A stretch of 64,000 nt of DNA from the NCBI GenBank assembly GCA_963819915.1, contig CAWFXX010000010.1, positions 21,289 through 85,288 on the forward strand. Reading direction: 5' to 3'. The stretch's first letter is position 1. Each line of letters begins with the position of its first letter. This document shows, one piece after another, positions 1 through 64,000 of this stretch. Under the pieces are notes generated by a model. It was not told the origin of the DNA. It saw only the letters and a program-made list of their open reading frames with translations, and made no database searches. This stretch comes from an uncultured Alphaproteobacteria bacterium (GTDB lineage: Bacteria > Pseudomonadota > Alphaproteobacteria > Rhizobiales > Xanthobacteraceae). A program made the translations under genes and the position numbers.

Positions 1-1
1 C

Positions 2-661
2 GCCGGCCTGGTCGGCGCCGACGGCCCGACACATGCCGGCGCGTTTGATGTGACTTATCTCGGCTGCCTTCCCGGTTTCGTCCTGATGGCCGCGGCCGAC
101 GAGGCAGACCTGGTGCACATGGTTGCGACCGCAGTCGCGATCGACGATCGCCCGAGCGCGCTGCGCTATCCGCGCGGTGAAGGCCTCGGCGTGCCAATGC
201 CGGAGGAAGGCAAGCCGCTCGAGATCGGCAAAGGCCGGATCCTCCAGGAAGGGCACAAAGTGGCGCTGCTTTCTTATGGGGCGCGCCTCGGGGAGTGCCT
301 GACGGCAGCCAAGGAACTCAAGGCTCTGGGACTTTCGACAACCGTCGCCGATGCGCGCTTTGCCAAGCCACTCGACGTGGAGTTGATCAGCCGGCTTGTG
401 CGCGAGCACGAGGTGCTGGTGACGATCGAGGAAGGTGCGATCGGCGGTTTCGGCGCCTATGTCCTACAGGCACTGGCGGAACAGGGCGCGCTTGACCGCG
501 GCCTGCGCGTGCGCTGCATGGTTTTGCCGGATGTATTCATTGATCAGGATACGCCTGCCGCCATGTACGAAAAGGCAGGGCTGAACGCCCGGGCGATCGT
601 AGCCAAGGTGTTCGAGGCGCTCGGCAAGGACGCGGCCGAAGAGACGATCAAGCTCGCTTGA
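2..661 (+). CDS. dxs: 1-deoxy-D-xylulose-5-phosphate synthase, C-terminal part (5' truncated by window edge)
   Basis: Open frame from base 2 reads [13 protein letters not shown]..., then [14 protein letters not shown] and [11 protein letters not shown], all DXS C-terminal motifs. Confidence 0.95.
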
Positions 662-666
662 CGAGG

Positions 667-852
667 CTATAGTCTCTTCTTACGCGGGACCTTCTTTCCT
701 TTCTTGCGCGCTTCCGAGAGACCGATGGCAATCGCCTGCTTGCGGCTCTTGACCTTCTTGCGGCTGCGCCCGCTTCTGAGCGTGCCTTTGTTGCGTTTCT
801 TCATCGCGCGCTCCACGTATTTGGAAGCGCCCTTCGAATATTTACGTGCCAT
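667..852 (-). CDS. Small Lys/Arg-rich protein (DUF6496-like)
   Basis: 61 aa; GTLRSGRS...KVKSRKQAIAIGLSEAR motif; GGAG upstream of the start. Confidence 0.75.
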   Translation of the reverse strand: MARKYSKGASKYVERAMKKRNKGTLRSGRSRKKVKSRKQAIAIGLSEARKKGKKVPRKKRL

Positions 853-978
853 ACTGCTTCTCCTTGGTCAGACAATAACGGTGGCCGTTGCAATATCCAT
901 CGGCCCGACTTTTCTAACCGCCATGCGTAAAACTTTGTTCCGCGCGCTTCATTCCACCTGAGCATAAGAGGCGCACCC

Positions 979-1713
979 ATGACCGCTTCGCGCCACCGCA
1001 TCGATCGTCTATTGGTCGAACGCGGCCTGTTTGATAGCCGCAGCAAGGCGCAGGCCGCGATCGAAGCCGGTCTCGTGACGGTTGACGGGCGAACGGTGGC
1101 CAAGGCCTCCGAGAATATTCCGGCCGACGCGAAACTGCAGGCAAGCGCCGTTCACCCTTATGTGTCGCGCGGGGGCGTGAAGCTCGCGGCAGCGCTTGAC
1201 CGCTTTCATATCAATACAAATGGCCGTGTCTGCCTTGACGTCGGCGCTTCGACCGGCGGATTTACGCAGGTACTGCTGGAGCGTGGCGCCAGCCGCATTT
1301 ATGCGGTCGACGTCGGGCATGATCAGCTCCACGAGTCCCTGCGGGCACGGTCCGAAATCGTGTCGCTGGAAGATACCGATATCCGCACGCTGCCTCCGGG
1401 TAATTTCAACGAATTGCCGGACCTCGTCACCATCGACGTGAGCTTCATCTCCCTCAAGCTCGTGCTGCCCCCCGCACTCGCGCTTCTCAAGCCAAGAGCG
1501 CAACTCGTTGCGCTGATCAAGCCGCAATTCGAAGCCGGCCGCAGCGCCGTGAAAAAGGGCATCGTACGCGATCCCATCGTACACGCCACTGTCTGCGACG
1601 ATATTGCTGAATTTGTTGCTTCGCTCGGCTTGCGCGTACTTGGTGTCATCACGTCGCCGATTGAGGGCGGCGACGGCAACACTGAATTCCTGCTGGGGGC
1701 GGAGCGTGAGTGA
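979..1713 (+). CDS. tlyA: TlyA family RNA methyltransferase
   Basis: S4-like N-terminus ([11 protein letters not shown]), [34 protein letters not shown]. Confidence 0.95.
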
Positions 1714-2944
1714 GCAGCTCACCATTGCCCGACTCGGCCATCGCGGCGACGCGATTGCCGATACGCCCAATGGGCCGGCATACGTGCCCTATGCGTTGCC
1801 GGGCGAGACCGTGACGGTCGAGCCGGTGGCGGGCCATCCGGACCGGCATCACTTGCTGCGCGTCGACAAACCCAGCCACGAGCGTGTCGTGCCTATCTGT
1901 AAGCATTTCGGCGCCTGCGGCGGTTGCGCGCTGCAGCACTGGTCGCTGGCCGAATATCATTTATGGAAACGCTCGCTGGTGGTTGAAGCACTGGCGCAGG
2001 CCGATGTGATCGCACCGGTTGCCGACCTGATCGACGCGCATGGTGCGGGCCGCCGGCGCGCGGTCTTACACGCGCGGCGTGGGACCCACGATATTCTCGA
2101 AGTCGGATTTACGGCACCACGCGCGCACCACATCGTCGCCATCGACGAATGCCCGATTCTGGCGCCTGAACTTGCAGGCGCGCTACGCGCCGCCTGGGCG
2201 ATCGCCGAGATGCTCAAGCCCACGGGCAAGCCGCTCGACATCCAGACGACCGCAACGGAGTCCGGACTTGATATCGATGTGCGCGGCTCCGGTACGCTGA
2301 ACGCCGAGCGTCTCGCCGCGCTCGCGCGCGTTGCCGCCGCCCATAGCCTCGCGCGTTTGTCCCGCCATGGCGAATTGGTCGCCCAGCGCGCCCAGCCGCT
2401 GTTGCAGGTTGGCCGCGCCAAAGTGCCGCTGCCGCCCGGCGCGTTTTTGCAGGCGACGGCGGAAGGCGAAGCAACTCTGGCGCGGCTTGTGATTGAGCAC
2501 GTCGGCAAGGCGAAGCGCGTTGCCGACCTGTTTGCCGGCATCGGCACCTTTGCCTTGCGGCTCGCCGAACGTGCGCGCGTCAGCGCGGCGGACAGCGATG
2601 CCGACGCCATCAAGGCACTCGAACGAGCTGCTGCGACGACATCGGGCCTGAAGCCGGTCGACGCGGTGCAGCGCGACCTCTTCCGTCGCCCCTTCGTTGC
2701 GAGCGAACTGAAGGCTTTCGACGCTATCGTTTTCGATCCGCCGCGCCAGGGCGCTGAAGCGCAGGCGCGCGAGCTAGCCAAAAGTGTGGTGCCGCTTGTG
2801 GTCGCAGTTTCGTGTGATGCGACGACGTTTGCCCGCGACGCCGGGATTCTCATCGGCGGCGGATACCGGATCGCGGCCGTCACTCCTGTCGACCAATTCC
2901 GCTATTCGTATCACGTGGAAATCGTCGCGAAGTTTCAGAAGTGA
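1706..2944 (+). CDS. 23S rRNA (uracil-C5) methyltransferase, RlmD/TrmA family
   Basis: GTG start overlapping tlyA end; TRAM-like start, [10 protein letters not shown] Fe-S motif, FLQAT, DLFAGIG, DPPRQG, VSCD. Confidence 0.9.
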
Positions 2945-3038
2945 CCGCCATCCTGAGGCGCGAGCGAAGCGAGCCTCGAAGGATGACAGCCGCCACCCTT
3001 CGAGGCCCGCGCTGCGCGCGGTCGCCTCAGGGTGACGG
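2945..3038. repeat. REP-like palindromic element (catcctgagg...cgaaggatg class)
   Basis: Nested inverted repeats: ccatcctgaggcg / cgcctcagggtg and gcctcgaaggatg / cacccttcgaggc, between convergent genes. Confidence 0.8.
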
Positions 3039-3040
3039 AT

Positions 3041-3892
3041 CTAGCGAAAATCCATTCCGCCGCCCCAACGCTCCTGCCACATTTTTTCGCCGATTGTGCA
3101 CGAAATGCGCGGAGCTTCTGACGATGCCAGCCGGACCTTGGCCTCGGGCTGCCGCCCGGCGATTTCCAGCACCAGCTTTGTGCGCGTCGCCTCGATAAAC
3201 TTTTCGCGCTCGCGAATTGGGATGACGAAGGCGCCGGGGCCGCCGATCACGCAATCCTCGTAATAAACATCAAGATCCTCGATATCCATTGTGCCGACAT
3301 ATGGCCGCTTGAGCATGATCGGCAGGCCATTGATGGTAATGCCGGCGGCCAGCACATCGTCGCGTGTCGGCACCACCAGCGGACCGGCATTGTTGGCGCC
3401 ATCGCCGGACACATCGATGACACGGCGTAGACCCTTGTACCCGCTGTCGTCGAACAATGGCTTGGCAAAACGCAGCCCGCCGGAGATGGATGTCCGCGAT
3501 GCCCGCCGGTAGGGCGCGCGCGTGAGTTCGGCGGCCACCGCGTCGGCCGCTTCCGGTCCGTCAATCACCCGCCACGGCATGATGATCTTTTGGTCGGACT
3601 GGCCGGCCCATTCGAAATAAGTAACAGCTATTTTCCCGTGCGGACCCTGGCGCAACGCCTGGAGAAATTCTTTCGATGTCAGCGCAAGGACGTAGCCTTC
3701 GCGTTGCAGAGCCTGCTCGTCGGGATCCATCGAATATGACACATCGACGGCGATCACCAATTCGACATCGACCGGAATTGCGCTGGCACGCATGTCCGCA
3801 AGCCGCGGCATGGGTGTTGCTGCCGCCGCAAGCGTAAGACCTGCGGCCACAATGACTGCGGCGATTGTCAGATTATGTAACCGTCGCCCCAT
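3041..3892 (-). CDS. DUF1194 domain (vWA-like) exported protein
   Basis: Signal-peptide-like N-terminus; ELVIAVDVSYS, RTSISG, IDVSGDGANN, INGLPI. Confidence 0.85.
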   Translation of the reverse strand: MGRRLHNLTIAAVIVAAGLTLAAAATPMPRLADMRASAIPVDVELVIAVDVSYSMDPDEQALQREGYVLALTSKEFLQALRQGPHGKIAVTYFEWAGQSDQKIIMPWRVIDGPEAADAVAAELTRAPYRRASRTSISGGLRFAKPLFDDSGYKGLRRVIDVSGDGANNAGPLVVPTRDDVLAAGITINGLPIMLKRPYVGTMDIEDLDVYYEDCVIGGPGAFVIPIREREKFIEATRTKLVLEIAGRQPEAKVRLASSEAPRISCTIGEKMWQERWGGGMDFR

Positions 3893-3938
3893 GCCCAGAA
3901 TCTTCGCATGCTGCACGGGCAAAAAAAAGGCCGGTGCG

Positions 3939-5030
3939 TCAGCTATCCAATGTTTCCGTAGAAACGATCTCGATGCCAAAACCGCCGAGACCCACATATG
4001 TGCGCTTGGTGGATGTCAGCAGGCGGATCGAGGAAATTCCGAGGTCCTTCAGGATCTGCGCGCCGAGCCCGATTTCACGCCACTGCCGCGAACGCGCCGC
4101 ATCGGTTTCGGTATCGCTTCCATGCGGAATTTCAGCGACCGGAACGCCGGCTGTACCGTCGCGCAAGTAAACGATGACGCCGCGGCCGGCGGTCTTGAAG
4201 CGCTTGAGTGAAGCGCGGATCGATTTGGCACCGCCGAAAACGTCGCCGATGACATCGGCCCGGTGCAGCCGCGCCAGCACGCCTTTGCCATCCCCGATAT
4301 CGCCATAGACAAAGGCCATATGGTGCACGCGGTCGAATGGCGTCACATAGGCATAGCCCTGCAAAGTGCCGATCTCGGATGCGAGCGGAAATGCACCAAC
4401 GCGTTCGACCAATTTGTCACGGTTTTGCCGGTAGGCGATCAGATCCGCGATCGAGACCTGTGCAAGCTTATGCTTTTGCGCGAAGGCGGCCACTTCGGGC
4501 CCCCGCATTACCGAGCCACTGTCGTTCATCAATTCAGCCAATACGCCGACCGGGGCGAGTGATGCCAGCCGGCAGAGATCGACGCACGCCTCCGTGTGGC
4601 CGGAACGCATCAACACGCCACCCTCGCGCGCAACCAAAGGAAACACGTGGCCGGGGCGTACGAAATCCGTGGCACCGTTGTTGTCGTTGGCGAGTGCCCG
4701 CACGGTATTGCAGCGCTCTTCCGCCGAGATGCCCGTGGTGAGCCCATGACGCACGTCGACCGAAACAGTGAAGGCGGTGCCAAGCGGCGCCTCATTTTTC
4801 GCCACCATCGGATCGAGATGCAGACGGCGCGCGAGCTCGGCGCCGAGCGGCGCACAGACGATGCCCGAAGTATTGCGGATGATGAACGCCATCTTGTCTG
4901 GCGTGCAATGCGAGGCGGCGACGAACAGATCGCCTTCATTCTCGCGGTCGTCATCATCGGTGACGACCACGATCTCGCCTTTGGCGAAGGCCTTGATCGC
5001 CGCTTCAACTCTGCTGTGGGTGTCAGGCAC
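3939..5030 (-). CDS. ribB: 3,4-dihydroxy-2-butanone-4-phosphate synthase with degenerate GTP cyclohydrolase II-like C-terminal domain
   Basis: VVTDDDDRENEGDL, FTVSVD, RPGHVFPL, RSGHTEA; GTG start at 5030. Confidence 0.93.
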   Translation of the reverse strand: MPDTHSRVEAAIKAFAKGEIVVVTDDDDRENEGDLFVAASHCTPDKMAFIIRNTSGIVCAPLGAELARRLHLDPMVAKNEAPLGTAFTVSVDVRHGLTTGISAEERCNTVRALANDNNGATDFVRPGHVFPLVAREGGVLMRSGHTEACVDLCRLASLAPVGVLAELMNDSGSVMRGPEVAAFAQKHKLAQVSIADLIAYRQNRDKLVERVGAFPLASEIGTLQGYAYVTPFDRVHHMAFVYGDIGDGKGVLARLHRADVIGDVFGGAKSIRASLKRFKTAGRGVIVYLRDGTAGVPVAEIPHGSDTETDAARSRQWREIGLGAQILKDLGISSIRLLTSTKRTYVGLGGFGIEIVSTETLDS

Positions 5031-5044
5031 CGATATCTCGCGTT

Positions 5045-6172
5045 TTACGCCTTGAACGGCCACGCCGTCCCCTCGCCCGCATTCACGCCCATCTGGCCGC
5101 GATGCATCAGATAGTGATCGGCCAGCACGCATGCCACCATCGCTTCCCCGATCGGGACAGCCCGGATGCCGACGCACGGGTCGTGGCGGCCTTTGGTGAC
5201 GATATCGGTGTCGCGCCCATAACGGTCCACCGTCTTGCGCGGCGTCAGAATTGAAGATGTTGGCTTGACCGCGAAGCGGGCAACGATGGTCTGGCCGGTC
5301 GAAATGCCGCCGAGAATACCGCCGGCGTGGTTGGACAGAAACAACGGCTTGCCGTCATTGCCCATGCGCATCTCGTCGGCATTTTCGATGCCGCTCATTG
5401 CCGCTGTGGCAAAGCCATCGCCGATTTCGACACCCTTGACAGCGTTGATGCCCATCAGCGCGCCGGCGAGATCGCCGTCGAGCTTTGCATAAACCGGCGC
5501 GCCAAGCCCGGCCGGAACACCATCCGCAACGACCTCGATCACCGCCCCGCAGGACGATCCGGACGTACGCACGCCATCGAGATAGTCCTCGAAGAATTTC
5601 GCCTGCTTGGCATCGGGACAAAAGAACGGATTTTTACCGATCTCGTTCCAGTCCCAACGCGAGCGGTCGATTTTGTGCGGCCCCATTTGCACGAGCGCGC
5701 CACGCACGGTCATGCCACGCACAATCTTACGGGCGATGGCGCCGGCGGCGACCCGCGCAGCCGTCTCGCGCGCGGAGGCGCGTCCGCCGCCGCGATAATC
5801 ATGGATGCCGTATTTGACGTCATACGTGTAGCCGGCATGGCCCGGCCGGTATTTGTCCTTGATCTCGGAGTAGTCTTTCGAGCGCTGATCGACGTTCTCG
5901 ATCATCAGCATGATCGGAGTGCCGGTCGTAACCTGCTGGCCGCTCTTCTCGTCGGTGAAAACGCCGGACATGATCTTGACCGCGTCCGGCTCCTGCCGCT
6001 GCGTCGTAAATCGCGATTGCCCGGGCCGCCGGCGGTCGAGCTCGCGCTGGATGTCTTCCGCGCTGAGCGGAATCCGCGGCGGACAACCGTCGACGACGCA
6101 GCCGATCGCCGCCCCATGGCTTTCGCCGAAGCTCGTGAACCGGAATAGATGACCGAACGTATTGAAAGACAT
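5045..6172 (-). CDS. aroC: Chorismate synthase
   Basis: [41 protein letters not shown]. Confidence 0.97.
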
Positions 6173-6297
6173 AGGGTTAGGTACCCCGCGAACCTAGCCG
6201 CGGTCAAATTATCTCCCGCTCGCTCCCGCGCATAGCCGGACGAATGACGGCGCGCTTCGCAAGCCTATGCAGGAATCGAGGGCCTCAATCTCAGCTT

Positions 6298-6903
6298 TTA
6301 GGCATAACGCATGATCTGATCAGCCTGAAACACGTAAACGACACCTTGCTCGATATCGATCAGCGGTGCAGCCGCCGGCTTTACAATCCCGAAATACGCG
6401 ATGAGCCCCCGCGCCGTGCCGCCATGGGCAACCGCGACGGTGTCGCACGAAAGGCTTTCATACCAGTCGCACATACGCCCCGACACCAGCTTGTAGCTCT
6501 CGCCGCCCGGCGGGACGAAGTGCCATTTGTCCTGCTCACGCGCGGCGATGCGCTGCGGATCGCGCGAGCGCAATTGCGCGATGGTGAAGCCCTCCCAATC
6601 GCCGAACGAAATCTCGGTAAGCTTCGGCTCAATACGAAAGCCATCAGGAGGCAACCCCACAGGTGGCCGAAGCAGCTCCATTGTTTCACACGCACGGCCA
6701 AGCGGACTCGACACATAGTCGAGTTCTGCGGCCTTACGGCCGTCGCGTGCAAGCAGATCGCGCAATATATCGCCGCAGTGAACCGCCTGCGACCGCCCGC
6801 GCGCGTTCAGCGGTATGTCGCGGCGGCCTTGCAAGCGGCCGGCGACGTTCCAGTCGGTTTCTCCGTGGCGGATGTAATAGACGGTTGGCCGCCGTGCGAC
6901 CAT
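6298..6903 (-). CDS. Histidine phosphatase (phosphoglycerate mutase-like)
   Basis: YIRHGETDWN, SSPLGRA, EISFGDWEG, VAHGG. Confidence 0.9.
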   Translation of the reverse strand: MVARRPTVYYIRHGETDWNVAGRLQGRRDIPLNARGRSQAVHCGDILRDLLARDGRKAAELDYVSSPLGRACETMELLRPPVGLPPDGFRIEPKLTEISFGDWEGFTIAQLRSRDPQRIAAREQDKWHFVPPGGESYKLVSGRMCDWYESLSCDTVAVAHGGTARGLIAYFGIVKPAAAPLIDIEQGVVYVFQADQIMRYA

Positions 6904-7724
6904 TATTCTTCCTTGCCGACCGCCATGTCGGGGGCATCCGGATGCTTGATACCGACAATATGATAACCGGCATCGACGTGATGGACTTCACCGGTAACGC
7001 CGCTCGCCATATCGGACAGGAAATAAACGCCGGTCTTGCCGACATCCTCAAGTGTGACGTTACGGCGCATCGGCGTATTGTATTCATTCCACTTGAGGAT
7101 ATAGCGGAAATCACCGATGCCCGAGGCGGCGAGAGTCTTGATCGGGCCGGATGAAATGGCGTTGACGCGGATGTTCTTGGCCCCGAGATCGGCGGCGAGA
7201 TAGCGCACCGAGGACTCGAGCGCAGCCTTTGCCAGCCCCATCACATTGTAATGAGGCATCCATTTCTCGGCGCCGTAGTACGTCAGCGTGAGGAGCGAGC
7301 CTCCGTTGGTCATCAGTTTTTCGGCGCGCTGCGCGACTGCCGTGAACGAATAACAGCTCACCAGCATTGTCTTGACGAAATTATCCTCTGTGGTGTCGAC
7401 ATAGCGGCCGTCGAGCTGGTCCTTGTCGGAAAAGGCAATCGCGTGCAGGACGAAATCAAGGGAGCCCCATGCCGATTTGACCGCCGCGAACACCGCGTCG
7501 ATGCTTGCAGGCTCGGTCACATCGCAATGCCCGACGACCAGACCGTCGACCTCCTCGGCCAAAGGCTCAACGCGCTTCTTGAGCGCTTCGCCCTGATAGG
7601 TGAACGCGAGGTCGGCACCATGGTCGCGACAGGCGCGGGCGATTCCCCAGGCGATCGAGCGGTTATTGGCCACGCCCATGATCAGCCCACGTTTACCCCG
7701 CATCAGACTCGAAATTTCCGGCAT
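6903..7724 (-). CDS. fabI: Enoyl-ACP reductase (NADH)
   Basis: GLIMGVANNRSIAWGIA, HAIAFSDK, YNVMGLAKAALE, GPIKTLAASGI. Confidence 0.96.
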   Translation of the reverse strand: MPEISSLMRGKRGLIMGVANNRSIAWGIARACRDHGADLAFTYQGEALKKRVEPLAEEVDGLVVGHCDVTEPASIDAVFAAVKSAWGSLDFVLHAIAFSDKDQLDGRYVDTTEDNFVKTMLVSCYSFTAVAQRAEKLMTNGGSLLTLTYYGAEKWMPHYNVMGLAKAALESSVRYLAADLGAKNIRVNAISSGPIKTLAASGIGDFRYILKWNEYNTPMRRNVTLEDVGKTGVYFLSDMASGVTGEVHHVDAGYHIVGIKHPDAPDMAVGKEE

Positions 7725-7963
7725 CACCCTTCCCGTTTCCGCCGGCCGCCACCGGTCGCCTCGTATGGCACAGGGCCTGTGGGCCAGCAAGCAAAGCACC
7801 CGCCAGGGCGTTTGCCGTTGTTTTTTCAATTCATTTTCGGGAATATGATACGGCGCTGCGGGGTTTCTCTGACAGTTGAAGTGCCGAATTGCGTTCGGTG
7901 ACGACGGACAGGCGGACCGCTGATCCCCTTGGCTGTACGCGCTGTTGGTGAGGGAGGGCCCGG

Positions 7964-8455
7964 TTGCCCACGTTCCGGCAAAACGTTGAAGCGACAATTC
8001 CTGCGCTGCGCCGCTACGCGCGCGCGCTGACGCGGAACGCCGATATCGCCGACGATCTGGTGCAGGACACGCTCGTGCGGGCGCTGCGCTCGGAGCACCT
8101 ATTTCATGGCGGTGATGTGCGCAGTTGGCTGTACACGATCCTGACCAATCTCAACCGCAATCGGCTGCGATCGCTCGCACGGCGTCCGATGCTGTCGCCG
8201 ATCGAAGACAATGATGCTCCGGACCTTGCCGGGCCGGAAGCGGGCGGCCGCGACATCGAGCGCGCGCTCGCCACGCTGGTGGAGGACCAGCGCAACGCCT
8301 TGCTGCTCGTGGTGCTGGAAGGCTTGAGCTACCGCGAGGTGGCTGAAGTGCAAGGTGTGCCTATCGGCACCGTAATGTCGCGTCTGGCGCGTGCGCGCGT
8401 ACAGATCAAAAACTATCTCGACGGCGAGCGCCCTGCGCTGCGCCGCGTGAAATGA
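7964..8455 (+). CDS. ECF-type RNA polymerase sigma factor
   Basis: TTG start after GGAGGG; ADDLVQDT region 2, WLYTI, EGLSYREVA...GTVMSRLARAR region 4. Confidence 0.92.
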   Translation: MPTFRQNVEATIPALRRYARALTRNADIADDLVQDTLVRALRSEHLFHGGDVRSWLYTILTNLNRNRLRSLARRPMLSPIEDNDAPDLAGPEAGGRDIERALATLVEDQRNALLLVVLEGLSYREVAEVQGVPIGTVMSRLARARVQIKNYLDGERPALRRVK

Positions 8456-8456
8456 A

Positions 8457-8476
8457 AGAGAGAGAGAGAGAGAGAG
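8457..8476. repeat. (AG)10 dinucleotide microsatellite at the sigma/anti-sigma junction
   Basis: Direct read: atgaa-(ag)10-aaggtgaacccatg. Confidence 0.9.
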
Positions 8477-8487
8477 AAGGTGAACCC

Positions 8488-9282
8488 ATGATTGATCGCG
8501 ATTCACCCGTGACCGAGGATGAACTGCACGCCTATATCGACGGCGAGTTGCCGGCCGACCGTAAGGAGGCCGTCGCCACGTGGCTTGCCACTCATCCCGA
8601 ACAGGCCGCGCTTGTTGCGTCCTGGCGGGCACAAGCCGAGAGCGTCCGCGCACGTTATGGCGCGATTGCCGATGAACCCGTTCCGGAACGGCTCAGGCTC
8701 GACCAGATGATCCGCAGGGAGCGTGCCAACGGGCGTTCCTGGGCCGCAACGGCTGCGGCTGCAGCCATTGCAGCTTTTGTCATCGGTGGCGCTGCCGGTT
8801 GGATGGCGCGCGGCGCCTCCGCCGCCGCCCCGACCGAATTTCAGGCTATCGCCGGCGACGCGCTCGACGCCTACAGGCTCTACGTCGTCGAAGTGCGCCA
8901 TCCCGTTGAAGTGCCCGGCAGCGAGCGTGCTCACATGACGCAATGGCTGTCGAAACGGCTTGGCGAGGATCTGCGCATTCCTGATCTGCAGTCGATCGGA
9001 CTGAAACTCGTCGGCGGCCGACTGCTTCCCGGTCCGACCGGAGCGGCGGCATTTTATATGTATGAAAGCGCATCCGGCGAACGCTTCACGATCTATTGCG
9101 CAAAGGCCGGCGTGTCGCAAACAGCGCTGCGTTACAAGAGCGAAGACAAGTTTGCCGCGTTCTACTGGGGCGACGACAAGATTGCCTATGTCGTGAGCGG
9201 CCCAGCCGACCGGGAGCGGCTGGAAAGCGTGACCAAGGCGGTCTACGAGCAGATCGACAAGAGCGCAACGAAGAAGTCGTAG
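8488..9282 (+). CDS. Transmembrane anti-sigma factor (alternative in-frame start at 8452)
   Basis: EDELHAYIDGEL N-terminus, one TM segment, HPVEV...WLSKRLG...GGRLLP periplasmic domain; follows the ECF sigma. Confidence 0.9.
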   Translation: MIDRDSPVTEDELHAYIDGELPADRKEAVATWLATHPEQAALVASWRAQAESVRARYGAIADEPVPERLRLDQMIRRERANGRSWAATAAAAAIAAFVIGGAAGWMARGASAAAPTEFQAIAGDALDAYRLYVVEVRHPVEVPGSERAHMTQWLSKRLGEDLRIPDLQSIGLKLVGGRLLPGPTGAAAFYMYESASGERFTIYCAKAGVSQTALRYKSEDKFAAFYWGDDKIAYVVSGPADRERLESVTKAVYEQIDKSATKKS

Positions 9283-9292
9283 CGACGGCGCG

Positions 9293-10288
9293 TCAGTCGA
9301 GGCCGTCGCGCGGATCGTAAGGCTTCTTGTCGCGCCACTGCTTCATGAGTTCCTTGAACTCGTCATCGACGCGATCGGGTAGCACGACGCGCACCGTAGC
9401 CAGCAGGTCACCGGCGCCGCTTTTTGCTTTCAGGCCCTTGCCCTTGAGACGGAATGTGCGCCCGGAATTGGTGCCGGCCGGTATCGCCAGCTCCACTGCG
9501 CCGTCGAGGGTCGGCACGCGAACCTTGCCGCCGAGCACGGCTTCGTAAAGCGTGATCGGCAGTTCAAGCCGCAGGTCAGCGCCGTCCGGCTTGAAGAGCG
9601 GATGCGGCGCAACGTTGATGGTGATCAACGCATCGCCAGCCCTGCCCGTTGCGCTCGGCCATCCCTGCCCCTTCAAGCGGATCTGCTGGCCGCTGGCGAT
9701 CCCCGCCGGAATCTTCACCTCGACGTCCTTGCCGGTCGGCAGATGGACGCGGGTCTTTGTGCCTTTGGCAGCGTCGCCGAGCGTGATCGTCAGCGACGCG
9801 TGGAGGTCCTGTCCGCCGGCGGACGCGCCGAAATCTTCGGTTTCGAACTGCGTGCCGAATCCGCGGCCGGCACCGGATCGGCCGCCGAACATTCCGCGCA
9901 AAAGATCCTCGAAACCCGCACCGCCCCCGGCGCCAGCGCCAGCACCACCGGCCGACCGTCGGAAACCGTCGGGACCAAAACTGAAGCTTTCGAAATGCGC
10001 GCCGCCAGGACCGTGCGCGCCACCGCCCGGCTGCGCACCAAATCCTTCGAACCCCTGGAAGCGTGGCTTGCCTTCCGCATCGATCTCGCCGCGATCAAAC
10101 GCCTTGCGCTTGTCGCCGTCGCCAACGATCTCGTAGGCGGCATTCAACTCGGCGAAGCGCGAGGCCGCCTTCGGATCGTGCTTGTTGGCGTCGGGGTGCA
10201 GCTTCTTCGCGAGCCGCCGATAGGCGCTCTTGACGTCAGCCTCGTTCGCACCCTTGGAAACCCCCAACACCTCGTAGGGGTCGCGCAT
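9293..10288 (-). CDS. DnaJ/CbpA-type J-domain protein
   Basis: RDPYEVLGV, HPD motif, G/F-rich linker, C-terminal DnaJ domain, no zinc finger. Confidence 0.92.
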   Translation of the reverse strand: MRDPYEVLGVSKGANEADVKSAYRRLAKKLHPDANKHDPKAASRFAELNAAYEIVGDGDKRKAFDRGEIDAEGKPRFQGFEGFGAQPGGGAHGPGGAHFESFSFGPDGFRRSAGGAGAGAGGGAGFEDLLRGMFGGRSGAGRGFGTQFETEDFGASAGGQDLHASLTITLGDAAKGTKTRVHLPTGKDVEVKIPAGIASGQQIRLKGQGWPSATGRAGDALITINVAPHPLFKPDGADLRLELPITLYEAVLGGKVRVPTLDGAVELAIPAGTNSGRTFRLKGKGLKAKSGAGDLLATVRVVLPDRVDDEFKELMKQWRDKKPYDPRDGLD

Positions 10289-10402
10289 CGTGTCCAAACT
10301 CCCGTGAAAATCCCCTGAGCCGCCCAATAATAGCGACTCGACGCCATTAATGTGGGGTTCCAAAGCGGCCGATGCAACGCGCCGGCGCCCGCCAGGAAAC
10401 GG

Positions 10403-10891
10403 CTAGGACTGCTTCCAGGGCTTGAGGGTGCGAACTTCCCAGACGCCTTGCTGCTGCTTGCAGGCTTCGCCCTGAACCCACGCTTGCGAACTGCCGGTGA
10501 CAAAGCTCGCCAGGAAATTGCGGCAAGTCTGCCCGTCCTGGGTGTAGGCCGATGCGACGGGGGTCACCGTGCCGCGTGTGCCGGTGCTGGGGTTTTCCCA
10601 CGGCTGGCTGCTGTCTTTTTCGCCCCGGCCGAGCACCGCGCTGGCGGCGGCCCGCGCGTAAACAAGGTCGGCGTCGGGCGGCAATTGCGTGACTTCCTTC
10701 GATCCGGGCGGCGGCGTCACTGAGCCGGTCTGGTCGCTGCCGAAGAATGAATCAAACTGGCCGGACATGCTGCAACCACCCACAGCGAGCGACAATGTCA
10801 CCACGCCGGCAGCGGCCAGCCCACACCATAGGCGCGGACGTTCACATCCACTATATAATCCGCAGTATTGACGCGTTCTGGTCCCGACCAC
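10403..10891 (-). CDS. RT0821/Lpp0805-like surface lipoprotein (start uncertain)
   Basis: Lipobox-like LAVGGC; [23 protein letters not shown] 17-kDa-antigen-like domain. Confidence 0.75.
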
Positions 10892-10908
10892 GCGAAGCGC
10901 CCCAGCAG

Positions 10909-11550
10909 ATGTCCGACACGGCACCAATTCAACACCCAAGTTGGTTAACGACTGGTGATTTCACCGAGGCGGACGAGCCTTTGCGGCTCTTCACCGCATG
11001 GCTGGAGCAGGCCACCACCACCGAACCCCGCGACCCCACGGCCATGGTCCTGGCCACCGTCGATGCCGACGGCGTCCCGAATGCGCGGATGGTGCTGCTA
11101 AAAGGCATCGATGAGCGCGGTTTCGTGTTCTATACGAACGTAAACAGCCAAAAAGGGCGGGAATTGGATCGTCGCCCGCAAGCCGCCCTGGTCTTCTACT
11201 GGAAGTCGGTCAACCGGCAGGTCCGGCTGCGCGGCCATGTGGAACGGGTCACTGACGCCGAGGCCGACGCCTATTTCGCCTCCCGTCCGAAGCAGGCCCA
11301 GATCGGCGCCTGGGCGAGCAAGCAATCGACGCCGCTCGAAAGCCGGCTCGCCTTCGAAAAAGCCGTGGCGGTCTATGCCGCGAAATATGCGCTCAGTGAT
11401 GTGCCGCGCCCGCCCAATTGGTCCGGATATCGGATCGTGCCGCTCTCGATCGAGTTCTGGCAGGAACGGCCTTTCCGTCTGCACGACCGCATCGAGTTCA
11501 AGCGCGACGGACTTGGCGCACCCTGGAGCAAGACGCGGCTTTATCCCTGA
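10909..11550 (+). CDS. pdxH: Pyridoxine/pyridoxamine 5'-phosphate oxidase
   Basis: [38 protein letters not shown]. Confidence 0.96.
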
Positions 11551-11597
11551 GCTAGGCTTGATGGTCGTAGCCAGGCTGGAACAATTCAAAGGACGGT

Positions 11598-12350
11598 ATG
11601 CCGAATTCGCAATCGAACCAGCCGCGCCGCACGTTGCTTCTCACCGGAGCAAGCCGCGGCATTGGCCATGCGACCGTCAAACGTTTCTCGGCGGCCGGCT
11701 GGCGTGTGATCACCTGTTCGCGTCATCCGTTTCCGGAAAATTGCCCGTGGGACGCCGGTCCGGAAGATCACATCCAGGTCGATCTTGCAAACGAAGCCAA
11801 TACCGACGCGGCGATTGCCGAGATCAAGCAGCGGCTCGATACGCATGAATTGCACGCGCTCGTCAACAACGCGGCGATCTCGCCCAAAGCTGATGGCGGC
11901 AAGAGGCTCAGCACGCTCGACACCAGCAACGACGATTGGCACCACGTCTTTCAGGTCAACTTCTTTGCCCCGATTATGCTGGCGCGCGGTCTAGTGAATG
12001 AACTCAAGGCGGCGAAGGGCTCAGTGGTAAACGTGACATCGATTGCCGGCTCGCGCGTTCATCCCTTCGCGGGCGCAGCCTATTCGACATCGAAGGCGGC
12101 ACTCGCTGCCCTCACCCGCGAAATGGCCAGCGACTTTGGCCGCCTCGGCATTCGTGTCAACGCTATTGCACCAGGCGAAATCGACACCGCCATTCTGTCT
12201 CCCGGCACGGAAAAGATTGTCGAGCAAATACCGCTACAGCGTCTCGGCACGCCGGACGAAGTTTCCAAAATCATCTACGTGCTGTGCACCGACACGAGCT
12301 CCTACGTGAACGGCGCCGAGATCCATATCAATGGCGGTCAGCACGTGTGA
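11598..12350 (+). CDS. SDR family oxidoreductase
   Basis: TGASRGIG, NNAA, YSTSK, NAIAPG. Confidence 0.92.
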   Translation: MPNSQSNQPRRTLLLTGASRGIGHATVKRFSAAGWRVITCSRHPFPENCPWDAGPEDHIQVDLANEANTDAAIAEIKQRLDTHELHALVNNAAISPKADGGKRLSTLDTSNDDWHHVFQVNFFAPIMLARGLVNELKAAKGSVVNVTSIAGSRVHPFAGAAYSTSKAALAALTREMASDFGRLGIRVNAIAPGEIDTAILSPGTEKIVEQIPLQRLGTPDEVSKIIYVLCTDTSSYVNGAEIHINGGQHV

Positions 12351-12406
12351 GGCGGGTTCGCGGCACAAAGCAAATACCGCTCGTTTCCCGGCGCGTCGTA
12401 TCCGCT

Positions 12407-12497
12407 GTCATGGCCGGGCTTGTCCCGGCCATCCCGTTTAGGTTTGGCACCGCGTTGCCTTTCTAAGCGGGATCACCGGGACGAGCCCGGTGATGAC
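12407..12497. repeat. REP-like element (gtcatggccgggcttgtcccggccat class)
   Basis: Hairpins atggccggg/cccggccat and atcaccggg/cccggtgat flanking a paired core. Confidence 0.85.
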
Positions 12498-12548
12498 GTG
12501 CGGCGGGCGCAGTTGAGCCGCTTCGCGCCAAGACAAGCGTCATCGCCC

Positions 12549-13047
12549 TGTTTCTTTGCGGCGCCGGGTACGCCGTCGTCCATCGGCAGAAACTCGCGCC
12601 GCCGGGAAAAGAACCGAGGGCGCGCGGGACGCCAAGGGTCATAATGGACCCACGGGCCTCGACGCCTCGCGACATCGAGGCTTGTCGAAGTCCTTTGTAG
12701 TGCCGCAAGTCCGCCAAACCCAAGGCGTCCCGCGCGCGGTGTTTGAGGTTTGCTCCGCGCCGTCCCCGGTGGTCGACCCGTTCGTCACACCGGCCCGTTG
12801 TCCGTTCCGTGCAACGCTCCACCGTTTGAGGCCCTGGCACCTCAGCCAGCGATGCTTCTGACCGCCCGCCGGCTTACCAGCCGTCAGTGGGGCTCTCGGC
12901 GTGCGGCAGGCACGCCGGGATCGTGCGCGGCTTGGACCGCCGGGTGGGAAGTACGCGCCGCATCTCCGACGCCCCATTCCCGGCCACCGCTCCCCGCCCC
13001 GCGTCTGGAGACGCTGATCAGACACCCCTCGGTAACGGGGCGGGATG
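12549..13047. other. ~500 bp highly structured non-coding element (candidate MITE-like element or structured RNA)
   Basis: Long-range 20-nt inverted repeat 12620-12639 / 12718-12737, several internal hairpins, terminal stem 12993-13001 / 13036-13044; no credible ORF. Confidence 0.6.
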
Positions 13048-13138
13048 ACAATAGGAAAACATACCTTAGGAATAAAATCAAGAGCCGCCGGCGGAAGTTC
13101 AATGGCCGGTACCAGGCTGACGTATACGAAATGATAAC

Positions 13139-13160
13139 TGACGAATATTGACATTCATCA
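13139..13160. promoter_or_regulatory. Candidate TetR operator overlapping a TTGACA -35
   Basis: TGACGAAT-N6-ATTCATCA imperfect palindrome with TTGACA at 13148-13153, upstream of an RND operon that ends in tetR. Confidence 0.5.
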
Positions 13161-13197
13161 TTAGTTATGGCGTTGTCAGGTCATTGGAGGTCCAAAA

Positions 13198-14295
13198 ATG
13201 TCCGCTCCCGCCAGTTTCTCCATATTTCACAAGCTGTTGGTCTTGTTGCCTGTCGTCGCCCTCGCCGGCTGCGAACCCACCACAGCCCAACAGCCCGCGC
13301 CTGCAAGGCCGGTTCTCGTCACCAGCGTCCATTTTGAGCCCCAGGTCGCCGACCGCAGCTTTGTCGGCACAATCCGCCCGCGGATCGAAAGCGACCTGGG
13401 CTTCCGGGTAGCCGGGAAGGTATCCCGGCGACTGGTCGAGGTCGGCGCGCTGGTCGAGAGCGGTCAGCCGCTGGCGACGCTAGACGAGACCGACCTCACC
13501 TTGCAGGCCGAACAGGCCAAGGCCGAGCTAAGGGCGGCGACCGGGGTGGTCGCCCAGGCGAGCGCTGCCGAAACCCGCACCAGCGAACTGCGGCAGAAGG
13601 GCTGGTCGACCGATGCGCAGCTCGACCAAGCCAAGGCGGCGGCTGACGAGGCTCGCGCGCGGCTCAGCCGCGCGCAGCAGTCGGTCGAGCTGACGAAGAA
13701 CAGTCTCTCCTACGCGACGCTTGTTGCCGATGCTCCTGGGGTGGTCACCGCAACTTTGGTCGAGCCCGGTCAGGTCGTTGCTTCCGGACAGACGGCCATC
13801 CGCGTGGCGCGGCTTGGCGAAAAGGAAGTCGTGGTCGCGATACCCGAAACACTATTGACGCGCGCCAGGTCCGCCGAGGCGCGGGTCTCGATCTGGTCCG
13901 AGCCGGGCAAGGATTACGTGGCGAAGCTTCGCGAGCTCGCCCCCTCTGCCGATCCGGCAACACGAACCTATCTCGCCAAGTTCTCGATGCCCGGCGCCGG
14001 CAATGAAGTACAGCTCGGAATGACAGCGACACTGATATTGTCCGATGCAGCCAGCGAACGCGTTGCTCGTCTTCCCCTCTCCGCGTTGTTCGATCAGGGC
14101 GGCGGTCCCGCGCTTTACATTGTCGACAGCAAGACCGGCGCCGTCATACTCAAGTACGTGACCGTCAAGGCCTATGAAGCCAGCAACGTGCTGATCAGCG
14201 GTGGCGTCGATGAAGGCGCAAACGTGGTGACCCTCGGCGTGCAGAAACTCGAGCCTGCCGAGAAAGTCAAAGTGGTTTCGTCCCTCTCATTCTGA
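13198..14295 (+). CDS. RND efflux periplasmic adaptor subunit (lipoprotein)
   Basis: LAGC lipobox, GFRVAGKV, alpha-hairpin, ADPATRTY, LPLSAL. Confidence 0.92.
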   Translation: MSAPASFSIFHKLLVLLPVVALAGCEPTTAQQPAPARPVLVTSVHFEPQVADRSFVGTIRPRIESDLGFRVAGKVSRRLVEVGALVESGQPLATLDETDLTLQAEQAKAELRAATGVVAQASAAETRTSELRQKGWSTDAQLDQAKAAADEARARLSRAQQSVELTKNSLSYATLVADAPGVVTATLVEPGQVVASGQTAIRVARLGEKEVVVAIPETLLTRARSAEARVSIWSEPGKDYVAKLRELAPSADPATRTYLAKFSMPGAGNEVQLGMTATLILSDAASERVARLPLSALFDQGGGPALYIVDSKTGAVILKYVTVKAYEASNVLISGGVDEGANVVTLGVQKLEPAEKVKVVSSLSF

Positions 14296-14311
14296 TCAAC
14301 AGGAAAACGCC

Positions 14312-17300
14312 ATGCGTCGTTTCAATCTTTCAGCGTGGGCAGTCGCGCACCCCGCCTTGATCCTTTTCCTGATTGTGATGTTTGGCGTGGGAGGCCTGCT
14401 CTCGTACCGCAGCCTGGGGCGCGCAGAGGATCCTTCGTTCACCATCAAGGTGGCGGTGGTCACCGCGATGTGGCCGGGCGCAACGGCAGCCGACATGCAG
14501 GCGCAGGTCGCCGATCCGATCGAAAAGAAGCTGCAGGAGCTTCCCTATTTCGACAAGGTCACGACCTACACCAAGCCGGCATTCACGGCGATGCAGGTCG
14601 CCTTCAAGGACAATACCCCGGCGCGCCAGGTGCCGGAGCTGTTCTACCAGTTGCGCAAGAAAATCAGCGACATCAAGGACGACCTGCCGTCGGGCCTGAC
14701 TGGCCCGTCCGTCAATGACGAATATGGCGACGTCGACTCGATCCTCTACATGCTGACGGCCAACGGCGCCGACTATGCCCAGATGAAAAAGGTTGCGGAA
14801 GGCGTCCGGCAACGGCTGCTGAAGGTTAAGAATGTCACCAAAGTCAATCTTTACGGCACGCAGGACGAAAAGATCTACGTCGAGTTTTCCAATGCCAAGC
14901 TGGCGACGCTCGGTGTCACCACCGATCAGATTTTCCAGTCGCTCGCCCGGCAGAATGCCGTCGTGCCGGCCGGCACTGTGGAGTCCTCGGCGCAGCGTGT
15001 TCCCCTGCGCGTGACCGGCGCCCTTGACGGCGTCAAGGCTGTGTCCGAGACGCCGGTCGAGGCCAATGGCCGCGTCTTCCGCCTCGGCGACATCGCGCAG
15101 GTCACCCACGGCTTTGTCGATCCACCGGATTTCCAGGTGCGGCAGGAGGGCAAATCCGCCATCGGCATCGGCGTGGTAATGGCGAAGGGTGCCAACATTC
15201 TTGAGCTGGGCCCTGCCGTGGCCGCTGCTACCGCGGACTTCATGGCCGCGGTGCCGCAAGGATTTGAACTTCAGCAGATCGCCGATCAGCCGGAAGTCGT
15301 CGAGCACGCTGTTGGCGAGTTCGTCCATTCCTTCATCGAGGCGCTTGCGATCGTGCTGTTCGTCAGTTTCCTCGCGCTAGGCTGGCGTACCGGCATCGTC
15401 GTTGCGCTCTCCGTCCCGCTGGTGCTGGCGATCGTCTTCATCGTTATGAACGCGATGGGCATGGACCTGCACCGGATTACGCTTGGTGCCCTCATTATTG
15501 CACTCGGCCTGCTGGTCGATGACGCCATCATCGCCGTCGAAATGATGGTGGTGAAAATGGAACAGGGCTGGGACCGGATGCGCGCCGCATCGTTTGCCTG
15601 GGAATCCACGGCTTTCCCGATGCTCACCGGGACGCTGGTGACGGCCGCCGGATTTCTGCCCATCGGCTTTGCCAGTTCCTCGGTCGGCGAATATGCCGGC
15701 GGCATCTTCTGGGTCGTAGCTATCTCCCTGGTAGCCTCGTGGTTCGTGGCCGTGGTGTTCACGCCCTATATCGGCGTGCAACTCCTTGGCAACCTGGGAC
15801 AAGGCGGCCGCAAACACGACCCGCATGCGATTTACGAGACGCGGACCTACCGCGCGCTGCGCCGCCTCATCGAATGGTGCATCGAGCGGCGGGGCACGGT
15901 CGTGCTGGCGACCATCGGTGTCTTCGCGCTCTCAATCGCCGGCTTCGGCCTCGTGCAGCAGCAATTCTTCCCGCTCTCCGAGCGGCCCGAGCTGTTCTTC
16001 CAGTTGCGCCTGCCCGAAGGAACCGCCTTCGGCACCACGCTCGAATCCGTCAAGAAGGCGGAGACCCTGCTCAAGGGCGACAAGGATATTTCGACCTACA
16101 CGACCTATGTCGGCCGCGGCTCACCGCGCTTCTGGATTGGCCTCAATCCGCAGCTGCCGAACCAATCCTTCGCAGAGATCGTGGTCGTGTCGAAGGACGT
16201 CGAGGCACGCGAACGGATCAAGGCACGCGTCGAGAAGGCGGTCGCGAACGGCGCGCTTTCGGAAGCGCGCGTACGCGTTGACCGGTTCAACTTTGGCCCG
16301 CCGGTCGGTTTCCCCGTGCAGTTCCGAAGTCATCGGCCCCGACACCAAAAAGGTGCGCGAGATCGCCTATCGGGTGCGGGATGTCATGCGGGACAACAAA
16401 CAGTTGGTGGATCCCCATCTCGACTGGAATGAGCAGTCGCCGTACCTGAAGCTCGTCGTCGATCAGGACCGCGTGCGCGCCCTCGGCATGACGCCCCAGG
16501 ATATTTCCAAGTCGCTGAGCATGCTGATCTCCGGTGTGCCGATCACCACGGTGCGCGACGGCATCGAGAAAGTCGAAGTGGTGGCGCGCGCCGTGTCTTC
16601 GGAACAACTCGACCTCGCACATATCGGCGACCTGTCGATCTATTCGAAAAACGGCGTCGCCGTCCCGCTCTCGCAGATTGCCAAAGTCGAATTCTCCCAT
16701 GAGGAGCCGATCCTGTGGCGCATCAACCGCGATATGGCGATCACGGTGCGCGCCGATGTCGTTGATGGCGTGCAGCCCCCGGACGCCACCAATGCAATCT
16801 GGCCGAAACTCAAATCCATCCGCGACAGTCTCGAGCCGGCCTACCGGATCGAGATCGGCGGCGCGATCGAGGAATCCGAGAAGGGCAACGCCTCGATCTT
16901 CGTGTTGTTTCCGGTGATGATCGCTGCGATGCTCACGTTGCTGATGGTGCAGCTGCAGAACATCTCGCGGCTCGTGCTGGTCTTTCTGACGGCCCCGCTA
17001 GGGATCATTGGAGCCTCATTGGCCCTGAATGTTGCCGACCGGCCTTTTGGCTTTGTCGCGTTGCTCGGCCTTATCGCACTTGCCGGTATGATCATGCGCA
17101 ACGCCGTGATTCTGGTCGACCAGATCGAAACGGATGTCGCCCACGGGCTGACCCTACGCGAGGCTATTGTGGAAGCGACCGTCAGGCGGGCAAGGCCTGT
17201 CATCCTCACGGCCATGGCGGCGATCTTGGCCATGATTCCGCTGTCCCACTCGGCATTCTGGGGCCCAATGGCGGTCACCATCATGGGAGGTCTGTTCGTG

Positions 17301-17453
17301 GCCACCTTCCTGACTTTGCTCTTCCTGCCCAGTCTTTATGCGTTGTGGTATCGTAAGCGCCTCGGGGAGCATCAGGGCGAGCGAGTCGAAACGGACGCCA
17401 CGGGACCCGTGCACCGGCCTGCCGGAGCCACGCTTGCGGCGGCCGCCGAATGA
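14312..17453 (+). CDS. RND efflux permease (AcrB/AcrD/AcrF family), +1 frameshift at ~16327
   Basis: GRAEDPSFT, GLLVDDAII, then PPVGFPVQFR continues as VIGPD in the next frame; RNAVILVDQI, RARPVILT. Confidence 0.92.
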
Positions 17454-17478
17454 GAAAAAGCGAGGGGAAGAAAATTGA

Positions 17479-18090
17479 ATGAGCGACGTGCGCGACCATA
17501 CCGAGACAGACGTCCGCGAGAGGATTCTCCTCAAGGCTGAACGGCTGTTTCGCGAAATCGGATACCAGAAGACGACGGTAGCCGATATCGCCAAGGCTCT
17601 GCAGATGAGCCCCGCGAATGTCTATCGTTTCTTCGATTCCAAGAAATCGATTAATGCCGGCGTGGCGCGTCGATTAATGGGAGAAGTTGAGGAGGCTTCG
17701 AAGGCCATAGCCGCGAAGCGCGGTAGCGCCGCCACGCGGCTGCGCGAGTTGCTTACGACTATCCATCGCATGAATTCAGACCGCTATGTCGGCGATTCCA
17801 AGATGCATGAGATGGTCGCGTGCGCCATGGAAGAGAACTGGGATGTTTGCAAGGCGCACATGGAATGCCTCGTCGGCGAAATCAGTCAGGTCATTTCGTC
17901 AGGTGTGGCTTCAGGCGAGTTCCACGTGCCGGACGTTGGTGTCGCCGCCCTGTGCATCTGTGCCTCGATGGTGCGCTTTTTCCATCCGCAGATCATTGCC
18001 GAATCCGAGGGCAAACCGGGCCCGACGCTCGACCAGATGATCGACTTTGTTATTGCGGGCCTTGGTGGCTCGAAACGAGGCCAGCGCTGA
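17479..18090 (+). CDS. TetR/AcrR family transcriptional regulator
   Basis: GYQKTTVADIA...SPANVYRFFDSK HTH. Confidence 0.93.
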   Translation: MSDVRDHTETDVRERILLKAERLFREIGYQKTTVADIAKALQMSPANVYRFFDSKKSINAGVARRLMGEVEEASKAIAAKRGSAATRLRELLTTIHRMNSDRYVGDSKMHEMVACAMEENWDVCKAHMECLVGEISQVISSGVASGEFHVPDVGVAALCICASMVRFFHPQIIAESEGKPGPTLDQMIDFVIAGLGGSKRGQR

Positions 18091-18091
18091 T

Positions 18092-19066
18092 TTACAGCCA
18101 CTTCCGCCACTTGAAATAGACGATCGGCAGCACGGCGGCGATCACCATCAGAATGAGCGCGAACGGATATCCAAAATCCCATTCGAGCTCGATCATGCCT
18201 TTGTGAAAATTCATGCCGTAGACCGATGCGACCAGCGTCGGCGGCATGAAAATGACCGCGGCGATCGAAAAAATCTTGATGATGGCGTTTTGTTCAATGT
18301 TGACCACGCCAAGCATGGCATCGAGCAAGAACGTGATCTTGCTCGACAGATAGCTCGCGTGGTCGGAGAGTGACGCGGTATCGCGGCGCATGGATTGCAG
18401 ATGAGCACGCACATCCTTGTTCCAGCGCATGCCCTCCGCCTCGGTCGTCAGAAACAGGAGCAACCGGCCGATCGATACCAGGCTTTCGCGCACCTTCGAG
18501 GTCAGATCGCCCTTGCGCCCGAGCGCCTTGAGCACGTCCTTGTAGGATGGAGGCTCGGCATCGTCCTCCGGCTCAAAAATTGAATGTGAGACCTGATCGA
18601 CCTCGGCACCGATGCGCTCCAGAATATCGGCCGAGCGGTCGACGACCGCATCGAGCAGATCCATCAGCACCGATTCACCCGACACCTTTGCGTGACAGGA
18701 CCGCGCCAGTTTGTATTCAACGATCGCGAAGGGACGAGGGTCGTCGTAACGCACGGTAACGAGGCGATGACCGGAGAGAATAAAGGTGACGGGCGTGGTT
18801 TTCGGTGCATCGGTGTCCGACTGACACATCAGCGTCGCCGTCATATAGCGCGCGCCATTTTCCACATAGAGGCGGCTGGAGACCTCGATTTCCTGCATTT
18901 CCTCGCGCGTCGGCACCGCGATGCCGAGCAGTTTTTCGACGAGTTTGTCCTCCTGCACGGTCGGCGTGACGAGATCGATCCACACCGCTTCATCGGGCGG
19001 CGGCGAACCGGGTTCGACCGCCACTCGCTCGAGTGTCGTGCCTCGCGGGATGTAGACCGAAAGCAT
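18092..19066 (-). CDS. corA: CorA family Mg2+/Co2+ transporter
   Basis: WIDL, EIEVSSRLY, PPTLVASVYGMNF signature, two C-terminal TMs. Confidence 0.93.
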   Translation of the reverse strand: MLSVYIPRGTTLERVAVEPGSPPPDEAVWIDLVTPTVQEDKLVEKLLGIAVPTREEMQEIEVSSRLYVENGARYMTATLMCQSDTDAPKTTPVTFILSGHRLVTVRYDDPRPFAIVEYKLARSCHAKVSGESVLMDLLDAVVDRSADILERIGAEVDQVSHSIFEPEDDAEPPSYKDVLKALGRKGDLTSKVRESLVSIGRLLLFLTTEAEGMRWNKDVRAHLQSMRRDTASLSDHASYLSSKITFLLDAMLGVVNIEQNAIIKIFSIAAVIFMPPTLVASVYGMNFHKGMIELEWDFGYPFALILMVIAAVLPIVYFKWRKWL

Positions 19067-19255
19067 CTCATCACCATCTTGCGCATGACTTCTCGTCGTC
19101 ATGCGCGGTCGTGTCATCTCTCATGACCCGATCGCACGGATTTGCGCAAGACAAAATTACCGCGTGCGCGGCCGTATTCGCGGCCGCGCACGCGGTTCGT
19201 GATCAAATTCCGGAAGCCGTCCGTTTGTGACGTCGGAGCCGGCGCGCGCGATTTT

Positions 19256-19423
19256 CTAGTCGCGGTCGTAGGGCTCGAAGTGGGTCTCGGCCGCATTGCG
19301 CTGCTCGCCCTGGTGGCGAACCGCGGCGGCGACTGCCGAGATCCCGATTTTGCCGTAACGGGTGTCGAGATTTGTGTATTGCCGGGCGGAGTCTTGCTTC
19401 TGCTCCGTTGCTTTCACATTCAT
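19256..19423 (-). CDS. Small hypothetical protein (55 aa)
   Basis: MNVKATEQ...YGKIGISAVAAAVR; GGAG upstream. Confidence 0.55.
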   Translation of the reverse strand: MNVKATEQKQDSARQYTNLDTRYGKIGISAVAAAVRHQGEQRNAAETHFEPYDRD

Positions 19424-19779
19424 AGTCCTGAACTCCAGTCCTTCCTTGCGTTGTCCCCTTCCAACCCCAATGTGGTAAATCACTGGGGCGGAATTGCGCG
19501 GCAATTCGTATGGTCTTGTGACATTCGACGGCCGCCGCGGCATTCGGGCCGTCGCTAAATATAGGCGCGTCCATGGTAAACCCTGTCTTAAGGTCTTGGG
19601 ACCAAAGTCATTTTTCGAACTCGATGGAACTCGGCCGGGTGCGGCATTCCTGCAACAGGTCCACAGGAAGGTGATCGTGGACCTGGCAGAAACGTAGCAA
19701 TGCCGGGGTTTTTTCGGTTAATTGCGGATCAGGAACGTTTGTGCGGCGCCGCAGTGGCGACCGGAAAAAGAGGAAGAAA

Positions 19780-20451
19780 ATGGCGGGAAGAAGGGGGTTG
19801 TTGATCGTCCTGTTCGGCGCCGGCCTTGTGCTGGGCGGCTGCATGCAGTCAACGATCGAACCGGCATCGGAAGCGAACTTCACGGCCCGCGACAAGAAGC
19901 TGTTGGCGGCAGCGCCTTATGAAAAAGCCACGATCCCCGAACCGTACAAGCGCCACATCGTCGAATATCACCGCAAGGAAGCGCCCGGCACGATCCTGAT
20001 CGATTCCGACGCGCGCTATCTCTATTACGTGCTGCCCGATGGCAAGGCGATCCGCTACGGCGTGACCGTGGGCGAAGAAGCGCTGGCCTGGTCGGGCGTC
20101 GCAAAGGTTGGCCGCATGGCGGAATGGCCATCGTGGACGCCGACCGACGAAATCAAGAAGCGCATGGACGTGCCGAACTTCGTCAGCGGCGGTCCGCAAA
20201 ACCCGCTCGGCGCGCGTGCGATGTACCTCTATGAGGGCAACAAGGACACCCTCTATCGCATTCACGGCACCAATCAGCCGGAATATATTGGCGAGGCAAT
20301 CTCTTCGGGCTGCATTCGCATGACCAACGAGGACGTCATCGACCTCTACAAGCGCGTGAAGCAGGGCGCGGTGGTTGTGGTGCTGGCACCGCATCAGGGC
20401 GACTCGCCGGCCAATCCGCGCGTGGCGTCGGCGGTCGGTCCGTTCCGCTGA
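19780..20451 (+). CDS. L,D-transpeptidase (YkuD/ErfK) lipoprotein
   Basis: LGGC lipobox, GTILID, NPLGARAMYL, RIHGT, SSGCIRM. Confidence 0.94.
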   Translation: MAGRRGLLIVLFGAGLVLGGCMQSTIEPASEANFTARDKKLLAAAPYEKATIPEPYKRHIVEYHRKEAPGTILIDSDARYLYYVLPDGKAIRYGVTVGEEALAWSGVAKVGRMAEWPSWTPTDEIKKRMDVPNFVSGGPQNPLGARAMYLYEGNKDTLYRIHGTNQPEYIGEAISSGCIRMTNEDVIDLYKRVKQGAVVVVLAPHQGDSPANPRVASAVGPFR

Positions 20452-20470
20452 GCATCGATGCATTGAATTG

Positions 20471-20500
20471 AAAGCGGCGCCTTCGGGCGCCGTTTTTGTT
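20471..20500 (+). terminator. Rho-independent terminator after the L,D-transpeptidase
   Basis: gcggcgcc-TTCG-ggcgccgt stem followed by a T-rich tract. Confidence 0.75.
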
Positions 20501-20527
20501 TTGGCGTTTGCCACAAGCACAGCGTGT

Positions 20528-20676
20528 TCCCTCTCCCCGTTGGGGAGAGGGTTAGGGTGAGGGGGTTCGGGATTCACGAGGGGCTATAACCCCTCACCCG
20601 ACGCGCGGAGCTTGTCATCGGGCCGCGCTTCGCGCGGACCCGTTGGCGCGTCGACCTCTCCCTATGGGAGAGGTGA
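20528..20676. repeat. REP-like element (ccctctcccc...gggtgagggg class) with nested internal palindrome
   Basis: Stems ccctctcccc/ggggagaggg, gggtgagggg/cccctcaccc, cgacgcgc/gcgcgtcg, acctctccc/gggagaggt. Confidence 0.85.
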
Positions 20677-20689
20677 AGAAAGGCTGCAC

Positions 20690-21613
20690 CTAAACGCCCA
20701 GCGTGATCCGCACGATTTCCGGCGGCACGCCCAAACGCAGCGGCACCTTGCTGCAACCGAGACCGCCCGACACCACCATGTGACGGCCGTTCTCAACGAT
20801 GTGCCCATAGGCAAAGCGCGCGCCATAGGCTGACGGCGCCCACACCGGTGGCAGCATTGGCAGGCGGATCTGTCCGCCGTGAGTATGTCCGGCAATGGTG
20901 AGCGCCACGCGCGCCGGCACCTCGGTGAAAATATCGGGCTCGTGCGCCAACAGGATCACCGGATCGTCGCTGCGGACGCGCGCCAAGGTGCCAGGCAAAT
21001 CGTCGACGCCCTTGAACGTGCTCGGGCCGAGCCAATAGGCAATCTGGTCGCCGAGACCCGCAAGCCAGAAACGGCCGCCCGGCGGACCCAACAGAACCGC
21101 GTCGTTTTCCATCACCGGCAGATGCACAGTATCGAGCGCGCGCCGCACGCCATCGATGTCGTACCACCAGTCATGATTGCCTAGAATTGTGTAGACGCCG
21201 AGCGGCGCGTGCAGCCGCGCCAATTCCGCCGCCCAGACCGGGTGCGGCACGCGCTCGGTCACAAAACGGTGGGTGGCGAAAAAGTCACCGAGCACCACAG
21301 TGAGATCGCTGCGGAGTTCGTTGGCTGCGTCGACCACCTGTCGCACGCGGTCGAGGCCCATGTTGGGACCACCGGCGTGCAGGTCGGCGACGACAGAGAT
21401 CGTAAGGCGCTGCCCTTTCGGCCACGCCGGCGGTGACAATCGATAGTCAGTGATTACCAGGCCGTTTGCCGCTTCCATCGCGGCACGCGCACCCGTTGCC
21501 GGAAGCACCAGGCCAGCCACGCCGACAAGGCCGAGCCCGCCTTTGATCAGGCTGCGGCGCGTCAACGCGCGTGAGGTCGGGCCGGCAATGGCAGTGGAAT
21601 CGCTGATGGTCAT
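20690..21613 (-). CDS. Metallophosphoesterase (YkuE-like) with Tat-like signal
   Basis: LTRRSLI twin-Arg motif; ADLH, LGDF, LGNHD, LAHEP, AGHTHGGQ. Confidence 0.92.
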   Translation of the reverse strand: MTISDSTAIAGPTSRALTRRSLIKGGLGLVGVAGLVLPATGARAAMEAANGLVITDYRLSPPAWPKGQRLTISVVADLHAGGPNMGLDRVRQVVDAANELRSDLTVVLGDFFATHRFVTERVPHPVWAAELARLHAPLGVYTILGNHDWWYDIDGVRRALDTVHLPVMENDAVLLGPPGGRFWLAGLGDQIAYWLGPSTFKGVDDLPGTLARVRSDDPVILLAHEPDIFTEVPARVALTIAGHTHGGQIRLPMLPPVWAPSAYGARFAYGHIVENGRHMVVSGGLGCSKVPLRLGVPPEIVRITLGV

Positions 21614-21661
21614 AAGGAGGCTTTGCTACGCAACAACTATGAACGGAGGGTGGACTTGCAA

Positions 21662-22510
21662 TTACAATTTACGTTCATGGTTTATGGGCGCGTCCGGTAT
21701 CGATGGCCGCGGCAGCGGCAACGGAACCCGGGCAGCCACTTCGGTGGCCGGCGGTTCGCGTACATCCCACTGACACATTCGGTAACCCTGGCGGCGCTCG
21801 GCGAGATCGAGGTGAATATGCGATTCGTGGTACCCATCGGAACCAGGGCCGAGCACCGTTGTAAAGCGCTGGCATGCGCTCTCGCGCAAGTCGTCGCGGA
21901 ACTCCTTCGCCACCGTCACGTCGGTCAGACCGATAGGGCGACCATCGGCCAGTACGAGCGCGCGCAGATCAACGGCATTGCCCTTGCCATGCTCGCTGAG
22001 CTTGGCGCCTGCCACGCGATTGCGGCCGCGGCACTCGAAATCGTCGTAAGTCTCAACCGCGCGCAGAGCCGCGCCCAGTTTCTCCGTCCGCGGCGCCGCT
22101 TCGTCGCGCAACCAGCCGGCGAGAGACTCGGCGAAATGACAGCGGAGCACCGGCGTCGGCTTGAGCGCGATCCGCGCGCCGCCCGCAAGCAACACGGCAT
22201 CGAGTTGCACCATGTCGCCGCCGCCGCAAGCATCCGGTCCGATCAGGCGTGGCATTAATTCAATCACGGCGATCTTACCAAGCCGATCGTCGCACTCGGT
22301 CGGCCCGCTGGTGACATCGGAGGCGTTGAAATCGGGACCGGCGGCTTCGCGAAAGGACTGCGGCTCGAGCCAAACCGCCGGCCGCGGGCGCGGCAGCGGC
22401 ACCTCCTCGGCAACGGCAATGCCACAGCCAGCGCCAACCACCCACACGAGCGCAATCAAAAGCCGCAAGGAATGCCACTTGGAAACCCGTATTTGCAGGG
22501 ATTGCGGCAT
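21662..22510 (-). CDS. Extensin-like family protein
   Basis: Signal peptide, PLPRPRP, CRGRN...SEHGKGNAVD, FTTVLGPG..YHESHIHLD. Confidence 0.85.
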   Translation of the reverse strand: MPQSLQIRVSKWHSLRLLIALVWVVGAGCGIAVAEEVPLPRPRPAVWLEPQSFREAAGPDFNASDVTSGPTECDDRLGKIAVIELMPRLIGPDACGGGDMVQLDAVLLAGGARIALKPTPVLRCHFAESLAGWLRDEAAPRTEKLGAALRAVETYDDFECRGRNRVAGAKLSEHGKGNAVDLRALVLADGRPIGLTDVTVAKEFRDDLRESACQRFTTVLGPGSDGYHESHIHLDLAERRQGYRMCQWDVREPPATEVAARVPLPLPRPSIPDAPINHERKL

Positions 22511-22656
22511 TTATGCAGGTCTCTCGCGTGAAGCCAAAGGCGCCATGGCACCGTACCTCATAACGAAACCATTGCACCGCCCGTTCCGGCGGCTAACCTT
22601 GGGTCCGACTGGCGAGGGGCGCTGGTCCAAGACTCAATAATCGGGAGGGGAATGCC

Positions 22657-24297
22657 ATGCTCGGGCTGATGCAGGATTGGCCGTTGCTATGCCATCGCAT
22701 CATTGACCATGCCGCCATTTTCCATGGCGAACGCAAGGTCATCACGCGCTCGGTTGAAGGACCGATGCACACCACGAATTATGCGGAGATCCGCGCTCGC
22801 GCGTTAAAGGTTGCGCAGCGGCTCGACAAAGACGGCATCAAGCTTGGCGACCGGGTGGCCACCCTTGCGTGGAATACCTGGCGGCATCTCGAAGCCTGGT
22901 ACGGCATTCTCGGCATCGGCGCGGTCTATCACACGGTGAACCCGCGCCTCTTCCCCGAGCAGATCGCCTGGATCATCAACCACGCCGGCGATCGGGTGAT
23001 GATGACTGATCTCACTTTTGTGCCGCTGCTGGAAAGAATCGCCGACAAGCTGCCGACCATCGAGCGCTACATCATACTCACCGATGCAGCGCATATGCCG
23101 AAGACCACGTTGAAGAATGCCGTGGCTTACGAAGACTGGATCGGTGAAGTGGATGGTGATTTCGCCTGGAAATCGTTCGACGAAAATACTGCCGCGGGCA
23201 TGTGTTACACGTCCGGCACGACCGGGCACCCCAAGGGCGTGGTCTACTCGCACCGCTCCAATGTCCTGCACGCCTTCATGGCGGCGATGCCGGACTGCAA
23301 GGGCCTGTCGTCACGCGATGTCGTGCTGCCGGTGGTGCCGTTATTCCACGCCAATGGCTGGTCGCTTGCCTTCTCGACACCGATGGTCGGCGCGACAGTG
23401 ATCATGCCCGGTGCCAAACTTGACGGCGCTTCGATCTACGAGCTTCTCAATACATACAAAGTGTCATTCACCGCGGCCGTGCCGACCGTGTGGCTGATGC
23501 TGCTCCAGGATCTGGAAAAAACCGGCGGTAAGCTGCCGCATCTCAAGCGCGTGGTGATCGGCGGCTCCGCCTGCCCGCGCGCCATGACCAAGACTTTCCA
23601 GGACGTCTACGGCGTCGAAGTCGTGCATGCCTGGGGCATGACCGAAATGAGCCCGCTCGGCTCGCTCTGCACCATGAAACCGGAATATGCCGTGCTCACG
23701 GGGGAAGCGAAGCTCGACGTCGAGATGAAGCAGGGCCATCCGCCGTTCGGCGTTGAGATGAAGATTACCGACGACAACGGAAAGCCCCTGCCCTGGGATG
23801 GCAAGACATTCGGCCGCCTGAAGGTTCGCGGACCGGCGGTGGCGAAGAGCTACTACAAGGTCGACAACGATCCTGTTTTCGAAAAAGACGGCTGGTTCGA
23901 CACCGGTGATGTCGCCATCATGGACCAATACGGCTACATGCAGATTACCGATCGCGCCAAGGACGTTATCAAGTCGGGCGGCGAATGGATTTCATCGATC
24001 GATCTCGAAAATCTCGCGGTCGGCCATCCGAAAGTTGCCGAGGCCGCGGTGATCGGCATTACACATCCGAAATGGGGCGAACGGCCGCTGCTGGTGATCG
24101 TGCTCAAGAAGGGCGAGAACGCCACCAGGGAAGAACTCCTCGGGTACATGCAGGACAAGATCGCGAAGTGGTGGATGCCGGATGACGTGGTGTTCGTTGA
24201 CGAAATTCCGCATACGGCCACCGGCAAGATCCAGAAACTCATCCTGCGCCAGACCTTCAAGGATTATCGACTCCCGAACGTCCAGGCAGCCGAATAA
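22657..24297 (+). CDS. Medium/long-chain acyl-CoA ligase (AlkK/DmdB-like)
   Basis: [40 protein letters not shown]. Confidence 0.92.
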
Positions 24298-24347
24298 CAA
24301 GAAAGTGGCCGATGAAATCCTCCGTCGAGCCAATAGCTTGGCCGGAT

Positions 24348-24384
24348 TTGTCAGAATCACCACCCTATATTGTCAAAATTGACA
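24348..24384 (+). promoter_or_regulatory. Candidate AraC-type tandem operator abutting a TTGACA -35
   Basis: TTGTCAGAAT (24348) and TTGTCAAAAT (24370) with a 22-bp period; the second runs into TTGACA at 24379-24384. Confidence 0.4.
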
Positions 24385-24447
24385 TCTGTGATGTATCCTT
24401 GAATTCAGCCATTTAGCGCTCCGTAACACCAACACGGAGTGAGAACC

Positions 24448-24723
24448 ATGAAGCGCTATGTGATCGAACGCGATCTGCCGGGCATCGGCGGCCTCAATCG
24501 CGCGCAGCTCAAGGATGCCGCCGCGACGTCGAACGGCGCGCTGGCGAAGCTCGCGGGCAAGGCCCAATGGGAGCATTCATACGTCGTCGACAACAAGACC
24601 TTCTGCATTTACCTCGCCGAGAACGAAGCAGCCGTCAAAGAACATGCCAAGTTGAGTGGCTTCCCGGCGACGAAAGTGAGCGAAGTTCGTACTGTCATCG
24701 ACCCCCTGACAGCAGTCGCCTGA
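24448..24723 (+). CDS. DUF4242 domain protein
   Basis: RYVIERD, HSYV..DKTFCIYLA, EHA..SGFPA. Confidence 0.85.
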   Translation: MKRYVIERDLPGIGGLNRAQLKDAAATSNGALAKLAGKAQWEHSYVVDNKTFCIYLAENEAAVKEHAKLSGFPATKVSEVRTVIDPLTAVA

Positions 24724-24800
24724 TGCTGAGACGCCGCCGTGCTAGCCGGCGGCGTCCCGGGCCGTATTTGTTGAGCCTGATAAGACGGAAAATGTGAGCC

Positions 24801-25220
24801 ATGGTGCAACTCGCCAAAGGAGATACCGGACGCTTTTGTTGGGTCGACCTGGCTGCGACCGATGCCGACAGCGCGAAGGCTTTTTACGAAAATCTGTTCG
24901 GGTGGACATCACATGAGCAGCCGGCCAATGGCGGCAGTTTTACGCGGTTGCGGTTGAGCAATCACGACGTCGGCTCGATCTACCAATTGCGGGACGCGCT
25001 TCTGGAGCACGGCATTCCCTCGCATTGGACGCCTTATGTCCGGGTGCAAAATGTGAATGATACTGTGCGACGCGCCCTCTCGCTCGGTGCAACGGTGATC
25101 GCCAGTCCCTTCGTGGTATCCGGCATTGCGCGAATAGCGCTTATCCTGGATTCGGTCGGTGCGCTCATTGGCCTGTGGGAGCCAATCGAATTGGACATGA
25201 AAGCGAATGGCCATGGCTAG
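24801..25220 (+). CDS. VOC (glyoxalase/bleomycin resistance) family protein
   Basis: FCWVDL, AKAFYENLFGW, HWTPYVRV, D..GALIGLW. Confidence 0.88.
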   Translation: MVQLAKGDTGRFCWVDLAATDADSAKAFYENLFGWTSHEQPANGGSFTRLRLSNHDVGSIYQLRDALLEHGIPSHWTPYVRVQNVNDTVRRALSLGATVIASPFVVSGIARIALILDSVGALIGLWEPIELDMKANGHG

Positions 25221-26304
25221 AAAAAGAACATCGCGGGCAAAACGGAGCACACACGAATTGTCTCCGGCCACGAAGAGTGACCGTCTCATCGACGTCACGG
25301 TCGTTGTTCTGGAAGATGGATACGCGTCAACGGCGATCGCACCGATCGAAATCTTTCACGCCGCAGGCGTGGTCTGGAATTGGCTCAATGCTGAAACATT
25401 GAAGCCGCAATTCCGCGTGCGAACCGCGTCGATCCATGGACGAAAAGTGAAGGCGGCCGGCTCCCTCAGTCTCGTACCTGATTGCGCAATCCAAGACATC
25501 AAGCACACCGACATTATTATCATCGCGGCTCCCGGTTGGGACGTGCTCGACCACATTGCGAAAAATACGCCCCTCGTCCCGTGGGTGAAAAAATGGCACG
25601 AGCGCGGCGCCTACATTGCGGGTGCGTGCACAGGTGTTGCATTTCTCGCGGAAAGCGGAATCCTCGATGGCCATGTTGCAACAACCCATTGGGGTGTCGC
25701 TGACATTTTCCGCAAGCGTTATCCGAAAGTCCTGTGGCAAACCGAACAGTTTGTGACGGAAGACCGGCGACTATGCTGCAGCGGCGGCGTCTACGCATCG
25801 ATTGATCTGAGCCTGTATCTGGTGGAGAAATTCTGCGGCCACGAAGTCGCCCTTCAGTGCGCCAAGTCCCTGCTGCTCAGCATGCCGCGCGGCCGCCAAT
25901 CGGGGTATTCGGTGGTGCAGCTGGCGCGGCCGCATTCCGACGACAAGATCAGGAAAACCGAGGAATACCTGCAACAACACTACGATTCTGACATCTCGAT
26001 CGAACGCCTCGCCGAGCGCGCCGGCATGGGCCCGCGCAATTTCATCCGGCGTTTCAAGGCCGCAACCGGCCGCGTTCCCGGCGCCTATGTCCAGACCTTG
26101 CGGGTCTCGGCAGCCAAGGAAATGCTGGAAAATGGCGCATCTTCGATCCAGGCGGTGTCCTCGAAGATCGGATACGATGATATCGGTTTTTTCCGGAATC
26201 TGTTCAAACGCCACACCGGAATGACCCCCGGCGAGTATCGCGACCGGTTTTCGCAGATGTCCTACGACCGGGGCGAATTGGCCTCCGGTAGACCGGCTGC
26301 CTAG
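25207..26304 (+). CDS. GlxA-family regulator (DJ-1/PfpI-like domain + AraC HTH)
   Basis: IAGACTG, ATTHW, CCSGG, RNFIRRFKAATG, GMTPGEYR. Confidence 0.92.
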   Translation: MAMARKRTSRAKRSTHELSPATKSDRLIDVTVVVLEDGYASTAIAPIEIFHAAGVVWNWLNAETLKPQFRVRTASIHGRKVKAAGSLSLVPDCAIQDIKHTDIIIIAAPGWDVLDHIAKNTPLVPWVKKWHERGAYIAGACTGVAFLAESGILDGHVATTHWGVADIFRKRYPKVLWQTEQFVTEDRRLCCSGGVYASIDLSLYLVEKFCGHEVALQCAKSLLLSMPRGRQSGYSVVQLARPHSDDKIRKTEEYLQQHYDSDISIERLAERAGMGPRNFIRRFKAATGRVPGAYVQTLRVSAAKEMLENGASSIQAVSSKIGYDDIGFFRNLFKRHTGMTPGEYRDRFSQMSYDRGELASGRPAA

Positions 26305-26517
26305 CCCTCCAATTAACGAAATTCAGCCATGTGCAATTGCGAACACCGGACTCGGTTCGCAAATTTGCTGATATTCAGCTGCAATACCCAGCATTAACGG
26401 CGGGTAATTGATTTAAATTTGAGGTAATGGCGTCCCAATCGCTTAATGACGCGTTCGTAGGGTCGGCTGTCTGGTGGAGCACCAATTGGCTCGGGGCCAC
26501 AGCACGATCTGGGACGC

Positions 26518-28665
26518 ATGGTACAGGTAGTCATCCTCGACGATCGAGAGACCAATCGAAAGATTTTTTCGAAGCTTGCCGCTTCGATTGAACCTGGCGT
26601 GATGGTCCATAGCTTCGGCGATCCGCTCGAACTTCTCGCCTGGCTCAAGCACAACACGCCCGACCTCATCGTCACTGATTTCAAAATGCCGACGATGGAC
26701 GGCGCAGAATTTATCTGCCGCCTCCGCGCGCAACCCGATTGCGGCGAGATTCCCGTGATCGTCATAACGGTTTACGAGGAACGCGAATTCCGCCTGCGAG
26801 CGCTCGAGGCCGGCGCCACCGATTTTCTTCACAGCCCGGTCGACCACCAGGAATTCATCACCCGCGCTCGCAATCTCCTGAAGTTGCGCAAGCAGCAGAT
26901 CCAACTCGCCGCCCGAGCCGACAATCTCGCGCAGGAGCTCAAGGATTCTGAGCGTTCGCGCGAAGCCGCGCTGCGCGATTCCAGCGAACGGCTTGCCCAG
27001 GTGATCGATACCGTCCCGGCCATGATCAGCGCCACCGACAACCAGGGACGCATTCTGTTCATCAACGCGTATCTCGCCGAGCTCGCCGGCATCGGCGCGG
27101 CCAAAGCAGTCGGGTTCGATATGCAGCCCGCCTTTGGTGAAGACTACGCGACGCGCAGCAAGGCGCTTGACCGCAAGGTCATCAACACGCAGGCCGCATT
27201 GCCGAGCTTCGAGGAGGAGATCGTCGACGCGAGAGGCACCAAACGCGTGTTCCTGACGACGAAAACGCCGCTGCGCGACGGCGCCAACGCTGTGGTCGGT
27301 GTACTGACCTCTTCGCTCGATATCACCGACCGCAAGCTTGCCGAAAATCATCTTTTCTACATGGCGCACCACGACGGGTTGACCAACCTCGCAAACCGCG
27401 CGCTATTGTCCGACCGGCTGCGCCGCGAGATCGCCCGCACGCGTCGCGGCGACCGCCCGTTTGCCCTTCATCTCATCGATCTCGACGGATTCAAGGACAT
27501 CAACGACGGGCTTGGCCACCAGGCCGGTGACCAGTTCCTTGTCGAGGTTGCCGACCGGTTGCGCCTGGTCGTGCGTGATACCGATACGGTCGCCCGTCTC
27601 GGCGGCGACGAGTTCGCGGTGTTGCAAACGCGCGTGACTCGGAACGAGGACGCGGCCGACATGGCCACCCGCATCCTCGAGGCTATCAACAAGCCCTGGT
27701 CGCATGCGGGCGAGCAGGTCAATTCAAGCGCCAGTATCGGCATCACTATTCACCCCACCGACGGCGCCGACGTGCAGGACCTACTTCGCAACAGCGATCT
27801 TGCGATGTATCGGGCAAAGCACGATGGCGGCAAGGTTTTCCGCTTCTACGCCTCGGATATGGACCGGCGGGCGCGCGCCAGCCTGGTCCTCGACGCCGAT
27901 CTGCGCGAGGCCATCGCCGCGGGCCAATTCGTCCTGCACTACCAACCGCAGATCGCGGTGCGTACCGGTCAGGTTGTCGGCGCGGAAGCGCTGCTCCGCT
28001 GGCAGCGCCCCGGCCACGGCCTCATCGGCCCAAGCGATTTCCTGGCGCGGGCGGAAGAGAACGGACTTATCGTTCCGATCAACGAATGGGCGCTTCGCGA
28101 AGCGTGCCGGCAGGCCAAGTCCTGGCAGCAGCGTGGACAGCCGCCGCTTCGTGTCGGCGTCAACCTGTCGTCGATTCAGTTCTTCAAGCAAAACGTTCCG
28201 TTGCTGGTGACCAAGGTTCTGGCCGAAACCGGGCTTGAGCCTTGGTTGCTCGATCTCGAGCTGACGGAAAGCATCGTCATGCACAACGCCGAAGCGGTCT
28301 CCAAGGACTTGCAGCAGTTGCGCGAACTCGGAGTCGGCATTTCGATCGACGATTTTGGAACGCGTTATTCGACGCTTTCCTACGTCAAACATTTTCCGGT
28401 CGACCGACTCAAGATCGACCAGTGTTTCGTCCGCGACATGGCAAGCAACCCGAGCGATGCCGCGATCGTCCGTGCAATCGTAAGCCTCGGTCATAGCCTC
28501 GATCTCGAGATCGTTGCGGAAGGCGTGGAGACCGTCCAGCAGGCCACGCTTTTGCGTGCCGAAGGGTGCGACGAGGTGCAGGGCTTCTACTACGCGGGCG
28601 CAATGCAGGCTGACGAGCTGATTGCCTACGTCAGGGATATTCGCGCGCGGGCGCGCAGCGCGTGA
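26518..28665 (+). CDS. Response regulator REC-PAS-GGDEF-EAL with an RpfG-like receiver domain
   Basis: ILDD...FGDPL...TDFKMP...[10 protein letters not shown]; PAS; RDTD I-site + RLGGDEF; EALLRW, ELTES, DDFGT, EGVE. Confidence 0.93.
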
Positions 28666-28672
28666 GGCTCGG

Positions 28673-31237
28673 ATGGGGGAAGATTTCCGAAAAGCTCTTC
28701 CAGCGTGGCATGCGGGAAAACCCGTGACCCGGATCTTTTCCTGGATTGCGGGCCGGTTGCGCAATCGGCCGGACTCCGAGCACGAATTGACCGTCAACCG
28801 GCTGGTGATCAGCGGGACGGCCTTCACTTATCTCATCATTGCAGCGCAGTTCGGCCAAAGAGGCGCCGAGCGGATGCTGCACGACCAAAGTCCTTATTTT
28901 GCCGTCTACCAGATCGTCTCCGTCGTCCTGTTCTGTCACCTGCTTTACCGGCCAGGCATTTCCGTCGGACGACGCCTCGTCGGAATGGTGTTCGACCTCG
29001 GCCTCTTTTCATACGGCATGCATGTCGGCGGCGAGACTTTCGCGCTGCTCTACCCGGTGTATCTGTGGGTGATCTTTGGAAACGGCTTTCGCTTCGGCGT
29101 GCCCTATTTGTTTGCCGCTTCCGCCACCAGCGTCCTGACCTTCGGCACCGTCATCGCGACGACGGCCTTCTGGCAGGAGCACCGCGGGCTGGCTTCCGGC
29201 TTGACCGCGGGTCTTGTCCTGTTGCCGCTCTATGTGTCGACGCTGATCCGCAAGCTGTCGGAAGCCAAACGCCAGGCTGAAGAGGCAAACCGCGCAAAAA
29301 GCGCCTTCCTCGCCAGCATGAGCCACGAATTCCGCACGCCGCTCAATGCCATCATTGGGCTGAGCGACATGCTGCGCGAATCCTCACTGGATCCCGAGCA
29401 GGATGAAATGTCCGACACAATCGGCAAGTCCGGACGCCAGCTTCTCACCCTGATCAATTCAGTCCTCGATTTCTCGCGCGCCGAAGCGGGCCGGATCACA
29501 ATCAAGAACGTCGACTTCGACCTGGTTTCCCTGCTCGGGGAGATCCGGAACATGCTTTCCTTCGAAGCCCAGCGCAAAGGCGTGAGGCTCGCAATCCACT
29601 GCACAGCGCGTACTCCGCGCCTGCTGGTGGGGGACAAACCCCACCTCGAGGAAGTCCTCATCAATCTTGCAGGCAACGCTGTGAAATTCACCGAACGCGG
29701 CTTCGTCGTCATCGCGGTTGACGCTGTTGCCCGCGACGGCGACCGTGTGCGGCTGCGCTTCGAGGTGACCGACACCGGAATCGGCATCAGCAGCGACGCT
29801 CAGACGCGTGTCTTCGAACGCTTCACGCAGGCCGACGAGACCATCATCGATCGTTTTGGTGGCACCGGGCTCGGGCTCGCCATCGCCAGGCAGCTTGTCG
29901 AACTCCAGGGCGGCAATATCGGTGTCCAAAGCGTCCCCGGCAAAGGCAGCACGTTCTGGTTCGAAATCGAGTTGGAGGCGCAGGCGCAGAATCCGCTGCA
30001 AGTCTACACGGCACAAACGCCGATCGTCTTCGCCGGCGGCAATGACGACGATCGCGCGGTCGCGAGGTCTTGCGTGCCGAATGTGATGTTCTCCGATACA
30101 ATGGGCGCGGCTGCGGCCGCTCTGGCATCGCTGCGGGCGGACGGCGTGCGTCGCCCGATTGCCGTTATTTATCACGACGTCGCCGGCCAACTGGACGAGG
30201 CTGCGTTCGAGACATTAGTCGGCGACAACCCTGCCTGCACGCCCGCGCTCATCCTGGTAACAGACGATCACGGCGAAGGCCTCCCCGCAGGTATCGTGCG
30301 CAGCCGGTTCATGACAACGTTGTCCACGCCGCTCGACCCGGTGAAGTTCGTCGCAGGCCTGCAAATCGCGCGCGGCAACAGCGCCGCCGAGCGTCCTGAT
30401 AGTGCCCGCAATCGCACGATCGTTGCGGCGCGCCGGCCGTTGTCGATCCTGGTTGCCGAAGACAAACGGACCAATCAAATGGTCATCGCCAAGATCCTCG
30501 ACCGCGCAGGCCATCGCGTCACCATCGTCGATAATGGCGAAGCGGCGCTCGATATCCTTGAAACACAGGACTTCGATCTGGTTTTGATGGACGTGAACAT
30601 GCCGGTGATGAACGGCATCGAAGCGACCAAGCTCTACCGCTTCGCAGCCCTCGGGCGGCCGCATGTGCCCATCGTGGCGCTCACGGCCGATGCAACAGAG
30701 GAAGTGAAACAGCGTTGCAAAGAAGCGGGCATGGATGCCTGCGCCACCAAGCCGATCGAGCCGCATCGACTGCTTGAGATTATCGCAACACTCGTGAACG
30801 ATGCCGCCAAGGGCCCCCGCGTGGTCGCAAGCAAAGGTGAAGCGGTTGGGCAGACTTCAGTGGCCGCGCGCACCATCAGGGAAGCGGCCGTCGATCTGGA
30901 TACGATCGACGCGCTGGAAAGCCTGGGTGGCAAGGAGTTCGTTGAAGAGCTCGCCACGCAGTTTCTCGACGATGCAGCCGATATCCTGCGTCAACTGTCC
31001 GATATCACGGCCGCCGGCGATACCCTTGCATTCCGCGAGCAATTGCATGCCCTGCGCAGCGCAGCGGCCAATATCGGGGCGCGCGGAATCTATGAAATGT
31101 GCCTCGCGTGGCGGCAAATCGCGCCGGAAGACCTCGCGAGCCAGGGTGAATTCTACCTCAATGGGCTGCGCGAGGAATTCGAACGCGTGTGTGTCGCTTT
31201 GCGTGGACGACTGTCCAAGCGCGACGTCGCGGCCTGA
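28673..31237 (+). CDS. rpfC: RpfC-type DSF sensor hybrid histidine kinase (TM-HisKA-HATPase-REC-HPT)
   Basis: RPDSEH N-terminal sensor, [26 protein letters not shown] (MDVNMP, TKP), [16 protein letters not shown]. Confidence 0.85.
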
Positions 31238-31250
31238 TATATCGAGACGG

Positions 31251-40560: not shown

Positions 40561-42287
40561 TCAGTGGATTTCGGGCTCCGGGATCACCCCGAGTGGCGCG
40601 AGGAAATCGAAATCGCAGCCTTCATCCGCCTGGCCGATGTGCTGCGAATAAAGCGCGCCGTAGCCGCGCGGATAGCGCGGACCCGGTTGCGTCCAAGCAC
40701 TGCGACGGCGCGCCATCTCCTCGTCCGAAACGTGCAGGTGAATGCGGCGCGCCGGCACGTCAACCTCGATCTCATCGCCAGTTTTCACGAAAGCCAGCGG
40801 GCCTCCGACAAAACTCTCCGGCGCCACGTGCAGAATGCAGGCCCCATAACTGGTGCCGCTCATGCGCGCATCGGAAATACGCAGCATGTCGCGCACGCCT
40901 TGCTTCACAAGTTTCTTCGGGATGGGCAACATGCCCCACTCCGGCATGCCTGGGCCGCCTTTCGGCCCGCCGTTCTTGAGGACGAGGATGTGATCAGGCG
41001 TGACGTCGAGATCGTCGCGCTCAACCTCGCGTGCCATATGGTTGTAGTCCTCGAACGCGATCACCTTGCCGCGATGGCGCAATAGCCGCTTGTCGGCCGC
41101 GGACGGTTTCATCACGCAACCGCGCGGCGCAAGATTTCCGGTGAGGACAGCAGTGGCGCCATCACGCGAAATCGGGTCGGACAGGGGATGGATGACGTCG
41201 CGCTTGTAGACTTCGGCGCCGGCGATATTTTCGCCGATACTCTTTCCCGTCACCGTCAGACAAGACAGATCGAGTTTGTCCCTAAGCTCGCACATCAACG
41301 CACGCAGGCCGCCGGCGTAGAAGAAATCCTCCATCAGGAATCCGCCGGACGGCCGCACATTGGCAAGCACCGGAATGTCGCGCGATATTTCGTCGAACCG
41401 GTTCATGTCGAGCTTGAGGCCAGCGCGGCGCGCCATGGCCACGACATGAATGATGGCGTTGGTGGAGCCGCCCATCGCCATGTGGACACGAATGGCATTG
41501 TCGAAGGCGGCGGGCGTGAGAATCTTTTGCGGCGTCAGGTCATCCCACACCATGTCGACGATGCGGCGGCCCGCGGCCGCGCACATGCGCGGATGACCGG
41601 CATCGGGAGCGGGAATTGAGGAGGCCCCGGGGAGCGCCAGGCCCATTGCCTCGGTTATCGCCATCATGGTCGCGGCCGTGCCCATGACCATGCAGGTCCC
41701 GAATGAGCGCGCAATGCCGCCTTCGATCTCGGCCCATTCTTCTTCGGTAATGCGGCCGGCGCGTCTTTCATCCCAGTATTTCCACGCGTCCGAGCCCGAA
41801 CCGAGCACCTGGCCATGCCAATTGCCGCGCAACTGCGGCCCAGCCGGTACATAGATCGCAGGGATGCCCATGCTGATCGCGCCCATCACCAAAGCCGGCG
41901 TGGTTTTGTCGCAGCCGCCCAGCAGAACGGCGCCATCGATAGGATGGCTGCGCAGAAGTTCTTCGGTCTCCATCGCCAGCAGGTTGCGATAGAGCATGGT
42001 CGACGGTTTAACGAAGGGTTCCGACAACGACATCGCGGGTAATTCGACCGGGAACCCGCCGGCCTGCAGCACGCCGCGCTTCACATCTTCCGCGCGGTCG
42101 CGCAGATGCGTGTGGCAGAAATTGATATCGCTCCAGGTGTTGACGATCCCGATCACGGGCTTGCCGCGGAAGTCGGCTGCGTCGAAGCCGCCCTGGCGCA
42201 GACGCGCGCGATGACCGAAGGCCCGCAGGTCATCGACGCCGAGCCAACGATGGCTGCGCAGCTCTTCGGGACGTTTACGCTTGTCAT
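40561..42287 (-). CDS. IlvD/Edd-family dehydratase (AraD-like sugar-acid dehydratase); probable 1-bp deletion just after the ATG
   Basis: NFCHTHL, GGCDKTTP, GTCMVMGTA, MGGSTN, GGPGMPEWG, DARMSGTSYG; ATG at 42287 is one base out of frame with KRKRPEELRS. Confidence 0.9.
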
Positions 42288-42308
42288 TCCGGTTCTTGCA
42301 CGCGCCCG

Positions 42309-43296
42309 CTAGTTGATCGACAGGTCGGCGGCGTGAACCACCTTTTCCCACTTCGCGGTTTCATCCGCGACGATCTTGCCGAAGTCGGCGGCCGATCCGG
42401 GAATCGGCGTGCCGCCGAGCTCCTTGAGCTTGGCGAGCATCGCCGGATCTTTCAGAGCGAGATTGATCTCCCGGTTGAGGATATCGACGACCTCTTTCGG
42501 CGTGCCGTGCGGAACACCAAGGCCGAAGAATGCACTTGCCTCGTAGCCGGGCACGGTCTCGGCGACGGTCGGCACGTCGGGCAGTTCCTCGGTGCGCTTC
42601 GCGGTGGTCACCGCCAAGGCACGGAGCTTGCCGGCCTTGATGTGGCCGATCGACGACGGCAGATTGTCGAACGTGACCTGCACCTGCCCGCCGAGCAGAT
42701 CGGTGAGCATCGGCGCCGAGCCCTTGTACGGCACGTGCGTCATCTTCGTTCCGGTCATCATTTTGAACAGTTCGCCCGAGAGATGAATCGACGTCCCGTT
42801 GCCGGACGAGGCCACGTTCACCTTGTCCGGGTTGGCTTTCACATAGGCGATGAACTCCGCGACAGTCTTTGCCGGCACCGATGGGTGACTTCCATCACGT
42901 TCGGCACGCGAATGAACCCGCCGACCGGATCGATGTCGCGCAGAAACACGAAATTGAGGTGCTTGTAGAGCGACGCGTTGATGGTGTTCGCCGGGTTGAC
43001 CAGGATCAACGCGTAGCCATCGGGCGGCGCCTTGGCGACAAATTCTGTCGCGAGGTCGTTGCCGGCGCCCGGGCGGTTCTCGACGATGAACTGCTGGCCG
43101 AGGCGCTTGCCGAGCCAATCGCCGAAGAGCCGCGCCAGGATATCGGTCGAGCCACCGGGCGGGTAGCCGACGTAGATGTGCGGTTGGCGGGTCGGATAGT
43201 CGGCCGCCTGCGCATTGCCCAGAGGCAAGGCGCAACGCAGGTCGCGGCAAACGCCGCGCGCAAGACGAACGCAAAAAAACGCTGCATGACCGTCAT
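42309..43296 (-). CDS. Bug/TctC tripartite tricarboxylate transporter substrate-binding protein, two frameshifts (~43230, ~42888)
   Basis: ADYP...[22 protein letters not shown]; then [29 protein letters not shown] in another frame. Confidence 0.9.
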
Positions 43297-43589
43297 CCTC
43301 CCCAGATCTGTTCTCGTTCACTGCGGCCGGCTCTTTCAGTCCGGCGGCGTGATTGGCGGCGTCAAGTTACGCGGCGCGGACGGCCTCCCGCAAGGGTTAG
43401 CACGCGCAGCAGGTGGCCGAATTTCTCCGCCGACAATCCCACGCAAATATTTGATTTTTCGGACAGCCAGCTGGCAGGCTGCGAAGACTGAACGGTCTCT
43501 TAACGAAAACGGCCTTAGGCTCGGCACGAACGCCCGCTTTGGTCGCGTTCAAGTCAGACCCGCCGCGTTTGCGTGCTCCGGAGCAGGTT

Positions 43590-43982
43590 ATGGCCGCGCG
43601 TCACAAGTCCCACCGCCGCTGGTTCCTGCGCGACGTTCCGCGAACCTACATGATGCTGATCTGGCTTGGCTTCTGCTTGACCGTCGTCATCTATCTCAAC
43701 GACTGGCATCCAAGCGGCTGGTCGGCGCTAAGGCCGCAGCAGGTCGCCAAGCCAAAACCGCAACGCAGCGATGCCGAGATCTATACCGGCTCACTCATCA
43801 TCATGCCCGCCGCCGGCGAAAAATGTCAGCAGCTGATGATGGACAATCGCACCGGGCGGATGTGGGACAAAGGCATCGTCAATTGCTACGACGCAGCGAC
43901 GCCGACCCAAAAGGACCCGAGCGAAGCGATCAGCAGCAAAAGAATAAATGCGATCGGCAATGCGTTTCGCGGCGGGAGCTAG
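43590..43982 (+). CDS. Hypothetical single-TM membrane protein
   Basis: One TM segment; YTGSL...C...DNRTG...C...RINAIGNAF pattern. Confidence 0.6.
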   Translation: MAARHKSHRRWFLRDVPRTYMMLIWLGFCLTVVIYLNDWHPSGWSALRPQQVAKPKPQRSDAEIYTGSLIIMPAAGEKCQQLMMDNRTGRMWDKGIVNCYDAATPTQKDPSEAISSKRINAIGNAFRGGS

Positions 43983-44065
43983 TGACGAGCGCGGGTACCG
44001 CCTCACGCGGGAAATTGGCCCGGGCGCCAAAAACTGCCAAAACTGCAATTAACTATCTGATTTAA

Positions 44066-44142
44066 TGGTCGGAGTGGCAGGATTTGAACCTGCGACCCCC
44101 TCGTCCCGAACGAGGTGCGCTACCAGACTGCGCTACACTCCG
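44066..44142 (-). tRNA. tRNA-Pro (anticodon CGG)
   Basis: Reverse complement CGGAGTGTAGCGCAGTCTGGTAGCGCACCTCGTTCGGGACGAGGGGGTCGCAGGTTCAAATCCTGCCACTCCGACCA: cloverleaf, TTC loop, CCA end. Confidence 0.97.
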
Positions 44143-44197
44143 ACTGAAGGCCGGTCTTATAACCCCGGCACCCCTAAACGCAAGCTTGAGAGTGGCG

Positions 44198-45166
44198 ATG
44201 ACCGCCGAGCCAGGAACGCGGACTTTGAAGGCTGATCGCGGGGCGATCGAGGCAGCCGCGCGCTGCCTCGCCGCCGGCGGCCTCGTCGCCTTTCCGACCG
44301 AAACGGTCTACGGGCTCGGCGCCGATGCCGGCAACGGCGAGGCAGTGGCGCGGCTCTATGCGGCGAAGGGCCGCCCCGCGTTCAATCCCTTGATAGCCCA
44401 TGTCGCGGATATTTCCGCGGCGAGGCGCGTGGGCGCGTTCACTGCCGCCGCCGAAAAACTTGCCGCCGCGTTCTGGCCGGGGCCGCTCACGCTTGTGCTC
44501 GCGAAACAACCGGACTGCATCGTTGCCGATCTCGCGCTCGCCGGCCTCGACAGCGTGGCGGTACGCGTCCCCGCGCATCCCGTCGCGCGCAGCCTGATCG
44601 AAGCATTCGGCGGGCCGGTCGTGGCGCCATCGGCGAACCGCTCCGGCCACGTTTCACCAACCAGCGCCGCCCACGTGCTCGCCGATTTGCGCGGCCGCAT
44701 CGATCTCATCATCGACGCGCGGCCCCTGCACGGTCGGCGTGGAGTCGACCATCGTGTCGCTGCCTCGATCAGCCCACGCTGCTGCGCCCGGGCGGCGTAC
44801 CGCGCGAAGCGATCGAGGCCACGCTCGGCAGCTGCGCTGGCAACGGCTCCGCTGGCCGACGATGCGCCGGTGGCGCCCGGCATGTTGTCATCGCATTACG
44901 CACCGAAGGCGGCTCTGCGCCTTGACGCGGACGGCGCCGAAAACGGCGAGGTGCTGCTGGCCTTCGGCACGGCGCCGGCCTTTTCCGGCACGATGCTCAA
45001 TCTCTCTCCGCGCGGCGACCTCATCGAGGCAGCTGCCAACCTGTTTTCACATTTGCGCGCACTGGACGCTTCCGGTGCCCGCCGCATCGCGGTAATGAAG
45101 GTGCCGCACGATGGCCTCGGCGAGGCGATCAATGATCGCCTCAAACGCGCCGCGGCACCGCGCTGA
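44198..45166 (+). CDS. tsaC: L-threonylcarbamoyladenylate synthase, Sua5 type; three internal +1 indels
   Basis: PTETVYGLGA, KGRPAFNPLI, FWPGPLT, APSANRSG, PGMLSSHYAP; GVESTIV motif displaced into another frame. Confidence 0.92.
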   Translation: MTAEPGTRTLKADRGAIEAAARCLAAGGLVAFPTETVYGLGADAGNGEAVARLYAAKGRPAFNPLIAHVADISAARRVGAFTAAAEKLAAAFWPGPLTLVLAKQPDCIVADLALAGLDSVAVRVPAHPVARSLIEAFGGPVVAPSANRSGHVSPTSAAHVLADLRGRIDLIIDARPLHGRRGVDHRVAASISPRCCARAAYRAKRSRPRSAAALATAPLADDAPVAPGMLSSHYAPKAALRLDADGAENGEVLLAFGTAPAFSGTMLNLSPRGDLIEAAANLFSHLRALDASGARRIAVMKVPHDGLGEAINDRLKRAAAPR

Positions 45167-45176
45167 AGGGAATCGT

Positions 45177-45743
45177 ATGAAACAGATTCGTCTCATAAAG
45201 ACGATACCTGCCATTGCGCTCTTCGTGGTTGCCGGCGCCGCACAGGCGGACGTAGAGAAATTCATGAGCAACTGCGACGGCAAGCTGTGCCCGTATTTTC
45301 AGCTCGCGCTAACGCCGCCTGACGGCTGGGTCGTCGAACAGGAAGCCACCAATAAAAACAGAATTCAGATCCTCGTGCCGAAGGGCAGGAACTTTGGTAA
45401 CGCCCCCGCGCTGATCTACGTGCAGGTGTTTTTTCATCGCGACAAGAAGCAATCGCTCGCCAATTTCGCCGAGGTCAGCAACGACCGCTGGCGCGCCAAC
45501 GTGAAAGGCGCAAAGATATCTGCGCTGCCCGAGGTCAAGCGCGCGAACGGAAAACCAGGATTTCTCCGTTTTGCCTTCGAAAATCCGACCAAGGCTCAGC
45601 AATCGTATGAGATGGGCGCGTTCGGCACCGATGGAGATAAGGACGGCAATGAATTTATATTGGACGTCGTGATGACGGGGCTCAATAAGGCCGCCGTTGA
45701 TGCCGTCGAAAAGGACTATGTCGCCTTCCTGAAAGCGCATTGA
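45177..45743 (+). CDS. Hypothetical exported protein
   Basis: Signal peptide (AQA/D), CDGKLC motif, plausible codon usage. Confidence 0.65.
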   Translation: MKQIRLIKTIPAIALFVVAGAAQADVEKFMSNCDGKLCPYFQLALTPPDGWVVEQEATNKNRIQILVPKGRNFGNAPALIYVQVFFHRDKKQSLANFAEVSNDRWRANVKGAKISALPEVKRANGKPGFLRFAFENPTKAQQSYEMGAFGTDGDKDGNEFILDVVMTGLNKAAVDAVEKDYVAFLKAH

Positions 45744-45796
45744 CGCCATGCGCCGCGCGCTATGACGCTCGCCTCAAATTGAACTAGAGTAACTAC

Positions 45797-47215
45797 ATGC
45801 TTGACCAGCCCCGCCTCGACCCCGAACTTTTGAACCGCTTTGCGGCGATCGTTGGCCCCAAATATGCGGTCACCGACAAATCCGCGCAGGAGCCATATCT
45901 CGTCGAGATGCGCGACCTTTACCACGGCCACACGCCAGTCGTATTGCGGCCGGGTTCGGTCGAGGAAGTTTCCGCCATTCTCAAGCTCGCCAATGAAACG
46001 CGCACGGCGATCGTACCGCAGGGCGGCAATACCGGACTCGTGGGCGGCCAAATTCCGCATAATGGCGAAGTGCTGCTGTCGCTGACGCGGCTCGACAAGA
46101 TCCGCGAGGTCGACCCCGTCTCGAATACAATGACCGTGGAAGCCGGGGTCACGCTGCAACGCGCACGTGAGGCGGCCGCCGAAGCCGACCGGCTCTATCC
46201 GCAATTGTTGCCGTCGGAAGGCAGCTGCACAATCGGGGGCAATCTCTCCACCAATGCCGGTGGCACCGCCGCGATTGCTCACGGCATCGCGCGCTCCCAT
46301 GCGCTCGGCCTCGAGGTCGTGCTGGCCGACGGACGCGTGCTGCATAATCTCAACAAGCTGAAGAAGGACAATACCGGCTACGACCTGAAGAACCTGTTCA
46401 TCGGGTCGGAAGGCACGCTCGGCATCATCACGGCAGCGGTGCTGCGGCTGGTGCCCAGGCCGCGCTCGGTCGAGACCGCATTTGCAGGCGTGCCCTCGCC
46501 ACAGGCGGCGGTCGATCTCCTGAAATTGGCCGAGCAGCACACGTCGGACGGCGTAACCTCGTTTGAGATGATGCTGCGCGCGGGTGTCGAAGCCGTCGTG
46601 GAACATGATGCGGCGAGCCGCAACCCGCTGGCTACACCGCATCCGTGGTACGTGCTGATCGAATTGTCCTCGCAGGCGCGCTCGGGTCTGCGCGCGATGA
46701 TGGAGAACATCCTCAGCGAGGGGCACGAGAAAGGCCTGGTGCTCGACGCCACGATCGCCGACAACGTGCAGCAGGGCAAAGCCTTCTGGCGCATCAGGGA
46801 AATGTTTGGCGAAGTGCAACGCCACATCGGCGCCTCGATCAAGCATGACGTCTCGGTGCCGGTCGCCAATGTGCCGGCCTTTATCGCTGAGGCCGATGCG
46901 GCCGTCATGAAGTTCATTCCGGGCAGCAGGACGCTGCCGTTCGGACACGTCGGCGACGGCAATATCCACTACAACGTTATGCAGCCCGAAGGTGCCGACA
47001 AAGCCCAGTTCCTGGCGCGCTGGGACGAGGTGAATGCGGTGGTTTTCGAAGTGGTGAAAAAATTTGGCGGCTCAATATCGGCAGAACACGGCGTCGGCGT
47101 CATGAAACGCGGCATCTTGCCGAAATACAAAGACCCGGTGGCGCTCGAACTGATGCGCGGCCTCAAGCGGATGCTCGATCCCAACGGCATCCTCAATCCG
47201 GGCAAGGTGCTCTAG
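45797..47215 (+). CDS. FAD-binding oxidoreductase (D-2-hydroxyacid dehydrogenase/GlcD-like)
   Basis: PQGGNTGLVGG, GGNLSTNAGG, GSEGTLGII, GHVGDGNIH, SAEHGVG, NPGK. Confidence 0.93.
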   Translation: MLDQPRLDPELLNRFAAIVGPKYAVTDKSAQEPYLVEMRDLYHGHTPVVLRPGSVEEVSAILKLANETRTAIVPQGGNTGLVGGQIPHNGEVLLSLTRLDKIREVDPVSNTMTVEAGVTLQRAREAAAEADRLYPQLLPSEGSCTIGGNLSTNAGGTAAIAHGIARSHALGLEVVLADGRVLHNLNKLKKDNTGYDLKNLFIGSEGTLGIITAAVLRLVPRPRSVETAFAGVPSPQAAVDLLKLAEQHTSDGVTSFEMMLRAGVEAVVEHDAASRNPLATPHPWYVLIELSSQARSGLRAMMENILSEGHEKGLVLDATIADNVQQGKAFWRIREMFGEVQRHIGASIKHDVSVPVANVPAFIAEADAAVMKFIPGSRTLPFGHVGDGNIHYNVMQPEGADKAQFLARWDEVNAVVFEVVKKFGGSISAEHGVGVMKRGILPKYKDPVALELMRGLKRMLDPNGILNPGKVL

Positions 47216-47222
47216 GCGCCAA

Positions 47223-47988
47223 TCAAAACAGTGCCCCCTGCCCGTCATCCTTCTTGGCACTCTTGGCCGTTTGCGGGGCGCGCGCGGCGTAACCGGCTTC
47301 GGCGCCGGCTCGCTTCGGTAGGTCCGGACCAAGGCTCGACCAGTTGGGCATTGTCGTTCGCCGTGCGATTGACGGCGGTGGAGACCTCGTAGGCCTCGAG
47401 CAGGTCATCGGCCGCGGGCGCGATCAGGGCTGCCGCCGTTTCGGCGTCGACAGTCGCGCAATCGAGCCACAGATCGAAAGCCTCCCGCGGCACCACCACC
47501 GGCATGCGTTCGTGGATCGGCGCGAGCGTACGATTGGCGCGCGTGGTGACAATGGCCGCAGTTTCCATCTCTTCGCCGTTGGGCCCGGTCCAGGTCTCCC
47601 ACAGGCCGGCGAAGGCAAGTGGCGCGCCGGACTTCGCGCGCACGTAGTAAGGCTGCTTACGCGGCCCCGCCGCTTTCCATTCGTAAAAACCGTCGGCCGG
47701 GATGAGGCAGCGCCGCCGCTTCACCGCGGCGCGGAAGGCCGGCTTTTCCGTTAACGATTCCCCGCGCGCGTTGATCAGCAAGGTGAAATTCTTGGGGTCC
47801 TTAACCCACGATGGCAGCAGCCCCCAACGCACCAGCGCGAACTGACGTTTACCCTCGATCAGGCGCACGATTGCGATGGGCTGCGTCGGCGCAACGTTGT
47901 AGCGCGGCGGGAAATTCGGCTGCTCGGGGTAGCCGAACAGCGCCCGGATGGCCTCCGGCGCAGACGTGACTGCATAGCGGCCGCACAT
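47223..47988 (-). CDS. SOS response-associated peptidase (SRAP/YedK), frameshift near C-terminus (~47325)
   Basis: MCGRY, YNVAPTQ, INARGE, RRCLIPADGFYEW, HERMP; ...KKDDGQGALF end lies in another frame. Confidence 0.92.
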
Positions 47989-48013
47989 AAAGCGATCCCT
48001 AACAGGCGGGTAT

Positions 48014-48029
48014 TTAAGCGCAATTTAAC
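48014..48029 (+). promoter_or_regulatory. CtrA consensus box between the divergent SRAP and hypothetical genes
   Basis: TTAA-GCGCAAT-TTAAC. Confidence 0.55.
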
Positions 48030-48077
48030 CCCGCACGATAACACTGCGACCCGGTCCGCGTCGCGGGAAGGGGCTCG

Positions 48078-48599
48078 ATGAAATATCAGAATTCAGCCGA
48101 CGCGGTTCAAGCGCCGGATGACACATTTGATATCGCAGCGGGTCTGCGCCTCTCCGATGCCAACATACATCCGGAGACCGGTCTCGCGACCGACTATCTT
48201 AACCGCTTCAATGAAGCGGTGATGTTGCTTGACATGCTGGCGAGCTGCCCGGAATTCCGCGCCGATTTCCTGGCCTGGAAACCGATGAGCTATCGCGAGC
48301 ATTTCCGCGCTTCGCATCTCAAGACCCGCGACCTCGCAATCGCGGCCTATGACACAGCCGATCCCAACGTCCGCAACACGCTGGACACTCTGGCCGTGAC
48401 GATGACCATCGTGCTAGAGGCAACGCGGGCGGCGATGGACGCCGACCGGCGTCTGGACACGATTGCGGCACTCGCCGAGAACGCCACCGCATGGCTGAAG
48501 CCACTGATTGCACGCGCCGGCGCGGTGATCAACGGCGAGGCCGACCTGACCGACGCGCCGTCGCCGCAGGCCGTCGTTGACCAGTTGATGAAACGATAG
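48078..48599 (+). CDS. Hypothetical protein
   Basis: ANIHPETGLATDYLNRFNE...W.PMSY.EHF..S motif; strong coding signal. Confidence 0.75.
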   Translation: MKYQNSADAVQAPDDTFDIAAGLRLSDANIHPETGLATDYLNRFNEAVMLLDMLASCPEFRADFLAWKPMSYREHFRASHLKTRDLAIAAYDTADPNVRNTLDTLAVTMTIVLEATRAAMDADRRLDTIAALAENATAWLKPLIARAGAVINGEADLTDAPSPQAVVDQLMKR

Positions 48600-48604
48600 A
48601 CCGC

Positions 48605-49042
48605 GTGGCCGACGAGAGAACCTACCCGCAGCGCCCTTATCTGGCGGTGAGCGCCGCCATCTTCCGCAATGGCAAAGTGCTCGTGGTGCGGCGCGCGCGC
48701 AAGCCCGCGCTCAACCTCTATACTTTGCCCGGCGGTGTCGTCGAAACAGGCGAGCCTCTTGCCGATGCCGTCGTCCGCGAGGTGCGCGAGGAGACTTCGC
48801 TTGAGATCGAACCCATCGGACTTGCCGGCCACCGCGAGGTGATCGTACGCGACGCCGAAGGCCGCGTCGAACGGCATTTCGTCATCATGTCTTTTGCCGC
48901 GCGCTGGCGCGCGGGCGAACCGACTCTCAATGAAGAGCTAGACGATGCGCGCTGGCTCGAGCCGCCGGAGCTCGCCAACTATCGCACCACCGACGGCCTG
49001 GCTGAGATTGTCGCTGCCGCAGCGGCGCTGTTGGATCCCTGA
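48605..49042 (+). CDS. NUDIX hydrolase
   Basis: PGGVVETGE...VVREVREETSL Nudix box. Confidence 0.93.
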   Translation: MADERTYPQRPYLAVSAAIFRNGKVLVVRRARKPALNLYTLPGGVVETGEPLADAVVREVREETSLEIEPIGLAGHREVIVRDAEGRVERHFVIMSFAARWRAGEPTLNEELDDARWLEPPELANYRTTDGLAEIVAAAAALLDP

Positions 49043-49111
49043 CCGGGCCGCCTTGCGATTGCCGTCAAGCCGGCGCATATCATGCGCAAAAGGAATATCG
49101 GGAAAGCCCGC

Positions 49112-49486
49112 GTGAAGAAGCTCCTCACCATCGGCTCGATTCTGCTGTGCCTCACGCTCCCGGCGCGCGCGCAGAGCGATACGCCCGCCCCGTTTGACGG
49201 CGACCTCGAACGGCTCGCCGAGGTCATGGGCGCGCTGCATTATCTGCGCGCAATCTGCGGCGCCAACGAAGGACCAAAGTGGCGGAATGAGATGCAGTCC
49301 CTGATCGACGCCGAGGCGCCGAACGGCGATCGCCGCCGCAAGATCGTGGCCAGCTTCAATCGTGGTTACCGCGGATTTCAGCAGACCTATCGCTCATGCA
49401 CGCCCGCCGCGGATATTGCCATCCGGCGGTACCTCGACGAAGGCGCAAAAATCGCCCGTGAAATCACAGCGAGATATGCAAATTAG
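49112..49486 (+). CDS. TIGR02301 family exported protein
   Basis: RLAEVMGALHYLRAIC, WRNEM, FNRGY, YRSCT. Confidence 0.85.
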   Translation: MKKLLTIGSILLCLTLPARAQSDTPAPFDGDLERLAEVMGALHYLRAICGANEGPKWRNEMQSLIDAEAPNGDRRRKIVASFNRGYRGFQQTYRSCTPAADIAIRRYLDEGAKIAREITARYAN

Positions 49487-49603
49487 CCGGCCCAATTAAC
49501 CTTTTCTTTATTGCGGGGTTTTGAGCCCGCGCCCGCATGCTAACGTCCGCGCGGGTTTTCAAGTTGGTGTCCGTCGGGCGCCTGGGGACGTAGGTATAAA
49601 AAA

Positions 49604-49870
49604 ATGACGATAGCGGGACATTCAGCCGAAGCGAGCGAGCCGATTTCCGATCGCGAGCAAAAGCATGTGGCATTGAGCTACCTTCAGGAAGCCTGGGCCG
49701 AGGCGCGCCACGAAGGAGTCGACGGCGATTGCCTCGCGCAAACGTCCTTGTTTGTCGCATTGGCCGAGTTCGTGACAACGTACGGCGAAGAAGCAGCCGC
49801 GAAATTTACTGACGGATTGAGCGCCCGCATTCGGAACGGCGAGTTCTCGATCGAGCTGCCGCGGCAATAA
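49604..49870 (+). CDS. Small hypothetical protein
   Basis: ALSYLQEAWAEAR.EGVDGDCLA...RIRNGEFS. Confidence 0.7.
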   Translation: MTIAGHSAEASEPISDREQKHVALSYLQEAWAEARHEGVDGDCLAQTSLFVALAEFVTTYGEEAAAKFTDGLSARIRNGEFSIELPRQ

Positions 49871-49884
49871 CCGCTTCTCATCAA

Positions 49885-51219
49885 TTAACTCGCAAGAGTT
49901 TCCAGGAAACGCACGCGCTCGCCCTGTGCGGGCGTGACCAGGCTGCCGTCCCACATGATCTTCCGCCCGCGAATGATCGTGCCGACCGGCCAGCCGGTCA
50001 CGGCAACGCCGTCGTACGGTGTCCAGCCCGCCCGCGAAGCGACCCACTTGTCGGTGATGGTCTCGCGGCGCTTGAGGTCAACCACGGTAAAGTCAGCATC
50101 ATAGCCGACCGCTATCCGGCCCTTGGCGGCAATACCGAAAAGCCGCGCGGGCCCCGCGCTGGTCAGATCGACGAACCTCAGCAGTGAGAGCCGTCCGGCA
50201 TTCACGTGGTCGAGCATGATCGGCACCAGCGTCTGCACACCGGTCATCCCGGACGGACTTGCCGGATAGGCCTTGGCTTTTTCCTCGCGCGTATGCGGAG
50301 CATGGTCGGAGCCGAGCACATCGACAACGCCGCTCGTGATGCCGCCCCAGATGCCGGCGCAGTGCGCCGCGTCACGCACCGGCGGATTCATCTGTGCGCG
50401 CGTGCCAAGCCGTTCGTAACAGCCGGGCGCTACCAACGTAAGATGGTGCGGCGTCGTCTCGACCGACGCGACGTCCTTGTGACCGGCGAGATACTCCATC
50501 TCCTGCATCGTTGACACGTGCAGCACGTGCACGCGCGCACCGGTTTCGTGCGCGATGGTGACAAGCCGCTGCGTGGCCTTGAGCGCGGCGATTTCGTCGC
50601 GCCAGACCGGATGCGACCGTGGATCGCCTTCAACCCGCAGGTTCTTTCTTTCGTTGAGACGCGGCTCATCCTCGGCATGAAATGAGGCGCGGCGCCGGAT
50701 TTTCTCCAGCACGGCGCGCAGGCCCACATCATCCGCCACCAACAGCGACCCGGTCGAGGAGCCCATGAACACCTTGATGCCGGCGCAACCGGGAAGCCGC
50801 TCAAGCTCCCTGAGATCTCCAGTGTTGCCGGCGGTGGCGCCGACAAAAAATGCGAAGTCGCAATGCATCCGATGATGCCCGCGCTTGACCTTATCGGCCA
50901 ATGCCTCGGCGCTCACGGTGAGCGGATCAGTATTCGGCATTTCGAACACCGCGGTCACGCCACCCATAACCGCGGACAGCGAGCCGCTTTCGAGGTCTTC
51001 TTTGTGGGTCAGGCCGGGCTCGCGAAAGTGCACCTGGCTGTCGATCACGCCTGGCAAGACATGCAGGCCGCGGCAATCGATCACCTCACCGACCGAAACG
51101 CGCGACAGGTCGCCGATTGCGACGATACGCCCGGCGCGGATGCCGATATCGCGAAGACCCTCGCCGTCGTGATTGACGACGGTGCCGCCCTTGAGGACCA
51201 GATCGTAGCTGTCAGCCAT
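49885..51219 (-). CDS. pyrC: Dihydroorotase
   Basis: PGVIDSQVHFREPG, EMPNT, KVFMGSS, MNPP, SDHAPH. Confidence 0.92.
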   Translation of the reverse strand: MADSYDLVLKGGTVVNHDGEGLRDIGIRAGRIVAIGDLSRVSVGEVIDCRGLHVLPGVIDSQVHFREPGLTHKEDLESGSLSAVMGGVTAVFEMPNTDPLTVSAEALADKVKRGHHRMHCDFAFFVGATAGNTGDLRELERLPGCAGIKVFMGSSTGSLLVADDVGLRAVLEKIRRRASFHAEDEPRLNERKNLRVEGDPRSHPVWRDEIAALKATQRLVTIAHETGARVHVLHVSTMQEMEYLAGHKDVASVETTPHHLTLVAPGCYERLGTRAQMNPPVRDAAHCAGIWGGITSGVVDVLGSDHAPHTREEKAKAYPASPSGMTGVQTLVPIMLDHVNAGRLSLLRFVDLTSAGPARLFGIAAKGRIAVGYDADFTVVDLKRRETITDKWVASRAGWTPYDGVAVTGWPVGTIIRGRKIMWDGSLVTPAQGERVRFLETLAS

Positions 51220-51321
51220 GCTTTAACGTGTATAGACGGGGCTTGAGGCTTTCCCGACAGCGCTTACGTTCCGCCGCGAGTTCTGGCAAGAGACTATCGC
51301 AAGAGACCCCAGGGAATTGGC

Positions 51322-52212
51322 ATGCAGGCAGCTCTTCTCCCCGATCGCGGCGTGGTCAAGGTCGCGGGCGACGACGCCCGGCGCTTCCTCAATGGCCTCG
51401 TCACTAACGATATGACCAAGGTCTCCCCGGACCATCCGCGCTTTGCCGCACTGCTGACGCCGCAAGGCAAGATCATCGCCGACTTTATCGTCGCCGAAGC
51501 ACCGGCCGGGGATGGTGGCGGCTTTTTTCTCGATGCGCCGAAGGCGCTGATCGGCGCGCTGGTCGAAAAGCTCAATTTCTACAAGCTGCGGGCCAAGGTT
51601 ATCTGCGAGGATCTGTCGGAGGTCCTCGGCGTGATGGCGATCTGGGATGGCACCGGCGACAGCGAATACGGGCTGAGCTACCCCGATCCGCGCCTGCCGG
51701 GCCTGGGCACACGCATCATGCTTCCGCCACATCTTGCCGGTGAAGCCGCCGCCGATCTCGGCGCGACTCTGGTGGCCGCGGATACCTACGAGGCCCACCG
51801 GATTGCGCTCGCGGTTCCGCGCGGCGGCCTCGATTTCAGCTATGCAGATACGTTCCCGCACGAAGCCGATATGGACCAGCTCAACGGTGTCGATTTCGAA
51901 AAGGGCTGCTACGTCGGGCAGGAAGTCGTTTCGCGCGTCGAGCATCGCGCCAGCGCGCGCAGCCGCGTGGTGCCGATCGCCTACGACGAATTCGCGCCGA
52001 GCGGTGGCCTGCCCATCACGGCGGGCGACAAACAGGTCGGCACGCTCGGCTCGACCGCCAAGGGCCGCGGACTTGCGCTTGTGCGACTCGACAAAATTGA
52101 AGATGCGCTCGCCGCCGGCACGCCACTGGTGGCCGGCGGCATCACCCTGCGCGCCGTGAAGCCGGCTTGGGCGACCTTCGACTGGCCGGGTGAGACGAAA
52201 GCCGCGCCATGA
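51322..52212 (+). CDS. ygfZ: Folate-binding protein YgfZ
   Basis: LLTPQGK, KGCYVGQEVVSR. Confidence 0.93.
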   Translation: MQAALLPDRGVVKVAGDDARRFLNGLVTNDMTKVSPDHPRFAALLTPQGKIIADFIVAEAPAGDGGGFFLDAPKALIGALVEKLNFYKLRAKVICEDLSEVLGVMAIWDGTGDSEYGLSYPDPRLPGLGTRIMLPPHLAGEAAADLGATLVAADTYEAHRIALAVPRGGLDFSYADTFPHEADMDQLNGVDFEKGCYVGQEVVSRVEHRASARSRVVPIAYDEFAPSGGLPITAGDKQVGTLGSTAKGRGLALVRLDKIEDALAAGTPLVAGGITLRAVKPAWATFDWPGETKAAP

Positions 52213-52817
52213 GCAAGGCGATTGTGCATCCGGACGGACTCGCGCGCTGTCCGTGGCCGAAACAGGACCCGCTATACGTCGCCTATCACGACGAGGAATG
52301 GGGCGTTCCGGAATACGACGATCGCGCGCTGTACGAAAAGCTGGTCCTCGACGGTTTCCAGGCGGGGCTGTCGTGGATCACGATCCTGCGCAAGCGGGAT
52401 AATTTCCGCCGCGCCTTCGACAGCTTCGCACCGGAAAAGATCGCCCGCTATCCCAAGCGCAAGATTGAATCGCTGATGAAAGACGCCGGCATCGTGCGCA
52501 ATCGTTCCAAGATAGAGGGCGCAGTGTCATCAGCGCGCGCATGGCTTGCGATCATGGAAAGCGGGCCGGGATTTTCCAACCTGCTGTGGGACCACCTCGA
52601 CGGCGAGCCAAAGCTCAACAATTTCCGGACCACCAAACAAGTGCCGGCGGAAACAGAGCTCTCCAAAAAGATTTCGAAGGAGCTCATCTCACGTGGGTTC
52701 AAATTCGTCGGACCGACCATTGTCTACGCATTCATGCAGGCCGTCGGCATGGTCAACGATCACCTCGTGACGTGCCATCGTCACGCGGCGGTCACGAAAC
52801 TCGCCCGCAAGCGATGA
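52209..52817 (+). CDS. tag: DNA-3-methyladenine glycosylase I
   Basis: RCPW, YHDEEWG, FQAGLSW, FVGPT, MVNDHL..C. Confidence 0.95.
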   Translation: MSKAIVHPDGLARCPWPKQDPLYVAYHDEEWGVPEYDDRALYEKLVLDGFQAGLSWITILRKRDNFRRAFDSFAPEKIARYPKRKIESLMKDAGIVRNRSKIEGAVSSARAWLAIMESGPGFSNLLWDHLDGEPKLNNFRTTKQVPAETELSKKISKELISRGFKFVGPTIVYAFMQAVGMVNDHLVTCHRHAAVTKLARKR

Positions 52818-53428
52818 GCAAGGCGCGGACCACATCGAAAGGCGCGCGCGCATGGCAGCGCATGCTGTCGGGGCGGCGGCTCGACCTGCTGGACCCCTCG
52901 CCGCTCGATGTCGAGGTCGAGGATATCGCGCATGGCCTTGCGCGCGTTGCGCGCTGGAACGGGCAAACACAAGGCGCGCATATTTTCTCGGTGGCGCAGC
53001 ATTCCCTCCTGGTCGAGGCCCTGGCGCGGGCTAAAGTGTCGCGGCTCGATCGTATCGGCCGCCTGGCGGTGCTGCTTCACGACGCCCCGGAATACGTGGT
53101 CGGCGACATGATCTCGCCGTTCAAGGCGGTGATCGGTGACAGTTATAAGGCCGTGGAGAAGCGGCTGCTCGGCGCCATCCATCTGCGCTTCGGATTGCCC
53201 GTGAAGCTGCCGGAAGAACTGCAAACCCTGATCAAGTCGGCCGATCGCAGCGCTGCCTATCTCGAGGCGACCCGTCTGGCCGGCTTTGCGGACGCAGAGG
53301 CGCGAAAATTCTTCGGTCCGCCGCCGAAATTCTCTGCCGCCTTAGAGCGCGACTATCTCGGCCCCTGGCCCGCCGGAACCGCGCAGGCACGCTACCAGGA
53401 TCGGCTGGAGAAACTTATGCGCCCTTAA
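52814..53428 (+). CDS. HD-family hydrolase (YfbR-like 5'-deoxynucleotidase)
   Basis: RWNGQT, SVAQHS, LLHDAPEY..GD. Confidence 0.88.
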   Translation: MSKARTTSKGARAWQRMLSGRRLDLLDPSPLDVEVEDIAHGLARVARWNGQTQGAHIFSVAQHSLLVEALARAKVSRLDRIGRLAVLLHDAPEYVVGDMISPFKAVIGDSYKAVEKRLLGAIHLRFGLPVKLPEELQTLIKSADRSAAYLEATRLAGFADAEARKFFGPPPKFSAALERDYLGPWPAGTAQARYQDRLEKLMRP

Positions 53429-53488
53429 GCCTTTTCATGGGGGCGTTGAGGTCATAGATATGTCGAAAGAATCGCGCTTTATGGCCCC

Positions 53489-53995
53489 ATGATCCACGTT
53501 TGTTCGCTCGCACGCCTTCACGCCACGGTCGACGAGACTGGCGCTCGCCATATCGTGACTTTGTTGCGGCTGGTCGACCGGGTCCAAAGGCCGACCCACA
53601 TCGCGCCGGAAAACCACCTCGTGCTTGCGGTCGACGACATCACCATGCCGATGGACGGCTACACTGCGCCGGCGCACGACCACGTCAAGCGGCTGATCGA
53701 TTTTGTCGGCGCCTGGGATCGTTCGTCGCCGCTAGTGATCCACTGCTTTGCCGGCATCAGCCGCTCGACTGCCGGCGCCTACGTGGCGGCCTGTGCGCTC
53801 AATCCGCAGCGCGATGAAATGCAAATTGCCTGGGACATCCGACGCGCTTCGCCCACGGCACAACCGAATTCGCGCATTGTGTCCATTGCCGACCGGCTGC
53901 TCAAACGTGACGGACGCATGATCCGGGCGATCGACGCCATCGGCCTTGGTGATGCAGCGACCGAGGGCTATCCATTCCGGCTCGATCTTGCGTGA
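53489..53995 (+). CDS. Protein-tyrosine phosphatase-like protein
   Basis: IHCFAGISRS (CX5R). Confidence 0.9.
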   Translation: MIHVCSLARLHATVDETGARHIVTLLRLVDRVQRPTHIAPENHLVLAVDDITMPMDGYTAPAHDHVKRLIDFVGAWDRSSPLVIHCFAGISRSTAGAYVAACALNPQRDEMQIAWDIRRASPTAQPNSRIVSIADRLLKRDGRMIRAIDAIGLGDAATEGYPFRLDLA

Positions 53996-54016
53996 GCACC
54001 TGCGCTAGACTTCAAT

Positions 54017-54511
54017 GTGAAAATGGGGGGCGCGGTGAGCAGCAAGACTTATGGCGTTGTCACGCCTGACCTTCTCACGTCCTATGACGGTCTAGCCTTC
54101 CTGAAGGCGATCATCGACGGCATCGTGCCAAATCCGCCGATCAGCGAGCTGATGGGCTTTCACCTCGTTGAAGCCGCGCAAGGCCGCGCGGTCTTCGAGG
54201 GCGTGCCGGAGTTTCGCCACTACAACCCGATCGGTACCGTCCACGGCGGCTTCGCGGCGACGCTGCTCGATTCCGCGCTCGGCTGCGCGATCTTTTCAAC
54301 ACTGCACAAGGGCGATACCTGGACGACGTTGGAGCTCAAACTCAATTTCGTGCGTGGACTGAACAAGGACACCGGGCCCGTGCGTGCGGAAGGCCGCATC
54401 GTGCATCGCGGGCGGACGGTGGCGACGTCTGAAGGCGATCTCAAGGATCGCGCCGGCAAGCTTTATGCGCACGCCACGACGACGTGCATGATTTTTCCAG
54501 CGAAGGCGTGA
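54017..54511 (+). CDS. PaaI family thioesterase
   Basis: NPIGTVHGGFAATLLDSA hot-dog motif. Confidence 0.92.
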   Translation: MKMGGAVSSKTYGVVTPDLLTSYDGLAFLKAIIDGIVPNPPISELMGFHLVEAAQGRAVFEGVPEFRHYNPIGTVHGGFAATLLDSALGCAIFSTLHKGDTWTTLELKLNFVRGLNKDTGPVRAEGRIVHRGRTVATSEGDLKDRAGKLYAHATTTCMIFPAKA

Positions 54512-54518
54512 TGCTCAG

Positions 54519-54980
54519 CTATTGCATGTCGGCGGTGAGCGAGGGCCGCAGCCCGAGCGGATGCGTGTTGCTTGCGCGTTGCACGCTATGAGCCGGCCGT
54601 CCGCCATTACGGGTGAATTCGCAATAGGCAAAGCCGAACCCGGAGACCGAGCCGCGGAAGCTGTTGTCGCTGACACGTTCGAGATTAAAGCAGGGCTGGA
54701 AGAGCATGCCGCGCAGCGACGCACAAACTGACTCGCCCTTCACCTGCAGCGTGTTCGCCGGCAGATGGGCGTAACGCACCGGGCCCGCGCCCTGGAATTG
54801 GATAGAACCGGCCACCGAGCCGTCGGAATTCACGCGGCCCTGGCCACGCGTCCCTTCGAAACAGGTGTAGCTGAACATCTTGCCGATGACGAAGCGCCGA
54901 GCCTCATCGGCATTCATCTCGCCGGCAGCGGCCGGCAGGGCGGCCAATAGGCCTACCGTCAGTGCGAAACCACGCAACAT
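54519..54980 (-). CDS. Hypothetical exported protein
   Basis: Signal peptide; FSYTCFEGTRG...CASL...PCF...FAYCEF Cys pattern. Confidence 0.7.
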   Translation of the reverse strand: MLRGFALTVGLLAALPAAAGEMNADEARRFVIGKMFSYTCFEGTRGQGRVNSDGSVAGSIQFQGAGPVRYAHLPANTLQVKGESVCASLRGMLFQPCFNLERVSDNSFRGSVSGFGFAYCEFTRNGGRPAHSVQRASNTHPLGLRPSLTADMQ

Positions 54981-55079
54981 CCCCGTACTCCAACTGACGC
55001 AACAGATTACAACATCGCCGGCCCGATTTTTAGGCCTAACAAATTATGCACGGCTTTCGTCGACAAATCCTGAACGCGT

Positions 55080-56066
55080 TTACCCGATTTTGACCACGAT
55101 CCGGCCGCGCACCTGCCCGGACAGGATCTCCGGAGCCGCCTCGAACACCCCGGAAAGGCCTATTTCCCGCGTCATCGTGGCCAGTTTTTGGCGATCCAGG
55201 TCGTTTTCCAGACGTTTCCAGGCCTCCCGGCGGCGCTCTGCCGGACACATCACGGAATCGATGCCATAAAGGCACACCCCCCGCAGAATGAAGGGGGCAA
55301 CCGAGCCAGGCAGATCCATACCGCCGGCAAGGCCACAGGCGGCGACCGCGCCCCCATAGCGCGTCATCGACAGCAGGTTTGCCAGCGTGTTCGACCCGAC
55401 CACATCAATGGCACCCGCCCATCGCTCCTTGGCGAGCGGTTTGGCGGGACCGGCCAGATCCTTACGATCGACGATCTCGGCCGCGCCCAGCCCTTTGAGG
55501 TAGTCCGCTTCCAGTGGCCGGCCAGTGACCGCATGCACGGCGAAACCGCGTTTGACCAGTATCGCGATCGCGACCGAACCGACGCCGCCGGCTGCACCGG
55601 TGACCGCAACCGGGCCACCGGCCGGCGTGAGGCCGTGCCGTTCCAGGGCCATCACCGCGAGCATGGCGGTATACCCCGCCGTGCCGATTGCCATGGCCTC
55701 GCGCGTACTCATCGACTTGGGCAGCGCCACCAGCCAGTCGCCTTTCACCCTTGCCTTCTCGGCATAGGCGCCGAGATGGGTCTCCCCGCAACCCCAGCCG
55801 TTCAGAATGACCTTGTCGCCGGGCTTCCAGCTTGCGTGGCTGGATGTTTCCACGGTGCCTGCGAAATCAATGCCGGCGATCATCGGAAACCGGCGTACGA
55901 CCGGTCCTTTGCCGGTCACCGCGAGACCGTCTTTGTAGTTGAGCGTGGAATATTCGACTCGGACGGTGACATCCCCGTCCATCAGATTGGTTTCGTCGAA
56001 ATCAGTCAGCGCGGCCTTGGTGCCGCCATCCGCCTTCTCGATTACGATTGCCTTGAATACCGCCAC
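55080..56066 (-). CDS. MDR oxidoreductase, YhdH/AcuI family
   Basis: [48 protein letters not shown]. Confidence 0.9.
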
Positions 56067-56126
56067 GCGCGCCTCACCGGGTTGTCCCGGCATTCTTGGC
56101 GCGTGCGCGACCTTCGTGCAAGCGCC

Positions 56127-57378
56127 TCAGGCTGGCGCCATCGCGGGGCGCGCAATCGGCTTTTCGACGATCGGCAGGTTGATGAGCGCCGACATCACGC
56201 CGAAAAACACCGAAAGCCACCACACGGGATTGTAGGAGCCATAGGCGTCGAACACGTATCCGCCGAGCAGGACGCCGAGGAAGCCGCCGACCTGATGGCT
56301 GAAGAAGGCGAAGCCGAACAGCATGGCGAGCCAGCGCGTACCGAACATCACGGCGACCAGCGACGACGTGGGCGGCACCGTCGAAAGCCACAACAGGCCG
56401 GTCACCGCGCCGAACACCAGCGTGGCAACCGGGCTTGCCGGCAGTGAGATGAAAGCGACGATCGAGAGAGCGCGGGCGAAATAGATAATCGACAGGATGT
56501 AACGCTTCGGCATCCGGTTGCCGAGATAGCCGGACGTCAGCGAGCCGATGATGTTGAACAGCCCGATCGTAGCCAGTGTCCAGCCGCCGATCTGGGCCGA
56601 AAGTCCGCGGTCGATCAGATAGGACGGCAAATGCACGGTTACGAAGGCGAGCTGGAAGCCGCAAGTGAAGAAGCCGAGCACGAGCAGAACGTAACTCCGA
56701 TGGCCGAACGCTTCCGCAAAAGCGTGGCGCGCCGATTGCGTGGGCTTCGCTATCGTCGTCGCTTGCCCGGCCGGCGCCTTGGGCGTCGCCAACGCCATAG
56801 CCAATGGCAGAATCAACATCGTGACGCCGGCAAAGATCGTGATCGCTGTCTGCCAGCCATATTTGTCCATCAGCGCGACGCCGATCGGCGAATAGAGAAA
56901 CTGGCCAAACGAACCGGCTGCGGTGCCCGCACCGAACGCAAGTGAGCGCCATGACTCCGGCAGCAGTTTGCCGAAAGCGCCGATCACGAGGTTGAACGAG
57001 CAGCCGGACAAGCCAAGCCCGATCAGCACGCCGGCGGAAATGTCGAGCATGCCGGGCGTGGTGGCGTGCGCCATCAGCGCGAGGCCAAGCGCATAAAACG
57101 CAGCGCCGACGATCATCACACGATTGGCGCCGAACCGGTCGGCAATCCCGCCGGCAAAAGGCTGTCCGATCCCCCACAGCAGATTCTGGATGGCGATCGC
57201 CATCGAGAATACGTCGCGGCCCCAGTGGTGCTCCTGCGACATCGGGGTGAGGAAGAAGCCGAGCGAAGACCGCGGCCCGAAGGCGATCATCGCAATGAGG
57301 CAACCGCAGATCACGACCACGATGGGTGTGCGCCAGCCCGACGGCTGCGGTTCTGTCAGTTGCTTGTTGTGTCGACAT
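56127..57378 (-). CDS. MFS transporter; probable indel just after the ATG
   Basis: WGIGQPFAGGIADRFG, FFTCGFQLAF, HQVGGFLG; ATG (MSTQQ) at 57378 is out of frame with the body. Confidence 0.9.
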
Positions 57379-57488
57379 TCAGAATCTCCGAGATCAAGCG
57401 CGCGGCGACCATATAGTGTCCGCTGCCCGGTCAAAAACGAATATTCGTGATCCGCTGTATTTGCGCAGCGCATGGCTCGCCTACGGCG

Positions 57489-58964
57489 CTATTTGCGAGC
57501 GTTTTGGCGGGCTGCCGCCTGCCCTTCTTCCGACCGCAACCATTCGCGGCTGTGGCTAACCGGGCCTTTTGCCTCTTCATTGGCGGCTTCTTTTGCCGTT
57601 TCCACCGGATCGCCCCAGGTCGGCTCGTCCTCGCCGTCGCCCCATGCGCGTGGGCGATAGAAGGTATGCACTCCGAGCTTGTAGATTTTCTTCATCTCGT
57701 TAACCCAGTCCGGGTGCACCCAGTAGGCGTGGTAGTGGGTCGATTTCGAGACTTCCGGCATCCACAGCTTGCCGTCGAGCATGTCGCGGGCGATCCGCTT
57801 GGCGCGTTCCCAGGCGTCGGGCTCGTTCACGATGTCCGGAATGCCGTCACAGGCGAAGGTGAACTGGCAGGCATTGTGCCGGTTGGCATTCTCATAAACC
57901 ACGCCGCAGACGTCCTTCGGATAGAACGGCGAGAACACGCGATTCATCACCACCTGCGCGACCGCGATCTGCCCACGCACCTCTTCACCGCGCGCTTCGA
58001 AGTAGACAGCGTTCGCAAGACACTTCTCCGCCTTCGCACGCGCAACACCTGTGAGCGCGAGCCTTTCAGCCGGTGAATGCGGCCGCTGGTCCTCGCCGGT
58101 GACCTCGCCTTTGTTCGCGACGCTTTCGCCGGCCGTGCCCTGACCATCATGCGACAGCGGGCCGAACGCAAACTCCTTGATGTCGGGATCGCCACGCGAC
58201 GCGAGAACCACCGGCGCTTCGCCCGGCGCCCAGGGCGAGATGCTCTCCTTGGCGGATGCCAACGGGTCAACACCGAAATATAGACGCGTTGCATCCTTGA
58301 CCGAACCCGGACCTGGGCCGGTCGGCGTGATGTTGGACGGAGGAATGTCCGCGTAAGGCAGATCGACATCCGGCGTGTGTGAACGTTCATCCGGAGCCGT
58401 GACAAACTCGTATTGCGAGTATGGATCGAAACGAGCTTCGGTTTCGACTTTCTTGATCGCGGTCTCGGCATCAGCTTCCGGTGCGGCCTCGATTGCCAGA
58501 GCCGGAGGGAGCGGCGGCAGCGGCTCGCGCGGCCTTGAGACCAGAGAGTCGCCCTTGGCTTTGCGATTGGCCTTCGGAAACTGAAGAGGCGAATTTCCGT
58601 CGCCGAGCGGTTGCTTGCCGATTGAGCCCGTTATGTCCGCCGGATCGAAATTGGCGAGTGCGTAGATCGGCGGATGCGGGATCGAGGTGCCGATCGGCCT
58701 CGGCAGGCTGAACATCGCGGCGTGGATGGTGCCAAACGGAGACGCGATCAGATGCTGTTGCCAGCGCTTCGCCACACCGGGCTGGCGCGCAAGCAACGCG
58801 CCGAGATCCTGAAATCCGATCCGCTCCGGCAGGATCGTGAGCAATAGCGCGGCAATGCCGATAGAAGCGGCAAGCTGCCGCCGACGCACAAGCGAAACTG
58901 CTCCCCGTTCGCTCAACGCGACACCACAAAGTTCCACCACCGCCTTGCCGCCAAATGGCAGCAA
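57489..58964 (-). CDS. Cell wall hydrolase (SleB/Hydrolase_2 family); start uncertain
   Basis: CLANAVYFEARGE, VAQVVMNRV, CQFTFACDG, THYHAYWVHP. Confidence 0.9.
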   Translation of the reverse strand: MLPFGGKAVVELCGVALSERGAVSLVRRRQLAASIGIAALLLTILPERIGFQDLGALLARQPGVAKRWQQHLIASPFGTIHAAMFSLPRPIGTSIPHPPIYALANFDPADITGSIGKQPLGDGNSPLQFPKANRKAKGDSLVSRPREPLPPLPPALAIEAAPEADAETAIKKVETEARFDPYSQYEFVTAPDERSHTPDVDLPYADIPPSNITPTGPGPGSVKDATRLYFGVDPLASAKESISPWAPGEAPVVLASRGDPDIKEFAFGPLSHDGQGTAGESVANKGEVTGEDQRPHSPAERLALTGVARAKAEKCLANAVYFEARGEEVRGQIAVAQVVMNRVFSPFYPKDVCGVVYENANRHNACQFTFACDGIPDIVNEPDAWERAKRIARDMLDGKLWMPEVSKSTHYHAYWVHPDWVNEMKKIYKLGVHTFYRPRAWGDGEDEPTWGDPVETAKEAANEEAKGPVSHSREWLRSEEGQAAARQNARK

Positions 58965-59047
58965 TGCGACCAGTTTTTTTATGGTCCGATTAACCTTGCG
59001 AAGGTGTTAACCGCGCCGGAATGAGCGCCCGCTTCGTAAACGCTTGG

Positions 59048-59335
59048 TCAACGCCCGATGAGATGCGCGGCGATGAAGTTGCCAACAAGAAACATCGCCA
59101 GTCCGAGCGCTCCCCCTCTGCCCAGCGCACGCTCGGGAATGATATCGGGCACGGGACGCCCGCCGATAAAGCGCAGAATCAGCAAGCCGCCCGCCGCCGC
59201 CAGACAATAGATGATCAGGGGGTGCGCCAGTATGTCCTCGCCAAAGGGCCGCCGCTCGCCGAGCAGGCCGAAACCCAATCCCGACACAGCAATCGCGCCG
59301 TACCAACCGGCGATCAGGCGCTTCGATCGGCTCAT
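59048..59335 (-). CDS. Small hypothetical membrane protein
   Basis: 95 aa with three hydrophobic segments; GGAG upstream. Confidence 0.65.
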   Translation of the reverse strand: MSRSKRLIAGWYGAIAVSGLGFGLLGERRPFGEDILAHPLIIYCLAAAGGLLILRFIGGRPVPDIIPERALGRGGALGLAMFLVGNFIAAHLIGR

Positions 59336-59490
59336 CTCCGCCTCCTAGCGTTGCAGGTCGATAGTTCTGTGCTCATGGGCGTTTTTGGGCCCCTATTGCG
59401 CTATTCCCGCGCCAGGAATGGGAAATAAGAATTAACTATATCGCAAGCGCTGCCGCCCAATATTGGGCCGACGAAATTTCGTGGGCCCAT

Positions 59491-60837
59491 ATGATCGCTT
59501 CCATCCTGCCATCGACTCTCGCGGGCCAAGGCATTCTGTTTGCTTGCGTATGCGTCTTTGCGCTGGCTTTCGCCGGCGCCCTGCACCGCCGGCTGCGCGT
59601 AACGAATGGCCGCTTGCTCAGCGCCATCAACAACATGTCGCAAGGCCTGAACATGTTCGATGCGCAGGGCCGCATCATATTGCTCAATCGCCGATATCTG
59701 GAGATGTACAAGCTTTCACCAGTGATCGTGAAAGTAGGCTGCACGTTGCAGCAGCTGATACAGCACCGCAAGGAAACGGGGCTGTTCTCGGGGGACGTTG
59801 AGTCTTATTGCCGCAAGATTCTCGACGAGAAAGGCAAGAGTAACGCGCATTATGTGCAGGCGAGTGACGGCCGCATCGTACTCGCGAAGAATGAGCCGCT
59901 GCCCGGCGGCGGCTGGGTCTCCACCCACGAAGATGTCACGGAGCAGCGTTACGCCGAGCAGGAGCGGGCCGCTATTCGCGATCAGGAGAAGCGCCGCGCA
60001 GCCATCGACTCCGCCATCACTTCGTTCCGCCCGACAGTCGAGAAACTGCTGAGCAGCGTGAGCGGCAGCGCCGGCGCGATGCTTTCGACAGCACGTGCTC
60101 TGTTCGGTTCGTCCGAGCATACATCGCAGCGCGCCGAAAGCGCAGTCCAAGCTTTTCATGAAGCGTCGACCAACGTGGAAACGGCCGCGGTGGCAGCCGA
60201 CGAACTGTCACATTCGATCAGCGAGATCAGCCGCCAGCTGACGCACACCAGCGAAGTCGTCGGCCTCGCCACAAGTGAAGCACGCGCGACCGATGGCGAG
60301 ATCGCCGGCTTGGCCGACGGGGCCCAGAAGATTGGCGACGTCGTAAAGCTGATCCGCAATATCGCCGGCCAGACCAACCTCCTCGCACTCAATGCAACGA
60401 TCGAGGCCGCGCGCGCCGGCGAGGCGGGCAAGGGCTTCGCCGTCGTTGCTTCCGAAGTAAAGTCACTCGCAGTGCAGACTGCCAAGGCCACTGAAGACAT
60501 CGCCAATCACATTCTCGCGGTACAGAATTCGACATCTGCTGCCGTCGAGGCGATCCGGCAGATCGCGTCGCGGATGCACGAAATCAACGCGAATACATCG
60601 GCGGTGGCGGCCTCGGTGGAACAACAGAATTCGGCAACCAGCGAAATCTCCCGCAACGTTGCCAGCGCCGCTCAGGGCACGGGCCATGTGGTGGGGATGC
60701 TGGGTGATGTCGCCGGCGCGGCCACGCAGACGCGCTCGTCGGCAGAAGTCGTGCGCGACGCCTCCGAAGCGGTGGAACACGCCGTTGCGGATCTGCGGCT
60801 CGAGGTCGAGGATTTCCTGGCCAAAGTGGCGGTTTAG
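59491..60837 (+). CDS. Methyl-accepting chemotaxis protein with PAS domain
   Basis: N-terminal [49 protein letters not shown]. Confidence 0.94.
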
Positions 60838-60854
60838 GCCGCCTTACGCCTGAC

Positions 60855-64000: not shown

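Follow-up and report, generated by a model that had tools for sequence, protein, structure and literature searches.

The minus strand of positions 12500–13047 of the window, the 64,000-nucleotide stretch of an uncultured Xanthobacteraceae genome analysed here, very probably carries one of two intact paralogous genes for a large, multi-domain, pseudoknotted non-coding RNA, and the feature belongs in all likelihood to a new family of large structured RNAs. The gene body was delimited by homology, by the conservation profile, by an alignment of 86 copies (A1, with 94.2% paired cells) and by alignment of the 3′ tail. The initial annotation had described 12549–13047 as either a non-autonomous mobile element or a structured RNA, and had missed that the functional strand is the minus one; the RNA alternative is upheld by covariation, by the asymmetry of G·U pairs, by the promoter and by the lack of an Rfam match, whereas the mobile element is disfavoured by the lack of shared terminal repeats, by synteny and by the absence of a reverse transcriptase. 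The range itself was too short, as it omitted the tail at 12544–12550, the further 3′ sequence as far as about 12500 and the promoter-like region at 13050–13085.

The element is contained in an 847-bp gap (12351–13197) between a short-chain dehydrogenase (SDR) gene (11598–12350, plus strand) and a gene for an HlyD-type membrane-fusion protein (13198–14295, plus strand), which is followed by an AcrB-type gene; the RNA gene, lying on the minus strand, points away from HlyD and towards the SDR gene. Copies in relatives are homologous to the window copy from 12500/12513 to 13085, and conservation stretches from about 12500/12531 to 13085. The 5′ end of the RNA probably corresponds to 13046/13047 (C-AUCCCGCC...), as judged from the sequence, and its 3′ end is placed between about 12500 and 12531, giving a predicted length of roughly 520–550 nt. 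Just beyond the 3′ region, and outside the RNA family, there is a REP-like palindromic repeat (12401–12498, without assigned strand), with arms of 35 nt that are 83% complementary; over 100 copies related to it occur in the genome, and the adjoining REP element described earlier is real.

The assembly searched comprises 4.18 Mb in 11 contigs and is 96% complete. It holds two full copies of the element, 92–93% identical and differing by single-base indels, the second of which is on contig C1, and a remnant on contig C5, where, through an internal deletion, ~35 nt from the start of the unit are joined directly to its last ~150 nt. Copies, usually several, were found in 32 of the 36 congeneric (Pseudolabrys) genomes, with 2 to about 20 per species; the same DNA search returned none from 24 genomes belonging to the order's other families. 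When public genomes were scanned for an exact pattern, more than 120 stretches were obtained, all in soil MAGs labelled Pseudolabrys or carrying broader names. The nhmmer collection comprised more than 100 copies, and the 86 that were distinct and full-length formed alignment A1, in RNA orientation. A covariance model of the 5′ domain (R1) recognised only the two copies in this genome, and had matches in at least 29 of 151 sampled genomes of the family and at least 19 of 62 genera, with up to at least 15 per genome (24 candidates were scored for each genome); among 150 genomes sampled from the order, nearly all of them belonging to other families, the matches were confined to Xanthobacteraceae genomes. 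The recurrence in Bradyrhizobium-like genomes that the initial annotation had mentioned holds, in these terms, at the level of the family.

Full-architecture copies with promoters were found across other genera of the family. These copies retain the promoter, the 5′ hairpin P1, the GCGGUGGCC and GGUCCAAGCC motifs, the GGAGCAAGCCUCAAACACCGCGCGCGG junction and the 3′ hairpin, while the long 3′ hairpin is present in one of two variants; the architecture is retained across 19 genera despite low sequence identity. Searches of plasmid and phage collections gave zero matches to the RNA element, and no description of the RNA family was found in the searchable literature. In Rfam 15, searched with the whole window at gathering thresholds, no already listed family matched the element, the classes without a match including OLE, ROOL, GOLLD, HEARO, raiA, RNase P, tmRNA, 6S, group I and II introns and the BjrC sRNAs; a permissive scan of 12300–13250 (E ≤ 10) gave chance-level matches only, of 15–23 bits against gathering scores of 44–197, all inside 12411–12714 or 13039–13092 and with the best two over the REP element. 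As far as these searches indicate, the family is restricted to Xanthobacteraceae and is without an Rfam 15 entry. The sole match of the whole window at Rfam gathering thresholds was a tRNA at 44069–44142.

Along the 86 aligned copies, blocks that never vary are separated by stems in which a substitution on one side is compensated on the other. A model of 119 nested pairs, arranged in 21 helices, was tested on A1 against slid controls and 500 shuffles: standard pairs occupied 94.2% of the cells (35–47% in the slid controls), 57 of the 119 pairs had changed on both sides (29–34) and so had 331 cells (77–111). None of the 500 shuffles reached the observed values; since the aligned copies are related, however, shuffling overstates the significance, and the slid controls are the fairer comparison. 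The 5′ domain alone was 97.8% paired, against 46–56% in controls. Several helices fall in GC-rich conserved blocks and are invariant, so that no covariation signal comes from them, and in the 5′ region alternative, mutually exclusive pairings also exist. An all-against-all scan of column pairing was discarded, being swamped by chance GC-rich complementarity, and RNAalifold together with pair counts was used instead.

The sequences quoted in the initial annotation all lie where it had placed them, and the family alignment allowed the stems proposed from them to be retained or redrawn. The stem cccgccccg/cggggcggg, taken as terminal, is helix 1 and constitutes the 5′ hairpin of the RNA, P1 (12992–13045, minus strand), in which UCCCGCCCCG (13045–13036) pairs with CGGGGCGGGG (13001–12992) and an inner hairpin is enclosed. 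The cgtct/agacg pairing suggested earlier would leave a 2-nt loop, and the family pairs GUGUCUG with CAGACGC (helix 2) instead. In divergent copies of the cross-genus alignment, inspected by eye, the P1 stem shows whole-stem replacements, for example CUUCCAUCC/GGAUGGAAG. The P2/P3 region (12927–12991, minus strand) contains a GGCCGGG/CCCGGC helix, a hairpin with the conserved loop GGAGAUGCG (12967–12959) and a GCGG-UCCAAG-CCGC motif (12941–12927); helices 4 and 5 have five pairs each that changed on both sides.

The variable central domain (12773–12926, minus strand) comprises helices 8–14. Two of its hairpins had already been recognised from the single sequence and are supported by the family: cggcgtgc/gcacgccg at 12897–12917, which is helix 9 and has 7 of 7 pairs changed on both sides, and ctgac/gtcag at 12858–12887, which with its inner hairpin forms helices 12–13. 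The ccggtg/caccgg pairing, by contrast, has to be replaced, as the conserved partner of 12772–12767 is 12824–12819, in a CGGUGG/CCACCG helix (helix 14). The conserved flanks of the central domain are closer together in some relatives.

A conserved junction, GGAGCAAACCU..AAACACC, and the long 3′ hairpin domain together occupy 12620–12758 (minus strand; helices 15–19); the base of the hairpin is GCGCGCGGGACGCC/GGCGUCCCGCGCGC and its apical hairpin lies at 12656–12681. The inverted repeat of 20 nt reported between 12620–12639 and 12718–12737 is present and backed by the pair counts of the family (helices 15–16), although it is imperfect, with 18 of 20 positions complementary and an AA/AA mismatch; the cctcga/tcgagg hairpin noted inside it is the apical one, helix 19, with six pairs changed on both sides, and helix 15 is almost invariant. 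In some copies a further hairpin has been inserted into the apical loop. The last domain (12544–12574, minus strand) consists of a small 3′ hairpin, GGCG-UACCCGG-CGCC (12574–12560), and of the pseudoknot PK2 with the tail at 12550–12544; the 3′ hairpin pair 814–823 of the alignment is G-C in 49 copies and C-G in 27. After PK2 the tail reads GGGCG followed by GCGGAGC or AUGACGC, and then ..UUGGCU or GCUGUUUGAAA; the window copy has UGUCUUGGCGCGAAGCGG...

Besides the nested helices, two tertiary pairings that RNAalifold cannot draw, PK1 and PK2, were identified; taken together, 97.2% of their cells are paired, against 34–61% in controls, and exchanges of G-C to C-G and of C-G to U-A are observed. 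PK1 joins CCGAGGG in the loop of P1 (13026–13032, minus strand) to CCCUCGG (12614–12620, minus strand), directly 3′ of the long hairpin: 97.8% of its cells pair, three of its seven pairs changed on both sides, and the outer pairs are found as C-G, G-U, A-U or G-C. Both halves of PK1 are retained in the C5 remnant. PK2 is formed by CCCG in the loop of the 3′ hairpin and the tail 12550–12544 (CAGGGCG in the window copy), with the variants CCCG:CGGG in 58 copies, CCCC:GGGG in 18 and CCUC:GAGG in 2; its pair 821–844 is G-C in 58 copies and C-G in 18, and pair 820–845 is C-G in 81 and U-A in 2. The last PK2 pair of the window copy is a G·A mismatch. In addition, the P3 loop GGAGAUGC is complementary to GCGUCUCC in the apex of P1 in all the genera aligned; the 4-bp core of this complementarity never varies, and the third tertiary pairing is thus only a candidate.

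The folding energy does not distinguish the strands, as the MFE z-scores are nearly equal (−3.65 for the plus and −3.49 for the minus strand). The distinction comes from G·U pairs: among helices that RNAalifold predicts on both strands, the minus strand has 291 G·U cells against 107 A·C cells, which would be G·T on the plus strand, and for the pairs of the final model the counts are 1107 and 181, a ratio of about 6:1. The modelled pairs are standard in 94.4% of cases on the minus strand and in 86.0% on the plus strand. Moreover, some positions are invariantly G·U (U-G in 85 of 85 copies) or toggle with standard pairs (G-U in 52 and G-C in 33; U-G in 49, U-A in 22 and C-G in 10). This asymmetry, together with the invariant and toggling positions, indicates that the minus strand is the functional one.

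A protein-coding reading was ruled out by three results. No Pfam match was obtained for the 171-aa ORF at 12639–13154 (minus strand); none of the four overlapping ORFs is present as a called protein in a collection of 15 billion proteins, so that, for the window copy, the statement that such elements are usually miscalled as hypothetical proteins does not hold; and of the 464 indel runs that separate close copies, 90% have a length not divisible by 3, most being of 1–2 nt, a pattern which argues that the RNA element is not protein-coding.

The 60 nt upstream of the minus-strand start, aligned in 83 copies, mostly display cTTGAC(A/T), a spacer of about 17 nt and a TATAAT-like hexamer; the spacer often contains ATTCCTA..TAGGAAT, with the palindrome ATTCCTATAGGAAT. 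A strict sigma-70 match (TTGAC-N16-18-TATAAT-like) occurs in 24 of the 83 copies, with the −10 ending 6–7 nt before AUCCC (ATCCC in the DNA), whereas in shuffled sequences the same placement was reached by 0.87 copies on average and 4 at the maximum; the remaining copies have near-consensus or other upstream types. In the window copy this alignment defines a promoter-like region at 13050–13085 (minus strand), with a −35 TTGATT (13081–13076), a 17-nt spacer including the part-palindrome ATTCCTAAGGTAT (13073–13061) and a weak −10 TTTCCT (13058–13053) that ends 6 nt before the conserved 5′ end. TTGATT-17-TTTCCT fails the strict scan and is weak by consensus; the variant to which it belongs (TATTCCTAAGGTATGTWTTCCTA) was seen by eye in about 9 other copies and is present also in the C5 remnant. 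As the promoter of the window copy is weak and no intrinsic terminator was found for it, its expression and 3′ end stay predicted. The two copies of this genome have different promoters. The use of promoter types as locus markers was rejected, since the SDR-adjacent positional orthologs differ in promoter variant.

Some properties of the family recall mobile DNA. The copies are multiple and dispersed, with pieces that in relatives are often located at the ends of contigs, a mini copy with an internal deletion is present on contig C5, and the genome encodes two Y1_Tnp (HUH/RAYT-type) proteins; these findings would agree with a non-autonomous mobile DNA element (MITE-like or an IS200/IS605-type PATE), or with an RNA spreading by mobility, whose hairpins would be DNA or ssDNA recognition structures, a reading that we consider improbable. 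The mutual closeness of copies within a genome also fits mobility at first sight: the two copies here are 93% identical to each other and only 72–83% identical to their positional orthologs, and most copies in other genomes have their nearest relative within the same genome. However, both copies do have positional orthologs, the SDR-adjacent one being at the same position in three other species and the IlvD-adjacent one in two. Syntenic loci, within-genome resemblance and differing promoters together argue for gene conversion among long-resident paralogs rather than for recent transposition, and the bodies of the paralogs would be kept alike by this process. In one species (genome G158) the orthologous SDR-HlyD locus is without the RNA, which counts in favour of mobility and indicates that gain or loss does occur; the 280-bp spacer of this locus has diverged too far for insertion boundaries to be placed. 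The ends of the unit are of a different nature from those of a mobile element, since conservation is bounded by the promoter −35 (TTGAC) on one side and by the RNA tail on the other: terminal inverted repeats common to the family were not found, the GTCATC..GCCC end complementarity of the window copy is missing wherever the alternative tail variant is present, and inspection by eye of the flanks of the three genome copies revealed no target duplications. The 6:1 excess of G·U over A·C and the covarying pseudoknots point, moreover, to selection on one RNA strand and not on DNA. A co-occurrence with transposases or reverse transcriptases had been suggested; RVT_1 is absent from the 96%-complete genome, and the Y1_Tnp genes are distant from the element, both on contig C5, which is rich in REPs, and are better tied to the REP family. 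A retroelement-derived repeat (SINE-like, group II intron or retron) was likewise rejected, given the absence of RVT_1 and of any Rfam match to an Intron_gpII or retron family.

That the element might be a mosaic of REP/BIME-like intergenic repeats devoid of a function of its own, its stems being by-products of GC-rich palindromes, appears very improbable. It directly adjoins an abundant REP, apparent REP-type insertions are seen in the 3′ tail of some copies, and a high GC content yields many chance stems; yet REP units are of about 35–95 nt and exceed 100 copies, while the RNA unit is of about 550 nt and has two, and neither the compensatory changes in 57 of 119 pairs, nor the two long-range pseudoknots, nor an architecture retained across 19 genera at low identity are expected of such a mosaic. 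The REP/BIME class was rejected for the ~550-nt unit because of these two copies only, and it fits the neighbour at 12401–12498 instead. Least probable of all is a role in cis for the HlyD/AcrB-type efflux operon, as its leader, riboswitch or regulatory region, or else a protein gene. The element precedes the HlyD start codon by 118 nt, and the 171-aa ORF is open on the RNA strand; but the structured strand is opposite to HlyD, and HlyD orthologs elsewhere retain only an operator-like segment (13123–13175) and not the element. The neighbours of other copies are unrelated and in either orientation: downstream long ORFs are on the same strand at 41 loci and on the opposite one at 47, near 50:50, and clustering of the ORFs found up to 1.2 kb from each of 97 copies revealed no recurrent partner gene, the largest cluster having 7 loci explained by synteny only. 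Unrelated neighbours in either orientation exclude a cis-regulatory role, and a riboswitch or 5′ leader was rejected on account of the strand opposite to HlyD, of the inconstant position and of the lack of a recurrent gene. The coding variant is contradicted by the 1–2-nt indels, the single-base indels between the genome copies, the Pfam result and the uncalled ORF; neighbour contexts and indel pattern thus already refute this last alternative.

For the large pseudoknotted RNA, the reading that we prefer, the following scheme may be drawn. Transcription would start from the element's own promoter at 13050–13085, at the C/A 13047/13046. The transcript would fold into P1, a P2/P3 branch with the GGAGAUGCG loop, the variable central domain, a single-stranded junction, the long GC-rich 3′ hairpin and the small 3′ hairpin, and PK1, between the P1 loop and the segment after the long hairpin, and PK2, between the 3′ hairpin loop and the tail, would lock this fold. 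The RNA would then act in trans, by scaffolding a ribonucleoprotein, by self-assembly or by catalysis; the different promoters of the paralogs may suggest a condition-specific supply. A trans-acting structural RNA is the mechanism thought most likely, from sequence considerations. To our knowledge, few large RNAs of bacteria have complex conserved folds, and each of those known (RNase P, tmRNA, group I and II introns, OLE, ROOL, GOLLD and the omega-RNAs) carries unusual biochemistry. A more specific proposal, to which we would give slightly less than an even chance, is that the family represents an undescribed class of multi-pseudoknotted RNA with a new biochemical role, as a ribozyme, a self-assembling particle or the core of an RNP; a small set of paralogs with individually regulated promoters would be homogenised by gene conversion, since its members would need to remain interchangeable, for example for co-assembly.

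The element is notable for combining a size of about 0.5 kb, at least two covarying pseudoknots and up to about 15–20 copies per genome; it was found in roughly one third of the genera sampled within a family whose members include major soil-dwelling and plant-associated bacteria. Its recognition would benefit genome annotation, where gaps of 0.6–0.8 kb, apparently "empty", are now unexplained, and the concerted evolution of the paralogs, coupled with their differing promoters, raises evolutionary and regulatory questions.

Covarying structure was found on one strand, and by this evidence the element is, in descriptive terms, probably a large stand-alone structured non-coding RNA of the kind of OLE, ROOL and GOLLD. 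OLE RNA (RF01071) is likewise a non-coding RNA of bacteria, about 600 nt long, with highly conserved nucleotides between its covarying helices; it is a stand-alone RNA working in a ribonucleoprotein, and its function was long unknown. Unlike OLE, which is single-copy, found in Bacillota and located in an operon with partner protein genes, the present RNA is multicopy, belongs to Alphaproteobacteria and has its own predicted promoter without a recurrent neighbour gene; no sequence or model match links the two. ROOL and GOLLD (RF03087 and RF01998) are also large, intricate, pseudoknotted and of unknown function. They are typically associated with prophages or plasmids, whereas the present RNA occupies syntenic chromosomal loci and has no phage, plasmid or model match. 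ROOL and GOLLD are described in a preprint as self-assembling into RNA-only complexes, as seen by cryo-EM (bioRxiv 10.1101/2024.12.08.627333); by analogy, self-assembly is one possible reading of the present RNA. HEARO and the omega-RNAs of IscB, IsrB and TnpB share with it a structured nature, the possibility of many copies per genome and, at times, the lack of an adjacent ORF; here, however, there is no HEARO match and no nuclease or transposase gene adjacent, and the element has its own predicted promoter and a conserved 5′ end in place of a transposon end.

With regard to the organisation in paralogs, the closest likeness is to CsrB/C, RsmX/Y/Z and Qrr1-5, which also occur as several paralogs having a conserved body and individually different promoters, while the within-genome homogenisation, consistent with gene conversion, resembles that of rRNA operons. 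Those sRNAs are of 100–350 nt and consist of simple repeated hairpins; the present RNA, instead, is of about 550 nt, with one complex fold that includes two pseudoknots, and it lacks a repeated protein-binding motif. Within the same bacterial family, repeated intergenic elements (Br-REP1 and Br-REP2) and multicopy sRNAs with RpoD-type promoters (BjsR) were described in Bradyrhizobium japonicum (Hahn et al. 2016, PMC5082802). The BjsR sRNAs have 2–4 copies and most of them were reported as specific to Bradyrhizobium, and the size markers of the Northern blots, 60–160 nt, indicate that those sRNAs are small (PMC5082802). None of these elements corresponds to a 0.5-kb pseudoknotted RNA; the Br-REPs are an analogue of the neighbouring repeat at 12401–12498, and not of the RNA gene.

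Judging by the sequence of columns 638-685 in the alignment of 86 RNA copies, together with that of family copies from different genera, the RNA is modular. The long hairpin of the 3' domain (window 12620-12758) has an additional hairpin, GAGCACUU..GCGCAC..GUGCGC, in its apical loop in a number of Pseudolabrys copies. The long hairpin itself exists in two variants, GGCGGACUUGCGG...CCCGUGGGUCC and UUCCGUGGUGACUA...CACGAGGCUGCGG; each is present both in Pseudolabrys and in other genera, and the two variants are old. An internally deleted "mini" copy lies in the genome of the window at C5:702784-702893 (locus L003, 1431-1540), where the first ~35 nt are followed by GGCGUCCCGCGCGCCCUCGG and then by the 3' tail. 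This copy keeps both halves of PK1, the pseudoknot that pairs the P1 loop (13026-13032 in the window copy) with 12614-12620, and its promoter variant is identical in type to that of the window copy; a second mini with like breakpoints was found in another species (locus L032).

The promoters of the family also come in variants. In many copies, for example at loci L053, L148, L117 and L002, the spacer between the -35 and -10 elements is filled by a near-perfect palindrome, ATATTCCTATAGGAATAT, in place of which other copies have the upstream motif GGGGATAAGTTTTTTTT or CTTATCCCCGC. The spacer palindrome suggests that some of the RNA genes are controlled by a DNA-binding regulator of their own, one that acts as a dimer.

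As for the SDR-adjacent RNA copy, comparison of the window with loci L090, L034 and L148 revealed that synteny is kept on the SDR side, and that HlyD was not found beside the RNA copy in these stretches of other species; taken together, these findings would mean that the RNA gene marks the breakpoint of a rearrangement. On the HlyD side, several species without the RNA have conserved an AT-rich, partly palindromic segment, gtatacgaaatgataactgacgaatattgacattcatca (window 13123-13175), upstream of their HlyD orthologs; this segment probably serves the efflux operon as operator and promoter. The AcrB-type ORF of this operon (14312-16432, 706 aa) matches the 1021-position ACR_tran profile over positions 3-604 only, and the gene may have a split or a frameshift near 16432.

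At the other end of the RNA gene lies a REP-like palindromic repeat (window 12401-12498; ~95 nt, with arms of 35 nt), of which the same genome contains more than 100 related copies. Dense clusters of these copies are located at ~150-180 kb of contig C10 and at ~840-862 kb of contig C5, and two Y1_Tnp genes of the HUH/RAYT type (C5:900251-903004) are found near one of the clusters.

Follow-up and report, generated by a model that had tools for sequence, protein, structure and literature searches.

The locus analyzed here probably encodes a quorum-sensing module of the DSF family whose output has been exchanged, in which a phosphorelay would control c-di-GMP turnover (rough probability 0.72); its function was read from sequence and gene order. 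It lies in a window of 64,000 nucleotides from an uncultured soil member of the Xanthobacteraceae (assembly GCA_963819915.1) and consists of a response regulator gene, a hybrid histidine kinase gene, and a crotonase gene (Table 1). [quoted passage not shown] The locus and its relatives would constitute a third wiring, which joins the kinase input of RpfC/RpfG to the enzyme type of RpfR. The first-pass annotation of this DNA had proposed such a hybrid, and our analysis supports it, since an RpfG-type receiver, an adjoining RpfC-like kinase, a PAS-GGDEF-EAL output, and conserved adjacency were all found. A literature search, with most subscription journals outside its scope, returned no paper on an RpfC partner with REC-PAS-GGDEF-EAL architecture.

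Table 1. Features of the candidate signaling locus, in window positions.
Feature	Position	Strand	Basis or remarks
Response regulator, REC-linker-PAS-GGDEF-EAL, 715 aa	26518..28665	+	rpfG position in cluster; ORF (start ATG 26518, stop TGA 28665), translation, Pfam
RpfG-type receiver, residues 4-117	26527..26868	+	D8, D9, D54, T84, F103 retained
S106 in place of conserved receiver Lys	codon 26833-26835	+	
Helical linker, residues 118-156	26869..26985	+	homologous to RpfG REC-to-HD-GYP linker; BLASTP
PAS domain, residues 157-273	26986..27336	+	Pfam PAS_4 and PAS
GGDEF domain, residues 283-438	27364..27831	+	intact GGDEF motif and RxxD I-site
EAL domain, residues 460-693	27895..28596	+	every catalytic motif retained
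R616 in EAL loop 6 (DDFGTRYS)	codon 28363-28365	+	
RpfC-like hybrid histidine kinase	28673..31237	+	multi-pass membrane sensor, HisKA, HATPase, REC, HPt (Pfam)
RPDSEHEL motif, just ahead of first membrane helix	28766..28789	+	alignment, motif survey
RpfF-family crotonase, putative DSF-family signal synthase	31251..32321	-	convergent with kinase

Pfam resolved the regulator into Response_reg (residues 4-117, E 9.7e-23), PAS_4 (164-273, E 2.1e-14) together with PAS (157-263), GGDEF (283-438, E 2.1e-47), and EAL (460-693, E 3.1e-72). This is the output that the first-pass annotation had described, and every motif quoted there was present in the translated ORF; HD_5 was not found in the regulator by the same search. 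The receiver carries VILDD (D8, D9), [10 protein letters not shown] (D54), IPVIVITV (T84), and GATDFLHSP (S106), such that the canonical CheY-like quintet is incomplete, with D8, D9, D54, and T84 present and the lysine replaced by S106. In the output, RDTD (353-356) stands exactly five residues ahead of GGDEF (362-366), loop 6 of the EAL domain spans residues 611-618, and the remaining EAL catalytic motifs (EALLRW, NLS, ELTES, KID, EGVE, and QG) are intact. A profile search for HD-GYP (PF13487) across the whole own genome, which is estimated to be 96% complete, found none, so an RpfG-type output is not available to this organism. In the same genome, the RpfF-family gene and the RpfC-type sensor are each present as a single copy.

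The receiver and linker are, by sequence criteria, orthologous to those of RpfG. BLASTP aligned them to genuine RpfG at 40% identity over 171 aa, ungapped, through residue 172. Against RpfG from three canonical rpfG-rpfC><rpfF genomes the regulator REC scored 98-106 bits, while the next receiver reached 46-57 bits; in the reverse search, the RpfG REC matched the regulator at 94.5 bits and the second-best receiver encoded in this genome at 62.6 bits, making the two reciprocal best matches in both directions. In a REC tree, the regulator receiver fell into a clade with RpfG receivers (SH-aLRT 99) that left out the 40 other own-genome receivers placed in the tree; these included the kinase's own REC and a 497-aa ORF, presumed to be PleD-like, that is the next-best match of the RpfG REC. 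These results sustain the earlier claim of an RpfG-like receiver, and no grouping with PleD or CheY receivers was seen. In the PDB search, PleD (92 bits) at first seemed no more distant than RpfG, but this score was the sum of two PleD receivers (57 + 33 bits) and was set aside. NCBIfam provided no helpful RpfG or RpfC model; its best match to the isolated REC was PleD, with 77.7 bits where the cut-off is 474.

The kinase begins with an ATG 7 nt past the regulator stop. It is 31% identical to xanthomonad RpfC over nearly its full length, its sensor shares 33-37% identity across ~180 aa with the sensor copies, RpfC and RpfH-like, of a xanthomonad locus (L055), and its close homologues carry the name RpfC in JGI. 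On this sequence evidence, the sensor is homologous to that of RpfC/RpfH. The DSF-binding residues of Xanthomonas campestris (Xcc) RpfC are R15, D17, S18, E19, and Q22 (PMC5391125). The RPDSEHEL motif of the kinase matches the first four in sequence comparison, so that four of the five are kept, while Q22 is replaced by Leu here and by Met or Ile in relatives. Against NCBIfam, the sensor region produced nothing but H-box matches.

The kinase and crotonase genes converge, with 13 nt between their stops; together with the 7-nt gap, this spacing agrees with the adjacency of regulator, kinase, and crotonase implied in the first pass. The crotonase matched the PDB RpfF entries 3m6m, 5fus, and 6dgn at E values of about 1e-47 (164 bits), whereas named metabolic crotonases in the PDB reached E 1e-13 or weaker (≤55 bits). 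It passed NF006452 (349.7 bits, cut-off 177) but failed the RpfF equivalog NF053515 (199.7 bits, cut-off 550) and is thus a relative of RpfF rather than a strict orthologue. The catalytic glutamates of RpfF are those in GGGFE and LPE (PMC4504480). Aligned with xanthomonad RpfF, to which it is 38% identical, the crotonase retains both motifs and both glutamate positions. The RpfF structure literature assigns the same catalytic role to these glutamates. We examined a FadD-like gene at 22657-24297 for the role of rpfB but did not count it, as it is only 26.5% identical to xanthomonad RpfB and does not adjoin the synthase.

The arrangement recurs well beyond this genome. The regulator-kinase-synthase trio was found in Pseudolabrys-like loci, and the regulator-kinase adjacency in all of those long enough to show it. 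Among other sampled Hyphomicrobiales genomes with the sensor, a REC-PAS-GGDEF-EAL gene lay directly upstream of the sensor gene in 34 of 41, and in 21 of these 34 the convergent synthase was present as well; cultured Microvirga brassicacearum has the same cluster, on contig VCMV01000014.1 of assembly GCA_008757455.1. Adjacency is therefore conserved, as the hybrid reading had supposed. The wiring was detected in 21 of 150 sampled Hyphomicrobiales genera, soil and plant-associated bacteria among them. Among loci of other alphaproteobacterial orders, 18 of 20 also showed the convergent layout, and most clusters of these orders join the same REC-PAS module to a kinase core. Around some kinase genes, long open frames (1450-1556 aa) were considered as regulator-kinase fusions but were read as chance frames in GC-rich DNA, because tblastn coordinates place the EAL match and the sensor match in separate frames (a comparison made by hand at one locus, L059).

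The two unusual residues of the regulator are genuine. S106 and R616 both occur in 20 of 20 full-length orthologues on independent MAG assemblies, so neither is a sequencing error, and the replacements reported in the first pass thereby hold up in homologues. The Lys-to-Ser change is, however, the hallmark of a whole subclade rather than peculiar to one gene, with Ser in 53 of 54 relatives, while R616 is limited to the Pseudolabrys-like clade, other relatives having Gly at that position of loop 6. The GGDEF motif is unchanged in all 54 relatives, as are all EAL catalytic residues. In receivers, the conserved lysine (K109 of CheY) contacts the phosphoryl group. We infer an effect of its replacement on phosphorylation chemistry, and phosphorylation-dependent switching of the receiver may be altered or absent without it.

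This raises the alternative that the domain is a pseudo-receiver, insensitive to phosphorylation, that serves as a docking module for the kinase or the synthase, with the enzyme regulated by protein-protein contact or through the PAS domain. In Xanthomonas, the REC of RpfC binds RpfF, which provides a parallel for docking. Ser also replaces Lys in ~100 of the closest single-receiver proteins of a 1.8-billion-protein library, indicating with the 53 relatives that the change is fixed and old, and a PAS domain does stand between the REC and the enzyme. Pseudo-receivers, however, usually lack several of the acidic pair, the Asp, the Thr, the switch residue, and the cis-Pro, whereas here the acidic pair is retained in 52 of 54 relatives, D54, T84, and the cis-Pro in 54 of 54, and the aromatic switch residue as well; moreover, the gene occupies the cognate position beside an intact His-Asp-His phosphorelay kinase. 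We consider a pure docking role unlikely. Another conceivable reading makes the PAS domain the true DSF receptor, on the model of RpfR, and leaves a secondary role to the kinase input through the REC. The PAS-GGDEF-EAL architecture equals that of RpfR, and PAS_4-type domains of RpfS and RpfR bind DSF (PMC4504480). With HMMER filters off, though, the regulator PAS scored 2-10 bits against the RpfR-type PAS from eight RpfF-adjacent genes, while for GGDEF and EAL the matches between the regulator and these eight proteins reached 80-210 bits. A PDB search with the PAS gave weak PAS matches and none named RpfR at E up to 1. The RpfR FI domain is absent from the regulator, whose N-terminus is the receiver, and the FGTTSPxWRL stretch at the start of RpfR-type proteins (loci L070-L077) is missing. 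In most other clusters from Alphaproteobacteria, REC-PAS is fused to a kinase core, which suggests instead that the PAS is a transmission module. The output is therefore RpfR-like in its architecture but not in its FI domain or its PAS, and the earlier suggestion that the PAS binds DSF finds no sequence support; a PAS receptor appears very improbable.

A different objection is that no cell-to-cell signaling takes place at all, with the crotonase being an enzyme of fatty-acid metabolism and the kinase responding to exogenous fatty acids or to stress on the membrane or its lipids. In that case, the resemblance to rpf would reflect common ancestry and no quorum-sensing function. The crotonase's score below the RpfF equivalog cut-off would fit this, as would nine genomes with the regulator-kinase pair and no RpfF-family gene, in which the pair can evidently work without a self-made signal, and four in which the synthase is unlinked or differently arranged; no signal molecule has been reported from the present group. 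Nevertheless, the crotonase is nearer to solved RpfF/DSF synthases than to any metabolic crotonase by ~110 bits, the xanthomonad rpfGC><rpfF convergent layout is kept in most of the Hyphomicrobiales and other alphaproteobacterial loci counted above, and four of the five DSF-contact residues of the sensor are retained. We regard a locus without cell-to-cell signaling as quite unlikely.

In the preferred quorum-sensing reading, the RpfF-family crotonase would make a cis-2-unsaturated fatty acid signal, which the RpfC-like kinase would bind at the R-x-D-S-E-H peptide beside its membrane helices. The kinase would then autophosphorylate and relay the phosphate from His to Asp to the HPt His, and the HPt would pass it to D54 of the RpfG-type receiver encoded upstream. 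Through the helical linker and PAS, the receiver would act on a tandem GGDEF-EAL enzyme with both active sites intact rather than on an HD-GYP phosphodiesterase, and the signal would thereby change cellular c-di-GMP. The enzyme is probably bifunctional. If RpfG and RpfR are a guide, the change would most likely favor phosphodiesterase activity and so lower c-di-GMP at high cell density, and R616 could lower phosphodiesterase activity in the Pseudolabrys-like clade. For this locus, we infer the ligand, the phosphotransfer, and the direction of the c-di-GMP change.

More tentatively, the clusters may form an as yet undescribed alphaproteobacterial DSF branch of their own, in which a Lys-less RpfG-type receiver and a PAS adaptor serve varied outputs, phosphorylation flips a bifunctional enzyme, and species with only the regulator-kinase pair eavesdrop, a proposal that we think less probable than not and offer as speculation. 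Within these clusters, the Hyphomicrobiales have GGDEF-EAL as the output, and most other orders have a second histidine-kinase core. If the proposal is true, c-di-GMP would be made or broken depending on phosphorylation, giving a two-way response to cell density, and pair-only species would listen in on the signals of their neighbors. The locus and its relatives offer a natural experiment, in which output domains were swapped on an orthologous receiver, and a large subfamily of receivers that do without the conserved lysine. Since M. brassicacearum is cultured, DSF signaling in Alphaproteobacteria could be tested directly.

Among known systems, RpfC/RpfG/RpfF of X. campestris shares the gene order of regulator, kinase, and convergent synthase, a layout also seen in L055. 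Its RpfC has a homologous sensor, whose R-x-D-S-E-H peptide is kept here, and the same HisKA-HATPase-REC-HPt architecture; the receiver and linker of its RpfG are orthologous to the present ones by reciprocal best match and tree, and its RpfF belongs to the same family as the present synthase. In contrast, the RpfG output is HD-GYP, while the present regulator has PAS-GGDEF-EAL in a genome without HD-GYP, and the RpfG receiver reads DFLVKP where the present one reads DFLHSP. There is no rpfH here and no rpfB beside rpfF, and the host belongs to the Xanthobacteraceae, an alphaproteobacterial family.

The RpfF/RpfR systems of Burkholderia cenocepacia and Cronobacter likewise have a PAS-GGDEF-EAL c-di-GMP enzyme near an RpfF-family synthase, with RpfR-type GGDEF and EAL domains 34-45% identical to the present ones. 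RpfR, however, has an FI domain and no kinase, whereas here a phosphorelay kinase is present and an N-terminal receiver takes the place of FI; the PAS domains are not specifically related, and at the present locus the kinase gene lies between the enzyme gene and the synthase. For the GGDEF-EAL core, the closest solved or curated matches are the characterized tandem enzymes MorA of P. aeruginosa, PdeR/YciR, and DibA (E 1.9e-113 against PDB 4rnh; matches to NF045675 DibA and NF007474 fell below their cut-offs). The bifunctional MorA has both active-site motifs intact, as does the present regulator, but the input domains of all three proteins differ from those found here, and none is known to take input from an RpfC-type kinase. 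Finally, in PleD (REC-REC-GGDEF) and other receiver-controlled enzymes, a receiver controls a GGDEF domain with an I-site, as here. The present receiver is nonetheless not of the PleD type, scoring 57 bits with PleD D1 and 94-106 bits with RpfG, and the present regulator has an EAL and a PAS domain besides its receiver and GGDEF.

[quoted passage not shown] RDTD lies five residues N-terminal of GGDEF, while loop 6 of the EAL domain reads DDFGTRYS and the remaining EAL catalytic motifs are intact. Among 54 relatives of the same architecture, GGDEF and all EAL catalytic residues were invariant (54/54); both active sites being conserved, the enzyme may therefore be bifunctional.

Coordinates of the regulator, its domains and other features of the window
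Feature	Position	Strand	Details
Regulator ORF	26518-28665	+	715 aa
Receiver of regulator	residues 4-117		Pfam, E 9.7e-23
PAS_4 of regulator	residues 164-273		Pfam, E 2.1e-14
GGDEF of regulator	residues 283-438		Pfam, E 2.1e-47
EAL of regulator	residues 460-693		Pfam, E 3.1e-72
Kinase gene	ATG 28673, stop 31237	+	starts 7 nt past regulator stop
Crotonase (synthase) gene	31251-32321	-	convergent with kinase; stop-to-stop 13 nt
Long-chain fatty-acid-CoA ligase	22657-24297	+	upstream of regulator; NF004674, 989 bits
Glyoxalase-like protein	24801-25220	+	upstream of regulator
DJ-1/PfpI-AraC regulator (FtrA-like)	25207-26304	+	upstream of regulator
TTAA-N7-TTAA (CtrA-box form) TTAATCAAAAATTAA	32337-32351		16 nt upstream of synthase GTG
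Second c-di-GMP enzyme	38517-40484	-	PAS_7-GGDEF-EAL, 655 aa; 6 kb past synthase gene

In the kinase, a multi-pass membrane N-terminus precedes HisKA, HATPase, REC and HPt domains (Pfam), and the protein aligns with RpfC along almost its full extent at 31% identity. Over the sensor region, identity is 33-37% to both sensor copies (RpfH-like and RpfC) of the xanthomonad reference locus L055, which share one 910-aa open frame there (10573-13305, minus strand). Directly N-terminal of the first membrane helix the kinase carries RPDSEHEL, whose counterpart in Xcc RpfC is R15-A-D17-S18-E19-H-A-Q22, with R15, D17, S18, E19 and Q22 each required for binding of the fatty-acid signal DSF (PMC5391125). 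Four of these five residues are kept and Q22 is replaced by L; at this last position, alphaproteobacterial loci with this regulator have L, M or I, and xanthomonad-type loci and those of family f37 have Q.

The nearest solved structures to the convergent crotonase were the DSF synthases RpfF, Bcam0581 and Cronobacter RpfF (E ~1e-47), whereas metabolic crotonases matched at 1e-13 or weaker. The protein passed NCBIfam NF006452 (349.7 bits, cut-off 177) and did not pass the RpfF equivalog NF053515 (199.7 bits, cut-off 550), and alignment with genuine RpfF indicated that the GGGFE and LPE stretches, which bear the two catalytic glutamates, are kept. The genome (estimated 96% complete) encodes one RpfF-family gene, one RpfC-type sensor, 17 EAL and 16 GGDEF regions, and no HD-GYP domain. 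Two TTAA-N7-TTAA sites occur in the whole 64-kb window, against 0.09 expected, one of them upstream of the synthase. The ligase, glyoxalase-like and FtrA-like genes keep their synteny with the regulator in Pseudolabrys-like loci, and identity between the ligase and xanthomonad RpfB is only 26.5%.

We compared the receiver with genuine RpfG using L055, a canonical locus from one of the two genomes that scored above the cut-off of the RpfF model across the phylum; its rpfB-rpfF genes converge with rpfC-rpfG, and its RpfG consists of REC and HD-GYP. The receiver and linker of the regulator aligned with RpfG without gaps over 171 residues at 40% identity. Searched against three genomes with canonical loci, the receiver matched RpfG at 98-106 bits and the next receiver at 46-57 bits; conversely, the RpfG receiver matched the regulator at 94.5 bits and the next receiver of the window's own genome at 62.6 bits. 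In a 119-receiver tree (built by quick search from 135 columns, with only its starred branches used), a branch with SH-aLRT 99 joined the RpfG receivers, the regulator and its relatives and left out all 40 other receivers of the same genome. The matches in both directions and this branch agree with the initial proposal that the receiver resembles that of RpfG. PleD was considered as an equally near receiver and rejected, its 92 PDB bits being the sum of two PleD receivers (57 + 33 bits).

Both residue deviations flagged in the first-pass annotation are present, with differing distributions. Ser106 (in GATDFLHSP), at the usual receiver Lys position, is not peculiar to this gene, as Ser stands there in 53/54 relatives. 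Almost every single-receiver protein among the best 150 matches to the receiver, drawn from a library of 1.8 billion representatives, carried GATDFLx(S/T/A)P, and the Lys-bearing members were multi-receiver proteins scoring through several domains. In the tree, Ser/Thr forms made up a subclade (SH-aLRT 98) within the RpfG-type clade, with Lys-bearing HD-GYP receivers basal. Because of this conservation in relatives, library matches and tree, we regard the Lys-to-Ser change as old, fixed and selected. The rival view of the receiver as a docking pseudo-receiver is weakened by the rest of the phosphorylation pocket, which is fully conserved: all 54 relatives have D54, T84 and P107, and 52/54 retain the acidic pair. 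The lost Lys may alter phosphorylation kinetics or the switching mechanism. Arg616 in EAL loop 6 was confined to the Pseudolabrys-like group, all other relatives showing the motif reading DDFGTG(Y/F)S.

All counts of the gene cluster refer to samples of species-representative genomes. A crotonase scan yielded 24 loci, all from Pseudolabrys-like or unclassified alphaproteobacterial MAGs, and close relatives with a long enough contig shared the arrangement of regulator, kinase and synthase, save L021. In this rearranged locus of a Pseudolabrys-related MAG, the best kinase match (46% identity) lies on the synthase's strand and the regulator orthologue ~5.5 kb from the synthase. Identity to close relatives reached 99% for the regulator, the best kept of the three, ~95% for the synthase and ~91% for the kinase. 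In an even sample of 401 Hyphomicrobiales genomes, 42 (21/150 genera) had an RpfC-type sensor, and the proposed adjacency held in 34 of the 41 besides the window's own, with REC-PAS-GGDEF-EAL immediately upstream of the kinase. Four of the 41 had a REC-HisKA-HATPase protein in the regulator position (L134, L137-L139), and three, including one where the contig ends, had no regulator-type gene near the kinase. The synthase was convergent with 21 of the 34 pairs, nearby but otherwise arranged in one and elsewhere in the genome in three; the other nine genomes, eight species of genus g279 and one other (L142-L150, with L135 listed), lacked any RpfF-family gene and are possibly receptor-only eavesdroppers. 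The cultured Microvirga brassicacearum has the regulator (716 aa), kinase (866 aa) and convergent crotonase (337 aa), and the gene immediately upstream of the crotonase encodes an AMP-binding protein.

In other alphaproteobacterial orders, the sensor was found in 30/400 sampled genomes. Upstream of it, 18 of 20 inspected loci (L152-L171) encoded REC-PAS-HisKA-HATPase with the same RpfG-like receiver, and two encoded REC-PAS-GGDEF-EAL; the former clusters are a fourth wiring, in which the signal of a DSF-type kinase would pass to another kinase. The phylum sample contained both known types, namely REC-HD-GYP with RpfC (L055, L056, L073) and kinase-less RpfR-type GGDEF-EAL by RpfF (L060, L062, L070-L072, L075-L077). 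Most of its genomes with an RpfF-like match belonged to f37 (genomes ~2 Mb), where an RpfC-like kinase converged with the RpfF-like gene in six loci inspected at 20 kb each (L065-L069, L080), with no RpfG-type receiver gene adjacent; the upstream genes in L065 are those for NnrS and for a protein of Fe-S assembly.

Since the same REC-PAS joins a kinase core in most clusters of these other orders, the PAS domain of the regulator is suggested to be a transmission module. The output had initially been described as RpfR-like, with a PAS domain that might bind DSF; the likeness extends to architecture only. Against eight RpfF-adjacent RpfR-type proteins, GGDEF and EAL scored 80-210 bits and PAS only 2-10 bits, a PDB search with PAS (E up to 1) returned no match named RpfR, and the regulator lacks the N-terminal FI region of RpfR, leaving DSF binding by PAS without support. 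The second c-di-GMP enzyme of the window is 34-45% identical to RpfF-adjacent RpfR-type proteins of other genomes, mostly over ~560-610 aa with the PAS region included, and is a better RpfR-like candidate than the regulator. A GGDEF-EAL ORF with canonical DDFGTGYS, possibly its orthologue, occurs in at least four Pseudolabrys-like loci.

Taken together, a DSF-type phosphorelay is the best-supported model, with functions read from sequence and gene order. The crotonase would make a cis-2-enoic acid to be sensed by the RpfC-like kinase, and phosphate would pass to D54 of the RpfG-type receiver, which would act via the conserved linker and PAS on the GGDEF-EAL tandem. By analogy with RpfG and RpfR, we expect net c-di-GMP degradation when signal is present, although this direction is our inference.

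[quoted passage not shown] JGI pipelines already call the kinases RpfC and the regulators generic diguanylate cyclases, and our literature searches found no paper on an RpfC partner of REC-PAS-GGDEF-EAL architecture. Every part comes from a known family, and the novelty lies in the conserved way in which they are combined, the spread of this combination in Alphaproteobacteria and the Lys-less receiver subclade.
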